From NCBI GenBank assembly GCA_944386695.1, contig CALXCB010000001.1, positions 70,620 to 134,619 of the forward strand: a stretch of 64,000 nucleotides of DNA, given 5' to 3'. The stretch is from an uncultured Clostridia bacterium. Its GTDB lineage: Bacteria; Bacillota; Clostridia; TANB77; CAG-508. Below, in pieces: positions 1-64,000 of the stretch. The translations under genes were made by a program, and so were the position numbers. The notes beneath the pieces were generated by a model that worked only from the letters and a program-made list of their open reading frames with translations, searched no databases and had not been told where the DNA came from. Numbering within the stretch: the stretch's first letter is position 1; each line of letters starts with the position of its first letter.

Positions 1-752
1 GTATTGTTATAAATAGTAATTTTATTTCTGGCAAATCAAATGTATTTATAATAACATATAAGATTAGTGGTAAATCTATAACAAATACTATTGCTAAAGA
101 AATAATTGCCTGTTTTAATGATATATGTTTTTTTATTAATAATACTATTAATAATGGTATTACAAATACTGGTAAAAAGAAATATGATGTACCGGTATGC
201 ATATCCAGAAAGTGCAAGTATTATAAAACCAATATATAAAAATCGCATTTTCTTATTTCTTAATGCTTCTAGTATAAAAAATACTGACCATAAAATCAAA
301 TCTGGAAATAAATTTGATTCTAATCCCCATCTGCTTTTCATTATATGCCATGGACAAATTGCAAAAAAGAATAATCCAATTAATGCTACTTTTTTATTTA
401 TATTTCTTTTTAATAATTGATAAAATACAAATAAAGATATACATCCAACAATAGCCATTGGTAATCTAATTGCAAATACACTATTTCCAAATATGGCAAT
501 AAATATTGTCATAATATAGGAATATAATACATTTTGTCCACTTCCCCATGCAATAAATTGCACAGGAAAAGATTTATTATGTCTATCTACTCCTTCATTT
601 AAAATTGAGAAAGCTTCATATCCTGCTGATGCTTCATCTTGGTTTAATCCTTTAGGCAATATATCAATACAAACTAATCTTACTAAAATACCAATTATAA
701 AAATCAGACAAAGTAAGATTTTGTACTTATTTTGTAAGAGTTTTTCTTTCAT
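1..752 (-). CDS. GT-C superfamily membrane glycosyltransferase (ArnT/PMT_2-like). The 3' end runs off the window. Frame broken at CGG 192-194.
   Basis: N-terminus (MKEKLLQNKYKILLCLIFIIGILVRLV..GLNQDEASAGYEAF..RLPMAIVG) is typical of polyprenyl-P-sugar dependent GT-C enzymes. After TAC CGG TAC the listed frame degenerates and stops at 36. The +1 frame (YGTSYFFLPVFVIPLLIVLL...) stays open for 64 codons to position 1. Confidence 0.6.
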
Positions 753-764
753 AATAGCCCCCTT

Positions 765-1727
765 TTATTTTGTATCTAATTTTTCATTTGTTTCTTTTTC
801 TCCATTATATTCATTTACAAAATATAATGGTCTATTTTTTGTTTCATTGAAAATTCTTCCTAAATATTCTCCAACTATTCCGAACAATAAAATTTGAATT
901 CCAGAGAAAAATAATATTAATAATATTATAGCTTGAAAGGCTTGTACCATAGTATGTGTTACAAAACATTTAGCAATAACATAAATTGCATAAATTCCTA
1001 GTAAAACAAATGTAGGAATAGCAAAGTATGTAGCAAGTCTTAATGGAGATGTTGTAAAAGAAGTAATTCCATTTATTGCTAAATCAAATAATTTAATATA
1101 ATTCCATTTTGTTTTTCCTGCGACTCTAGGTGGTCTATCAAATAATACTTCTTTTTTCTTATATCCCATCCAGCTAAACATACTTTTTAAGCATCTTTCA
1201 GACTCTGTCATTTTTCTTAAAGCGTTAATACATCTTTTATCAATTAATCTATAATTTCCCGTATCTTTCTGAATTTCTACATTGGTCATTTTTTGTAAAA
1301 CTCTATAGTACATTTTTGAAGTAAATTTTTTAAAAAATCCTTCTCCTGTCCTATTTCTTCTTCTTGCATATACATCATCATAGCCTTCTTCCCAATGTTT
1401 CACAAGTTCTGGAATTAGTTCTGGGGGATCTTGCAGGTCTGCATCCATAAATATTGCACAATCTCCTGTTACATAATCAATTCCTGCTGCCATTGCAATC
1501 TCTTGTCCAAAATTTCTAGAAAAATCTACATAATTATATCTTTCATCTGCTTGTCTAAAACTTTTTATAATTTCAAGTGATTTATCTTTACTACCATCAT
1601 TTACAAATAATATTTCAAAATCATAATCTTGCATTTGTCCCATTATTTCATTTAATTTTTCATGTAAAAATGGTAATGATTCTTCTTCATTATACGTAGG
1701 AATTATAATAGATATCTTTTTTTTCAT
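765..1727 (-). CDS. GT2 polyprenyl-phosphate glycosyltransferase (GtrB/ArnC-like)
   Basis: IIIPTYNEE..VNDGSKD..MDADLQDPPE motifs plus two C-terminal TM helices, the standard GtrB architecture. Confidence 0.85.
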   Translation of the reverse strand: MKKKISIIIPTYNEEESLPFLHEKLNEIMGQMQDYDFEILFVNDGSKDKSLEIIKSFRQADERYNYVDFSRNFGQEIAMAAGIDYVTGDCAIFMDADLQDPPELIPELVKHWEEGYDDVYARRRNRTGEGFFKKFTSKMYYRVLQKMTNVEIQKDTGNYRLIDKRCINALRKMTESERCLKSMFSWMGYKKKEVLFDRPPRVAGKTKWNYIKLFDLAINGITSFTTSPLRLATYFAIPTFVLLGIYAIYVIAKCFVTHTMVQAFQAIILLILFFSGIQILLFGIVGEYLGRIFNETKNRPLYFVNEYNGEKETNEKLDTK

Positions 1728-1759
1728 ATATTAAATCCTTTCTATTTTTCCATTATTTA

Positions 1760-2707
1760 TTAATCTATATTTATTGTTTTATCTATTATATATTGTGGTC
1801 TTGATTTACTCTCGTCATAAATTCTTCCTATATATTCTGACATAATCCAAATAGAAAGTAGCTGTACACCGCTAAATAATGTTACTGTAACCATAATAGA
1901 TGTCCAACCTGCAGTTAAATGGTTTAATCCAAATATATAAGAAACCAAAGAGTAAATTAATATTATTATAGAAATAACTATAGCTAATATTCCTAATGCT
2001 CCTACCATCTTTAAAGGTTTTGTTGAAAATCCTATTATACCATCAGAAGCAAGTTTTAACATTTTCTTTAAAGGATATTTTGTTTTTCCAGCAAAACGTT
2101 CTTTTCTTTCATATTCAAAAGGTATTTGCTTAAATCCTATCCAGCCCCACAAACCTCTTAAAAATTTATTATGTTCTGGCATTGAATTCATAACATCTAC
2201 TACTTTTCTATCTACTAATCTGAAATCTCCTGTATCTTTTGGTATATCAACATCAGATAAAGCATTTAAAGTTTTATAAAACATTTTAGCTGTTAATAAT
2301 TTAAATACAGATTCTCCTTCTCTTGTTTTACGTTTTCCATATATTACTTCATTTCCTTCTTCCCAAAGTTTAAGCATTTCTGGAATTAATTCTGGAGGAT
2401 CTTGTAAATCCGCATCTATTATAACAACACAATCTCCTGTTACATACTTTAAACCTGCTGTTACAGCACATTGATGTCCAAAATTTCTTGCAAAAGAAAT
2501 TACTTTTACTTTTTTATCGTTTTTAGCGATTTCTTCTAAAATAGGTAAAGTTTTATCTTGACTTCCATCATTTACACATATTAGTTCATACTCATATCCT
2601 TCTATTTTGCTTAAAACTTCACTCATTCTATTATAACATTCTTTAGCTACTTCTTCTTCATAATACATTGGTATAACTACTGATACTTTTTTCATATTTT
2701 TCAACAT
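1760..2707 (-). CDS. GT2 polyprenyl-phosphate glycosyltransferase (GtrB/ArnC-like), tandem paralog
   Basis: VVIPMYYEE..VNDGSQD..IDADLQDPPELIPE, with C-terminal TM helices. Clearly paralogous to 765..1727. Confidence 0.85.
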   Translation of the reverse strand: MLKNMKKVSVVIPMYYEEEVAKECYNRMSEVLSKIEGYEYELICVNDGSQDKTLPILEEIAKNDKKVKVISFARNFGHQCAVTAGLKYVTGDCVVIIDADLQDPPELIPEMLKLWEEGNEVIYGKRKTREGESVFKLLTAKMFYKTLNALSDVDIPKDTGDFRLVDRKVVDVMNSMPEHNKFLRGLWGWIGFKQIPFEYERKERFAGKTKYPLKKMLKLASDGIIGFSTKPLKMVGALGILAIVISIIILIYSLVSYIFGLNHLTAGWTSIMVTVTLFSGVQLLSIWIMSEYIGRIYDESKSRPQYIIDKTINID

Positions 2708-2748
2708 TCCTTTCCTAATCCTAAACTTAATATTTAACTAATTTATAT

Positions 2749-4302
2749 TTAAACTGCTTCAGAGTTACTTGTAAGTTTTTTAACATCTTTTGTGAAGAAT
2801 TTTTTTAAATTTATTTTGTCAACAATATATTGTATACCAATTGAAGATGCTGGTATAAGCATTATTACATATGGAAGAGTGTATCTTGATTTCATTTCCC
2901 ATATTGTATGGAAAAGTACTCCTCCAATAAAAATGGTAATGATAAGTATTAATTCGTTATTCAAATCTTTTCTGTTTTTTATCATTGCAATCAATGCTCC
3001 ACCATATATTAAAATTGTTAATGCTTTTTGATATATTTCTCCTTTTTTGTATTTATTTTCTTCCATAATTTGTTTCATTACTTGATCTTTGTCATCACCT
3101 ACTACATTATACCAAATACTTTCAAAATATGGATCCATCCACCCTGATATTGTTTTATCTTTATAAAAATAATATGTATATTTAGGTTTTTGCAATAATT
3201 CTTTTATTCTTGCTTTTATTTTCTGTGGATATGTATAATGTGCAAGTGGAGTATCTTCCCATGCTTCATTTGCTAAATCACTATACCAGCCATTTGCTCT
3301 ATAACTTTCATTCATTCCTATATAAATCCACACACTTGTTGGCATTGCTTGAGCTGGATCATATTCAAATTTTTTCAAACAATAGTTTTTTACTAAATTA
3401 AATGGTATTAAAGCAATACATAAAAATATAATTATATTTATTATTGATTTAGCAATTTTATTTTTTTCTTTTTCTTGTATCAAGTATAATCCTAAATAAA
3501 TTACCATTGCAATTATGACTATAATATAATTCATTTTTGAGAAATAAGAAAGTCCCATACAAATTGCAGATAATAATAAATTAAAAATACTTTCTTTTTG
3601 CTTATAATTAATTACAAAATATATTCCCATTACACTAAATGCTAGTCCTATATAATCACCATAAACATAAGTAGTTAGCAAAATTAAAGGTATAAATGTT
3701 AATGTCATTATAAGAGAAGCTACTTTACTAATTGGATATTTTTTTTCTAATTTTTTTACTATAAAATATATAAATAAAATAGTAATTATATTTGCTAAAA
3801 CATTTACATATTGTATTAGTCTAAAATTAGTAGTTCCAAAAACTTTATAAAGAAGAGCAAAAATAGAAATTGTTCCTATCTGATTAGGGTATTTTTCTAT
3901 ATATCCATTATTTTTTATACTTTCAAAATCTCCCTCTGCAAACTTTATTGCTAAATCATTTACACTTTTTGAATCATCAATTGGCTCTATTGTTGAACTT
4001 TTTATCCAACTTATTGAAACAAAAGCATAAATTATTAATGAAACAATTAATAAAATCTTTTTTGCAATTTCTACTTTTTTATTGTCTTTGGAAAGTTTTA
4101 AATCTAATATTTTTAATAGTATTAGTAAAACAATATCTATTAATAAATATTTAAATAATCCTAGACTTGTTGTTAAATCTATAAAAACATTTTCAAAGTA
4201 ATTTTTTACAGTTACAATATAAAATAAACTCATTATTGTAAATACTATTAATATGATTATTGCAATAACTGCTATAGTATTTTTTGCTAATTTGTTTAAC
4301 AT
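2749..4302 (-). CDS. Polytopic membrane glycosyltransferase, GT-C/PMT_2-like
   Basis: About 12 predicted TM segments plus a large C-terminal extracytoplasmic region. Sits beside the GtrB genes. Start moved to ATG 4302, preceded by AGGAGG; the ORF track gives 4317. Confidence 0.5.
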   Translation of the reverse strand: MLNKLAKNTIAVIAIIILIVFTIMSLFYIVTVKNYFENVFIDLTTSLGLFKYLLIDIVLLILLKILDLKLSKDNKKVEIAKKILLIVSLIIYAFVSISWIKSSTIEPIDDSKSVNDLAIKFAEGDFESIKNNGYIEKYPNQIGTISIFALLYKVFGTTNFRLIQYVNVLANIITILFIYFIVKKLEKKYPISKVASLIMTLTFIPLILLTTYVYGDYIGLAFSVMGIYFVINYKQKESIFNLLLSAICMGLSYFSKMNYIIVIIAMVIYLGLYLIQEKEKNKIAKSIINIIIFLCIALIPFNLVKNYCLKKFEYDPAQAMPTSVWIYIGMNESYRANGWYSDLANEAWEDTPLAHYTYPQKIKARIKELLQKPKYTYYFYKDKTISGWMDPYFESIWYNVVGDDKDQVMKQIMEENKYKKGEIYQKALTILIYGGALIAMIKNRKDLNNELILIITIFIGGVLFHTIWEMKSRYTLPYVIMLIPASSIGIQYIVDKINLKKFFTKDVKKLTSNSEAV

Positions 4303-4370
4303 TTTTCCTCCTGACATTTTTCATTAGGGTCGGTTCCTTTTGCAAAAAGAACCGTCCCCAATGAAAAATA

Positions 4371-5843
4371 TTAATATCTACATATATTCAATGTGTCACC
4401 TTCAAATATTATTTGTTCATTTTCAAAAGTTGTCCAATCTTCTTGTTTAAACTCTTCTTCCATATCTGAATCAGGTGCTACTAATTCTAAATATCTTCCA
4501 GAATAGTATCTAATTATATATTGTATACTCCAATCTTTATAATAGGCTTTTAGGTTTGTATCTCCTGTTGCAAATCTACCACTATATGTGAATTCTAATG
4601 ATTCATCTTCATATACTGCAAGTTTAGTAATTTTGTTTCCTGTTTCTTTTTCATATTCATCTATTTGGTTTACTATTTTTCTTGTTATTTCATAATCAAT
4701 TGCATTTACTTTATATCTATCTGTCTCTACAACACTAAATCTATAAAATTGAACTACTAATAACACTATACTTAAAATTATAGTAATATATTTAACTTCT
4801 TTATTAATTTTATAATTCATAAACATATACAAAACTAATATTCCAAATAGTGCTGCATATGTATATGTACTCCTTGCAACAAACCAAATTGAATCTGTAT
4901 TTTGCATAAGCTGAGGTGCTACAGTTGCAAATATAACACCAGCTATAATATACACAACTTTTAAAATATCAATTACTTTGTTTTTTATATCTATTTTTTG
5001 TTTTATAATCTCATAAATCAATAAAAGAATTGCTAATATTATAAAAGTCATTAGAAAATATTCTGGTAAAATTCCATATGTTGAAGTTATCATTCCTTGT
5101 GTATTAGTAAATATTTTTTGCAAAGATTCTGACAAAATAATACTTCCACTTACTCTTCCTGATGAATAAAGAATTTTTATAAGAGCATAATCTATAATTG
5201 CAGGTATTCCATAACTTAGTGCTACAACAACATTATTTACTATAAATTGTTTTATATTTTTTGAATATTTTAATATGTATACCAAAGATATTGCAACAAA
5301 TATTCCAACTACTCCTTGATATGAAAAATTAGCTAATAGCATAAAAATAAATGTAGTTATTAAATATTTTTTTTGCTTTGTTTCTAGCCATTTTTTTATA
5401 TCACATACCGCCAATATACACATTAATACTGCAAATACCATTATTCCCTTTTCTATATATAAAAATAATTCTATAGAAAATGCATTTAATATAATAAGTA
5501 TTGGTATGATTTTTTTTGCTATGTTACTTTGTATATCTGGTTTTATCAAATTGTATAATTTATATAAACTAACACTCATACATACTATTGCTAATATATA
5601 TGATAGTAAATATGTAGTTTCTGATTTTAACTCTAATATTTTGGTAATTCCAAAAGCAATAACTAGCACAAATCTTCCTAATGGTGCAAATTGACCTATT
5701 AATTCTCTTAAAGAAAATGTAAGTGTTGCATAAGAGTCAGCTGCAAACTCCATTTTTATAAGCATTCCAAAGAAAATAAAAGTAATTGCTGTAAAAAACC
5801 ATATATTTTTATTTAATAATATCTCTTTTAATTTTTTATCCAT
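4371..5843 (-). CDS. Polytopic membrane protein, possible GtrII-like glucosyltransferase
   Basis: Multi-TM N-terminal two thirds and a soluble C-terminal domain. Call rests on locus context only. Confidence 0.35.
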   Translation of the reverse strand: MDKKLKEILLNKNIWFFTAITFIFFGMLIKMEFAADSYATLTFSLRELIGQFAPLGRFVLVIAFGITKILELKSETTYLLSYILAIVCMSVSLYKLYNLIKPDIQSNIAKKIIPILIILNAFSIELFLYIEKGIMVFAVLMCILAVCDIKKWLETKQKKYLITTFIFMLLANFSYQGVVGIFVAISLVYILKYSKNIKQFIVNNVVVALSYGIPAIIDYALIKILYSSGRVSGSIILSESLQKIFTNTQGMITSTYGILPEYFLMTFIILAILLLIYEIIKQKIDIKNKVIDILKVVYIIAGVIFATVAPQLMQNTDSIWFVARSTYTYAALFGILVLYMFMNYKINKEVKYITIILSIVLLVVQFYRFSVVETDRYKVNAIDYEITRKIVNQIDEYEKETGNKITKLAVYEDESLEFTYSGRFATGDTNLKAYYKDWSIQYIIRYYSGRYLELVAPDSDMEEEFKQEDWTTFENEQIIFEGDTLNICRY

Positions 5844-5871
5844 TACTTTCTCCTATATCTTAATTGTAATT

Positions 5872-6648
5872 TTATAATTGTTCTGCAAATCCTTTTTGTA
5901 GTTTATTAAAAATTACATATCCTATAATACACCCTAGTATTCCTATCCCAAAAACAATAAGTATATGTCTTAAATCTATCATTGTTTGATTATAAAATAT
6001 ATCTCTATAAGCATTTATAATATATGTCATAGGGTTATATTTTAATATCCACTGATAATCGGCTGGTATGCTACTTGATGAATATACAATTGGTGCCGCA
6101 TAAAATAATAGTTGTAAAGCTATACCTATAAAATGCTGTAAATCTCTTAAATACACGCATATACTTGATACTATAAAAGAAATTGCTAAAATTATTAAAT
6201 ATTGTGCTATTAAAACTATTGGGTATAATAATATATATTTACTTATTCCAATTCCTCCAAAAATAACAAACCCTAGTATTATAATTGTTGAAATTAGAAA
6301 ATTGACAGTTTCTCCTGTAACAACTGATATTGGTATAATTTCTCTTGGAAAATATACTTTTTTTATTATATTCCCATTTTCTATAAATGTAAATGCTGCC
6401 TTATTTATTGCTGACGAAAAAAACGTCCATGGGATTAGTCCACAGCATAAAAATACTGCGTAATGTGGTTGATCATTTTTTAATATTAATGAAAATATAA
6501 GTGCATAAACTGCTATTTGAAGCAAAGGGTTTAAAAAAGACCATAAAACCCCTAAAAAGGAATTTTTATATTTACTCCTTACTTCTTTTTTTACACTTGT
6601 TTTTAATAATTCTCTATAATTGTATAAATTTTTAAATACGTTTTCCAT
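5872..6648 (-). CDS. ABC-2 type polysaccharide/teichoic-acid export permease (TagG/Wzm-like)
   Basis: 258 aa with 6 TM segments. Matches the ABC-2 permease pattern (YRELLKTSVKKEVRSKYKNSFLGVLWSFLNPLL). Confidence 0.85.
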   Translation of the reverse strand: MENVFKNLYNYRELLKTSVKKEVRSKYKNSFLGVLWSFLNPLLQIAVYALIFSLILKNDQPHYAVFLCCGLIPWTFFSSAINKAAFTFIENGNIIKKVYFPREIIPISVVTGETVNFLISTIIILGFVIFGGIGISKYILLYPIVLIAQYLIILAISFIVSSICVYLRDLQHFIGIALQLLFYAAPIVYSSSSIPADYQWILKYNPMTYIINAYRDIFYNQTMIDLRHILIVFGIGILGCIIGYVIFNKLQKGFAEQL

Positions 6649-8951
6649 TAATGTTTCTCCAATCCTATTATTTGTTTTAGTTTATCATAAATTCCTAGTT
6701 TCCTCAATATAACTACTATTGGATGCTTTATTTTATATTCTAAAGTATGTTCATAAAATTGCTCTTTTTGTGCTTTTTTATCATATTTTAATATAATATG
6801 AATATTTTCTTGATTAAATTTATTTGCCATCCATTCATACTCTGCTTTACTTTCTAATAGATACTGTGTTATAAGTTCTTTAGTAATCCTCATATTTTTC
6901 TTTAGTCCATATCCATTTTGAACTTTATTTTGATTTGGATTTTTTTTCAAATTTTTAAATTCATTGTCCATTCTCTGGATCATATTATCTATAGTAAATC
7001 CATTTAAAATTCTTTTCCTACAATTATTTTTATATTTTTCTATATTATTTAAAATTTTTTCAATTCCTTGAACATAATTCAATATTTCTTCTTCTTTATA
7101 ATTATAATCCCAAATTTCAGTTTCTTTTTGCATACAAGGCACAACTACTCCTACTGTCTCATTTATAAGTTCTTTTTGTCCCCCTGCATCTACAGAAACA
7201 ACTGGCACTCCCATAGCTAATGATTCATATGATGTTAATGCTAGACCTTCTTTTATAGAACAATTTACAGTTAAATCACTTATTTTATATACTTTTTCAG
7301 TTTGTTTTATATTTCCTAAAAATTTTACTTTTTCATTTAAATTATATTTATTAACTCTTTTCTTTACTTCTGGTAAAAATGGTCCATCTCCTGCAATAAC
7401 TACTATAAAGTCATCTCTTCTTTTATTTAATTCTTTTAGAATTTCTATAAATAGATATGGCCTTTTTTGTTCTGCAATTCTACATATATAGCTTATTATA
7501 AATCTTCCATTTGAAGAAATACCATATTCTTTTAATATTTTTTCTTTACTTAATAATTCTGGATTAAAAATTTTTTCATCTACTCCTATATATATAGTTT
7601 CAATTTCATTTTCTTTCCTTCCAAAATGATTAATAAATATTTTCTTACTATTTCCATTACAAGTATAAGTTTTATCTATTATAGACTCATAGCTGCTTGA
7701 ATCTCGTGAAAATCCTCCATTTCTAGAATACCATTCTTCCATATGAACATAATCACAAATTGGAATTTCTGGATATTTTGCTTTTAAATATGGTAATGCA
7801 TTATAACCAAATTGACTATTGGTATTAAAAATAATATCTATATTATTTTTTTCTATTATATAATTAATAAAACTTATCCAATTTTTTCTATCTAGAAAAC
7901 TTGTTAAGTCATATACTGTAGCATATTTTTCAAAGTCTTGTCTCCACTCATTGGTACTTGGAAGCATTGAAAGAATAGTAAATTCATATTTTTCTTTATC
8001 TATTCTAGAAATTAAATCTAAATTAAATTTATCAGCTCCACCTGTTACCATCCATGGAATTATCATTAAAATATTTATTTTTTTATTTTTCTTTTGTTTT
8101 ACCTGCACAATTGAAGTTTGCTTTTCAACTATTTCTTCCCAATCATAATCTTGTTTTGGATATTGAATTCCTGGCTTTGTATAAACTATATCTCTTTTTA
8201 TATTATCTACTAATTTCATTGCTCTTTTTTTATTTCCAGAATTAGATTTTCTAAGTTCACTCTCTTCCTCTGGCTTTATTCTATACCATGTAAGTAAAGA
8301 ACTTATTCTAACAGGAAATTTTCCAGCTTTTATTAGTTTTAACCATAAACACCAATCTTCATATATTTTCTTTTCTTTTAATCCAAATCCGCCTACTTCT
8401 TCTAAAGCATCTTTTCTTACAAATGAGCACATCATTAATATATTTTCATCTTTTTCCCATTCCGGATTATACCATTTTCTCCATAAAAACTCTTGCCCAT
8501 CAAAATTGATTACATCGGTACATGCCCAAGATGCTTCTGGGTTTGTCTCTAATGCCCAATAACAACATTCAAAATAAGTTTTATCAACTTGATCGTCAGA
8601 ATCTAAAAACATTATATATTTAGTTGATTTATTTGTTTTTGCTAATCCATAATCTCTTGCTGCCGCTGGTCCTTCATTTTTTTTGTGAAATACTCTTATT
8701 CTATTATCAAGATTTTCAATTTCTTTTAATTTTATTTTTGCTTCTTCCTCTGTTGATTCATCATCTATAATTATCCATTCCCAATAAGGAAATGTTTGAT
8801 TAAATATTGAATTAGCTGTTTCTTCTATATATTTTTGAGAGTTATAATATGGTGTAATAATTGATATTATTGGTTCTTGCTTTTTATCTATTTCAAAATC
8901 TATCTTATTTAAATTTTTTCCTGGATTTAAAGTATAATCTATTTTTAGCAT
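6648..8951 (-). CDS. Bifunctional glycosyltransferase (N-terminal GT2, C-terminal GT4)
   Basis: N-terminal SIITPYYNS..IIDDEST..LDSDD motifs. C-terminal GT-B region with EGLALTSYESLAMGVPVV (E-x7-E-like). Confidence 0.8.
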   Translation of the reverse strand: MLKIDYTLNPGKNLNKIDFEIDKKQEPIISIITPYYNSQKYIEETANSIFNQTFPYWEWIIIDDESTEEEAKIKLKEIENLDNRIRVFHKKNEGPAAARDYGLAKTNKSTKYIMFLDSDDQVDKTYFECCYWALETNPEASWACTDVINFDGQEFLWRKWYNPEWEKDENILMMCSFVRKDALEEVGGFGLKEKKIYEDWCLWLKLIKAGKFPVRISSLLTWYRIKPEEESELRKSNSGNKKRAMKLVDNIKRDIVYTKPGIQYPKQDYDWEEIVEKQTSIVQVKQKKNKKINILMIIPWMVTGGADKFNLDLISRIDKEKYEFTILSMLPSTNEWRQDFEKYATVYDLTSFLDRKNWISFINYIIEKNNIDIIFNTNSQFGYNALPYLKAKYPEIPICDYVHMEEWYSRNGGFSRDSSSYESIIDKTYTCNGNSKKIFINHFGRKENEIETIYIGVDEKIFNPELLSKEKILKEYGISSNGRFIISYICRIAEQKRPYLFIEILKELNKRRDDFIVVIAGDGPFLPEVKKRVNKYNLNEKVKFLGNIKQTEKVYKISDLTVNCSIKEGLALTSYESLAMGVPVVSVDAGGQKELINETVGVVVPCMQKETEIWDYNYKEEEILNYVQGIEKILNNIEKYKNNCRKRILNGFTIDNMIQRMDNEFKNLKKNPNQNKVQNGYGLKKNMRITKELITQYLLESKAEYEWMANKFNQENIHIILKYDKKAQKEQFYEHTLEYKIKHPIVVILRKLGIYDKLKQIIGLEKH

Positions 8952-8978
8952 CTATTTTCTCCCTCTCTAAAAGTATAA

Positions 8979-9725
8979 TTATGCTGTTTGTTTTATATAT
9001 TCTTCTACAACTTCATTTGTGTTTCCATCCATTTTTATTTCTCCATTACATAGCCATACTGCCCTATCACATAATTTTTTTACTGATTGCATACTATGTG
9101 TTACAAATACCATTGTCTTTCCTTTTTCTTTTAGTTCTAGCATTTTAGCAAAACATTTATTTTGAAAATGTTCATCACCAACTGATAATATTTCATCTAT
9201 TAATAAAATATCTGCATCTACATTTATTGCTACAGCAAAAGCAAGTCTCATATACATACCAGATGAGTATGTTCTTACTGGATTATCTATATATGGTCTA
9301 AGTTCAGAAAATTCAATTATGTCTTCTAACCTGTCATCTATTTCTTTTTTTGTTAAACCAAAAATTGATGCATTGAAATATATATTTTCTCTTCCCGAAA
9401 AGTCTGGATGAAAGCCTGCTCCTAGCTCTAAAAGAGACGTTAATTTTCCATCTGTTATTATTTTGCCTTTATTTGGATATATAATTTTTGTCATAAGCTT
9501 AAGTAAAGTTGATTTTCCGCTTCCGTTTGTTCCGATTAGGGCTACAACTTCTCCTTTTTTTATTTTTAAATTAATACCTTTTAAAACCTCTCTCTTCTCT
9601 TTTCTATTTCTACTAAATAAAAATAGTAATTTTTCTTTAATTGTGTTTGCTTTATCTAAATATACATTAAAAGTTTTATATACATTATCAACTACTATTT
9701 TATAATCCACTTCTTGTCCTTGCAT
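8979..9725 (-). CDS. ABC transporter ATP-binding protein (TagH/Wzt-like)
   Basis: Walker A GTNGSGKST, signature YSSGMYMRLAFA, Walker B LLIDEILSVGD. Confidence 0.9.
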   Translation of the reverse strand: MQGQEVDYKIVVDNVYKTFNVYLDKANTIKEKLLFLFSRNRKEKREVLKGINLKIKKGEVVALIGTNGSGKSTLLKLMTKIIYPNKGKIITDGKLTSLLELGAGFHPDFSGRENIYFNASIFGLTKKEIDDRLEDIIEFSELRPYIDNPVRTYSSGMYMRLAFAVAINVDADILLIDEILSVGDEHFQNKCFAKMLELKEKGKTMVFVTHSMQSVKKLCDRAVWLCNGEIKMDGNTNEVVEEYIKQTA

Positions 9726-9828
9726 ATTTTTCTTCCTTTCATTATTTTGGAGTATTTATATCTTTTTCTCTTATTATTTACAATTTATATTTTTGGCTAT
9801 TATATCATATTTTAACTTATTGTCAAAA

Positions 9829-11208
9829 TTAATTTTTATTTGTATTTTTTACTTTATTTATTAATTTGTATAGTTTTCCATTTTTTATAGCTATAAGTTC
9901 TTCTTTATATTTTTTATATTGTTCTATAATATTATTTAAATTTTCATTTGTTTTTCTTAAATTTTCTATTTCTGTATCTTTTGATTCAGTTTGCTCTTTA
10001 AAGTATTCTCTTTCTTTCCATATGCTATTGTTTTCTTGTTTTAATTTGTTTATCTTTTCTGATATTTTGTTTATTTCTAAATATATATCATCATAATTTA
10101 TATCAATTTTAATTCCATTTTCTTGTATCATATAAACATTATTATTAATATCTGTTTCTGCTACAATCTTATTATAATTTTCTTCTGTGATTCTTTCTAT
10201 TTCTGCTTTTGACAAACTTAGTAATTCTGTTACCTGTTCTTCTAATGTTAAACTTTCTAAATTATTACCAGAAAAATTGTCTTCTAATGCCAAGTTTATA
10301 TTCTCAGGCTTTACAATACCCTTTAAATTTTCATAACCACTTATAACAACAATCCTTTTTATTGCTATTGCTTCTAATACACATCTATTAATTCCAAGCA
10401 CAACATCATTTTCATTAACAATACTTACAACATCACTTGTTGCACCTTTATATTCTATATTGTATTTTTCTTTTTTACTATTGACTAATTCAATTAATTC
10501 ATCTACTTTATCTCCATCACCAATTATTGTAAGTTTAGTTGCAAATGCAACTTTGTCTGAATATGCACAAAACAAGTCTATTGAGTTTTTTACAGAAGTA
10601 AATTTTTCATGTGCTATTCTACTGACAATTACAAAATTTTCTGGTAAATTTTTTTGTATTTTTTTATTACATTTATATATATCAAAATTAATGCTGTTTT
10701 TTATAACTAAATATTTACTCTCATCAATTCCAAAACGTTTTTGATTATATTTTTTTACATTTTCTGATATACAAATTATTTTATAAGCATTTTTAAAAAA
10801 TAATTTTAAAGATAGTTCATATATATTAAAATTGTCTATAAACCAATCATATATCTCTGGTAATTCATCATGTATATAAACTACATATGGTACTTTTACT
10901 TTACTACATACCATTAGCATTAATGGCACACAAATTATCTTATGCACATATATCTCATCTATATTTTTTTCTTTAATAATTGTAACTATTTTGTCAACAC
11001 TTTTAGTATCAAATGTATTTTCCACTTTAAAATTATAATATATACATTCAATTCCACTTTCTTCTATTTTTTGCTTATATTCTCCTTCACCTGACAATAT
11101 ATATACATTGTTGCCTTTTCCTTTTAATGCAACTGATTGATTAAAAACTACTGTTTCTACTCCACCTGTACCTAAGTTTTCAGTACATATTAATATATTT
11201 TTTGACAT
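9829..11208 (-). CDS. GT4-type glycosyltransferase with C-terminal coiled-coil tail
   Basis: N-terminal GTGGVETVV GT-B motif. The last ~90 aa are heptad-like and Lys/Glu/Asn-rich. Confidence 0.6.
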   Translation of the reverse strand: MSKNILICTENLGTGGVETVVFNQSVALKGKGNNVYILSGEGEYKQKIEESGIECIYYNFKVENTFDTKSVDKIVTIIKEKNIDEIYVHKIICVPLMLMVCSKVKVPYVVYIHDELPEIYDWFIDNFNIYELSLKLFFKNAYKIICISENVKKYNQKRFGIDESKYLVIKNSINFDIYKCNKKIQKNLPENFVIVSRIAHEKFTSVKNSIDLFCAYSDKVAFATKLTIIGDGDKVDELIELVNSKKEKYNIEYKGATSDVVSIVNENDVVLGINRCVLEAIAIKRIVVISGYENLKGIVKPENINLALEDNFSGNNLESLTLEEQVTELLSLSKAEIERITEENYNKIVAETDINNNVYMIQENGIKIDINYDDIYLEINKISEKINKLKQENNSIWKEREYFKEQTESKDTEIENLRKTNENLNNIIEQYKKYKEELIAIKNGKLYKLINKVKNTNKN

Positions 11209-11248
11209 AATAAACTCCTTTTATCTTCAAATTTACTTTTACTTATGC

Positions 11249-13711
11249 CTATTTTTTCTTTTTTCTAATTATCTTATTAAATGTATTTCCTATTTTATTT
11301 GTATATCTCCACCTTTTGCTACTATAAATTTTTTCAAGTTCTTGTCTTAATTTTTGTTTTTCTTTTTCGTCTTCTTGTATTTTTTCATCTTTTCTTCTTA
11401 TTTGATCTAAGAAAAACTCTTTTGCCTCAACAAGTTCATTTACCCATCCATTTAAGTCTTGTATTTGTTCATAAAGTTTTTCTTGTTCATTTGAATCTAC
11501 CCCACTTGACTTTAGGGCTTCTATATATGTTGATATTTCATGGCTTTCTATTAGTTTAAAAAAATTATCCTTATTTTTTGTATATCTAGTAGATGTTACT
11601 AGCATTGGATTACCTTTACTAATGTCTTCAAGTGACACTTTTTCATATTTTATATTTGCTTTTAGTTCTTCAAAAATGTCTTTACCTTTTGCAGAGTTAA
11701 TTACAATTGCCGAAACACCTTTATCGTCATCTATTTCTGGTAAAGTACTTTCTATCCCCCAGAAATCTCCAATAATTATATCTGCTGTACTTTTTTCACC
11801 ATACTTCATCTGGCAATTGTAACAACATTCTCTTAAAAAGTAATCTTTCAAATATCCACTCATATATATGTCTTTTGAAGCTGGAACTACTTCTTTTTTT
11901 CCATTGTCATACTCATATTCGATGTTATAATTGTGCCATCCTAATTGTTTATTTCTAAAATTAATCTTCTTCAATTTACTTGAATTTTTTTTCTCTTTTT
12001 CTTCTATATATTTTTTAAAGATTTCTGGACTTGGTACTCCATGACATATAATTGATACACAGGTTAGATTGTTATAATCTTTATTTAAGTATGATCTTAG
12101 TCCTTCAATTTGGCAAGGTGTTCCTGTAAATAAAACTTGTTTTTGGTCATCTAAATCTTGTTTTACATTTTTTAATGTATGCCCAATTTCACTTTGTACA
12201 TATTTAGAACCCATTATTTTATATAATTCTTTTTCATTATCTATTCTAATATTTTTTGCTTGCTTTTCTTCAAGAGCTACCCCATAGACTACACCTTTCT
12301 TTTTTAATGTTGTTTTTGCAATCAATGATACCATTCCTCCTGATGAGCTTTTTATTCTATCTTTTTCCTCTAAATTAAATGCTGCATAATATTCTGGAGC
12401 GTTATATTCATTTTTATAATATTTATTTGAAGGGCAAACTTTTTTACATAAATTACATCCTATGCATTTTTCTTTGTTTATTTTGGTATACTCAAATCCA
12501 TCTTTACTTTTTATTATTTCTATTGCATCATTTGGACAAATGTTTAAACATGCCATACAGCCTGTACATTTATACTTATCTGTTATATATTTTTCGTCTA
12601 AATACTCTATTTTTTCTAATAAGGCATTTATGAGATTATTGGATTTTTCTTGTATTGAAGGTATTTTTTCTTGTAAAATTTTAATTATTTGCTTTTCATT
12701 TTCTTGTATATATTTAAATTTATTAAGTAATAATTCTGGTGTCATTTTGTCTACTGGTATAACAAAATTTTCATAATCTCCAAACAAGTCTAAAGCTATT
12801 CCTTTTGATTTTACACTATAGCCTATTACAAGTGTTGGAACAAGACTTGAATATGCTGCTATACTTGCATGAGTTCTTGCTGCAATAAAAAAACTACAAT
12901 TTGAAATTATAAATTTTAATTCCTCACAATCATAAATTTTTTCATTTAGTAATTCTATTCTTGGTTCTTGCTTGTAAATATCTTTTATCATTTTTAAGGA
13001 GTCTAAGTCATTATTTCCTTCAATATATACATGTGGTATTAGTGCAATATTAAGGTCTGTCTCTTTTAATATATAATTTATTAATTCTTTTAAACTTTCT
13101 AAAATATTATTTTTATTATCTGTAAATTTAGAAATTAATGGACTTACATTTATTCCTATTACTTTTTTTCCTTTTTTAAAAATATTAGGTAATTTTACTT
13201 CTTTTTTTCCTAAAGAAAATGCTGTATCTGGTAATAATAATACATGCTCCTTGTCTACATATTGGGTTACTGCTTTATAACTTAAAGATTCTCTTACTAC
13301 TATTACATCATATGTTCTTAGATCTTTTATCATTTCGTCTGATTCAATTTCTTCATAAAGTGATGCACACCATAATACATTTTTTTTGTTTTTAGCTTTT
13401 ATGTTTTTATTTATTTCATAAAGCCATTTTGGCTCTCCATAACAGTAATTGTCTCCCCCTACAGACAAACATATATCTGTAATTTCTTCTTTTAAAGCGT
13501 CATTATTTTCAAAAGATTGTTTTACATATTTTGTTATTATATTATTATAGTATTTTGAGTCATATTCTATGTCATTTGTTGCAAGAGTTATATTACCTTC
13601 ACAGCTATTTTTTATTTTATGGATAGTTGTGCTAACTATTGCTTCACAACCTCTATTTAAAAATGAACCTTCTCCATATAATAAAAAATTTAATTTTTTC
13701 TTTTCTTTCAT
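11249..13711 (-). CDS. Fusion protein: polysaccharide pyruvyltransferase domain, then 2x[4Fe-4S] / F420-hydrogenase-beta-like domain, then coiled-coil tail
   Basis: N-terminal ~370 aa are pyruvyltransferase-like (GEGSFLNRGCEAI..ARTHASIAA). The middle has CTGCMACLNICP and CIGCNLCKKVCP ferredoxin motifs and GTPCQIEGL..ICHGVPSP, strongly paralogous to 50733..51905. Coiled-coil C-terminus. Confidence 0.75.
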   Translation of the reverse strand: MKEKKKLNFLLYGEGSFLNRGCEAIVSTTIHKIKNSCEGNITLATNDIEYDSKYYNNIITKYVKQSFENNDALKEEITDICLSVGGDNYCYGEPKWLYEINKNIKAKNKKNVLWCASLYEEIESDEMIKDLRTYDVIVVRESLSYKAVTQYVDKEHVLLLPDTAFSLGKKEVKLPNIFKKGKKVIGINVSPLISKFTDNKNNILESLKELINYILKETDLNIALIPHVYIEGNNDLDSLKMIKDIYKQEPRIELLNEKIYDCEELKFIISNCSFFIAARTHASIAAYSSLVPTLVIGYSVKSKGIALDLFGDYENFVIPVDKMTPELLLNKFKYIQENEKQIIKILQEKIPSIQEKSNNLINALLEKIEYLDEKYITDKYKCTGCMACLNICPNDAIEIIKSKDGFEYTKINKEKCIGCNLCKKVCPSNKYYKNEYNAPEYYAAFNLEEKDRIKSSSGGMVSLIAKTTLKKKGVVYGVALEEKQAKNIRIDNEKELYKIMGSKYVQSEIGHTLKNVKQDLDDQKQVLFTGTPCQIEGLRSYLNKDYNNLTCVSIICHGVPSPEIFKKYIEEKEKKNSSKLKKINFRNKQLGWHNYNIEYEYDNGKKEVVPASKDIYMSGYLKDYFLRECCYNCQMKYGEKSTADIIIGDFWGIESTLPEIDDDKGVSAIVINSAKGKDIFEELKANIKYEKVSLEDISKGNPMLVTSTRYTKNKDNFFKLIESHEISTYIEALKSSGVDSNEQEKLYEQIQDLNGWVNELVEAKEFFLDQIRRKDEKIQEDEKEKQKLRQELEKIYSSKRWRYTNKIGNTFNKIIRKKKK

Positions 13712-13728
13712 TCGGAAAATTCCTCCTA

Positions 13729-14733
13729 TTAGTTTTTATATATTTGTTTTATTTTTTGCCTAATGTAATTTATATTCCAGTTTCTTAATTTATACTTTAT
13801 ATGTTCTTTACTAAAATGTCTAAACCTATATTTTAGATTTTCTTTACTAAAAAATCTAAGCTTATATTTTATATGTTCTTTACTAAAGTTCCTAAATTTA
13901 TACTTAAAAAATTCTTTTTCTATTTTATCATATTTTTCTTTTACAATATTAAGATACTGCTTTTTTTCTTCTTTATCTTCAACAATTTTATTAATTGTTT
14001 TGTTTAAAATTTTTCTAAAATTTCGTTGTTTTAATAAAAATGCTAACTCTCCTTGCTTTTTATGTGAATGACTATTTTCTCTTACCAAATAATTGTATAC
14101 TACTTTATTTATATATCCTGTTTTACTTTTATAAACTGCTGGTAAAATCATTTGCCAATTTTGCCCTGCTTTGTTTACATATATATCTCTTCCCTTGTTT
14201 ACTTTAAAAAATTGTTCTGTTCTAATCATTATGACTCCACAAAAACAGTATATATCTTCTTCTTTTATATAGTTTAAAAATAAATCTGTATTTTCAGGAT
14301 TTTTACTTTTTCTTATTTCTATTATATCTTTTGTGGCATTATCTTTTCTAAATGCTACTTCTCCTCTTACCGCGTTATAATCAGGATTTTCTTTTAAAAA
14401 ATCTACCATCATTTCAATTGAGTTTTCTTCGAAATAGTCATCTGAATCTGGCCATATTAAAAATTCTCCATCTACTAATTTTACTCCTTTATTAAGTGCT
14501 TTAGCTATTCCTCCATTTTTTTGTTTCACATATTTTAGTTTTATATTTTTATTTTTTAAAATTTCTCTATATTTTTCTACTACTTTTTCTGTATTATCTG
14601 TTGATCCATCATTTATACATATGAATTCCATATATGAATAAGTTTGATTTACAATAGAATTTAATAAATTTGCTATATATTTTTCTCCATTATAACATGG
14701 TGTCATAATTGTTACTAAGTTTTTCTTCACCAT
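13729..14733 (-). CDS. GT2 glycosyltransferase with a repetitive C-terminal tail
   Basis: IMTPCYNGEKYI..INDGSTD..PDSDD motifs. C-terminus carries 12-aa repeats of the type F-S-K-E-H-I-K-Y-K-L-R. Confidence 0.8.
   Translation of the reverse strand: MVKKNLVTIMTPCYNGEKYIANLLNSIVNQTYSYMEFICINDGSTDNTEKVVEKYREILKNKNIKLKYVKQKNGGIAKALNKGVKLVDGEFLIWPDSDDYFEENSIEMMVDFLKENPDYNAVRGEVAFRKDNATKDIIEIRKSKNPENTDLFLNYIKEEDIYCFCGVIMIRTEQFFKVNKGRDIYVNKAGQNWQMILPAVYKSKTGYINKVVYNYLVRENSHSHKKQGELAFLLKQRNFRKILNKTINKIVEDKEEKKQYLNIVKEKYDKIEKEFFKYKFRNFSKEHIKYKLRFFSKENLKYRFRHFSKEHIKYKLRNWNINYIRQKIKQIYKN
13770..13925 (-). repeat. About 3.5 tandem copies of a 36-nt (12-codon) repeat inside the GT2 3' end
   Basis: Peptide units FKYKFRNFSKEH / IKYKLRFFSKEN / LKYRFRHFSKEH / IKYKLRNWNINY. 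The corresponding DNA units are visible at 13781-13920. Confidence 0.7.
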
Positions 14734-14850
14734 ATACTCCTTTTCGTATGTTTTTTACATTTTTTTTATTTTTCAATAATATATTTTCTAATTTTTATCT
14801 TTTCAAATTCTATTTTTTTGTTGTTTACTCATAACTTTGCTACATTTGTT

Positions 14851-14879
14851 ATTTTACTATATAAACCCAAAATTAGCAA
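14851..14879 (-). promoter_or_regulatory. Putative sigma-A promoter of the glycopolymer operon
   Basis: Minus strand reads TTGCTA, 17 nt, TAAAAT, about 115 nt upstream of the ATG at 14733. Confidence 0.4.
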
Positions 14880-14899
14880 GTGTAATTTAAAACAAAATT

Positions 14900-14940
14900 A
14901 GACCGGCTCTTTTGGAATAAAAGTTCCAAAAAACCGGTCT
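14900..14940 (-). terminator. GC-core hairpin, likely intrinsic terminator
   Basis: agaccggctcttttggaa ... ttccaaaaaaccggtct forms an imperfect stem, followed by a T-rich tract on the minus strand. Confidence 0.5.
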
Positions 14941-15169
14941 TGATAAGTTTTATTAAGTTTACATTGCATAATATTTTTACATATTGTTAAATTCTTATTG
15001 TGAACTGCTGTTTGCTGTAAGGCTGACCATAGGTTTCACACCTATGACCAACCTTCGTATAAACTAGTATGTACCTTTTTGTCTAGCAATCACTATGTTG
15101 ATATGGCTCAAACTCCCATCTCCCTGTTCTTGCTTGGGTGTCAGGATACAGTGGTTCAGGATACGCACA

Positions 15170-15706
15170 TTACTTTATGTAAAGCGCAGAGCGACAACCA
15201 CCGTAGCTGAAGCTGTAGGTCGGACTGTAGTAGGTGCGGTAGCTGGCTGGATAGTCGCTGCCATTGAAGTTGCAGTAGCCACCACGTAAGACCCTGTATT
15301 TGGTAGAGTAGGCCTCTAGGGTCCAGTCCATTCTGTTTCCTGCTAGGTCATAGATATTATTTGCCTTTGTGTACTCTGCACTTCCCGTTGGAATCTTCGT
15401 ACCCGAACCTTCGTTCTTCGTACTCGTTCCTCCACTTGTTGTTCTATACTCGAATGTTGCATCTGTATAATTTCCCCAGTCACTTGAATCATCATTTATA
15501 TCACTCTCTGTTATTTCTCTCGTCCCTCCTTCTCCATCTTGGATTTGTGCTCCTGTTTCTAATAACCATTGTAATGTTTCGTCCCATAAGCTTCCCCAGA
15601 TCATTCCGGTTTCTATGTTTTCTTTCTCTCCTTCCAAATTTTTACTTAGCTCATACATTTCATACCATGTTGCATAATTTATATCTTCATTCTTCATTAC
15701 CCCCAA
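15170..15706 (-). CDS. FGE-sulfatase / C-type-lectin-fold protein fragment with a DGR-variable-region-like C-terminus. Possibly a 5'-truncated remnant.
   Basis: WYEMYELSKNL..IWGSLWDETLQWL..NIYDLAGNRMDWTLE..YRVLRGGY matches the C-terminal half of the FGE/CLec fold. GC is far above the flanks. The start is TTG or a poorly spaced ATG with no good RBS. Confidence 0.55.
   Translation of the reverse strand: MGVMKNEDINYATWYEMYELSKNLEGEKENIETGMIWGSLWDETLQWLLETGAQIQDGEGGTREITESDINDDSSDWGNYTDATFEYRTTSGGTSTKNEGSGTKIPTGSAEYTKANNIYDLAGNRMDWTLEAYSTKYRVLRGGYCNFNGSDYPASYRTYYSPTYSFSYGGCRSALYIK
15191..15280 (-). other. DGR variable-region-like segment (NNC/NNY codon run)
   Basis: In 30 consecutive codons, 28 end in a pyrimidine and 22 end in C (TAC TGC AAC TTC AAT GGC AGC GAC TAT ... 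TAC AGC TTC AGC TAC GGT GGT TGT CGC). Followed by the GC-rich GGTGGTTGTCGCTCTGCGC. Confidence 0.5.
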
Positions 15707-15873
15707 AAAAATTACTCATTTATTATAACTTCTAGTTTTTTTACATATTCTTTATAATATTATCATATTTTATTTGTATAGTTTTATTATATATTAACTA
15801 TTTTCATTTTTCAATAGATTTGCTAGATTTGTAATACTTGTAATAAAACTGTAACTTTTTTGTAATATAGCTA

Positions 15874-15918
15874 AAAAACAGTTCTCGTTGAGCATTTGCC
15901 CAAGTGAGAACTGTTTTT
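15874..15918 (-). terminator. groEL intrinsic terminator
   Basis: aaaaacagttctc ... gagaactgttttt hairpin immediately downstream of the groEL stop. Confidence 0.75.
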
Positions 15919-15931
15919 AATTTTATATATA

Positions 15932-17575
<1,644 letters not shown>

Positions 17576-17618
17576 TTCTCTCCTCTCTTTTTGGAAATTT
17601 TTAATTTTTCCTTTTTAA

Positions 17619-17947
<329 letters not shown>

Positions 17948-17948
17948 T

Positions 17949-17977
17949 AATATATACCTTATTTTAGCAAATGTCAA
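17949..17977 (-). promoter_or_regulatory. groESL sigma-A promoter
   Basis: Minus strand reads TTGACA, 17 nt, TATATT, directly upstream of CIRCE. Confidence 0.65.
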
Positions 17978-17990
17978 TAGATTTTGCTAA
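17964..17990. promoter_or_regulatory. Second CIRCE-like inverted repeat overlapping the -35 box
   Basis: TTAGCAAA-N11-TTTGCTAA with perfect 8-bp arms that share the TTAGCA/TGCTAA ends of CIRCE. Confidence 0.4.
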
Positions 17991-18089
17991 TTTTTTTTAA
18001 TTATTTTCCCCTTACATAAAAGATCAGCATTTGTGAGAAATGCCGATCTTTTATTTTTTATCACCTATATGTTTCTCTATAAGTTTTAT

Positions 18090-18899
18090 TTATATTCTTG
18101 TAAAAAATAAACCTATTACAATTATTCCAATAATAACTCTATATATTGCAAATATTTTAAAACTTCCCTTTTTTAAATAATTTAATAGAAATTTTATAAT
18201 CAAAACCCCTACAATAAAACTTGATAGTACTCCAATTATAAAAGGTAATCCAAATGTAAATTTATTTAAATCAAATATTACCGCAGCTAAAGTTATTGGT
18301 GCTGCTAACATAAATGAATATTTAGCTGCCGCTTCTCTTTCCACATTAAGCCATCTTGCAACTGTCATTGTTATACCAGAACGAGAAACACCTGGAAAAG
18401 CTGCTGCAATTGCTTGAGACATTCCTATTAACATTGATTGTTTTAATGTTATATCTTTATATTTTACTGTTGATTTTGCTTTTTTATCGACAACATACAA
18501 AATTATTCCCATTACAATTAAGGTTATTGCTATAACTAGCATTTCTACATTTAAATTGTCTCCGACTATTATTTCAGAGATCTTATCTAATACTAAACTT
18601 AATATTCCTGCTGGAATTGTAGCAAAAACTATGTACCAAAACATTCTACCATTAACTGTATTTTTTTTCTTAACAACTTGGTTATATCCACCTTTTATTA
18701 ATTTGATCCAATCTTTATAAAAGAAAAGTACTATTGCCAATAATGTGCCTAAATGTAAAGCCACATCGAATGAATCTGAAATTTTATCCCATCCAAATAC
18801 CCATGGGAATAAATTTAAATGTGCTGAACTTGAAACTGGTAAGAATTCAGTTAAACCTTGAACTATTCCTAAAATTAGTGCTTGCATTGTATCTGTCAT
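18090..18899 (-). CDS. uppP: Undecaprenyl-diphosphate phosphatase
   Basis: GIVQGLTEFLPVSSSAHL and PGVSRSG motifs, 8 TM segments. Confidence 0.93.
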   Translation of the reverse strand: MTDTMQALILGIVQGLTEFLPVSSSAHLNLFPWVFGWDKISDSFDVALHLGTLLAIVLFFYKDWIKLIKGGYNQVVKKKNTVNGRMFWYIVFATIPAGILSLVLDKISEIIVGDNLNVEMLVIAITLIVMGIILYVVDKKAKSTVKYKDITLKQSMLIGMSQAIAAAFPGVSRSGITMTVARWLNVEREAAAKYSFMLAAPITLAAVIFDLNKFTFGLPFIIGVLSSFIVGVLIIKFLLNYLKKGSFKIFAIYRVIIGIIVIGLFFTRI

Positions 18900-18986
18900 T
18901 TTATCACCATTCCTTTTTATTATTTTATTATTATTTTTTCTAAATATGAATACTTAATCTATCTCTGATTGTTATGTCATTTGTTA

Positions 18987-20885
18987 TTAGTCTTTTAGCA
19001 ATTCTTCTAAAACTAGAATAAACATTGCATGACTCCAACCTAATGCTATTACCCAATTAGCTTTTAAAGTACTATTATCTACTTGTTCTCCTATAAAGTT
19101 TAATTTACTTACTGTTTTTACCACAAAATCAAAATTTTCCTTTGCCTTTTCCTTTTCGCCTTTTTCTAAATAGTATAAAGCCATCCACATATTTGCAATT
19201 GGCCATGGATTTCCATTCATATAATGATCTCCTTCAAACCTTTGAAATCCACCTGTATATGTTCGTAAACTTAAGTTTATTCTTTCGATTGTATTTAATA
19301 CTTTTTTCTCATTTGGCGTAAATAGTTTAAATGGTGTAACTGCTCCTATAAAGCTTATATCCATTTTTCTATCTTCTGCATTTCTAACATATGATTTCTT
19401 TTCTTCATCATACATATTTTCATTTATGTAGTTTTTTATTTTTACCTGAAGTTCCTCTATTTCTAATTTGGATTTTTGAATTTTTTCATCTTTTAACCTA
19501 TTGTTTTCAAAGTCAGATACATTTTTTCCTAGAGCTTTATATATTTTTAGCATTGAATCAAACGCTCCATAAATAGCTGCTAATGAGTATAAGTGTATTC
19601 CTTCACACATTTCCCATATATCATAACTTACATGATATTTTTTTGTATCTTCCAAAATATCTTTTGTATATCTTTTTAAGAAATCTATCGCTTTTTCGCA
19701 CATTGGCAAAGTTTCTTTCAAAAATTTCTCATTTTTGGTATATTCGAAATGAGAATATACTCCATAAACAACACTTGCTGTTTCATCTATTTGATATCCC
19801 CAACAAGGTGCTAAACGCATATCAGAAAAAAATCTTTGTTCCCATCTTCCATCTTTACTTTGAGTTTGCTTACAAAATATTTTATAAAATTTATCTACTT
19901 CTGTTTTCATTCCTAAAATATCCATAGCTTTTGTAATAAAGACTGCATCTCTTGGCCATGTATAAGCATATCTTCCGCATCTTGTAAAATCTTCATCTAT
20001 TTCTGGAGACGCTATTATTCCACCTGTATCAAAATTTGTTAGTAATGGGAATAATAATATACTTCTATAATAAATATCTGCTACTTTTTCTTCATAAAGA
20101 TTTTTTGGTTCTTTTAATTTTAAGCCATCATGTGATTTTACATATTTTCTCCAATAATTTTTTGTTTTTACATATTCTGTATTAAAATCTATTCTTCTTA
20201 TTCTCTCTATTTCCGTCTCTAAGTCTACCATTTCTTTAGGTTGTGATTGTGGTACCATACATATATCTATCTGTCTCTTTTCTCCAGGTGCTATTTTTCC
20301 AATATCATATGAAATAGATGAATCATTTGACATTCCTATATAATCTTTGTCCCATATTTCTCCTGATGAAATATTATTTTGGCTTCCATGTATTTGATGA
20401 GAAAATGTTTTTTGGTCTTTACTAAATGTTGATATCATAAAATCATGAGCATATTGTGTCATTCCGTTATCAATTAATTTACATCCTACAAAATTATTCT
20501 TATCAGAAAGTATTCCTTGATGAATTAAAAATTTTATGTCTAAATCTATTGAGTTTTCATTAATTAATGTAAATCTCCTTACTAAAACATTTTCTTTTAT
20601 TGGTATAAAATCTGTTTGCAAAATCTTTAACTCAAAATATGTATTAGTTATTTCTGTATTTAAAATATTTGTATCTATGTCATAATATTGCTTATATACA
20701 TTATTAATATCATTGTGTAAATAAATTAGATTTGAATCATTTATTTTTACTCCTATATGACTAAAATTTATATATTGCCTTAGACTCCTTTCTGGAAAGT
20801 ATAATCTTTGTAACTCTCCTTTGCTAGTATAGGTTGCAAGTATTCTTTTGTTTCCTACTATGGCTTCATTAAAATATTTTTCCAT
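18987..20885 (-). CDS. Glycoside hydrolase family 15 (glucoamylase/glucodextranase-like)
   Basis: N-terminal beta-sandwich plus (alpha/alpha)6 region with YTWPRDAVFITKAM and WEQRF motifs. Start set to ATG 20885 with RBS; the track start at 20942 lies inside the upstream terminator. Confidence 0.8.
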   Translation of the reverse strand: MEKYFNEAIVGNKRILATYTSKGELQRLYFPERSLRQYINFSHIGVKINDSNLIYLHNDINNVYKQYYDIDTNILNTEITNTYFELKILQTDFIPIKENVLVRRFTLINENSIDLDIKFLIHQGILSDKNNFVGCKLIDNGMTQYAHDFMISTFSKDQKTFSHQIHGSQNNISSGEIWDKDYIGMSNDSSISYDIGKIAPGEKRQIDICMVPQSQPKEMVDLETEIERIRRIDFNTEYVKTKNYWRKYVKSHDGLKLKEPKNLYEEKVADIYYRSILLFPLLTNFDTGGIIASPEIDEDFTRCGRYAYTWPRDAVFITKAMDILGMKTEVDKFYKIFCKQTQSKDGRWEQRFFSDMRLAPCWGYQIDETASVVYGVYSHFEYTKNEKFLKETLPMCEKAIDFLKRYTKDILEDTKKYHVSYDIWEMCEGIHLYSLAAIYGAFDSMLKIYKALGKNVSDFENNRLKDEKIQKSKLEIEELQVKIKNYINENMYDEEKKSYVRNAEDRKMDISFIGAVTPFKLFTPNEKKVLNTIERINLSLRTYTGGFQRFEGDHYMNGNPWPIANMWMALYYLEKGEKEKAKENFDFVVKTVSKLNFIGEQVDNSTLKANWVIALGWSHAMFILVLEELLKD

Positions 20886-20916
20886 TTTTCTTTTTCCTTT
20901 CTTCTCTTGCCTGGAT

Positions 20917-20968
20917 AAAAGGGACTGGGTCTTTTTTGGCAATGCACAAAAAAGACCTGGTCCCTTTT
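20917..20968 (-). terminator. Intrinsic terminator after the beta-CASP gene
   Basis: aaaagggactgggtctttttt ... aaaaaagacctggtccctttt forms a long stem with a T-run. Confidence 0.7.
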
Positions 20969-20969
20969 G

Positions 20970-22619
20970 TCATCCCTCTATTATTTTTAAAATATCTTGT
21001 TCTAAATCTTTCATTTTTTCTTTTATGCGGAACATATCTTCATCTTTTAAGTCTGGATTTGTTAAATCTTCTTCTACTGATTCTTTCATATCATCTATTT
21101 GTGCTTGAAGTTTTCCTAATCTTTCTATTATTTCTGTTTTTATTGTCTTTGGCTTATGTACTTTTATTGTTGCTAATAATTCTGGTACATCTTTTACGTC
21201 ATATGTTTCTCCATAATTTGGTATTGTTACTGGTATTTTTGCTTCATTTTGTATTTTCTCTTTTAAAGTTAACTCTGCCTCTTCTTCTCCATGTACTAAA
21301 AAAATATGCTTTGGCTTTTGTACATTAAAAGAATATACGAAATTCATTAACAATTCTTGATCAGCATGTCCAGAATATCCTTCTATATATTCTATTCTAG
21401 CATTTACTGCTATTTCTTCACCAAATATTTTTACTTTTTTAGCTCCATTTACTATACTGTATCCTAGAGTTCCTGGTGCTTGATATCCTACAAATAATAT
21501 CGTATTTTTTTTATCCCATAAATTATGTTTTAGATGATGTTTTATTCTTCCTACATCACACATTCCACTTGCTGAAATTATTATTGATGGTGTGATATTA
21601 TCATTTAATGCTTTTGATTCTTCTGCTGATACTGTAAAATGTAAACCCGGAAATTCTAGCGGGTTATCACCTTTATCTATTTCTGCTTTAGTTTTTTCAT
21701 CAAATAAATCCATATTTTCTTTAAATACCTCTGTCGCTGATATTGCAAGTGGACTATCTACATATACAGGTGCTTTCATAAGTAATTTGTATTCTCTTAA
21801 AAATTCCTCATTTTCTTTATTGTTTTCTTTTATCCTATTTAATTCATATAATATTTCTTGTGTTCTGCCTACTGCAAAAGAAGGAATTATTACATTACCT
21901 CCACCTTCTAAAGTTTCTGATACTATTTTTAAAAATATTTCTGCTTTATCATCATTTCTCATATGAAGTCGATTTCCATATGTTGATTCCATAACTAAAT
22001 AATCTGCATCTTCTATCATTGTAGGTTCATTAAGTAATGGTATATCATTATTTCCTATATCTCCTGAAAATACAGTTTTTATATTCTTTCCATCTTCTTT
22101 TACCCATACTTCTATTATACTTGATCCCAACATATGCCCAGCATCATTAAATCTAACATGTATTTCTGGAGTTATTTCTATAATTTCATCATACTGTACT
22201 TCTCTGAATATTTCTAAACATCTTGCTGCATCTTCTGCTGTATACATTGGAGGAAGTGGTGCTTCTCCTTTTCTTTTTCTTTTTTTATTTTTCCATTCAA
22301 CTTCCATCTCTTGAATATGACCACTATCTGGTAACATTAAACTACATAAATCACAAGTCGCTTTATGTGCATATACTGGTTTTTTAAATCCTTCATTGTA
22401 TAATTTTGGAATTCTTCCAGAATGATCAATATGTGCATGTGTTAAAAGCACAAAATCTATTTCTTCTACCTTAAAATCAAAAGGTGCTTCATTATTAAAT
22501 TCCTCTTCAGCTTCTCCTTGATACATTCCACAATCTACTAGAAATTTTTTTCCAGCTGCTTCAACTAAAAAATTTGAACCCGTTACTGTCTTAGTGGCTC
22601 CTAAAAATGTAATTTTCAT
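20970..22619 (-). CDS. MBL-fold beta-CASP RNA-metabolising hydrolase
   Basis: HAHIDHSGRIP (HxHxDH) with beta-CASP and RMMBL-like regions. Coiled C-terminal tail. Confidence 0.8.
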   Translation of the reverse strand: MKITFLGATKTVTGSNFLVEAAGKKFLVDCGMYQGEAEEEFNNEAPFDFKVEEIDFVLLTHAHIDHSGRIPKLYNEGFKKPVYAHKATCDLCSLMLPDSGHIQEMEVEWKNKKRKRKGEAPLPPMYTAEDAARCLEIFREVQYDEIIEITPEIHVRFNDAGHMLGSSIIEVWVKEDGKNIKTVFSGDIGNNDIPLLNEPTMIEDADYLVMESTYGNRLHMRNDDKAEIFLKIVSETLEGGGNVIIPSFAVGRTQEILYELNRIKENNKENEEFLREYKLLMKAPVYVDSPLAISATEVFKENMDLFDEKTKAEIDKGDNPLEFPGLHFTVSAEESKALNDNITPSIIISASGMCDVGRIKHHLKHNLWDKKNTILFVGYQAPGTLGYSIVNGAKKVKIFGEEIAVNARIEYIEGYSGHADQELLMNFVYSFNVQKPKHIFLVHGEEEAELTLKEKIQNEAKIPVTIPNYGETYDVKDVPELLATIKVHKPKTIKTEIIERLGKLQAQIDDMKESVEEDLTNPDLKDEDMFRIKEKMKDLEQDILKIIEG

Positions 22620-22634
22620 CTATACCCTTCTTTC

Positions 22635-24203
22635 TTATATAAATAATTTATTTTTTTTATTAAATTTTATTTTTATTTTATCTTTGGTTGTATTTTCTAG
22701 ATTCATCTTATTGTCTTCAATTTCTTCATCAAAAATGATTAAACATATATTATTGTTATCTATTGTTGGTTTAATATAAATATCTTCGAGTGATATAATT
22801 TTTAACAAAATTAATTTTTTTGTAATTTCTGTGTTTTGTTCTTCATCATCTATTATTTTGTTTATAACTTTAAGTTTTATTGCTTTGTTTATAATATAGT
22901 TTGCTAATTCTTCTAAATTTTCCCTTAATTCTTTTACATTATATAGGTATCTTCTTTTAGTTATTGGTAAATAACTATAATATCTATATTCATATATTAA
23001 ATCTTTTAATTTCTTTTTATCTTTTATTTTTTTTATTTTTATATAAAAACATTTTATTATTAATTTTTGTAATTCTATTTCTTTATTGTATATGCTTTTA
23101 TCTATGTTTTTTTGTATTGGAATATCTATATATTTTAATTTTTGTTCTATTGTTTGCTTCTTTTTAAAATATTCCTCTGGTTCCATATTTTTATTTAATT
23201 CTTTAATTGCTAATAAGCATTCTTTTCTTTCTTTTTTTAATTCATTTTTAAAAACTCTTATACTAAATATTTTTTTTTCTAAAGGTAATTTTTTATTTCT
23301 TTTGTCATATTCTTTACTTAAAAGAACTTGATTATGTACTATTTTATCAATTTTCTTTATTTCTTTTTCTTTAGTTTTTTTAGTATTGGAGAGTTTTGTG
23401 ATATATTCTTCCTTATTTATGTAATTTAATAATTCTTTTTCTAGTTGAATCTTTTTATTCTCTATTTCTATTTTAAATTTTTCATCATATTTTATATTTA
23501 TCATTATTGATAACTGTATTAAGTTATTTAAAATTTCATCTTTAATTTCTTTTCCATAAAGAGTCTCTAATTTGCTTTGGAATAATTCAAAATAGTCAAC
23601 TAAAGAATCATAGTTATTTACCCATTTATCTATTGATGCATTTCCTATTAGAAAAATTATATTTTGGTATATTAAATTACAATTTAGTTCTTCAATATCT
23701 TTAACTATAATATTCCAAGAGAATCCATTAAAATCTCTTAATGGCTCTACCATATTTATATTATTACCTGTATTTAATACAAAAGAAACAGCTTCTTCTA
23801 TACTTTTATCTAAATAGTTTACAACAACTTTTCTTTTTTGTAATTTTGCAATTAGATATAATAATTTTGTTTCTATTGGAAAACATACAATTTTCTTTTG
23901 TTCTCTATCTACTGTTTCTTCTTGAGCATTTGGTTTATCAATAAACTCTATTTTTTTGCAATTTTTTTCTATTATATTTATTAATTTTTCTATATAATCT
24001 TGTTTTTCAAAAGTTTCTTTTTTTATTGTTTTATAATCATCATAACCATTTTCAATCTTATAAAATATATTTAATAAGGTATTTTTCACATCTTCTGAAA
24101 AACTTTTTTTACTTAGTACTTCTTCAAGATTATTATTATAATCTTTTTTTACTATTTTACTCAAAAGTTTATCTTTCAAAATTCTTATCCTTTCAGGTAC
24201 CAT
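22635..24203 (-). CDS. Hypothetical Lys/Glu/Ile/Asn-rich protein, no recognisable domain
   Basis: Long uninterrupted ORF in an AT-rich genome. The ATG at 24203 lies inside a hairpin stem. An alternative TTG at 24179 is preceded by GAAAGGA. Confidence 0.5.
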   Translation of the reverse strand: MVPERIRILKDKLLSKIVKKDYNNNLEEVLSKKSFSEDVKNTLLNIFYKIENGYDDYKTIKKETFEKQDYIEKLINIIEKNCKKIEFIDKPNAQEETVDREQKKIVCFPIETKLLYLIAKLQKRKVVVNYLDKSIEEAVSFVLNTGNNINMVEPLRDFNGFSWNIIVKDIEELNCNLIYQNIIFLIGNASIDKWVNNYDSLVDYFELFQSKLETLYGKEIKDEILNNLIQLSIMINIKYDEKFKIEIENKKIQLEKELLNYINKEEYITKLSNTKKTKEKEIKKIDKIVHNQVLLSKEYDKRNKKLPLEKKIFSIRVFKNELKKERKECLLAIKELNKNMEPEEYFKKKQTIEQKLKYIDIPIQKNIDKSIYNKEIELQKLIIKCFYIKIKKIKDKKKLKDLIYEYRYYSYLPITKRRYLYNVKELRENLEELANYIINKAIKLKVINKIIDDEEQNTEITKKLILLKIISLEDIYIKPTIDNNNICLIIFDEEIEDNKMNLENTTKDKIKIKFNKKNKLFI

Positions 24204-24257
24204 TTGGACCGGTTCTTTTTGATCCCGGAACCCAAAAGAACCGGTCCAAATGGTACA
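24198..24257. terminator. Perfect 23-bp stem hairpin just after the ftsK stop
   Basis: gtaccatttggaccggttctttt / aaaagaaccggtccaaatggtac. No clear U-tract on the minus strand. Confidence 0.5.
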
Positions 24258-24263
24258 ATATTT

Positions 24264-26754
24264 TTAGTTTTCTTCTGCGTTGTTTCCCATCTTCATTTCT
24301 GCTAACTTTTCCAATGTCCATAAAACTTCTCTTGGCTTACTTCCTTGATAGCCTGATATAACTCCTCTTTCTTCCATTTGATCTATAATTCTTCCTGCTC
24401 TTGCATAACCAACTTTAAATTTTCTTTGAATGAACGATGTTGATGCTTGTCCAGTTTCTACAACTGTATCTATTGCTTCTTGTAAAAATGGGTCTGTATC
24501 ATCTTGAGATGCTTGCTCTGCTGCCATATTTTTTATTTGTTCTTCTTTTGTTCCATTCTCAATTGTATCTATTATATCTTCACTATACACTGCTGTTCCA
24601 TTTGATTTTATAAATTCAACGATTTCTTCAACTTCATCATCTGATATAAATGCTCCCTGCACTCTAGTAGGTTTTGCAGCACCTGCCGGAAAATATAACA
24701 TATCTCCTTTTCCCAAAAGCTTTTCAGCTCCTACTTGATCTAGGATCGTTCTTGAATCAACTTGTGATGATACTGCAAAAGCTATTCTTGATGGTACATT
24801 AGCTTTGATCAATCCTGTTATAACATCTACAGATGGTCTTTGTGTTGCAATAACTAGATGCATTCCTGCAGCTCTTGCTTTTTGTGCTAATCTACAAATA
24901 GCTTCTTCAACATCTTTTGCTGCAACCATCATTAAATCTGCAAGCTCATCTATAATAATTATAATTTGTGGCAATGTACCTGTTCCCTCTTTTTCTGCCA
25001 CTTTATTATATCCTGTTAGATCTCTCACGCCTTTTTCTGCAAACAAATTATATCTATTGTCCATTTCTTGTACAGCCCAAGCTAAAGCTCCTGCTGCTTT
25101 TTTAGGATCTGTTACAACTGGTATTAAAAGATGTGGTATTCCATTATAGACAGAAAGTTCAACAACTTTAGGATCAACCATTACCATCTTTACTTCACTT
25201 GGTTTGCTGTTGTATATTATACTTGCTATTATTGTATTTATACATACTGATTTACCTGACCCTGTTGATCCTGCTATTAATACATGTGGCATTTTTGCAA
25301 TATCTGCAATAACAGGACTTCCTGCTACATCTTTTCCTAAAGCGACACTAAGTTTTGAATTATTATTTTTAAATTCATCACTTTCAATAACTTCTCTTAA
25401 TCCTACCATTTCTTTCTTTTTGTTTGGAACTTCTATTCCAACTGCCTGCTTTCCAGGTATTGGTGCTTCTATCCTTATTGTTTCTGCTGCTAAGTTTAAT
25501 GCGATATCATCAGCTAAGTTAGCAATTTTACTAACTCTTACACCTTCTGCTGGTTTTAATTCATATCTTGTTATTGCTGGACCTAGTGTTACATTTTCTA
25601 CTTTTGCAGAAACTCCAAAACTATATAATGTTCTTTGAAGCTTTGCTGCTGTATCTGTTAACGATTTCGTTCCTCCTTTTAATGACGTTTTCTCTGCTTT
25701 ATGTAAAATTTTAACTGGTGGAAAAACATAATTATCATCTTCTACTGAAACAGTATGCTCTAATTGTAACACTTGTTTTGTTTTATCTTGCTTTTGCTCT
25801 TCTTGTTGTACAAATAAATTATTTTCCTTTTCTGCTTCTAAAATTTCACCTGTCTCTTCATCAATTCCTATAATGCTACTCGCTGTTTGAGAAACACTTG
25901 GCTCTTTTTCTTTTCTTCCTTGTCTATATATTAAATTTTTTAATCCTTTTTGCTTCTTTTCTTCGTCTTCTATAATCCTTCCGTTTAAATTTATTTTGAT
26001 TTGCTCTGGCTGGATTTCTTGATTTGATAATTCTCTATTTATGTGATGATTTCTATTTTCTTCCTGTAATCTATGTTTCCTTTGTTCTGCAATTTCTGCT
26101 CTTCTCTGAGCTAAATATTCCTCCTTCTCTTTTCTTCTTTCTTCTTTTTCAATCTTTCTTTCTTCTTTTCTTTCTATATATTCTTCAACTTTAGTACTTA
26201 TATATTCAGATATATCAATTCCACATACAAATGCAAATAACATAATAGAAACACCTATACTTAGCACAACAGCTCCGAGATTTCCAAATAATCTAACCAA
26301 AAAAATTGCGGCAAGGGTACCTATTACTCCTCCTCCTTGATTCATAGTCCCTAAACTATATGCTTCTTTCAAATTTTGTGACATATTTCCTACTGTTTCT
26401 ATATTTCCTATCGATATTTGATATACACTCATTACTACAGCTATACATATAAGTAAAACTGCATATTGTACCAGCCTTGCTGTCATATAGTCCTCTTCAT
26501 CTTTGCATGCCATTTTTATTGCTATAGCAAATGTTCCGTATCGGAAGTACATATTTCAAAATTCCCATAAGACCGCCTAAAACTTCATTTAGTTTTTGAC
26601 CTATTTCTCCTGAGTTAGTATATAACAGCACTGCTAGAAGAACACTAAAAACTATTGTTCCTATGACACTTAAGTTTATTTCTTGTTTATTATTTTTTCT
26701 TTTTGATTTATAAGTTGTTTTACTTTTTGTATTTCTCCTTCTTCCTTTAGCCAT
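24264..26754 (-). CDS. ftsK: DNA translocase FtsK/SpoIIIE, frame interrupted (+1 needed) at CGG 26536-26538
   Basis: N-terminal TM part (ORF 26497..26754) plus motor (ORF 24264..26552) with Walker [17 protein letters not shown] and a gamma winged-helix C-terminus. Confidence 0.9.
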
Positions 26755-26904
26755 TGTTTATCATCCTTCCAATTGTTTTGTATACATCTTACATTTATTA
26801 TAATTTTACATAGTATATTGTATCAAAAGTAAAAAAAAATAGCAATAAATTTTGCTATTTTTTATACAGTTTTTCTAGCAAGTTCGTTTAATAAAAACAG
26901 TAAA

Positions 26905-27408
26905 TTATTGCAATTCTTTCCTACTGTTTTGAACTGTTTTTATAGTGTCTTCTAATGACATTTGCATCAAATTTAGTGCTTGTGACATATTTTTTTCTAA
27001 GTTAGCTAATGTATCTGCCAAAACTTTTTCTGTATTTTGTAATAAATTGTCAGCATATTCTTTTGTTCCATTTGTTATTTCTCTTGACATTTCATTTGCC
27101 GTTTCTATTATTTCATTCTTTTGATCATATGCCTTCCTTGTTATTTCGTGTTCATCAATCATTGAAATAATTCGATTTTCAGCTTCTTTTACTACTGTAT
27201 CAGCTTCTTTTTGCGCCTCTTGTAATATACGTTGTCTTTCTTCTTTTACCCATTTAGCTTGTTTTAATTCATCTGGGAGCTTTAGTCTAATCTCCTGTAT
27301 AATTTCAACAATCTCCTCTTTATCAACTATTGATTTATTAGTAAATGGTACTGATTTACTCTTTTCTAGTATATCTTCTAAGGTTTCTAACAATGTAAAT
27401 ATCTCCAT
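26905..27408 (-). CDS. Hypothetical coiled-coil protein
   Basis: 167 aa, charged and helical (KQAKWVKEERQRILQEAQKEAD...). Conserved position upstream of ftsK and downstream of rsmD. Confidence 0.4.
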   Translation of the reverse strand: MEIFTLLETLEDILEKSKSVPFTNKSIVDKEEIVEIIQEIRLKLPDELKQAKWVKEERQRILQEAQKEADTVVKEAENRIISMIDEHEITRKAYDQKNEIIETANEMSREITNGTKEYADNLLQNTEKVLADTLANLEKNMSQALNLMQMSLEDTIKTVQNSRKELQ

Positions 27409-27411
27409 TTT

Positions 27412-27981
27412 TTACTCTTCCTTTCCGTTCATTTTCTTTAAGAACAAAATATGTACTCTTCCATATTTTCTTTTATCTGTTATCTCTATGTTTTTTATCT
27501 TTTTTAGTTGCTTAATTATTATTTCTTCTTCATCTGTTTCTGCAATTATCAGAGTTCTTTCATCTAAATATTCATTTTTTAATAATTCAGAAATTGCAAT
27601 TTTTATAAAATCAGTTTTATAAGGCGGATCTAAATAAATAATATCAAACTTTTGGTTCTTGAACTTGTTTATTGCCTCAATAAAATCTAAATTATATAAT
27701 TCTATTTTTTGTCCAAGATGGGTTTTTTCTATATTTTTTCTAATAACTTTGCAAGCTTCTTTAGAACTATCACATAAATATACTTTCTTCGCGCCTCTAC
27801 TTGCAAATTCTAGACCAATTGCCCCACTTCCAGAAAACAAATCTAAAACTATTGCATCTTCTATATCATTAAAAATTATATTGAATATGGATTCTTTTAC
27901 TCTATCTAATGTTGGCCTTGTTGATATTCCTTCTAATGTATACAATTTAGTTCCTTTAGCTGTTCCACTTATGATTCTCAT
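27412..27981 (-). CDS. rsmD: 16S rRNA (guanine966-N2)-methyltransferase
   Basis: RIISG..RPT.DRVKE..F, DLFSGSGAIGLEFASRGA and DPPY motifs. Confidence 0.9.
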   Translation of the reverse strand: MRIISGTAKGTKLYTLEGISTRPTLDRVKESIFNIIFNDIEDAIVLDLFSGSGAIGLEFASRGAKKVYLCDSSKEACKVIRKNIEKTHLGQKIELYNLDFIEAINKFKNQKFDIIYLDPPYKTDFIKIAISELLKNEYLDERTLIIAETDEEEIIIKQLKKIKNIEITDKRKYGRVHILFLKKMNGKEE

Positions 27982-28139
27982 ATTGTCTCTCCACTTCGTT
28001 TCATTCTTTGTACATTGTCTAATACTTTTTACAAGTTAAATTTTTTCTTAAAAGAAAAATATTCGTAAAATATTTCATACTACTATTTTATATATTTTTT
28101 TTCTAAAGTCAATAAATTTCACAAAAATGTAATATAATA

Positions 28140-28418
28140 TTAATATTCCTGTAATATTACATAAATATTACAGTTTTTTGTAATCTTTTTTTCAAAAAAA
28201 ATTGGTCTCAATGAAAAAATTTTCATTAAGACCCGGTCTTTTATTGAAATTTTCTTGGTTATCGCCTTTAAAGCTTTCTCTCTTGGTAATATTACAGTGT
28301 GTCCACATCCTTTACATTTAAGTTTAAAATCGACACCAATTCTCGTTATTTCCCAAATTTTACTACCACATGGATGTTGCTTTTTGGTTCTTACAATATC
28401 TCCTACATTATATTCCAT
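28140..28418 (-). CDS. DUF951 family small protein. The likely true product ends near 28226 after a +1 shift at CGG 28233-28235.
   Basis: VGDIVRTKKQHPCGSKIWEITRIGVDFKLKCKGCGHTVILPR is the DUF951 core. The 0-frame tail reads through the terminator hairpin and T-tract. Confidence 0.75.
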   Translation of the reverse strand: MEYNVGDIVRTKKQHPCGSKIWEITRIGVDFKLKCKGCGHTVILPREKALKAITKKISIKDRVLMKIFSLRPIFFEKKITKNCNIYVILQEY

Positions 28419-28493
28419 AAATTGACTCTTCCTTATTTAATATAAACTTTGTTAGTTCTTTTCTTATTTTAGAACTTATTATATTTTTTTGTA

Positions 28494-30149
28494 TTAATTT
28501 TTCTGTTTTGCTTTTTCAAACCTTTCTACTATCCTTTTCTTTCCTAAAACTTGCATTATTTCATACATATCTGGTGTATTTGCTCTTGATGTTAATGCAA
28601 TTCTTAAAACTGTACTTACATCCCCAACATGAGCTTTGTATTTATCTGGGTTTGCTTTAAATTCTTTTACTTCTGTTGCATATCCCATTTCTCCTGATAA
28701 TTGTTTTATTTTATTAAACCATGTTTGTTTATCATCTTCTGGATTGTAATATTTTTCAATATATAAATCTAAAATTTTATTTATATATTGTTTATCATTG
28801 ATTACTTGATATGGATATTCTTGCTCAGTTTCAAAAAATTTGTTATCATACATATATATAATGTTCTCTTTTACATCTGCCCATTTTGCTATATCTTTAC
28901 GAGGTTTTGTATTTCCTCTTTCGATTCCTAATACTTTTAGAGAATATTCTTTATCTTTTAACATTTCTTCTAGTTCTTCATCATGTCTATTTGCCCATTC
29001 TAATGACTTTTCATATACTTCTTCTGCTGTCATTTTTGATATAACAATTTTGGATACATCTTGTAGTTTTACCATATCAAATAAAGCTCCACTAACACTC
29101 ATCTTATTTAAATTAAAATCAAATTCTTCTAGTTTTGCATCTTTGTTTTGTTTTCTCCAATTTTCAAAGTTAGAGTTTGCTATATTTAATAAATATTCTT
29201 TTACTGCTAAACTTGGAATACCTAATTCTTCATAGTAACTTACTGCTGCTTCTGGATCCTTTCTCTTGCTTAATTTTCTTTTATTTCCATTATCATTTTT
29301 CATTATTGGTGAAATATGTGCATATTTAGGTGCCTTAAATCCCATTTCTTGGAATAATTGTAAATGCAATGGTACTGAAGAAAGCCATTCATCACTTCTT
29401 ATTACATGTGTAGTTCCCATCAAATGGTCATCTACTGCATGTGCAAAATGATATGTTGGTAATCCATCTGATTTTATAATAATTACATCTTGGTCATTTT
29501 CTGGGAATTCTACATTTCCTTTTATTATGTCTTTATGTTTTATTTTCCTATCTTCTCTTCCAGGTGACTTAAACCTTATTATATATGGAACTCCTGCTTT
29601 TATTTTTTCTGCCATTTCATCTAATGATAAGTTTCTATATTTTGCCCAAACTCCATAATATCCTGTTCTAACTTTTGCCGCTTCTTGCTTTGCTCTCATT
29701 TCTTCTAGCTCTTCAGGTGTTGCAAAACATGGATATGCTTTTCCTTGCTCTAGCATATATTTAGCATATGATTGATATATGTCTTTTCTTAAAGATTGTT
29801 TATATGGTCCATATTCTCCTATTTCTTCTGTATCTGTTACCATTCCTTCATCTGGAGCCATATCGAAATCTTTTAATGAGTTTACTATTCCAGTAACACC
29901 ATTTGCTACTTCTCTTTTTTGGTCTGTATCTTCAACTCTTAAGAAAAATACTCCATTTGTTTTTTTAGCAACAGTTCTTGCTACTAATGCTTGATATAGT
30001 CCTCCAATATGCACAAATCCTGTTGGACTTGGTGCAAATCTTGTTACTACTGCTCCTTCAGATAAGTTTCTTCTTGGATATTTTTTTTCATAGTAATCAA
30101 TTTCTTTTACATCTGGATATATTAAATCTGCTAGTTCTTTGTATGTCAT
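28494..30149 (-). CDS. gltX: Glutamate--tRNA ligase (long form)
   Basis: Class I HIGH motif (PSPTGFVHIGG) and KMSKS variant (KLSKRK). Confidence 0.85.
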   Translation of the reverse strand: MTYKELADLIYPDVKEIDYYEKKYPRRNLSEGAVVTRFAPSPTGFVHIGGLYQALVARTVAKKTNGVFFLRVEDTDQKREVANGVTGIVNSLKDFDMAPDEGMVTDTEEIGEYGPYKQSLRKDIYQSYAKYMLEQGKAYPCFATPEELEEMRAKQEAAKVRTGYYGVWAKYRNLSLDEMAEKIKAGVPYIIRFKSPGREDRKIKHKDIIKGNVEFPENDQDVIIIKSDGLPTYHFAHAVDDHLMGTTHVIRSDEWLSSVPLHLQLFQEMGFKAPKYAHISPIMKNDNGNKRKLSKRKDPEAAVSYYEELGIPSLAVKEYLLNIANSNFENWRKQNKDAKLEEFDFNLNKMSVSGALFDMVKLQDVSKIVISKMTAEEVYEKSLEWANRHDEELEEMLKDKEYSLKVLGIERGNTKPRKDIAKWADVKENIIYMYDNKFFETEQEYPYQVINDKQYINKILDLYIEKYYNPEDDKQTWFNKIKQLSGEMGYATEVKEFKANPDKYKAHVGDVSTVLRIALTSRANTPDMYEIMQVLGKKRIVERFEKAKQKN

Positions 30150-30172
30150 TTTTTCTCTTCCTTTCTAAAATT

Positions 30173-32134
30173 CTATATCTCCATCACAATTGGGATAATC
30201 ATAGGATTTCTTTTAGTTTTTGAGAAAATATACTCTCTTAAATTTTCTCTAATAGAATTCTTGATTGTTGTCCAATCTCGAATACCTTGTTCTTCACATC
30301 TATGAACTTCGTGTCTCACAACTTGTTTGATATCTTCCATTACATTTTCAGACTCTCTTACATAAACAAATCCTCTTGATATAACATCTGGACCTGCTAT
30401 AACTTCTCCTGAAGCGCCGTTCATAGTCAAAACAACAATAATTAAACCATCTTGTGACAAATGTTGTCTATCTCTTAAAACAACATTTCCTACATCTCCA
30501 ATACCAAGACCATCTACTAAGACGATTCCGGATTGTACTGAGCCTGTAAATTCAGCACTATTTTTATCCATTTCTAATATTTTACCATTCTCTAATTTAA
30601 ATATATTTTCTTTTGGAACTCCCATCATTTTAGCTGTTTCACTATGTGCAATTAAATGTCTATATTCTCCATGAACTGGTATAAAATATTTTGGCTTTGT
30701 AAGAGCTAATATTAATTTTTGTTCTTCTTGACAAGCATGTCCTGAAACATGAACATCTTCTAATGCAGAATACACAACTTCTGCTCCTATTTGCATTAAT
30801 GAATCTATTACCTTAGAAACACTTTTTTCATTTCCAGGAATCGGATTTGCTGAAATAATTACTAAGTCATTTGGTGTTATTTTCACTTTTCTGTGTGTTC
30901 CTGATGCCATTCTTGTTAATGCTGACATTGTTTCTCCTTGACTTCCTGTAGTTATAATTAATAATTGCTCATCTGTATAATTATTTATCATATCTATATC
31001 AATAAATATATTATCTGGACAATTAATATAACCTAGTTCTCTTGCTGTTGTTATCATATTTATCATGCTTCTACCACAAACAGCTATTTTCCTCTTATAT
31101 TGTACAGCACAATTTACAATTTGTTGAACTCTGTGTACGTTTGATGCAAATGTTGCAACTACAATTCTTTTTGTGCAATTTGTAAATAGTTTTTCAAACA
31201 CTTCTCCAACAGAACTTTCAGACATTGTAAATCCTTTTCTTTCTGAATTTGTGGAATCTGACATTAAAGCTAGAATTCCTTTATCTCCAAGTTCTGCCAA
31301 ACGGCCTAAGTTCATTAATTTGCCATCCATCGGAGTATAATCCACTTTAAAGTCTCCTGTGTGTAAAACTGTTCCTACTGGAGTATGAATTGCAAGCATA
31401 ACTGAATCTGGTATACTATGTGAACTTTGTATAAATTCAACTTTAAAATGTTTTCCAAGTTTTATTGTTTCTCCAGGATTTACTTCATTTAGTTTTGTAG
31501 AATCTGTAAGTCTATGTTCCTCTAATTTATTTTTTATTAAACCTAAAGTTAATCTAGTTCCATAAATTGGAGTATTAACTTGTTTTAGAAAATATGGTAC
31601 CCCTCCTATATGATCTTCATGTCCATGTGTAATTACCATTCCTTTTAATTTTTCTTGATTTTTTACAACATATGTTATATCTGGAATAACTAAATCTACT
31701 CCTAACATATCATCTTCTGGAAATGACAAACCACAGTCTACTACTATCATTTCTTCATCATATTGGAAAACCGTGATATTCTTTCCGACTTCATGTAATC
31801 CTCCTAATGGAATTATTTTTAATCTTGGTTTTTTAAATCTTACTTTTTCACTTACTTTTCTCAAAGCTTTTTCTTTTGGCATCTCTTTTAAAGATGCTTC
31901 TTTTTTTACTGTTAGTGACTTACTTTCTTTTCTTTCTTCTTTATTGATCTCCTTTTTATTATTTACTCTTCCGCTCTTTCTTTTTGAACCTTTCTCTTCT
32001 TGGAACTCATTGCTTTTTTTCTCTTCTTTTAGATCATCTTTAATATTATTCCTATTATAATTTCTTTTATTTGTCTTTCTCCTGACACTTTTTATTTTAC
32101 TATCTGAGTTTTCTAATTCTTTTTTTTCCTTCAT
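30173..32134 (-). CDS. rnj: Ribonuclease J with a ~95-aa Lys-rich N-terminal extension
   Basis: KIIPLGGLHEVGKN, ITHGHEDHIGG, beta-CASP and the C-terminal domain are all present. Confidence 0.92.
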   Translation of the reverse strand: MKEKKELENSDSKIKSVRRKTNKRNYNRNNIKDDLKEEKKSNEFQEEKGSKRKSGRVNNKKEINKEERKESKSLTVKKEASLKEMPKEKALRKVSEKVRFKKPRLKIIPLGGLHEVGKNITVFQYDEEMIVVDCGLSFPEDDMLGVDLVIPDITYVVKNQEKLKGMVITHGHEDHIGGVPYFLKQVNTPIYGTRLTLGLIKNKLEEHRLTDSTKLNEVNPGETIKLGKHFKVEFIQSSHSIPDSVMLAIHTPVGTVLHTGDFKVDYTPMDGKLMNLGRLAELGDKGILALMSDSTNSERKGFTMSESSVGEVFEKLFTNCTKRIVVATFASNVHRVQQIVNCAVQYKRKIAVCGRSMINMITTARELGYINCPDNIFIDIDMINNYTDEQLLIITTGSQGETMSALTRMASGTHRKVKITPNDLVIISANPIPGNEKSVSKVIDSLMQIGAEVVYSALEDVHVSGHACQEEQKLILALTKPKYFIPVHGEYRHLIAHSETAKMMGVPKENIFKLENGKILEMDKNSAEFTGSVQSGIVLVDGLGIGDVGNVVLRDRQHLSQDGLIIVVLTMNGASGEVIAGPDVISRGFVYVRESENVMEDIKQVVRHEVHRCEEQGIRDWTTIKNSIRENLREYIFSKTKRNPMIIPIVMEI

Positions 32135-32372
32135 ATAAATTCTTCGCTCCCTTAATAATTTTATTTAAAATCTTAACCATAGAAATATAGGACCTTAAAA
32201 TATAATTTTTAAAAGGTCTTGCTTTATTTTAATTTTATCTCATTTCTTTTTTTGGTTTAAAATCTCATTTTTTATGCACATCATTATATCATTATTTAGA
32301 CTTAAAGTCAAATTATTGAATTGTCATTTTTTTATAGGATTTCCAAATTTTATAAAATTATTACTAAATAAT

Positions 32373-32408
32373 AAACATTCCCAATTATCTATTTTACAGG
32401 GAATGTTT
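32373..32408 (-). terminator. Hairpin downstream of uvrA
   Basis: aaacattccc ... gggaatgttt with flanking T/A runs. Confidence 0.55.
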
Positions 32409-32424
32409 TTTTTGAATAATTTCT

Positions 32425-35296
32425 CTATAGATATTTTATTAAAAATTTACCAGTATAACTCCTTTCATTTTTACAAATCTGCTCTGGCGTTCCAACGGCT
32501 ATAACTTCTCCGCCACCTTCGCCACCTTCTGGACCTAAGTCAATAATATGATCACATGTTTTTATTAAATCTAAGTTGTGTTCAATTACAATGGCTGTAT
32601 TTCCTGTATCTACTAATCTTTGCAATATATTTACTAATCTATGAACATCTGCTATATGAAGACCTGTCGTTGGCTCATCTAAAATATATAGTGTTTTTCC
32701 TGTTGCTCTTTTTGAAAGTTCTGTTGCAAGTTTTACACGTTGAGCTTCTCCTCCTGATAGGGTAGTTGAACTTTGTCCAAGTTTGATATATCCTAAACCT
32801 ACATCATATAATGTCTGTATTTTATTTTTGATTTTAGGAATTTTATCAAAAAATTCTAGGGCTTCTTCAACTGTCATATCTAATACATCTGCTATATTTT
32901 TTCCTTTGAATTTTATCTCTAATGTTTCATGATTATATCTTTTTCCTTTACATACTTCACAAGGCACATATACATCTGGTAAGAAGTGCATTTCTATTTT
33001 ATGAACTCCATCACCTTGACAGCTTTCACATCTTCCTCCTGGAACATTAAAGCTAAATCTTCCTTTTTTATATCCTCTTAATTTTGCCTCATTTGTCTCA
33101 GCAAATATATTTCTTATTTCATCAAATACACCTGTATATGTTGCAGGGTTGCTTCGTGGAGTTCTTCCTATTGGAGATTGATCTATGTTGATTATTTTAT
33201 CTATATTAGATATTCCTTTAACCTCTTTACATTTTCCTGGTTTTTCGTTTGATTTATTTATTTTTTGCGCTATTGTTTTATATAAAATTTCGTTTATTAA
33301 TGTTGATTTTCCAGAACCTGAAACTCCTGTAATACAAGTAAATACTCCCAATGGAAATTTAACATCTATATTCTTTAGATTATGCTCTGTAGCACCCTTT
33401 ACTTCTATATATTTTCCTTTTGTAGGCTTTCTACGCTTTTTAGGTACTTCTATTCTCTTTCTTCCACTTAAGTATTGCCCTGTTATGGAATTTTCTACCT
33501 TTTTTATTTCCTCTGCTGTTCCGTGTAGCCATAATATTTCCACCATGAACTCCAGCACCTGGTCCTATATCAATTATCTCATCTGCTGCATACATCGTAT
33601 CCTCATCATGTTCTACTACAATTAAAGTATTACCTAAATCTCTTAATTTTTTTAATGTTGCTAATAGTTTATCATTATCTCTTTGATGTAATCCAATACT
33701 TGGTTCATCTAAAATATATAAAACTCCTGTTAAACCTGATCCGATTTGTGTTGCTAATCTTATTCTTTGTGATTCTCCTCCTGATAATGTACCATTACTT
33801 CTTGAAAGTGTTAAATATTCTAGTCCCACATCTATTAAAAATTGAAGTCTTTTATCTATTTCTCTTAAAATTAATTCTGATATCATTTTGTCTTTTTCTG
33901 ATAGTTCCAAATTTCTTAGATATTCTTGTATTTTATTTATTGCCATTCCTGTTAATTCATTTATGTTTTTATCTCCTATTTTTATAGATAATACTTCTTT
34001 TTTTAGTCTTGATCCTTTACAAGTTGGACATTCTAAGTTACTCATATACATTTCATAAAAGTCTCTCATTCCTTGTGATTTTGTTTCACTATGTCTTCTC
34101 TCTAATGTTGGAATTACACCTTCGAATGGAGCAGTGAATTTTCTTACTCCATAAGCTGATTCATATTCAAAGTCAATTGCCTCATCTGTTCCATAAAGTA
34201 TTTTTTCTAAAAATTCTCTTGGCAATTTTTTTATTGGTTTTGTTATATCTACATTATAATGTCTTCCTATTGATTCAAAATACATTTTAGCCATTGTTTC
34301 ACCTTTTTTCATTGTACTTGAACCAAAGGCTTTTACTCCGTCATATAGGGTTTTGTCTTTTTCTGGTATGATTAAATCTTCATCTATTTTCATAAGATAT
34401 CCTATACCTAAGCAGTCCGGACAAGCGCCAAATGGGGCATTAAACGAGAACATTCTTGGTGTAAGCTCTGGGAAACTAAATCCACAATCTGGACAAGCAT
34501 AGTTACAACTAAATAAAATTTCTATGCTTCCATCTTCTTTTTTTATTCCACCAAAATTACTTAAATCTAAACCTTCTTTAGGTATAACTGAAATTACAAC
34601 TAGATTTTCTGCATTTTTTAATGCTATCTCTACTGATTCTGTTAATCTACTTCTTATATCGTCTCTTATTACCAATCTGTCTACTACTAATTCAATATGA
34701 TGCTTTTTGTTTTTATCTATTGATATTTCGTCTGATAAATCATATATTTCATCATCTATTTTTACTCTTACAAACCCTTCTTTTCTAAAATGGTCTAATT
34801 CTTTTCTATATTCTCCTTTTCGACCTCTAACTATTGGTGCTAATATTTGTATTCTTGTACCTTCTGGAAGTGTCAGTACTTTGTCTATAATTTGGTCAAT
34901 TGATTGTTTTTCTATTTTTTTACCACAGTTTGGACAATATGGAACTCCGATTCTTGCATATAGTAAACGAATATAGTCATATATTTCTGTTACTGTTCCA
35001 ACTGTTGAACGAGGATTTTTTGATGTTGTTTTTTGATCTATTGATATTGCTGGAGAAAGTCCATCTATTCTTTCTACATCTGGCTTTTCCATTATTCCTA
35101 AAAATTGTCTCGCATATGAAGATAGACTTTCTACATATCTTCTTTGTCCTTCTGCATATAATGTATCAAATGCCAAAGATGATTTTCCAGACCCCGAAAG
35201 TCCTGTAACTACTATTAATTTATCTCTTGGTATTTCTAAACTTATATTTTTTAAATTGTGTACTTTTGCACCTTTTATTATTATTTTATCATTCAT
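32425..35296 (-). CDS. uvrA: Excinuclease ABC subunit UvrA, frame interrupted (+1 needed) at CGG 33521-33523
   Basis: ORF 33440..35296 is the N-terminal half (GLSGSGKSS, zinc fingers, LSGGESQR). ORF 32425..33558 is the C-terminal half ([29 protein letters not shown]). Confidence 0.95.
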
Positions 35297-35555
35297 CTTT
35301 TTTGCCCCTTAATTCATTTTTTAACCGAACATTATTTTACCACAAATATTTTAAAATATCAATAAAATTATGACTTTTTAAATATTTTTTAGTGATTGCT
35401 TACTTGCTATAAATTTTTCCTTATGATAAAATCATATAATAAAGGTATAAATACTTTTTATATAACTAAAAATGATGTAAATCACGGTGGTTTTGCAGAA
35501 GCTGTTTATAATTTTATAAAATTTTAAAATTTTGAGAGTACATTATGTACTCTCT

Positions 35556-36428
35556 TTAAACAATAAATTTTTCAATTGCTTTTGCTACACCTTCATTATT
35601 ATTGTCTTCTGTTATAAAATCTGCTACTTGCTTAACAGCAGGTGTGCTTCCTTTCATCGTTACTCCAAGTCCTGCTTCTTCTATCATTTTTTTATCATTC
35701 ATATTATCTCCAATAGTCATCACTTCTTCTTTTTGAATTCCAAGTTTATTTATTAAAAATTCTATAGCATACCATTTATCAACATCTTTCATAGAAATCT
35801 CAGTATAGTAATATTCTATTGGAACCTCTATTGTACCATGTTTTATTATTTTTCTTGACATATGTGATATATCTAAAAAATCTAATTCAGTCATATCTGA
35901 AAATTTCTTTATAATAGAATTAAAAACAGATCTTGTGCCATCACATATGAAAATTTTCATAATTTTCTCATCTTTCATCTCTTCTATATATTTTTGAACA
36001 TTATCAACTAATGTAATTCGAGTCTTTTTAGAATCTTCTTTTTTTAAATTTTCTTTATAATAATATAAAACATTATATCTTAAACTATCTGCGATTATTG
36101 ATTTATTTGTATATATATTATAATAAATACTATTTTGCTCACATATCTTTATTATATTTAGTGCTTTTGCCTTTGGTATATATTTTTCATATAAAATTTT
36201 TCCACTTTTTATATCATATACAACAGCTCCATTTCCTGCTATCATATACTTTGAACTTCCTACCTCTTCTGCTATAGATTTTATAGAATCTATACTCCTT
36301 CCAGATGCAATTACTACATCTGTTCCTTTTTGTATTGTTTGTTTTATTACTCTTTTTGTATTTTCTGTAACCTCACCATAACTATTTAACATTGTGCCAT
36401 CAAGGTCTACAGCTATCATTTTATACAT
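35556..36428 (-). CDS. Cof-type HAD-IIB phosphatase
   Basis: IAVDLDGTMLNS (DxDGT) and GDNMNDKKMIEEAG motifs. Confidence 0.85.
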   Translation of the reverse strand: MYKMIAVDLDGTMLNSYGEVTENTKRVIKQTIQKGTDVVIASGRSIDSIKSIAEEVGSSKYMIAGNGAVVYDIKSGKILYEKYIPKAKALNIIKICEQNSIYYNIYTNKSIIADSLRYNVLYYYKENLKKEDSKKTRITLVDNVQKYIEEMKDEKIMKIFICDGTRSVFNSIIKKFSDMTELDFLDISHMSRKIIKHGTIEVPIEYYYTEISMKDVDKWYAIEFLINKLGIQKEEVMTIGDNMNDKKMIEEAGLGVTMKGSTPAVKQVADFITEDNNNEGVAKAIEKFIV

Positions 36429-36465
36429 TTTCTTCTCTTGTTCCTTTCTGTCAATTGGGACCGGG

Positions 36466-36502
36466 TCTTTTTTGTCATGACATTTGGGACCGGGTCTTTT
36501 TT
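36466..36502 (+). repeat. Two direct copies of TGGGACCGGGTCTTTTTT, 19 bp apart
   Basis: Copies at 36466-36483 and 36485-36502, separated by the palindrome GTCATGAC. Lies in the divergent Cof/SASP intergenic region. Confidence 0.7.
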
Positions 36503-36762
36503 GGCGTTTTTATTTTCTATTATACCCGTATTTTATCTTTTTTACAATATTAAATTTTGTAAATTTTAAGTTATATTTTTCATTTCTTAAAAATTTCCAT
36601 TTTTTTTCTGTTTAAATTCTTTTTTTTTGCATATTCTATATTTAGAAAAAAGAAAACTTTTTTCTGTAAAAATGAAACACTAACTATTTTGATAAATTTT
36701 ACATTAATAATATAGGTTTCGTATGTTTTTAAATGTTAATATTAACAGGAGGTGAAATTAAA

Positions 36763-36972
36763 ATGGCTAATACAAACAACAGTAACAAAAAATTAGTTCC
36801 AGAAGCTATGGATGCTTTAGAAAAATTCAAATATGAAGTAGCTAGTGAAGTTGGAGTTACACTAAAAGATGGTTACAATGGTGATATATCTTCTAGAGAT
36901 GCTGGAAGAATCGGTGGTAACATGGTTAAGAAAATGATACAACAAGTTGAAAACAACATGGCTAATAAATAA
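36763..36972 (+). CDS. Small acid-soluble spore protein, alpha/beta type
   Basis: LVPEAMDALEKFKYEVASEVGV and GG.MVKKMI motifs. AGGAGG RBS sits before the ATG at 36763. Confidence 0.9.
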   Translation: MANTNNSNKKLVPEAMDALEKFKYEVASEVGVTLKDGYNGDISSRDAGRIGGNMVKKMIQQVENNMANK

Positions 36973-37109
36973 GTTTTAAATAACTTATTAGATTTAATTG
37001 CTAGAAAGGTTATCATGATTCGATATGTTTTCTAGTTAGCTTAAGGCAGAAGTATTATTCTTGGTTTTATAGTTCTATTTTGAGTGGTTCGTCCAAAAAG
37101 TAGATACAT

Positions 37110-37138
37110 AAAGGCAGGAGTTGTGCTCCTGCCTTTTT
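37110..37138. terminator. Bidirectional terminator between the SASP gene and the convergent SSB-like gene
   Basis: aaaggcaggag ttgtg ctcctgccttttt. Confidence 0.75.
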
Positions 37139-37159
37139 ATTCTTCTATTTCACCATAGC

Positions 37160-37792
37160 CTATTCCATTTTGCATAACTTGCTAATGCTAACTTCATAGG
37201 CTATTCTCTCCTCTTCTTTTCCCGAATCCGGGAGTTTTTTTATGTATTCCCTAGATTGGATTCGACCTTTAAATTGGATTTCATCTCCAACTTGAAGGCT
37301 TGCCGCCAACACCGCATCTTCATTCCATACTATACACGGAATGTAGTCTGATTTTATATATTGGCGGTTTACTGCAACCATTAGGTCTGTTATATCTCGG
37401 CCTAATGGTGTTTTTCTGAAAATTGGTGGTTTGCAGATAAAGCCATGTGTTATTTTTATAATGTTTTCATCTTCGGAATTATATTCATCAAGAATATTCA
37501 TTTCCCTAACGAAAACATTTAAAATTAAATGGCTTCTACCATCAAGGTCTTTTTTGTTGTAAGACCTAAAATGACCTTTAGCTTCTACGATATCACCTTT
37601 GTTAGGTTGTATCGTTTTTAGTACCTTTTCAGATACCAGAATTGGAACAATATCTTTTTTACCACTAATCCTAGTGGTTTTTATAGTGTTCCGATAAAAA
37701 ACTTCTTCATACATCATATGACTATATTGGAAGTCTCCATCAAGCCTGCCTATTACTTGTACCTGGTTGTTAGTCTTTTCCATTGTTCTCAT
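37160..37792 (-). CDS. Tandem-OB-fold SSB-like protein (paralog 1)
   Basis: Two OB units. The C-terminal unit has SSB-like AVNR..DYIPCIVW..GDEI.FKGRIQSREY. About 40% GC versus a ~25% background. Confidence 0.55.
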   Translation of the reverse strand: MRTMEKTNNQVQVIGRLDGDFQYSHMMYEEVFYRNTIKTTRISGKKDIVPILVSEKVLKTIQPNKGDIVEAKGHFRSYNKKDLDGRSHLILNVFVREMNILDEYNSEDENIIKITHGFICKPPIFRKTPLGRDITDLMVAVNRQYIKSDYIPCIVWNEDAVLAASLQVGDEIQFKGRIQSREYIKKLPDSGKEEERIAYEVSISKLCKME

Positions 37793-37809
37793 CTTTTTTC
37801 CTCCTGTTT

Positions 37810-38403
37810 TTACAATATATGCATTTTTTCTACATAGATTTCATATGCTACTCGTCTCTCAGAACATTTTAGATATTCTCGAGACTGTATCATTCCTTCA
37901 AGCTGAATTTCATCTCCAACTTGAAGTTTTGCAGCAATTTTTGCATTATCTCCCAATGTCATGCATGGAAGATAATCACTTTTGCTATATGACCTATTTA
38001 CTGCTATTAACAAATTTGTTATTTGCTCATGGCAGTATGGTTCTTTACAAACAAAACCACTTTTTATTGTGATTTTATTTGTCATTTCAAACTCAGACTC
38101 ATTCAAAAACCAGATCTCTAATACAAACACATATAATTTTAAATGTGTTCTTCCATCAGAACCTATTTTATCATTATAGGAATTAAATCTCCCTTTTATT
38201 CCCATAATTTTTCCCTGGTTGAACAGGCTTACATCTACTAGCCTTTCCGAGACTAATATAGGAATAAAATCATTTCCTACGATCAGTCTATTTTCATAAA
38301 AGTTCTCACCATAAAGTGTATGGCTATACTCAAATTCTTTCTCGAGTTTGCCAACAACTACCACTTCATTATTGGACCGAAGTCCTTTCTTTCTACTTTT
38401 CAT
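37810..38403 (-). CDS. Tandem-OB-fold SSB-like protein (paralog 2)
   Basis: Collinear with 37160..37792 (VVVVGKL..YSH.LYGENFY..IPILVSE..GRFNSYN..AVNRSY.KSDYLPC..GDEIQLEGMIQSREY). Confidence 0.55.
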   Translation of the reverse strand: MKSRKKGLRSNNEVVVVGKLEKEFEYSHTLYGENFYENRLIVGNDFIPILVSERLVDVSLFNQGKIMGIKGRFNSYNDKIGSDGRTHLKLYVFVLEIWFLNESEFEMTNKITIKSGFVCKEPYCHEQITNLLIAVNRSYSKSDYLPCMTLGDNAKIAAKLQVGDEIQLEGMIQSREYLKCSERRVAYEIYVEKMHIL

Positions 38404-38592
38404 GTTTTTTCCTCCGTTTTATTTCTTTTGTTTTATCTGCCACAATAGAAGAATATTCTGTTTTTTACACACAAAAATTTCTTGTATGTATTATAAAATA
38501 AAGAAAGAACTTCTTCATTTTGTAACAGTATAAGTAACTCCATTATTATACCATTATTTCATATTTTTGTAAAGTTATGTAAACGAAAAGTG

Positions 38593-39027
38593 TTATATAT
38601 TGGGTATTGCATTTCTTGCAAGTTCATCACATCTATTATTTAATTCAACATCACTATGACCTTTGACTTTATTAAAATTCACTTTATGTTTTTTAGTTAA
38701 ATCATATAATTCTTGCCATAATTCCTGATTTTTAACAGCCTCTCCACTAGCTGTTTTCCAACCTTTTTTTATCCAATTATAAATCCAGCCTTGATTAAAA
38801 CTATTAACACAATAACTGCTGTCACTATATATTTCAACTTCACATTGCTGTTTTAAAGCCTTTAGACCTTCTATAATTGCTGTAAGTTCCATTATGTTAT
38901 TTGTAGTATTTTTACTTCCTCCAGAAATTTCTTTTTTTAATTCTCCCGAAATTAATATAGCTGCCCAGCCACCAGGTCCTGGATTTCCTGAACAAGCACC
39001 ATCAGTATAAATTATAACTTTTTGCAT
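38593..39027 (-). CDS. rnhA: Ribonuclease HI
   Basis: IYTDGACSGNPGPGGWA, ..TNN.MEL.A, ..SDS.Y and GH.D...N..D motifs. Confidence 0.92.
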   Translation of the reverse strand: MQKVIIYTDGACSGNPGPGGWAAILISGELKKEISGGSKNTTNNIMELTAIIEGLKALKQQCEVEIYSDSSYCVNSFNQGWIYNWIKKGWKTASGEAVKNQELWQELYDLTKKHKVNFNKVKGHSDVELNNRCDELARNAIPNI

Positions 39028-39084
39028 TCTTTTTTCTCCTTCTTTTTTCTCAAAAAGAAACTATCTTAATGAGAAATTTTTTAA

Positions 39085-39120
39085 AAAGAAACGGTCCTTT
39101 TGAAAAAAAGACAGTTTCTT
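39085..39120 (-). terminator. Intrinsic terminator after glgP
   Basis: Minus strand reads agaaactgtc ... gaccgtttct, followed by TTTT. Confidence 0.6.
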
Positions 39121-39127
39121 TTTCTAA

Positions 39128-41707
39128 TTATTTTGTTAACCATTTTACTAAATCTAAATTTTCACTATCTAACAACATTTTATTTGTAGGCATTACTCTA
39201 AATGTATAGCCATAATTTCCTCCTGAAGATAATGAAAGCTTAGCTGTATAAGTATATCTTTTGTATTCTGGCTCTTCTAAAACTAGTTTCATTGGTATTA
39301 TTGTTATATTTTCCACTCTTCCATCATCTGAAATCTTTCCACAATATACTTCTACTCTTACATCTTCTTTATTTAAATTAGGAAGTGTTACTTTACAAGT
39401 TACTTCTATTTGTTCTCTTGCTTCTATTTTTATATTTTCAGGGTTATCTCCTTGTTCTATTAATATATTATCCCAATTTGCTGCAATATGTTTTTTCCAC
39501 GAACTATATGCTACTGCATTCTCTAAATTTGAATAATAATTATTATATAAATTCATTAATGGCATATACAATTTTTCAGTATAATCTACAACCATTCTCG
39601 CTGTACTATATTTTCCACCTGTTGTAATGATAGATTGCTTCATTATTTTCATCCATTCTTCAGATGGCTCTTCTTTACTTGGTCTATTAAAAAATGTAGG
39701 TATTATCTTTGTTTCTAATGTTTTATAGATACTTTGACTATCTGCTAAATCTTGTACATTGTAAGAATCATATTCTGCATTTGTTCCTATTGACCATCCA
39801 TTTGTTTGATCATAGCCTTCTGCCCACCATCCATCTAATACACTAAAGTTTATAACTCCATTTACAGCGGCTTTTTGTCCTGATGTTCCAGATGCTTCCA
39901 TTGGCCTACGAGGATTATTTAACCACACATCTACACCACTAACTAAATACCTTGACATTGCTATATTGTAATTTTCCAATAGAAATACTTTTCCTCTAAA
40001 TTGTGGTTTCATCGATATTTCATGTATATATTTGATTAAATCTTGGCCTTCTTTATCAGCAGGGTGTGCTTTACCTGCAAAAACTAATTTTACTGGATGT
40101 TCTTTATCATTTAAGATCTCTGTTATTCTTTCTAGATCATTAAATATTAATGTTGCTCTTTTATATGTTGCAAATCTTCTGGCAAATCCTATAATTAAAT
40201 CATTTGAAGAAATTGATGTTACTATTTCTCTTATTTCGTCATAGCTTACACCTGCTCTTCTTAATCTATTTGTTGTATTGTCCTGTATAAGATCTATTAA
40301 TTTTTGTTTTCTTTCTATATGTGCTTTCCACAAATCTTTATTTGGAATATTCTTTATTTTTTTCCATGTTTCATCTAGATAAATTTTATCTTGCCAATAT
40401 GGTGTTGTTGATGTTGTTAAATATTTATTATATAATTCTTTTAAGTTCTGAGGAAGCCAAGAACATGTATGTATTCCATTTGTTACATATGTAATAGGAG
40501 ATTCATTTGCAGCTATATTTTTCCATACATCACCAAATAATTCTCTAGAAACTTCTCCATGTAATTTACTTACCCCATTCTTCTTACCAGCAATTTTTAA
40601 TGCTAATATTCCCATATTAAATCCTGGCTCTAAGTTATCACAAGGTTTCATTCCAAGTTTTAAAAATTCTTCTCTTCCAATTCCAAGTTGTGACCAGTAA
40701 TCACTAAAATATTTTTCTACCAACTCATTTGGAAATATATCATTTCCAGCTGGCACTGGTGTATGTGTGGTAAACACTGTTTTCGAACTTATTATATCTC
40801 TTGCAACATCAAAAGATACTTCTTTCTCTTCTATAGTAGTCCTAATTAACTCTAATGTTAAAAATGCAGAATGCCCTTCATTCATATGATAAACACTAGG
40901 TCTAGGACCTAATCTTTTAAGTAGTTTGACTCCACCTATTCCTAAAACTATTTCTTGACGTATTCTCATATCTTGATCTCCACCATATAGTTTTAGAGTT
41001 ATTTCTCTATCTTCTGCAATGTTTTCTTCTATATCAGAATCTAATAAATATAGAGGAATCCTTCCAACATTTATCTTCCATACTTTTAAAAATATTGATC
41101 TTTTTTCAAAATTCACCTCTATTAAAACATCTTTGTTTTCTTTATCTTTTAAAGGATGTATTGGTAAATCTTCTAAATCAATATTGTGATATTCTGATTT
41201 TTGTATTCCATATGCTTCTATTTTTTGATGAAAATATCCATTTTTATATAAAAGCCCTATACCTACTAATGGCAAACCTAAATCACTTGCAGATTTTAAA
41301 TGGTCTCCTGATAAAATTCCAAGTCCACCAGAGTATATTGGAATTGTTTCATCTAATCCATATTCAGCTGAAAAATAAGCAATTAAATCTTTTTTATTTT
41401 CAGGATATTTTTTATTAAACCACGTATCTCTACTATTCATATAGTCTTCATAATTTTTTAATACTTTTTCATATTCTTTTACAAAATTTGAATCATTTGA
41501 TGCCATTTCTAATCTTTCTTGTGAGATTCGTTTTAAAAATTTTACTGGATTTTTATCTACAGTTTCCCATAAATCATGATCCATTTTCTTTAGTAATCTT
41601 AAATATTCTGAATTCCAACTCCACCATAGGTTGTTGGCTATTTCGTCTAATTTATTTATACTTTTTGGTAACTGTGGTTCTACAGTTATTTTATTGAATA
41701 CGTACAT
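39128..41707 (-). CDS. glgP: Alpha-glucan (glycogen/maltodextrin) phosphorylase, GT35
   Basis: 859 aa. Motifs EYGL.E..PIYSGGLGILSGDHLK and EASGTSGQKAA (PLP lysine region). Confidence 0.9.
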   Translation of the reverse strand: MYVFNKITVEPQLPKSINKLDEIANNLWWSWNSEYLRLLKKMDHDLWETVDKNPVKFLKRISQERLEMASNDSNFVKEYEKVLKNYEDYMNSRDTWFNKKYPENKKDLIAYFSAEYGLDETIPIYSGGLGILSGDHLKSASDLGLPLVGIGLLYKNGYFHQKIEAYGIQKSEYHNIDLEDLPIHPLKDKENKDVLIEVNFEKRSIFLKVWKINVGRIPLYLLDSDIEENIAEDREITLKLYGGDQDMRIRQEIVLGIGGVKLLKRLGPRPSVYHMNEGHSAFLTLELIRTTIEEKEVSFDVARDIISSKTVFTTHTPVPAGNDIFPNELVEKYFSDYWSQLGIGREEFLKLGMKPCDNLEPGFNMGILALKIAGKKNGVSKLHGEVSRELFGDVWKNIAANESPITYVTNGIHTCSWLPQNLKELYNKYLTTSTTPYWQDKIYLDETWKKIKNIPNKDLWKAHIERKQKLIDLIQDNTTNRLRRAGVSYDEIREIVTSISSNDLIIGFARRFATYKRATLIFNDLERITEILNDKEHPVKLVFAGKAHPADKEGQDLIKYIHEISMKPQFRGKVFLLENYNIAMSRYLVSGVDVWLNNPRRPMEASGTSGQKAAVNGVINFSVLDGWWAEGYDQTNGWSIGTNAEYDSYNVQDLADSQSIYKTLETKIIPTFFNRPSKEEPSEEWMKIMKQSIITTGGKYSTARMVVDYTEKLYMPLMNLYNNYYSNLENAVAYSSWKKHIAANWDNILIEQGDNPENIKIEAREQIEVTCKVTLPNLNKEDVRVEVYCGKISDDGRVENITIIPMKLVLEEPEYKRYTYTAKLSLSSGGNYGYTFRVMPTNKMLLDSENLDLVKWLTK

Positions 41708-41735
41708 TTATTTCGTCCTCCTTGGTAAACTTTCT

Positions 41736-42515
41736 CTATTTTAAATTAATAATCATTTTTTCTTTTAACGACATCTTAAATTCTATTGGCTCATCAATAT
41801 CAATTTTCCTATCTTCTAAGACCATATTAGGATTAATAGTTGTAAGTTCATTTAATTTTTCTTTTCCAATAATATCTTTTATTTCATTCAAAGCTTGTGT
41901 TATTCTAGGGTAAATAGTATTTTTTTTATGAACATCACTTCCAAGGAAATGAATCATATTATTTTCCAAAAACTTTCTTACCATTAATTGAGCTTTTTCT
42001 CCATATCGACCAATTATACTTCCATAATTTGCTTGCATTAATACACCTTTTTGTATTAAATCATAGATTATGTCAGGTTCTTTTTGTACAAAAGAATATC
42101 TTTCTGGATGTGCTAATATTGGTATAAGTTTATTTTGCAACATATCATAAATAATATCATACATATTCATAGGTTTTGTATTCATGGGAAATTCGAAAAG
42201 TATGTATCTGCTTTTATTGATAGTTGTTGCTTTTCCTGTTTCTAAAAGCTCCATAATGTTTTCTGTTAAATAAACTTCATTTCCTAGATATAGTTTTAAG
42301 TCATTATTTTCTTTTTTTAAAATTTCTGAAATGGCATTTATCCAAACTTCCCTTTCAGAAACATTTACATTATAATAATCTTCTATATAATGAGAAGTAG
42401 AAATTATGGTGTCAAATCCTGCCTTTTTAGCTTCATTTAAAAGTTCAAATGTTTCATCTATACTTTTAGATCCATCATCAACATTTGGTAGTATATGTGT
42501 ATGAAAGTCTATCAT
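41736..42515 (-). CDS. PHP-family protein-tyrosine phosphatase (CpsB/YwqE type)
   Basis: MIDFHTHILPNVDDGS plus HPERY and GSD.H motifs. Confidence 0.9.
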   Translation of the reverse strand: MIDFHTHILPNVDDGSKSIDETFELLNEAKKAGFDTIISTSHYIEDYYNVNVSEREVWINAISEILKKENNDLKLYLGNEVYLTENIMELLETGKATTINKSRYILFEFPMNTKPMNMYDIIYDMLQNKLIPILAHPERYSFVQKEPDIIYDLIQKGVLMQANYGSIIGRYGEKAQLMVRKFLENNMIHFLGSDVHKKNTIYPRITQALNEIKDIIGKEKLNELTTINPNMVLEDRKIDIDEPIEFKMSLKEKMIINLK

Positions 42516-42537
42516 AATTTCTTCTCCTTCTTCATCA

Positions 42538-43545
42538 TTATTGTAATTTCTTCTTTTCTTTCTCTAAGTATTCATTTATTTGTTTTAATATATCATTGGT
42601 TTTATCTAATGATACTTTTTCAACATTTTGTGCATTGTTTTCTGTTACAGTGCTTTGTATATTTTCTTTCATATTATTTTTTTCATTCTCTATTGCAACA
42701 TCATTTTTACTTTCAATATTTTTATTGTGATATTGATTTTGATTTATTTCACCATTACTTCTTTTACTATTTACACTATCTTTAAACTTGAAATTTAATT
42801 TATTTAAGTCCACTTTATCTTTTGTCTTTTTTCCTGATAATATTTTATCTTCACCATAATAATAATATCTATCTCCATAACGTTTTGCTGATACTGGAAC
42901 TTTATTTATTACAACTCCTGCTATTCTTCCACTAACATTTTTTATGTTTTTTACAACCCTCTCTAATGCATCTTTCTTTGTTAATTTGTGAGCTGTAACT
43001 ATAACTGTAGAATCAGCAAGTCTGGATAAAATTACAGAGTCTGTAACCAATTCACTTGGTGTTCCATCTATTATTATAATATCACACATAGTTTTTAGCT
43101 CATCTAATAATCTTATCATAGGAGTTGAAACTAAAAGTTCTGAAGGGTTTGGTGGAACATTTCCTGCTGCCATAACATATAAATTTTCTACTTCTGTAGT
43201 TTGAATATAATTTCCTAAATCTTCAGACATATTTCCATTTTCATCAATTTCAACACTAGATAAGAAATTTGAAAGTCCAGGTCTTGGTGAAATTCCAAAA
43301 ATAGCATATTGCCTACCTTTTCTCATGTCAGAATCAATTAAAACAACTTTCTTTCCTGCTTGTGCAAAAGTAACAGATAAATTTGCTGCAACCCAACTTT
43401 TTCCTTCACTTGGAAATGTAGAAGTTAAAAGAAGTACTTTCATTTTTTTATCAACATTCATAAATTGTATGTTTGTTCTAAGTGTTCTAAATACTTCTGA
43501 AATAGGCGATTTTGGATTTTTATGTGCAATTACTTCTTTTTTCAC
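42538..43545 (-). CDS. BY-kinase catalytic subunit (CpsD/YwqD type) with a ~100-aa C-terminal extension
   Basis: Walker A SEGKSW, VLIDSDMRKG and the Tyr cluster RYGDRYYYYGED. An extra Asn/Lys/Glu-rich tail follows the Tyr cluster. Confidence 0.88.
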   Translation of the reverse strand: MKKEVIAHKNPKSPISEVFRTLRTNIQFMNVDKKMKVLLLTSTFPSEGKSWVAANLSVTFAQAGKKVVLIDSDMRKGRQYAIFGISPRPGLSNFLSSVEIDENGNMSEDLGNYIQTTEVENLYVMAAGNVPPNPSELLVSTPMIRLLDELKTMCDIIIIDGTPSELVTDSVILSRLADSTVIVTAHKLTKKDALERVVKNIKNVSGRIAGVVINKVPVSAKRYGDRYYYYGEDKILSGKKTKDKVDLNKLNFKFKDSVNSKRSNGEINQNQYHNKNIESKNDVAIENEKNNMKENIQSTVTENNAQNVEKVSLDKTNDILKQINEYLEKEKKKLQ

Positions 43546-44268
43546 CTTCTTTTACCCCCTTTTTTAGCTTTTTTATCAGTATTAAAATTCTCTATTAGTG
43601 GAATAGACACAAGTACAGGTAACCCAAAACCTTTTTCAATATCTTCTGGTGTTTTTATAGTTGTATCTAACATATTTGCAATTAAAACATACATTATAGC
43701 TATAACTAGTCCTGCTAATGCAAAAATTAGTACATCTTTAACATGATTTATATTAGATGGAACACTTGCAACTTCTGCTTCATCTACTATATGAATATTG
43801 TCTATATTATAAATTTCAGATACCATCTCAGAAAATACTTTTGCTATTTCATTAGCAATTTTTGCTGCATATGCTGCATTTTCGTTTGAAACTGTTATTT
43901 GTATAACTTCTGTCTCATCTTTAGCTGTAACACTAATATTCTTTCTTAGCTCTTCTTCACTAACATCAATATTTAAATTTGATACCACTTGTCTTAAAAC
44001 ATTGTTACTTTTTACAAGTTCACTATATGTAGCTACTAACTTAGAATTTAAAGTTACGTCTGTTGCTGTAATAGAATTTGTTTCTGATGAATCAGAACTT
44101 CCATCTGTCCCTGTTAATACAAGTGTAGTTGATGAAGAATATTTAGGTGTAGTAAATCCTAATGTATAAATTACTCCTATTCCAGTTGCAATTATTACAA
44201 TTAGTACTATTTGAAATATCTTTCCGTAAAAATAAATTAAATAATTCTTTTAAATCTAATTCCTCCAT
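43542..44268 (-). CDS. Chain-length determinant / BY-kinase modulator (CpsC/YwqC, Wzz family), frame interrupted (+1 needed) at CGG 44224-44226
   Basis: ATG at 44268 behind AAGGAG. The 0 frame gives MEELDLKELFNLFL, CGG, and stops after 40 codons. The +1 frame gives GKIFQIVLIVIIATGIGVIYTLGFTTPKYSSSTTLVL... and joins ORF 43542..43988. Confidence 0.85.
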
Positions 44269-44284
44269 TAATTTCTCCTTTAAA

Positions 44285-45145
44285 CTAATTCTCCGGATTA
44301 TATTGATCCTTTTCCCTTTTTATTTTTCTTAAGCTCTTTATTAAAGCAAATACGATAATCAATATAATTCCTGCTGCTAATAATATACATCCATAGCTCA
44401 TTATTTTATTCATAACATCTGTTAAAATGTTTCTTAATACAACTGATATAGCATCATTTAAAATTGTGATTCCTTGTATATTTACTTTTGAAGCTATAAA
44501 TTTGTCTATAATTATACAAATTAATCCAGACACTGTAAGGCCAACTCCTAAATATGCAGTTATTCTATATATTCTTCTTAGATTTAATAGTATCAATAAT
44601 ACTATAGCTACTCCTGTAACTATTAATAATGTTTTATTAACTATATCTATGTAGTTTATTATTTTATTATAGTATGTATTTATTCTTTCCTCGTAATTTG
44701 TATGTGATATAGTGTCTTTATATTCTTCACAAGTTGTTGAAACAAAAGTATTTATAGCACTTTGTTGAGAACTAGCAATACTTCCGCCAAGTGATTCTTT
44801 AATATTGTCATTTAATTTATCCTCTATTTCTTTTGTATCTACTTCTTCATTTGTACCATTAAATATATTATCCAATATTATTTTTGAATCTTTTTCAACC
44901 TTTTCTTTTGTTATTATTCCTTCTAAAACTGACTCATCTAAACCTGATTGGTTTATATATTTTTCAAAATTATCTTCTGCCATATCATATATTTTACTAT
45001 AATAATCTTCCTCTTCTAATTCTGATAAAATATAGTTTTCATTGAAGATTGTAGAGGAAAATATATTAATTAAAACAAGCATTAATATAGATAAAGCTAA
45101 AATTGTTGTTATTATATATCTTAATATTGTTTTTACTACTTTCAT
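44285..45145 (-). CDS. Membrane protein of unknown function
   Basis: N-terminal TM segment, acidic extracytoplasmic domain and 3-4 C-terminal TM segments. Confidence 0.45.
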   Translation of the reverse strand: MKVVKTILRYIITTILALSILMLVLINIFSSTIFNENYILSELEEEDYYSKIYDMAEDNFEKYINQSGLDESVLEGIITKEKVEKDSKIILDNIFNGTNEEVDTKEIEDKLNDNIKESLGGSIASSQQSAINTFVSTTCEEYKDTISHTNYEERINTYYNKIINYIDIVNKTLLIVTGVAIVLLILLNLRRIYRITAYLGVGLTVSGLICIIIDKFIASKVNIQGITILNDAISVVLRNILTDVMNKIMSYGCILLAAGIILIIVFALIKSLRKIKREKDQYNPEN

Positions 45146-45153
45146 TTTTCCCC

Positions 45154-45774
45154 CTAACTTTCTAATTCTGCATATACAACATATCTTTGTGTCGCATAAC
45201 CAATGTTATTAAATGGATAGCATGTATATACCATTAAAATTTCTTTATCTTTTTGAATTGGAAGTTTATCTATTTCTGTTTCTTTTATTAATTGCATATC
45301 ATAAATTTTATAATTAAATTCGCCATATGAAGTTGTTACTTTTATTTCGTTTCCAATTTGTAATTCTGAAAATCTTCTAAAGACTTTAGCAGAATTATGT
45401 CCCATATAAATAATAGAACCTCCTTCACCAGGAAAATAACTACCACTTGAATGTCCTACACCATCTTTTAAAACTTCTAGTGTATCTCCATAGTATACTG
45501 GTAGATTTACGTCTATTTTAGGGATTTCTATAGTAGCATATTTAGTTCCATATTCTGGATAATTTTTTATTTTATTATCCTCTGTCATTACTGTTTCAAC
45601 CTGTTTTGCTTCACTATCAACATCCATCGATACTTTGCTTATTAATGAAATGGTTCCTTCTATTTTAGCCCCAAATAAAAGATAAACTGAAAGCAAAATT
45701 AAGGCAGTAATAAATAAAGCAACTATTAACTGTATAATAGTTGCTTTTATTGTATTTCCTACAAGCTTATGCAT
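45154..45774 (-). CDS. Sortase family transpeptidase
   Basis: N-terminal TM anchor, catalytic His (IIYMGHNS), VYTC Cys motif and a downstream Arg (QRYVVYAE). Confidence 0.8.
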   Translation of the reverse strand: MHKLVGNTIKATIIQLIVALFITALILLSVYLLFGAKIEGTISLISKVSMDVDSEAKQVETVMTEDNKIKNYPEYGTKYATIEIPKIDVNLPVYYGDTLEVLKDGVGHSSGSYFPGEGGSIIYMGHNSAKVFRRFSELQIGNEIKVTTSYGEFNYKIYDMQLIKETEIDKLPIQKDKEILMVYTCYPFNNIGYATQRYVVYAELES

Positions 45775-46288
45775 TAGCTAATTTCTTTCTAGCTACTACT
45801 GCAGCAATTAGGGCTATAACTGCTATTGAAGAAACAACTAAAACTGTGTTATTATTTCCTGTGTAAGCAAGTTTTCCACTATTATCGTAGCTAACACTTT
45901 CAATTAATTTTCCATCTTTATAAATGTCTACTCCACCTGTTTTGAATACTAGTGTAACATCAATTATACTAGCAGCTTCATTAGCTATTTGTTTGATTCT
46001 ATCTTTATCAGCTTTTGATAAATCTTTGTAATTTGTTACTCCTGCTGCTTCTAAAATAGCTACTGCTTCTTCAGCTTTAGCAACGATAGCATTAGCTTCG
46101 TCTTCAGTTACAGGATAATCAGCTAAATATCTTTCTATTTTTACTTTATCTGATTCTTTTGCTCCATATGGAGCTGCCATGTTATATAATGTATCTGCTA
46201 AATTGTCGTTAGTTGTTGCATTAACTCCTGTTACTGTTGCTAAAATTAACATTACTGCTAAAATTGAAATTGTTAATAGTTTTTTCAT
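45767..46288 (-). CDS. Small secreted protein with a sortase-type C-terminal anchor (LAYTG, hydrophobic segment, RKK)
   Basis: Signal peptide MKKLLTISILAVMLILATVTGVNA. The C-terminus reads KLAYTGNN..VLVVSSIAVIALIAAVVARKK. Confidence 0.6.
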   Translation of the reverse strand: MKKLLTISILAVMLILATVTGVNATTNDNLADTLYNMAAPYGAKESDKVKIERYLADYPVTEDEANAIVAKAEEAVAILEAAGVTNYKDLSKADKDRIKQIANEAASIIDVTLVFKTGGVDIYKDGKLIESVSYDNSGKLAYTGNNNTVLVVSSIAVIALIAAVVARKKLANA

Positions 46289-46374
46289 TTTCTTTTATCC
46301 TCCTTTTTTTAAACTGTACATATTATAGCATCATTATTTAATTTGTGCAATACTTTTTTGTATTTTTTTTACTT

Positions 46375-47130
46375 TTATTTTAGTTTTATTGATTTATATC
46401 TTATTAAACTAGCAATTCCTACAGTCGCAATTAGAATCATTATTACAGCAATTTTCGCAATTCCTGTTTTTGGTAAATCTTTTTCTGCTATTGTTTTATC
46501 TTTACTTGAATTTGATGATGAACTTCCTACATTTGATGCAGTACCACTATTTTGCTTTTCTTCACTTCCTGCTATTTGATATCCTGCAAATGTATTTTTC
46601 TCTTCTTCCTTTTGTTCTTCTTCATCTCCTTGTTCTTGCTCTTGCTCTTTTTCTTTTATTGTTATTTGAACTTCTTTTTCGAATTCGAAATCTAAACTAT
46701 CTTCATCATTTACAGTTAACAATCCATTTGTTAACTTTACTGATGTAGTTCCTACAGTTGCATTTTCATTTAATGTAAGTGTTATTTTAGCTATATCTTT
46801 ATTTGGCTCTCCTGTTGATATAGTTTCACCTATTAATCTTTGTGTACTATCTAAATATTGTGCATTCCAATTATTTAATCCTTCGACTGCTACTGAGCTA
46901 AATATGTCTTTATCATATTCTAAAACAGCTTCATATCCCATCATTGGATTTTCTGGTATTTCTGTAAAATCTCCTAATGAAATAGTAAGAGTTACTGTTT
47001 TAGCATCTTGTGTTATCTCAGTTTCTCCTGTAAAGTTAACATCTATATTGCTAGCTGCATTTGATACCTGAAAAAGACCTATCATCATTAGTGAAATCAT
47101 TGATACTATCAATATTTTTATTGCTTTCAT
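46375..47130 (-). CDS. Cohesin-like domain surface protein with LPXTG anchor
   Basis: Signal peptide from ATG 47130 (RBS AGGAGG). A ~125-aa beta-rich module resembles type-I cohesin (..GYEAVLEYDKDIF.., ..IAKITLTLNENATVGTTSVKL..). An acidic linker precedes LPKTG, a TM segment and a basic tail. Confidence 0.55.
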   Translation of the reverse strand: MKAIKILIVSMISLMMIGLFQVSNAASNIDVNFTGETEITQDAKTVTLTISLGDFTEIPENPMMGYEAVLEYDKDIFSSVAVEGLNNWNAQYLDSTQRLIGETISTGEPNKDIAKITLTLNENATVGTTSVKLTNGLLTVNDEDSLDFEFEKEVQITIKEKEQEQEQGDEEEQKEEEKNTFAGYQIAGSEEKQNSGTASNVGSSSSNSSKDKTIAEKDLPKTGIAKIAVIMILIATVGIASLIRYKSIKLK

Positions 47131-47286
47131 CTCTCTCCTCCTTTCATCATTTGATTTATTATTTGTGTTATATTCTATCACTATTTTTATTTTACGACAA
47201 TATAATTTATTTTTCTTTTTTATTACATTTTTGTTACAATTTTATTACATTTTTTGAAATTACTTCCCAAAAAAAAGATGTAACAA

Positions 47287-50200
47287 TTATGTTACACCTC
47301 TTTCTAAAACAATTAGTCTCATTCTGATTAAGTCTTTAATACTTATACTTCTTCCATCTATATTACAATCAGCTGCTATTAACTCTAATTCATCTAAGTT
47401 ATTTCTTAATAATAAATATTTCCTTAGTTTTACAATATCTTTTATGTTTACGTCTCCATCTTTATTAATATCTCCATTTACAATTAAAGTTAATTCTTCA
47501 CCTGCTGATGTTCGTAATATATCTCCTGTTGCTATTATGTCATTTTCAGCTAATGGATTACCATTTCTTACGATCTCATAGTCTAATCCCATGTCTATTT
47601 TTTGATCAAATTCTGATAGTGTTGTGTTATTTTTTATATTTATAATATATGATCCTTTTCTTATGTATTCTTCACTTATATCCTCCATTATTCTAAATTC
47701 TACTGTAACTTCATTTCCAGCTTTATCATTTACTACTAGTTTATAGAAGCCTTCTTCTGTAAGTTCTGTGCCTGGAACATATCCTTCTTCTAAATATGAA
47801 TTTAAATATAGTTTTACTTCATTTAGATTTTCATCTGTAACCATTGGTATTGCTTTATCTATATATTGTTTATTTTCTTCTACTCCTGTAATTACAGGTG
47901 GTGTTTTGTCTATATTGTTTACTGTTGCAGTTAAGTTTAATGATGTTCCTTTTATTTTTATTTCAAATGTAAATTCTCCATTTTGGTTAAATGTATATGT
48001 ATTTTGATTTGAATTATTAAGTACTTCTACATCAAAGTTTGAATTTATTGTTGCTATTACGTCTTGATTTGTTAAGTCTGTTGCTGAATAGCTAATTGTT
48101 GCTGGATTTCTAGAAATATAAAATGTTGTTTCTGTTTGATTGCTTGCTTTGTCTATTGCTACTATTTTATAATTTCCATCTTCTGAAATTGTAGTATTTG
48201 TTTGATAATTTTGCACCTCGTTATTGTCTTTGTATAGTTTTACTTCTTGTAAGTTTTCATCTTGTATTTGTGGTGTTATACTATCTAAATATAGTTTGTC
48301 ATTTTCTACACCAGTAACTGTAGGCGCTGCTTTATCTATATTGCTTACTGTGGCTGTTTTTGTAAATGCTCGTCCTTTTATTGTGTATTCAAATGTAAAA
48401 CTTCCATTTTGATTAAATGTGTATGTTTTACTATTTGAATTATTTGTTACTGTAATATTTGCATTTGTTTTTAATGTTGCTGTTACATCTTGATTTGTAT
48501 AGTCTATTGTTGAATATTCAATTTCTACAGGGTTATTTGCAATATATTCATCTACATATAAATTTGCAAATTCTGTTGCCCAGTTAGCAAGTAATTTGCT
48601 GTGTAAGTTTTTACTTACAATTAATCCTGTTTTTATGTCATTTTCTTCTTCTAATCCATTTATATAATTTGCTTTATCATAGAAATCTTGGCTAAATTCT
48701 AAGATTTTAGTTGGATATACCATTTCTATATCACTATCATTTATTAAGTTTCCTGCATTTGTTATTGAGTTAAGTGTATCTGTTAAATCTACATTTCTTG
48801 TTTTTGCACTTAATGTTACTAAGTCTTCAAATGAGTCCCCTATATCGTCCAACATATCTAGCATTGAACTTAATTTTACATATTCTACTTGTAAGTTTCC
48901 TGATTTATATGCTTGAATTATTGCATTTCCTAAATTGTAGTGTTGCTCCATTAGATTGATTGCTGTTGTTTCGTCTAGTGTTGAATTGCTTGATATATCT
49001 TGTATCTTTTGTTTTAGATTGTCTATTGATGCTTGTAATCCTGATACTTTTGCAATTTCTCCTGAGAAATTTGATGTGAATTCATCATATTTCTGAGTAA
49101 CTGTATTTGATATTGCTTGGTAAAAATAGTGATTTCCAACATTATATAAATATACTGGTGATGTTGTTATTTGGATATTTCCACTCTCATCTGGTGTTAT
49201 ATCTTTTCCATATATGTCCTTTGCTGTCATTTCTCCTAATGTAAAGTCATACGTGTTGTCTGTGTTATCTGACCATGCTATTATTAGTGGCTTTCCATCT
49301 TTGTCATATACATGTGCTTCTAAACCGTCTTCTATGTCTAGTGTTCCTATGTATTCTGAACCGTTGGTGTTTTGGTAGTAGTTTTTCATTGAATAGTATG
49401 ATGGTTTTGGGGTGTAGTCGTTGTTGACTAAGCCATAATTGTTTTCTTTATCATTCTCATCAGTTCCTGTGTTCCAAAAATTATATATAGATGAAAAATC
49501 CACTCCATATTTATCCATTAAAACCGTCTGCTGTATTAACTTATATGCTTGCATTTCTTCTGTTATTCGAGAATATACCGAAATTCCATATTCTGTTGCA
49601 TAATTCCTTAAAAAACCTCCATATTGATTTAATAACTCTTTATATCTACTTAACATTTTATTAAGATTTGGATTTTGTTCTTTTCCATCTGACCCATCAT
49701 ATGGGTGATATGAATAAGCATTAGCAGCTTTATATCCACTATTTCTTGTGAGTTTATCAAAAAATTCCACCGTACTTACAGCATTAGAATTAGTATCTCC
49801 TATTGCAGCTAAAGCTCCTGCTACAATATACGGATTATTTTGATTTTCTTTTGATAATCTATCACAAATACCAACTATATTAGAGTAATATTTTAATTCT
49901 TCTTCTGTCTTATAAGAAAAATTAGGCTCGTTCAAAACTTCATAATTTTTTATTTGAGGATAACGACTAATCGTTTCATTTACAAAAGTTGTAAATTTTT
50001 CAGTCATATCATCAGTTGTAATTTTGCTAGGGAATCCATTAAATTCTAATAAAATCTTTATATCGTTATCTGTAGCCATTTTTATCCATTCATCATAATA
50101 ATAAAAATTATATGTTCCATCATTTCTTACAACACTCGAATAATATAAATCTGCACGTATGTATTGTACCCCCAAATTTTTTAAAGAACGTAAACTAATA

Positions 50201-50724
50201 TCATACTTTTCCCATTTTCCACTACTTCTATAATGTACTTGCGTACCTTTATTTGTTAATTCATCTAAGTATTGTTCACTATATGGTTTAATATAATAAA
50301 TATAAAATTTATCATTAGCCATTTCTTTTTCATTCTTAGTTAAAATTATATTAAGCTCTTTCTTTCCTTCTTCTTTTAATGTTATATTAAATTTATTTTC
50401 ACTATTAACTATATTTTCATTAATAATATTCTCATTATTTATGTTTATTAAAATATTATAATTGCTTGTAGTATCAAAATCATTAATCTTTAAATTCATA
50501 TCAAAACTATCTGTATAAAATATACTATTTTCTTTAATATCTGTTGTATAAATTCCATCTCCATTTGCTATATTTTGTGGCTCTTCATTAGATTGTGATT
50601 TATTTATTAAATATTGAACTATCGAAATTAGTACTCCTAATAAAAATATTGCTATTGCTAATGTTATTAATGTTTTAATTATTCTATTATATTTTTTAAC
50701 ATATTCTTCTACCTTTTTGTTCAT
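47287..50724 (-). CDS. Large surface protein: N-terminal TM anchor, clan GH-A (TIM-barrel) glycoside hydrolase, two ~135-aa Ig-like repeats and a C-terminal type-I dockerin
   Basis: YEVLNEPN (acid/base) and ATEYGIS (nucleophile) motifs. Two repeats of the form TNQDV.AT...N...V.NNSN..TYTFNQNG.FTFE. Dockerin duplicates DINKDGDVNIKD and DCNIDGRSISIKD. Confidence 0.7.
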   Translation of the reverse strand: MNKKVEEYVKKYNRIIKTLITLAIAIFLLGVLISIVQYLINKSQSNEEPQNIANGDGIYTTDIKENSIFYTDSFDMNLKINDFDTTSNYNILININNENIINENIVNSENKFNITLKEEGKKELNIILTKNEKEMANDKFYIYYIKPYSEQYLDELTNKGTQVHYRSSGKWEKYDISLRSLKNLGVQYIRADLYYSSVVRNDGTYNFYYYDEWIKMATDNDIKILLEFNGFPSKITTDDMTEKFTTFVNETISRYPQIKNYEVLNEPNFSYKTEEELKYYSNIVGICDRLSKENQNNPYIVAGALAAIGDTNSNAVSTVEFFDKLTRNSGYKAANAYSYHPYDGSDGKEQNPNLNKMLSRYKELLNQYGGFLRNYATEYGISVYSRITEEMQAYKLIQQTVLMDKYGVDFSSIYNFWNTGTDENDKENNYGLVNNDYTPKPSYYSMKNYYQNTNGSEYIGTLDIEDGLEAHVYDKDGKPLIIAWSDNTDNTYDFTLGEMTAKDIYGKDITPDESGNIQITTSPVYLYNVGNHYFYQAISNTVTQKYDEFTSNFSGEIAKVSGLQASIDNLKQKIQDISSNSTLDETTAINLMEQHYNLGNAIIQAYKSGNLQVEYVKLSSMLDMLDDIGDSFEDLVTLSAKTRNVDLTDTLNSITNAGNLINDSDIEMVYPTKILEFSQDFYDKANYINGLEEENDIKTGLIVSKNLHSKLLANWATEFANLYVDEYIANNPVEIEYSTIDYTNQDVTATLKTNANITVTNNSNSKTYTFNQNGSFTFEYTIKGRAFTKTATVSNIDKAAPTVTGVENDKLYLDSITPQIQDENLQEVKLYKDNNEVQNYQTNTTISEDGNYKIVAIDKASNQTETTFYISRNPATISYSATDLTNQDVIATINSNFDVEVLNNSNQNTYTFNQNGEFTFEIKIKGTSLNLTATVNNIDKTPPVITGVEENKQYIDKAIPMVTDENLNEVKLYLNSYLEEGYVPGTELTEEGFYKLVVNDKAGNEVTVEFRIMEDISEEYIRKGSYIINIKNNTTLSEFDQKIDMGLDYEIVRNGNPLAENDIIATGDILRTSAGEELTLIVNGDINKDGDVNIKDIVKLRKYLLLRNNLDELELIAADCNIDGRSISIKDLIRMRLIVLERGVT
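47290..47475 (-). other. Dockerin type-I module (two Ca-binding repeats) within the 1145-aa protein
   Basis: GDINKDGDVNIKDIVKLRKYLL ... ADCNIDGRSISIKDLIRMRLIVL. Confidence 0.75.
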
Positions 50725-50732
50725 ATATACTC

Positions 50733-51905
50733 CTATTCATCATTTCTAATTAAAACCTTTTTCATTACTTTTTTCAAAACTTTCTTTATTTTTCCTTTTA
50801 CTTTTATTAGAACGCTTACTTTTGGTAAATATTTATTTGTTATAACACTGAAATCTCCATCTTTTATATTTTCTAGAAATTCATTTCTACTTTGTGGAAT
50901 CAAACATGATTTTATCATATTTGGATTATATTTTATTACATCATCTAAGTTTATTTTTTCATATATACATTTTTCTTTTATAATTTCAAATATTTTTTTT
51001 CCTTTTTCCGAATTTATAATTACTACTGATACCCCTTTATCGTCATTCATTCTTGGAATTATATTATCAATTCCCCATAAATCGCCTATAGTTATATCTG
51101 ACAATCGATTTTTCTTTTTAAATTTACAATCGTAGCAAGATTCTCTTAAACATAGATTTGATAAGAAAGCTTTCATAAATAAATCTTTATTATGTTTTTC
51201 TTTATACTCTCTATCACTATATTTAAAATATGTTTGAAAATCACTCCATCCATTATCTTTATTTCTAAAATTAATTTTTATTGGTTTGTCCTTATCTTTT
51301 TCTTCTCTATATTTTAAATACTGTCTCCATACCATAGGAGAAGGTACTCCATGGCAAATAATATCTTGTGTGTATAGTTTTTCATAATCCTTTTGCAAAT
51401 ATTTTTTTAAACCTTCTATCTGGCAGGGAGTTCCTGTAAAAAGTACATATCTACCATTATCCAAAAATTCTTTTACTTTCTTATAAGAATCCCCCATTGT
51501 GCTTTGAACATATTTTGATCCCATAAATTGATTTAAATCACTTTCTTTTTCAATATATCCATGCTCTACATCAAAATCTTTATTAAATTTAGCTCCAAAA
51601 ACTACTCCGTTTAAATCCAAAATATATTTTGCTATTAAAAAAAACATTCCACCAGATGAACTATTTTTTCTTATCTCGTCATTTTTGTTATATATCGCAT
51701 AAGTAATTGGTTGATTTTCAATTTTATCATTATTAATAATTGGACATACTTTTTTACATAATTCACAATTTATACACAACTCTGTATCTATTTTAGGAAT
51801 CTTAAATCCATTCTCATCCTCTACCATTTTTATTGCCTTCGTTGGACATATATTAAAACATGCATGACATCCACAGCATTCTTTTTTACTTTTTATCTCT
51901 ATCAT
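50733..51905 (-). CDS. 2x[4Fe-4S] / coenzyme-F420-hydrogenase-beta-like protein (stand-alone)
   Basis: CCGCHACFNICP and CINCELCKKVCP ferredoxin motifs, SSSGGMF and GTPCQIEGLKKYL..ICHGVPSP. Paralog of the central part of 11249..13711. Confidence 0.8.
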   Translation of the reverse strand: MIEIKSKKECCGCHACFNICPTKAIKMVEDENGFKIPKIDTELCINCELCKKVCPIINNDKIENQPITYAIYNKNDEIRKNSSSGGMFFLIAKYILDLNGVVFGAKFNKDFDVEHGYIEKESDLNQFMGSKYVQSTMGDSYKKVKEFLDNGRYVLFTGTPCQIEGLKKYLQKDYEKLYTQDIICHGVPSPMVWRQYLKYREEKDKDKPIKINFRNKDNGWSDFQTYFKYSDREYKEKHNKDLFMKAFLSNLCLRESCYDCKFKKKNRLSDITIGDLWGIDNIIPRMNDDKGVSVVIINSEKGKKIFEIIKEKCIYEKINLDDVIKYNPNMIKSCLIPQSRNEFLENIKDGDFSVITNKYLPKVSVLIKVKGKIKKVLKKVMKKVLIRNDE

Positions 51906-51927
51906 AAATTTCCACCACCATTTTTTA

Positions 51928-53448
51928 TTACCTTTTCAAGGCTTTTTTTATAAGTTTTTTTACTTCTATCATTTCAGTTGAATTTTTAAATATGATATAC
52001 ATTATTAAATTATATATTATAAAGCAAATTATTGCTCTAATTATAAGTGATATTATAGAACAACCTTTAACAAATGATGTACACCAATAAATAATTACAG
52101 CCATAATAATAACTATTACTGTATATTTTAATAATTTTAATAAATATTTTTTTGGACTCCTTTTAAATATTTCATCAAATAAATTATAAATAAGCCATGG
52201 AAATCCAACTATTAATGTACTTAGCACAGTTGACAAAATTACTCCATAAATTCCTATAAAATTGACTAAAATTAAATTTAATGTTAAATTAACTAAAGCT
52301 GTAATTAACGGTCTCCATCTATCTTTGTGCCAAATACCAGCTGCGTCTTTATACACATTCAATAAAGAATTTATTTCATATACATAGTAATATACACAAA
52401 AACATACCACTGCAGAAAATCCAAGTAGCAAATCTTCTCCAACCCACCATTGCATAAATGGTTGATATAAGCATAATAAAGCACAAGTACATAGACCCGC
52501 AATCCAAACTATTATAAATGTAAATTTATTCAAGTCTTGATAATTCTTTTCTTTACTTTCGACGATAATACTATTTCCTATTCCAGCTGTACACGAATTA
52601 AAAATCACTAAAACTACTGCAATAATTGCTGTTAATATGTAATAATAATTTTGATATATTGCTAACATTGTTAATCCTAAAAATGCAGATATAACAATCG
52701 AATCTGCTGAATTTACAATAACTCCTCCTATTTTAGCAGTAAATAAATCTTTTACCTTTTGATTAATCTCTTTTACCTCTTGTTTTTTCAATTTTCCTTT
52801 TGCTTCATAATTAGGATACATTTTATCTACAACTTTTGATGTTACTATATTTATGCAAATCTGATTTAGTAATAAAATTATTACATATAAATAATAATTT
52901 TTCCATATAAATATTACCATGAATTGTAATATATATTCTATGGTATTTATTATTAATGTTACTTTACTTATTACATCTATTCTTTGATGAGCATGCAATA
53001 AACTATTTTTATATGCAAATAACCAATATGATAGTACAGTTGCACTTAAATTTAATAAATATAAAACATATACATTCATCCCTTCTGGCAAATCACTTTT
53101 AATTAAATATGGCACAAATGGACAAATTATTACTCCTACTATAGCTATTGCTAATCCTATAAATCTATAATAAATTTTATACAAATTCATTAATTTACAA
53201 ATTTTCTCAGAATCATCTGATGCAATCGGCTTATACATACTAAAAATCATTGCACTTCCTACACCTAATTCAGCCATATTTAATACTTGCAAAATGGACG
53301 TAAATAAACTGTTTAATCCTAAATATTCTATTCCTAAACAATATATCATTGCTGTTCTCATTAGAAATGGTACTATAATTTGATATATTTTTAAAGCTAT
53401 TCCAAAAATAATGTTCTTAGTAGCATTCTTAGTACGTTCTATTTTCAA
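51928..53448 (-). CDS. Wzx-type oligosaccharide flippase (MOP superfamily)
   Basis: 506 aa with about 14 TM segments. Typical polysaccharide-biosynthesis-protein N-terminus. Confidence 0.8.
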   Translation of the reverse strand: MKIERTKNATKNIIFGIALKIYQIIVPFLMRTAMIYCLGIEYLGLNSLFTSILQVLNMAELGVGSAMIFSMYKPIASDDSEKICKLMNLYKIYYRFIGLAIAIVGVIICPFVPYLIKSDLPEGMNVYVLYLLNLSATVLSYWLFAYKNSLLHAHQRIDVISKVTLIINTIEYILQFMVIFIWKNYYLYVIILLLNQICINIVTSKVVDKMYPNYEAKGKLKKQEVKEINQKVKDLFTAKIGGVIVNSADSIVISAFLGLTMLAIYQNYYYILTAIIAVVLVIFNSCTAGIGNSIIVESKEKNYQDLNKFTFIIVWIAGLCTCALLCLYQPFMQWWVGEDLLLGFSAVVCFCVYYYVYEINSLLNVYKDAAGIWHKDRWRPLITALVNLTLNLILVNFIGIYGVILSTVLSTLIVGFPWLIYNLFDEIFKRSPKKYLLKLLKYTVIVIIMAVIIYWCTSFVKGCSIISLIIRAIICFIIYNLIMYIIFKNSTEMIEVKKLIKKALKR

Positions 53449-53492
53449 TCTATATACTCCTCTCTCTTCGGTTTTAAAAAATATTTATTTTC

Positions 53493-54497
53493 CTAAAATC
53501 CTAAAATTTTATTAAATCTATTTTTTGTTATTTTTTTAAATATGGATATACTAAAGTAAGAAATAAATGTCACCCAAACCAATCCTAATGATATATATAC
53601 ATAATAATTATTGATATTGAAAATTCGACTATATACTATTATAATATATGTATGAATAAAATATATCCCAAAAGACAAATCTCCCAGTTTTTCTAAGCAT
53701 TTCACATTTTTAATTTTATTTTTCAACCTAACAATAACTACTATAACATATAAGATGTATACCATATTTAGTAATCTTACTTGGCTTATTAAATAAAAAT
53801 AATTTATTCCTTTTTTATACATATAAATATTCATTAAAGATATAATACATACTAAAATTCCCCATCCTAAAAATAATGTTTTCTCAATATTATCCTTTCC
53901 CTTATCTATTTTTTCTTTATTTATTTTATAAAACAATCCTATATAATAGTAAAGAATCCATGCCAAAAATAATGTCTGGTATTGAGGAATCTTAATATTA
54001 AATTTTATATTAAATATTGCTATTATTCCAAGGTATATTGGTGTAATTATAATAACTATACTCTTCGTATATAAATTTTTGGACTGAATTATTTTTATCA
54101 AAAAAGGTGTAATTAAAATTAGTTGTACTAACACAACTATATAATATAACTGTGTTGAAGAAGTTCCCAAAACAATATGGATAACATATTTAATAATTGT
54201 ATCTTTATTCCTGATCATTTGAATTGTTGCAGCTAATATAGAAAAAATCAAAAAAGGAATACCTATACGTCTTAACCTATTTGCAACCCATTTTTTTGAG
54301 TTTTTCTTTACTTTATCTATGTTCATAAAATATCCTGACAAAAATATAAATATACCCACACAAAAATTCAAAATAGTTCTTAAAATAATATTAACACTAT
54401 TTAAAAATTCTTCTTCTTGTTTAGTCATCAGATGTATTAGTATAACTGCCAATATACAAATTCCTCTTATATCTTGAAAGTATTTATTCTTCTCCAT
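53493..54497 (-). CDS. Acyltransferase family 3 (O-acetyltransferase) membrane protein
   Basis: DIRGICILAVILIH motif and about 10 TM segments. Confidence 0.8.
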   Translation of the reverse strand: MEKNKYFQDIRGICILAVILIHLMTKQEEEFLNSVNIILRTILNFCVGIFIFLSGYFMNIDKVKKNSKKWVANRLRRIGIPFLIFSILAATIQMIRNKDTIIKYVIHIVLGTSSTQLYYIVVLVQLILITPFLIKIIQSKNLYTKSIVIIITPIYLGIIAIFNIKFNIKIPQYQTLFLAWILYYYIGLFYKINKEKIDKGKDNIEKTLFLGWGILVCIISLMNIYMYKKGINYFYLISQVRLLNMVYILYVIVVIVRLKNKIKNVKCLEKLGDLSFGIYFIHTYIIIVYSRIFNINNYYVYISLGLVWVTFISYFSISIFKKITKNRFNKILGF

Positions 54498-54512
54498 TTT
54501 ACTATGTTGCTT

Positions 54513-55568
54513 TTATTTTAATGCATTTATTATAAAATTTCTAGCTTTTTCCCTTTCTTCTTCTAATATTTTATATGCTTCTGTGTAATCATGTTGTAAA
54601 TGTTTTTCTGTTATCTTACCTTTAAATTCTCTATCCTTTAAATTAAATTTACTTATTAATGTCTCTATTCTAGAATTCATATTTTCTTCTTTATCATCTC
54701 TATTAAATACTATAAAAGGTCTATCGTACATTATTGCAAAAACACTTGAATGGAATGAATCTGTACAAACTAAAAAAGCATTCTTTTCTAAATATAAAAA
54801 TTCACTTGGTCCAGTATAATAAAATTCACTATTTTTATCTAAGATATTAATAACTTCGCAATCATTTTCTTTAGCTATGCGATTAATTTCTTTTTTTCTA
54901 TCTTCTGATAAATTTCCTAAAAAATAATTTAATATAAATTTTCGGTCTTCTTTTAATTGTTTTGGCTTTTTTAATACTTTATCCCATTTTTCTGCTTCTA
55001 ATAACATAGTCGGATCTAATAGTACTTCTATATCTTTCCTGTTTAAAATATTTTCAATAATTCTTTTTCCTGCTTCTTCTCTTACAGAAATTCTTTTAAA
55101 AGTTGCCAAATTGTCTTTAGCATATTTTTCTAGATTTTTTGGCAATTCAGATATTCCAAAACTAGCTGAAAGTGATATTTTTTGTTTATTATCTGCAAAT
55201 TTTAATAAATCTATATCTGAAAATCTCCCAAAATTAGGATTCCAAACTTGGTCGCTTCCCACTATAAAATAATCATATTTTTCTTTTAAATTCTTAGGTA
55301 TGTGATTTAAATCTATGTATTCCCTAGCAAATTTAATATTTCTATTAAATTTAATAAATGCATTATGTCTTGAAAATCTCTTGATAGGAATTGAAAAACC
55401 AATTATATTTTTTATTTTCTCTTTTATTTTGCTATTTCTTTTATTTGTTTTATTGCAAATTGTCTCCACTTCTGCTCCACATTTTTTCAAAAATTCTTGA
55501 GCCGCATAATTTTGAAGTCTATTACCGTAATTACTATTGTCATTTATTGTTATTATAGCTACTTTCAT
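54513..55568 (-). CDS. Polysaccharide pyruvyltransferase
   Basis: MKVAIITIN..NYGNRLQNYA, ..GSDQVWNP.. and ..TDSFHSSVFA motifs. Confidence 0.8.
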   Translation of the reverse strand: MKVAIITINDNSNYGNRLQNYAAQEFLKKCGAEVETICNKTNKRNSKIKEKIKNIIGFSIPIKRFSRHNAFIKFNRNIKFAREYIDLNHIPKNLKEKYDYFIVGSDQVWNPNFGRFSDIDLLKFADNKQKISLSASFGISELPKNLEKYAKDNLATFKRISVREEAGKRIIENILNRKDIEVLLDPTMLLEAEKWDKVLKKPKQLKEDRKFILNYFLGNLSEDRKKEINRIAKENDCEVINILDKNSEFYYTGPSEFLYLEKNAFLVCTDSFHSSVFAIMYDRPFIVFNRDDKEENMNSRIETLISKFNLKDREFKGKITEKHLQHDYTEAYKILEEEREKARNFIINALK

Positions 55569-55608
55569 CTTTTTACTAATTTCCTTTCTAGTACTTATTA
55601 AATTTAAA

Positions 55609-56769
55609 TTATTTGTTAAAATAATCTAAAGCATCTTGTATATATTTCTTTGATTTTCCTATGAATTCTTTTATATTTTCATCAATTTTATTATAATCTA
55701 ATTCTTCTGATTGGACTTCTATAGAATCCTTTACAATTCTATTTGATATTCCAAATAAATTTAACAAACTATATATTCTCGAACTTGTTGAAATTAATGA
55801 TTTTTTTTCAAAAACATAAAATTCTTTTCTATAAATATATGAAAAACATACAGCATGAAAAGAATCAGTCACAACATATTCTGAATACTTGATCAAACTT
55901 AAGAAGTCTTCAAAAGATATATCTAACATTTGATCATTTCCAAATTTATAATCTTCTATTCTAAAATTAAACTTATTTCCATTAACAATATATGGAACTG
56001 TAATTAGCTTTAATTTCATTTTTTTAGCAAATTTTTTTATCTGTTTACGTTGTCCAATATTATCACCTAACATATAACAAAAAATATACTTTTCTTTTAT
56101 TATTCGTCTTGAGGTTATTACTTCCCACTCATTTCTTTCTAATAATAATGTTGGATCTATTACCCAATTTATCTCTTTTTCTGTTGCCTCTTGCAATATT
56201 TTTTTACTTTGTTCTTCTCGTACAGAAATAAAATTGTATTTTTTCAACTCTTCTCTCATAAAATCTACATATCTCTGTGTGACATTTGTTACTGCTACAC
56301 TAGATGCATAGGAAAATATATTCTTATTTTTATTTTTTAAAAACGAAAAAACAAAAGCTTTATCTATAACTCCAGGATTCCATGATTGATCACTACCAGT
56401 CACAAATATATCATATTTATTCTCAATGTTTTCAATATTGTTTATATTATAAATTTCAGAATGTGGTATTTTCATTCTAAATTCTTCTAGTTTTCTTTCT
56501 CTCTCATTTAAAGATATTATATATTTTTTTCCTATTACATTTTCAATTGGGGTTTTTAATATTCTCTTTATTTTATTTGAACACCTATTTAGTATCATTT
56601 TACAGCTTTTATTTTTATCTACTAAATTTAATTTTGAACCTCCGAGTTTATACGAAATTAGTTCACTATCATACCCTAAATTCATAAAATATTTATTTAA
56701 AGCATATGCCTGAGCTATACCACCATAATTATTATTTTTATAATATAATGTTATTATTCCTATCTTCAT
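55609..56769 (-). CDS. Polysaccharide pyruvyltransferase (second copy)
   Basis: MKIGIITLYY.NNNYGGIAQAYA, ..GSDQSWNP.. and ..TDSFHAVCFS motifs. Start set to ATG 56769 with a GAAAGGA RBS. Confidence 0.8.
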   Translation of the reverse strand: MKIGIITLYYKNNNYGGIAQAYALNKYFMNLGYDSELISYKLGGSKLNLVDKNKSCKMILNRCSNKIKRILKTPIENVIGKKYIISLNERERKLEEFRMKIPHSEIYNINNIENIENKYDIFVTGSDQSWNPGVIDKAFVFSFLKNKNKNIFSYASSVAVTNVTQRYVDFMREELKKYNFISVREEQSKKILQEATEKEINWVIDPTLLLERNEWEVITSRRIIKEKYIFCYMLGDNIGQRKQIKKFAKKMKLKLITVPYIVNGNKFNFRIEDYKFGNDQMLDISFEDFLSLIKYSEYVVTDSFHAVCFSYIYRKEFYVFEKKSLISTSSRIYSLLNLFGISNRIVKDSIEVQSEELDYNKIDENIKEFIGKSKKYIQDALDYFNK

Positions 56770-56783
56770 TTTAAAAGTCCTTT

Positions 56784-57908
56784 CTATTCCCAAAAAAATT
56801 TATATGGCATTACGCCAAATAATACATCTGCCAAATTAAAAAATATATAAAAATATTTTGCCATCATTACTCCATAAATTAATACTACAATAAGTTGTTT
56901 ATTATATTTGTTTTTAGATATTGATAAACATTCTGGAAGTATTAATAGTATAAAAGGTATAAAATAATATGATAATCTTGAGATTATTGTCATTTTAATT
57001 GAAACTATAGATACTATACTGTAAAACATTGTCATAAACAAATAAAATGACTGCACTTTTTTTTGCTCTTTATCTTCTTCTTTATTTAAATAAGTAATAT
57101 AATAATATCCTAAAGCATAAATTAAAATAGCAAATAAGATTGTCGAAATAGTATTTAAATTAACATTTCCTACTCCATATGTTTCACTTTCTAAATATGT
57201 ACTATAATCTTTATTATTACTAATATTTAATTTGTCTGCAATTACAGAATATCCTGTAAGTAATGGTTTATAAATAACTAATAATAACATTATTACTATT
57301 ACTGAAATAATTAGATACTTTTTTTTGAATTCTTTTCCATATAAAAGTATAAAAATCAAGAGGCATATAATAGCAGATGCATGAATTGTTGTAGCTAGAA
57401 TAATTAATGATATAGCGACTATTTTTTTATTTTTTTTCAGAAATTCATATGCTATTAAAATAATAGCAACTGCAATTTCCTGTCGTACAATATTCATGCT
57501 CATAAAAAATAAACTTAAAAAAATAAACATTGTTGTACTAATTATTACATTCTTAGAATTTTTATATATAAACCAGCCATATATTGAATATATAAAAATA
57601 CTGGTCACAATTATCAATACTTGCACATCTTGACTTATTAAAGTTAGTAACTTACAAAAATATACATATCCTGTTTCCATCTCTATAAGAGATAAACTTT
57701 CCCATCCCATTTTTGCAATATTTTCAAATGCAGGTGCATATAGCAATTCTAAATCAATACCTATTATATACTTTCTTAATGCTGCTAAAATAGCCATAGA
57801 ACCAAAAGAAACTATTATATATATTTTTTTTCTTGTACTAGTCTTGTTTGGTTGTACTATTATTCCTAAAACAATTATCATTATAAGCATGATAATGTAC
57901 TCTGCCAT
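56784..57908 (-). CDS. EpsG-family / Wzy-like polysaccharide polymerase
   Basis: 374 aa with about 11 TM segments. EpsG-like features (MNIVRQEIAVAIIL). Confidence 0.7.
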   Translation of the reverse strand: MAEYIIMLIMIIVLGIIVQPNKTSTRKKIYIIVSFGSMAILAALRKYIIGIDLELLYAPAFENIAKMGWESLSLIEMETGYVYFCKLLTLISQDVQVLIIVTSIFIYSIYGWFIYKNSKNVIISTTMFIFLSLFFMSMNIVRQEIAVAIILIAYEFLKKNKKIVAISLIILATTIHASAIICLLIFILLYGKEFKKKYLIISVIVIMLLLVIYKPLLTGYSVIADKLNISNNKDYSTYLESETYGVGNVNLNTISTILFAILIYALGYYYITYLNKEEDKEQKKVQSFYLFMTMFYSIVSIVSIKMTIISRLSYYFIPFILLILPECLSISKNKYNKQLIVVLIYGVMMAKYFYIFFNLADVLFGVMPYKFFWE

Positions 57909-57920
57909 CTTCTCCTCCTA

Positions 57921-59015
57921 TTACTCATATATCTTAATTAAAGTTCTATCATTATTTTTCAAATTATAATTACTTTTATTTAATTTATCTACATATGCTG
58001 TTCTATTTGTTTTTTCTTTTTTTCCTTCATATATTATTTTAGCCCAATTTTTTGCATTGTTTTTCAAGTCTAAAAAATTCACTAGTTTTGTTATTTTTAT
58101 TTCTTTAGGCACTTTCGTTGATGTATATATTCTTAATCCACTACACTGAGCTTCTAAAAAAACAATTCCTAAGCCTTCATATTTAGATGGTAATAAAAAA
58201 ACATCCATTGCAGAATATAGTTTATTTAAATCATCCCTTTTTTCTAGAATTATTACATTTTTTTCTAATTCATATTTTTTTATATATGTTGTAAATTTTT
58301 CTTTTAGATTACCATTTCCAATCCAAATTAAACTTACATTTTTATTTATTTTTTTTAATTCTTTAATGATTTCTAATACAAATATTGGATTTTTTTGTGA
58401 AGTTATTCTTCCTACTGATCCTATAACAAAATTATTATCAATATTTAATTCATCTCTATATTCTTTTCTAGCATATTTATCAAATCCATATTTTTCAGTA
58501 TCAAAAGCATTTCTAACAATTTCAAACCTTCGTTTTCCAAACATTGACTTTCCTGCATGTTCTGTACAAGCAACTAAATTAGTTGACATTTTTATACACT
58601 GATAATTTAACCAATTACTAATAAATAAAAGCTTACCTAAACTTTTAGGATTATGCACATGATATATTATTTTATTTATTTTCCTTTTTTTTGCCTCTTT
58701 ACAACATACATATGCATATATATCTATTAAATTTATATGTATAATCTCATATTCTTTCGAAGTTAATATTTCATTCAAAAATCTTGCTAAAACTGTAAAT
58801 TTGTTAAATTTACTATGTTTAGGAGTAACAAATATTTCACCTTCATTTTGTTTTATTTTTTTTATAAAATTATTTTCATATATCTTGTTACTAATGCAAA
58901 GAAAATCTATATTATAGCCTTCAAAAATAATTTTATTATAATAATTCATATAAAATCTTGCAATACCATCTCCATCAGCTAAACTTGGTAAACAAACTAA
59001 AACATTTTTTTTCAT
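57921..59015 (-). CDS. GT4 glycosyltransferase
   Basis: GT-B fold with SKYEGLGIVFLEAQCSGL (E-x7-E). Confidence 0.85.
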   Translation of the reverse strand: MKKNVLVCLPSLADGDGIARFYMNYYNKIIFEGYNIDFLCISNKIYENNFIKKIKQNEGEIFVTPKHSKFNKFTVLARFLNEILTSKEYEIIHINLIDIYAYVCCKEAKKRKINKIIYHVHNPKSLGKLLFISNWLNYQCIKMSTNLVACTEHAGKSMFGKRRFEIVRNAFDTEKYGFDKYARKEYRDELNIDNNFVIGSVGRITSQKNPIFVLEIIKELKKINKNVSLIWIGNGNLKEKFTTYIKKYELEKNVIILEKRDDLNKLYSAMDVFLLPSKYEGLGIVFLEAQCSGLRIYTSTKVPKEIKITKLVNFLDLKNNAKNWAKIIYEGKKEKTNRTAYVDKLNKSNYNLKNNDRTLIKIYE

Positions 59016-59980
59016 TTTTTGTTTCTCCTACCTCTAAATACTACGTATATTTTACCTATTCGTTTTAATATTATAGTCTTTATTCTTTGCTTTTTACTCA
59101 TACATTTTAGTATATTATGATTATAATATTTTTTTATTATCTCATTACAATATTTGTAAACATCATCCTCTTCTTTCTTAAATTGTTCCAATATTATTTT
59201 ACATTTCAATGCATGAATTAATAGTGTTTTCTGAACTTCTTCTATATTTTCTATATTCATATCTTTTACTAATTCCATAATTTCTTTATATGCATACATG
59301 ACTGTAACTTCAGATAAATTAATATTAGAGTTCATACTACTACCATCTCGTTGAAAATAATGATACATCTTTTTGGTAGTATATACCGCTTTTTCTATAT
59401 TTTTTGATATATGCACATTCGCTAATAAATCTTCGCACATATATATTTCAGTATTTAATTTATAATTAAATATTTTTCTTTTATATATCTTATTCCATAA
59501 AAAACCTCTATACCAATTTTCTTTAAATAAGCCTTCTAAAAATTCTTTTTGATTTAATTCTTTTATTTCTTGTTTTTGCTCAAATTCGTCTTTTTTTGAG
59601 TTACTTTCGTATTCTAAACAATAATTACCAATTGAAATATCGGCATTATAATTTTCCAAATTTGAAATCAAATTACTATAACAATCATCATCTACCCAAT
59701 CATCTGCATCAATAAAAGTAATATACTCGCCTTTAGCTTTTTCAATCCCTACATTTCTGGAATCCGATACTCCTGTATTCTTCTTTTTTATTAAGGTTAT
59801 TCTATTATCAATATTAGCATACTTTTGACACAAACTATATGTTTTATCAGTTGATCCATCATCTATAATTATTATTTCAATATTTTTATATTGTTGTTTT
59901 ATTACTGATTCTATACATCTAGATATGTACTTTTCGCAGTTATACACCGGAATTATAATTGATAATAATTCGTCTCTCAT
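59012..59980 (-). CDS. GT2 glycosyltransferase
   Basis: SIIIPVYNCEKYI, ..IDDGSTD.. and ..IDADDW motifs. Confidence 0.88.
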   Translation of the reverse strand: MRDELLSIIIPVYNCEKYISRCIESVIKQQYKNIEIIIIDDGSTDKTYSLCQKYANIDNRITLIKKKNTGVSDSRNVGIEKAKGEYITFIDADDWVDDDCYSNLISNLENYNADISIGNYCLEYESNSKKDEFEQKQEIKELNQKEFLEGLFKENWYRGFLWNKIYKRKIFNYKLNTEIYMCEDLLANVHISKNIEKAVYTTKKMYHYFQRDGSSMNSNINLSEVTVMYAYKEIMELVKDMNIENIEEVQKTLLIHALKCKIILEQFKKEEDDVYKYCNEIIKKYYNHNILKCMSKKQRIKTIILKRIGKIYVVFRGRRNKK

Positions 59981-60014
59981 CTTATCTTACCCTCACCTAA
60001 AAATAATCCATTAT

Positions 60015-60983
60015 TTATCGTTTTAATATTTCTATTATTTTATAAATTATTATCATTGAAAGCATATGTGATAATAATTCGCCTAAAACCCTTTCTTTTA
60101 ATCTACCATTATTTTTTATTTGTTGTAGTTTGTCTCTTCTAACTTTATCATAAAGAATCTCTTTAATTAAATTCATTATTTTATCATTTTGCTTTAAATG
60201 TCTAATCTGCTTTAACTCCGCTAAGCAGATTTTTATATATTCATTATATATTAATTTTCCATTAAATTTATTTCTTTCAAAAAAATCTTGTTCATAGTCA
60301 TATAATTTTTTTCTTATAGCGATCCTATCTTCATGATATTTGTAATTTAATCCTGATGTTGTCACTCTATATATATATAAGCTTTCACTTATACAAGCAA
60401 TTTTTTTTATATGCTCAAAATATTTTAAATTAAACTCTAAATCCTCTCCAATTGATATATCAGTATTAAATCTTATGTTATTATTAATTATAATTTCCTT
60501 TTTATAAATCTTATTCCATACAACATTAAATAAATTATTTTTTTGCAAAAAAGCAATCATTTTATCTAATTTATAACATTCATATTCTTTTTTTATATTT
60601 TTATATTCTTTTTTCCCATTATTTTTTAATATTGAAAAATTGCATACAGCTAAATCAGTAGTTTCAATTTTTTTTATCATTTTCTCTACAATCTTATAAT
60701 CATACTCATCATCATCATCTATGAACATTATATACTTTCCTCTTGCTACTTCTATACCTATGTTTCTAGCATTAGAAACTCCATTGTTTTCCATTGTTTT
60801 CAAAACTATTCTATTATCTATTTTTTTCATTTCTTGACAAATTTCAAAAGAATTATCAGTTGAACCATCATCAATAATTATTAATTCTATTTCTTTTAAT
60901 GTTTGATTTAATACAGATTCTATAGTGTTCCTTATATTATCTTCTGCATTAAATACTGGTAATATAATCGATACTTTAATCAT
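60015..60983 (-). CDS. GT2 glycosyltransferase
   Basis: SIILPVFNAEDNI, ..IDDGSTD.. and ..IDDDDE motifs. Confidence 0.88.
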   Translation of the reverse strand: MIKVSIILPVFNAEDNIRNTIESVLNQTLKEIELIIIDDGSTDNSFEICQEMKKIDNRIVLKTMENNGVSNARNIGIEVARGKYIMFIDDDDEYDYKIVEKMIKKIETTDLAVCNFSILKNNGKKEYKNIKKEYECYKLDKMIAFLQKNNLFNVVWNKIYKKEIIINNNIRFNTDISIGEDLEFNLKYFEHIKKIACISESLYIYRVTTSGLNYKYHEDRIAIRKKLYDYEQDFFERNKFNGKLIYNEYIKICLAELKQIRHLKQNDKIMNLIKEILYDKVRRDKLQQIKNNGRLKERVLGELLSHMLSMIIIYKIIEILKR

Positions 60984-61467
60984 ATTGTATTTTCTCCATT
61001 TTATAATTATTCTGACTTTTTATTATAGAATTTTTTGTCACATTCTCATTTAATACAATTCCTGCACCAATAACCGAATTTTCACCTATTTCTGTACCTT
61101 TTAATATAACTACATCGCTGCAAATCCAACAATTATCTTCTATTTTAATCTTTTCTGTTTTAAATCCTTGATCTTTTATAAGTGTTTCTTTTTTTGTAAA
61201 AATATGGTTATGATCATATATTTTGACATTTTCTCCAAATAAACAATTTTTTCCAATCTCTATATTTTCCATTGCATTAATTGCACAAAAATTATTAAAA
61301 AAGCATCCATCTCCTATTATTACACTAGCTTTCTTATCTATCATTAGAGAAAATCCCTTTCTAAATGTTACTTTCTTTCCAAATTTTATATGTTTACCAT
61401 ATATAATTTTATAAAAAATCTTTTTTACAAAAGATATTATATGATAATATAATTTTAAAACCAACAT
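60976..61467 (-). CDS. Hexapeptide-repeat (LbH) O-acetyltransferase
   Basis: IGKNCLFGENVKI.. and ..IEDNCWICSDVVILKGTEIGENSVIGAG repeats. Confidence 0.85.
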   Translation of the reverse strand: MLVLKLYYHIISFVKKIFYKIIYGKHIKFGKKVTFRKGFSLMIDKKASVIIGDGCFFNNFCAINAMENIEIGKNCLFGENVKIYDHNHIFTKKETLIKDQGFKTEKIKIEDNCWICSDVVILKGTEIGENSVIGAGIVLNENVTKNSIIKSQNNYKMEKIQYD

Positions 61468-61470
61468 ATA

Positions 61471-62571
61471 TTAACTCCCATATATTTTTCTGTATTCTCG
61501 TAGCATATTATTTAAATTAAAATCATTCATTATAGATTGACTTGCATTTTTAATTATTTCTCCACATTGTCTCTGTTTTATGCAATCATTTATGATTTCT
61601 TTATATTTTAATTCATTATTCGCTACAAATCCATTTTGCCCATCAACAATAACATCTCTATTTCCAACAACATTACTAACAATGCATACTTTTTTTAAGT
61701 ACATAGCTTCTAATAATGAAATTGGCAATCCTTCCCAAAGAGACGTTAGCAAAAATATATCATTATTATTCAAAATTTGCAATACCTCTTCTCTTGTTTT
61801 CCATCCTGTTATCTCAATATTAGGTTCAGTAAGATAATCCTTTAGCTCTCCATCACCTATCCAAGTAAATTTTATATTGGGGAAGTTTTTGGCAATTTCA
61901 TTAAACATTTGTGGATTTTTTTGAAAAGAAATTCTTCCTACTGTACATATTTTTAAATTGTCATAATCAATTTTCTTTTCACTTAAATTTTGTGTTTCTT
62001 GCTTTAGTTTGTCTATATCTATACCATTATTTATGCATACAGAATTTTTATTAAGCTTTCTTGCTTCTTCATACTCTCCCCTTGAACAACCTACTATTGT
62101 ACATTTTCTATTAAATAAAGCCGTAACTTTTTCTATTAACCAATATATTATTCTTTTTAATTTTGAATCATCTTTTTTCAAAAAAGAAAAGCCGTGAGGG
62201 TTATAAAACATTTTAATTTTATTCCCATTCACAGCTAATCTTCCTAATATTCCAGCTTTTGAAGAATGTAAATGGATTATGTCTGGTTTTTCTTCTTTTA
62301 TTATCTCTTTTACTTCTTTTAATGCTTTTATATCTTTTTTGAGATTAATACTTCTAGTGAAGTTTTTTACTTCAATAAACTTTACATTCTTATCAAAAAA
62401 TTCTTTAAAATTCTTTGATGTTTGTGGTCTCAGAGAATAAGCAATAACAATATCATAGTCATTGCTTATTCCATTTATCAAGTCGTTTAATACAGTAAAA
62501 ACTCCTCCCCCAAAAGCTTCTACAATATGTAGCACTTTTTTCTTTTTTTTCACCTTAGATTGCTCCTTCAC
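61471..62571 (-). CDS. GT4 glycosyltransferase
   Basis: GGGVFTV N-terminus and SLWEGLPISLLEAMYLKKV (E-x7-E). Confidence 0.85.
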   Translation of the reverse strand: MKEQSKVKKKKKVLHIVEAFGGGVFTVLNDLINGISNDYDIVIAYSLRPQTSKNFKEFFDKNVKFIEVKNFTRSINLKKDIKALKEVKEIIKEEKPDIIHLHSSKAGILGRLAVNGNKIKMFYNPHGFSFLKKDDSKLKRIIYWLIEKVTALFNRKCTIVGCSRGEYEEARKLNKNSVCINNGIDIDKLKQETQNLSEKKIDYDNLKICTVGRISFQKNPQMFNEIAKNFPNIKFTWIGDGELKDYLTEPNIEITGWKTREEVLQILNNNDIFLLTSLWEGLPISLLEAMYLKKVCIVSNVVGNRDVIVDGQNGFVANNELKYKEIINDCIKQRQCGEIIKNASQSIMNDFNLNNMLREYRKIYGS

Positions 62572-63277
62572 GTTTTACTATTTTTTCAACTGTTTTTTTC
62601 AAAATTTTCATATCTGTTCGTAAGCCATTTTTTCTAAAATAATCCATATCCATATGCATTCTTTCATCAAATGTAACTTCTGATCTTCCACTAATTTGCC
62701 AAAGTCCAGTAACTCCAGGTTTACATGCTACTATGTATTTATAAAAATATGACATATCTTCTTTTTCTCTTTCTAAGTATGGTCTAGGTCCAACTAAACT
62801 CATGTCACCTTTTAATACATTTATAAATTGAGGAAATTCATCTAAACTTGTTTTTCTTATAAAACTGCCTATTTTAGTTACTCTTGGATCATATTTTAAT
62901 TTCTTATATACTTTATATTCTTTTCTAGCTTCTTCATTTTCTTCTAAGTATTTGGCTAATTTTTCATCTGCTCCAACTACCATTGAACGAAATTTATACA
63001 TTTTAAATTTTTTGCCATTTTTTCCAATTCTCTCTTGTGTATAAAATAATGGTCCTTTATCTCCAGAAGCTAAATTAGCTAAAAATATAATTATTGACAA
63101 CGGAATTAAAGCTAAGGCTCCACATATTCCTCCAAGTATATCTACTGTTCTCTTTAGTGTTTTCTCTATTTTTCTCTTAATTTTACTTTTGTATATTGAA
63201 ACATCTTGGTATGGTACTAATGCTGTTGTTATACTGCCGTCTGAAACATACTCTAGTTCCCTAGACTTAACATCCAT
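62555..63277 (-). CDS. Small monotopic phosphoglycosyl (undecaprenyl-phosphate sugar) transferase, the initiating enzyme
   Basis: GPLFYTQERIGKNGKKFKMYKFRSM, ..DE.PQFINVLKGDMSLVGPRP motifs. Confidence 0.9.
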   Translation of the reverse strand: MDVKSRELEYVSDGSITTALVPYQDVSIYKSKIKRKIEKTLKRTVDILGGICGALALIPLSIIIFLANLASGDKGPLFYTQERIGKNGKKFKMYKFRSMVVGADEKLAKYLEENEEARKEYKVYKKLKYDPRVTKIGSFIRKTSLDEFPQFINVLKGDMSLVGPRPYLEREKEDMSYFYKYIVACKPGVTGLWQISGRSEVTFDERMHMDMDYFRKNGLRTDMKILKKTVEKIVKREGAI

Positions 63278-63321
63278 TAAACTTTCCCCCTAATAATTTT
63301 TCTCTCAAAAATTTCTTCATT

Positions 63322-63350
63322 ATTATATCATTTTATAAATTTAATTTCAA
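63322..63350 (-). promoter_or_regulatory. Putative sigma-A promoter of the EPS operon
   Basis: Minus strand reads TTGAAA, 17 nt, TATAAT, about 45 nt upstream of the ATG at 63277. Confidence 0.4.
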
Positions 63351-63366
63351 TACTTTTTGTCAAATT

Positions 63367-63858
63367 TTATGTCAATTTGTCGTTTTTTATCTTTTGAACT
63401 AATTTTAGTAAAATTATTACTATAATAATTCCAACAATCACACCGCAAGAATCTATGCAAACATCGCTTACTAAAGGGGTTCTATCAGGAGTAAAAGACT
63501 GATGAATCTCATCAGAAATAGCATATAAAACTCCTACACCAAAACTTATTCCAACTCTTTTTATTTGTTTTAAATCATATGTACTCATTAAGCTCATCAT
63601 TAATATTCCTACTAATGTATAAATTGAAAAATGTGCTATTTTTCTTATAACATGTTCTATTTCACCTAAAACTTTTTCTTTTTTGTTTTTTTCTAATTCT
63701 TGTATCGATTTTATATCTTTTGTCACTCTGTTTGTAACTTCTCTACTTAAACTTCCTGACTCTTCTCCGTCTTGGCTCGAAAAATTAAATATTGTCATGA
63801 ATAACATTATAAGTAAGATTATCAATATCGCCCTTAGTATATTTATTTTTATATTCAT
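63367..63858 (-). CDS. VanZ-family membrane protein
   Basis: Motifs ..IRKIAHFSIY.. and ..DEIHQSF.P.R. with 4 TM segments. Confidence 0.8.
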   Translation of the reverse strand: MNIKINILRAILIILLIMLFMTIFNFSSQDGEESGSLSREVTNRVTKDIKSIQELEKNKKEKVLGEIEHVIRKIAHFSIYTLVGILMMSLMSTYDLKQIKRVGISFGVGVLYAISDEIHQSFTPDRTPLVSDVCIDSCGVIVGIIIVIILLKLVQKIKNDKLT

Positions 63859-63903
63859 TAATTATTCTGCCCCTCCTAAAAAATACGCCACAAATATATT
63901 TAA

Positions 63904-64000
63904 TTATTTATTCTTTTGAATATAGTTCCAAGAATCTCTACACATATCTTCCACTGTTCTTGTTGCTTTCCAACCTAATTCATTTTCAGCCTTAGTTGGA
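63904..64000 (-). CDS. UDP-glucose 4-epimerase-like protein, C-terminal end only (gene continues beyond the window)
   Basis: Minus-strand translation gives ..PTKAENELGWKATRTVEDMCRDSWNYIQKNK*, typical of a GalE C-terminus. Confidence 0.6.
   Translation of the reverse strand, partial: PTKAENELGWKATRTVEDMCRDSWNYIQKNK

Follow-up and report, generated by a model that had tools for sequence, protein, structure and literature searches.

The window, that is, the whole stretch of 64,000 nucleotides that was analysed, carries between the 3′ end of groEL and a glycosyltransferase gene (13729-14733, minus strand) an island of ~0.7 kb at whose ends GC content changes steeply. It amounts to 0.44-0.51 at 15000-15400 and to 0.19-0.26 in the flanks, which bears out the preliminary description of this DNA, where the fragment was called GC-richer than its surroundings. 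The island holds an ORF of 175 codons, unbroken in all alleles seen, that belongs to a family of DGR targets. The features of the locus are the following.

15170 to 15697, minus strand: truncated target ORF, 175 aa from the ATG at 15697 (178 aa from the TTG at 15706)
15180 to 15315, minus strand: variable region (VR) homologous to the template repeats (TRs) of the family, with an NNY/NNC codon run at 15191-15280 inside it
15180 to 15199, minus strand: IMH-like 3′ end of the TR/VR homology, GGTTGTCGCTCTGCGCTTTA, from family alignments
15490 to 15692, minus strand: mosaic 5′ segment, 14% divergent from the allele on contig L004, the rest differing by <1%
15786 to 15814, minus strand: promoter-like site TTGAAA-17-TATAAT (11/12), ~90 nt 5′ of the ATG
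14995 to 15169, minus strand: GC-rich non-coding island tail, its first ~80 nt resembling the family's post-VR spacer
15020 to 15056: 16-bp hairpin in the island tail (z = -5.3)
14900 to 14940, minus strand: terminator-like hairpin with U-run (-22.9 kcal/mol, z = -5.75)

The run of NNC codons at the C-terminus, which had drawn attention to the ORF, is confirmed by counting. Codons at 15191-15280 are NNY in 28 of 30 cases and NNC in 22, as against 51 and 20 of the 142 remaining codons of the ORF (Fisher p = 3e-10); in groEL and the two adjacent glycan-synthesis genes, NNC codons make up 3-7%. Outside the VR, the gene body has a GC3 of 0.33 (0.08-0.14 in groEL, groES and the two glycan genes), and the composition of the island is therefore foreign to a degree that amino-acid content does not explain. 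These properties could be those of an ordinary fragment of the FGE/SUMF family, whose tail is rich in Tyr, Ser and Asn and owes its NNC codons to amino-acid composition or foreign codon usage, with no DGR involved. The foreign composition of the whole island and the lack of a Pfam match above threshold for the window protein agree with such an origin. The enrichment in NNC codons is, however, specific to the VR within one and the same ORF, and the TRs of relatives described below contradict it further, which makes an ordinary fragment extremely unlikely.

Upstream of the ORF, GGGGG stands just 2 nt 5′ of the ATG, a poor Shine-Dalgarno spacing by direct reading of the sequence. Downstream, the likeness of the island tail to the family spacer lies in a repeated GTATCCTGA motif, and the terminator-like hairpin is situated in AT-rich host DNA with the island on one side and the glycosyltransferase gene on the other. 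A structured RNA in the GC-rich tail was considered and dismissed, as there is no credible Rfam match and the stability of the whole region is ordinary (z = -0.85), one strong hairpin being present. At 15932-15990, the 3′ end of groEL encodes a Cys/His-containing tail (21 residues), a variant of the usual GGM tail.

A family of membrane-anchored lectin-fold proteins

Among 5.8 billion proteins, 126 relatives of the window protein are found, nearly all of them from gut metagenomes and some with a match to PF03781 (FGE-sulfatase). Contigs of up to 139.6 kb encode a protein identical to that of the window. In species-representative genomes more than 541 loci encode relatives, all in MAGs of uncultured gut Clostridia whose hosts include humans, rabbits, chickens and sheep; the best relative, from Clostridium sp. 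CAG:354, is 61% identical. In several MAGs, numerous copies are spread over different contigs (at least nine in one MAG). Seven full-length copies stand head-to-tail at ~1.5 kb spacing on a single MAG contig (L024:9700-19500, CALXVT010000010.1). An origin from a phage element, one of the sources proposed earlier, is rejected, since a search of 50,697 phage records reveals no relative of the window protein and family members are located among housekeeping genes.

The assignment of an FGE/C-type-lectin fold in the preliminary description is upheld at the level of the family. The family profile matches SUMF2 (1y4j, E = 1.9e-4) as well as TvpA (2y3c), a DGR target from Treponema. The window fragment itself has nothing significant in Pfam or NCBIfam: PF03781 gives no match above threshold, and with the EgtB model the fragment reaches 15.6 bits where the cut-off is 360. 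For an AlphaFold (AF2) model of the 260-aa homologue P0002 (pLDDT 72.5), the top Foldseek matches are all FGE-type C-type-lectin folds (PorK, pFGE, FGE, TvpA, PvdO, Mtd and EgtB), with modest scores (TM 0.37-0.42). With the C-terminal domain of formylglycine-generating enzyme, SUMF2 and EgtB (PF03781), the family has in common the fold and the signature YDLxGNVxEWT...RVxRGG...R...P...G(C/F)R. As in other DGR targets, this likeness extends to the structural scaffold only, and there is no sign of enzyme function.

Full-length members have 413-632 aa. They begin with a basic N-terminus and one hydrophobic helix (signal anchor), followed by a VPVPxGY...GFVIYEG module and an acidic/Asn-rich linker; then come YVWVPV, GGFYIGRYE and the lectin domain with the VR, which occupies the last ~45 codons, at the 3′ end of the ORF and within the fold. 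Family members are thus N-terminally membrane-anchored surface proteins with a C-terminal FGE/CLec domain ending in a VR of ~136 nt. Ordinary conservation of the tail residues among homologues would have spoken for purifying selection, as was pointed out at the outset. An alignment of 33 homologues displays a conserved body (IPTGSAEYTKANNIYDLAGNVYDWTLEA) and a tail that is hypervariable at discrete positions, set in the fixed scaffold RGG..G..PA..R..P..S..GCR.ALYIK.

DGR cassettes, templates and the variable region

Next to these relatives lie the genes of a DGR. An RT of ~336 aa with the DGR hallmark IGNYTSQ...YMDD adjoins the target in 14 of the 76 genome loci fetched, and two ENA contigs (L086 and L087) provide two more partial RT 3′ ends beside homologues. 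The RT matches RVT_1 (E = 2.5e-20), and the accompanying Avd matches PF22296 (E = 3e-18) and NF033474 (E = 1e-19). Relatives at 45-61% identity (L005, L006, L007, L009, L016, L026 and others) are found 0.3-2 kb from the RT, Avd and a MutS-like ORF, the order in L005 being target, MutS_I ORF, Avd, RT, TR and second target. The MutS-like ORF of ~135 aa, which matches MutS domain I (E = 1e-7), lies between target and Avd (L005:10582-10989) and has equivalents in L006, L007, L009, L016, L026, L039, L057, L058, L060, L066 and L070. Family TRs are AAC-rich, 129-141 nt long, and differ from their own VR nearly always at adenines: in L066 at 25 of 54 A and 0 of 80 other bases, in L026 at 25 of 52 A and one other base. 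The adenine-specific mismatches beside a DGR-type RT and Avd support the earlier reading of the window ORF as a DGR target.

Targets may also be remote from the cassette. In the MAG CANRSN01, the sole TR stands beside the RT and matches VRs on other contigs, with mismatches at 20 of 51 A plus one C in one case and at 19 of 53 A plus one C in another; three more copies have many non-adenine mismatches to this TR. Remote targeting therefore operates in the family, with decaying copies alongside live ones. A gradient from live to decayed targets within one MAG is seen with the TR at L088:10400-10560 and the VRs of L013, L014, L018, L033, L035, L044 and L046, some of which have adenine-only mismatches and others many mismatches at non-adenine positions.

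Several cassettes depart from the complete arrangement. At L003:10976-11130 and L028:~10630-10790, a TR is situated 180-230 nt 3′ of the target, and the nearest 10 kb are free of RT, Avd and MutS-like ORF. Both are TR-VR pairs separated from their RT; in L003 the mismatches number 23 of 55 A, 2 C and 2 G, with none at T. The RT genes at L043:4197-5199 and L058:11899-12898 are each recovered by tblastn as two pieces in differing frames, which could mean that the retroelement has decayed or that the assembly is faulty. A related MutS-like/Avd/RT/TR cassette is present in a complete circular Clostridia MAG of 1.57 Mb (L129, OZ007016.1:424853-445852), its target being more distant (25-28% identity).

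The window VR carries the marks of this mutagenesis. TRs of L005, L066 and L070 align to window 15315-15180/15207, and more than half of the adenines of such a heterologous TR are mismatched (28 of 55 for L005), T, G and C being mismatched also, as is expected across species. Among the closest VRs (the window and the ENA contigs L081, L082 and L083), variable columns fall on family-TR adenines in 37 of 56 cases and elsewhere in 12 of 98 (odds ratio 14, p = 8e-12). These columns, together with the adenine-only TR/VR mismatches of the flanking cassettes, contradict an ordinary FGE/SUMF fragment. Compared with the clade majority, the window VR deviates at 2 of 72 strictly non-adenine columns and at 10 of 56 adenine columns; its sequence therefore bears a DGR imprint on an undamaged scaffold. 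On the basis of this comparison with heterologous TRs, the window VR itself appears to have been written once by a DGR.

At its 3′ end, GGTTGTCGCTCTGCGCTTTA aligns with the end of the TR/VR homology in the family and continues into a near-palindrome, CTTTACATAAAG, across the last codons and the stop. An IMH-like stretch had been recognized beforehand and is indeed present, but it is placed in the last codons of the ORF (15180-15199) and not downstream of it. In ~99 family copies the final codons L-Y-I-K-stop (window 15173-15187) use CTT for 57% of Leu and AAG for 65% of Lys, whereas the figures for host genes are 14% and 11%; this choice yields the near-palindrome CTTTAyATAAAG exactly at the end of the TR/VR homology. 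This near-palindrome may be a DNA-level target-site element; as a hairpin it is only modest (z = -1.4).

The machinery that would have written the window VR is found neither nearby nor in the collections searched, whose genomes do not include the species. Within the 64 kb there is no RT, Avd, MutS-like ORF or TR (best tblastn E-value 0.36, no RT motif), in line with what had been stated for the vicinity of the ORF. The VR has no repeat in the window, where family TRs match the VR alone (15180-15315), and no TR remnant is found just past the island, the place where L003 has its TR ~230 nt after the target. The cognate TR, of ~136 nt and AAC-rich, would read CGTGGTGGC-AAC-TAC-AAC-AAC-AAT-GGC-AGC-AAC-AAT-CCAGCCAGC-AAC-CGC-AAC-AAC-AAC-AAT-CCGACC... 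A degenerate pattern, consisting of the window VR with N wherever any family TR has A, gives 0 matches in genome, metagenome and viral contig collections, so that the template repeat envisaged in the preliminary description did not come to light there. A TR-peptide profile run against the set of 5.8 billion proteins matches 842 TR-encoded small ORFs. The closest of these, L086 and L087, were rejected as cognate because they disagree with the window clade at positions other than adenine. The GTDB representative nearest to the neighbouring 820-aa protein (L084, 64% identity) has no synteny, with neither groEL nor a target upstream, and hence offers no empty-site comparison.

Truncation, mosaicism and stasis of the window copy

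The window copy is a fragment, consisting of the last 175 of about 580 residues (the last ~30%). Membrane anchor, linker and domain start (first strands) are absent, as are the nearly invariant R65/Y66/E67/G69 of the GGYYIGRYE core motif, which maps 5′ of the fragment start. The preliminary description had the N-terminal half of the FGE domain missing: truncation at the N-terminus is indeed observed, but the loss is far greater, anchor and linker included. When copies are compared for the signal-anchor helix, the VPVPxGY module, YVWVPV and GGFYIGRYE upstream of the NNIYDLAG/VR part, most mid-contig family copies in GTDB MAGs have all four landmarks, whereas the window copy has only the last part despite 48 kb of upstream contig. 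A retrotransposition-like 5′ truncation as a general trait of dispersed copies was rejected, because most mid-contig copies are full-length; short family calls are mostly contig ends or starts at an internal conserved Met. In another strain the same locus (L004) has an ORF of 277 aa that is anchor-less as well, its homology to the window beginning at ~15690.

The abrupt change of GC at both ends of the island, and the fact that related contigs frequently stop directly after the VR, would fit an assembly chimera in which a contig of a higher-GC organism is fused into an AT-rich genome. An independent metagenome contig (L001) is nevertheless 100% identical to window 14813-15955, covering both junctions, and L004 has in common with the window the 3′ junction together with 5 kb of genes downstream of it. 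Since both junctions are reproduced in an independent assembly, the island is not a product of misassembly, and a chimera can practically be discounted. Three ENA contigs of ONAT22-1 (L081, L082 and L083) all stop 5-45 nt past the target stop codon; breaks at the VR or 3′ end are what a multi-copy or heterogeneous region would be expected to cause.

The 5′ end of the fragment is mosaic. The window and L004 differ at 29 sites in 15490-15700 (14%), at a single site in 15000-15489 and by ~0.6% across 10196-14999, and the junction with AT-rich host DNA is located at ~15690-15700. The divergent piece resembles the paralogue P0003, which therefore argues for recombination with another family copy; sequence comparison suggests that the mosaic segment arose by gene conversion or recombination with such a copy. 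Exchange of this kind raises the idea that truncated RT-less copies donate sequence to expressed paralogues or accept it from them, gene conversion being added to DGR mutagenesis. Copy-to-copy recombination has occurred here, ~200 nt at the 5′ end being paralogue-like and the rest <1% divergent, and the family is multi-copy, with the nine or more copies of one MAG and the seven in tandem in L024. The mosaic is, however, a single event with no sign of directionality or recurrence, and copies in other genomes are mostly full-length, hence without an arrangement of cassettes and expression site; a role of the fragment as such a donor or acceptor is highly improbable. That the fragment is a maintained silent cassette of a two-layer variation system, storing old VR variants and swapping segments with expressed paralogues, is likewise improbable. 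If it were so, the mosaic 5′ end (15490-15690) would be the trace of exchange by gene conversion, and small-genome uncultured gut Clostridia would keep dozens of dispersed copies of DGR-diversified surface lectins.

An actively retrohomed VR is expected to differ between strains at many adenine-templated sites. This is not the case at the window locus, where the test for hypervariation between strains is negative on assembled contigs. The 90% cluster of the window protein (P0001) comprises five sequences, found on at least 12 contigs. In these assembled consensus sequences the VR is identical save for position 15255, where GAC and GTC (Asp/Val, A/T) alternate at a TR-adenine position. The L004 allele has its one difference in 15000-15489 although the flanks differ by 0.6%; the VR has therefore not been rewritten since the strains split.

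Two possibilities had been raised at the start, a target still diversified from a distance and a decayed remnant. Under the first, as developed here, an RT, Avd and TR elsewhere in the genome would occasionally rewrite the VR, and the ORF would make a small soluble lectin-like protein. The unbroken ORF with its promoter-like site, the undamaged VR scaffold (2 of 72 deviations) and the intact IMH-like end mean that the window copy could still be a competent target. Remote VRs matching one TR exist in a related MAG, the literature records remote targets at distances above 100 kb (PMC5758913), and the sole polymorphism (15255) sits on a TR-adenine position. Nevertheless, one retrohoming event would alter many sites together, whereas apart from this site the VR does not vary among at least 12 contigs, nor between alleles with 0.6% flank divergence. 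The fragment is moreover devoid of membrane anchor and conserved core motif, its Shine-Dalgarno spacing is poor, and no cognate TR is found in three collections or among the 842 TR-encoded ORFs. A live remote target is on this evidence rather unlikely.

The remnant is favoured over it because the gene is fragmentary and the VR fixed across strains. Window 14995-15700 is probably a 5′-truncated, currently non-diversifying relic of a chromosomal DGR target gene, and the fragment is most likely non-functional. A DGR in the same genome, composed of a MutS-like ORF, Avd, RT and AAC-rich TR, would rewrite the ~136-nt VRs of the family: the template would be reverse-transcribed with errors at adenines and the cDNA would take the place of the VR, a rewriting that could reach copies distant from the RT. 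The window copy would have retained the imprint, with NNC codons where the template has AAC and the scaffold intact. It would later have lost its 5′ two-thirds, that is, membrane anchor, linker and first domain strands, had its 5′ end patched from a paralogue, and then stayed unchanged between strains, no longer diversified.

Comparison with known systems

In homology, fold and scaffold the locus is a DGR target; its gene is not intact and its VR is not hypervariable at present. It is a decayed member of an already-known kind. A close parallel is the DGR of Treponema denticola, whose target TvpA (2y3c) has the same FGE-type C-type-lectin fold with a C-terminal VR, and in which one cellular RT/TR serves several targets far from the cassette, as in the window family. 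Remote DGR targets, those of T. denticola included, have been described (PMC5758913). TvpA is a lipoprotein, while the window family instead has an N-terminal signal-anchor helix, the VPVPxGY module and the acidic linker, and sequence similarity between them does not extend beyond the last ~60 residues (E = 0.042). Compared with the Treponema system, the window copy is a fragment and its cognate TR was not found in the collections searched.

Bordetella phage BPP-1 (Mtd, Avd, TR, Brt) has in common with the window family an AAC-rich TR, adenine-specific changes, a VR at the 3′ end of a gene of CLec fold, and Avd. The homologues of the family RT include RTs of Bordetella phages, and Mtd is one of the fold matches. 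The window family differs in being cellular and chromosomal, multi-copy and equipped with an additional MutS-like ORF, its RT being at most ~40% identical to any phage RT. This last ORF recalls the MSL (MutS-like) DGRs, for example in Legionella, in which a small MutS_I ORF accompanies Avd and RT as in the cassettes of the homologues; the accessory class of MSL with Avd was described by Wu et al. 2018 (PMC5758913). In contrast to these, the host is an uncultured AT-rich gut Clostridia bacterium, the target architecture differs, and the window is without these genes.

By itself the window locus, a relic that resembles a pseudogene and was left by a known mechanism, matters little. It is of value as a pointer to a large and essentially unannotated family of membrane-anchored lectin-fold surface proteins (the more than 541 loci mentioned above), diversified in trans by chromosomal DGRs with a MutS-like accessory gene. 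The family displays a full life cycle, from active cassette and remote targets to TR-only pair, decaying copies and truncated relic. Large metagenomic surveys of DGRs state that remote targets are missed (PMC8144416), and solitary VRs like that of the window are therefore systematically uncounted.

The window contains further repeats. Three tandem units of 36 nt at 13783-13917, in the 3′ end of the glycosyltransferase gene, code for a repeated ...FSKEHIKYKLR... peptide. Two pairs of long direct repeats, at 47807-48532 (300 nt, 72% identity, 426 nt apart) and at 1296-2495 (229 nt, 71% identity, separated by 971 nt), probably represent paralogous gene segments.
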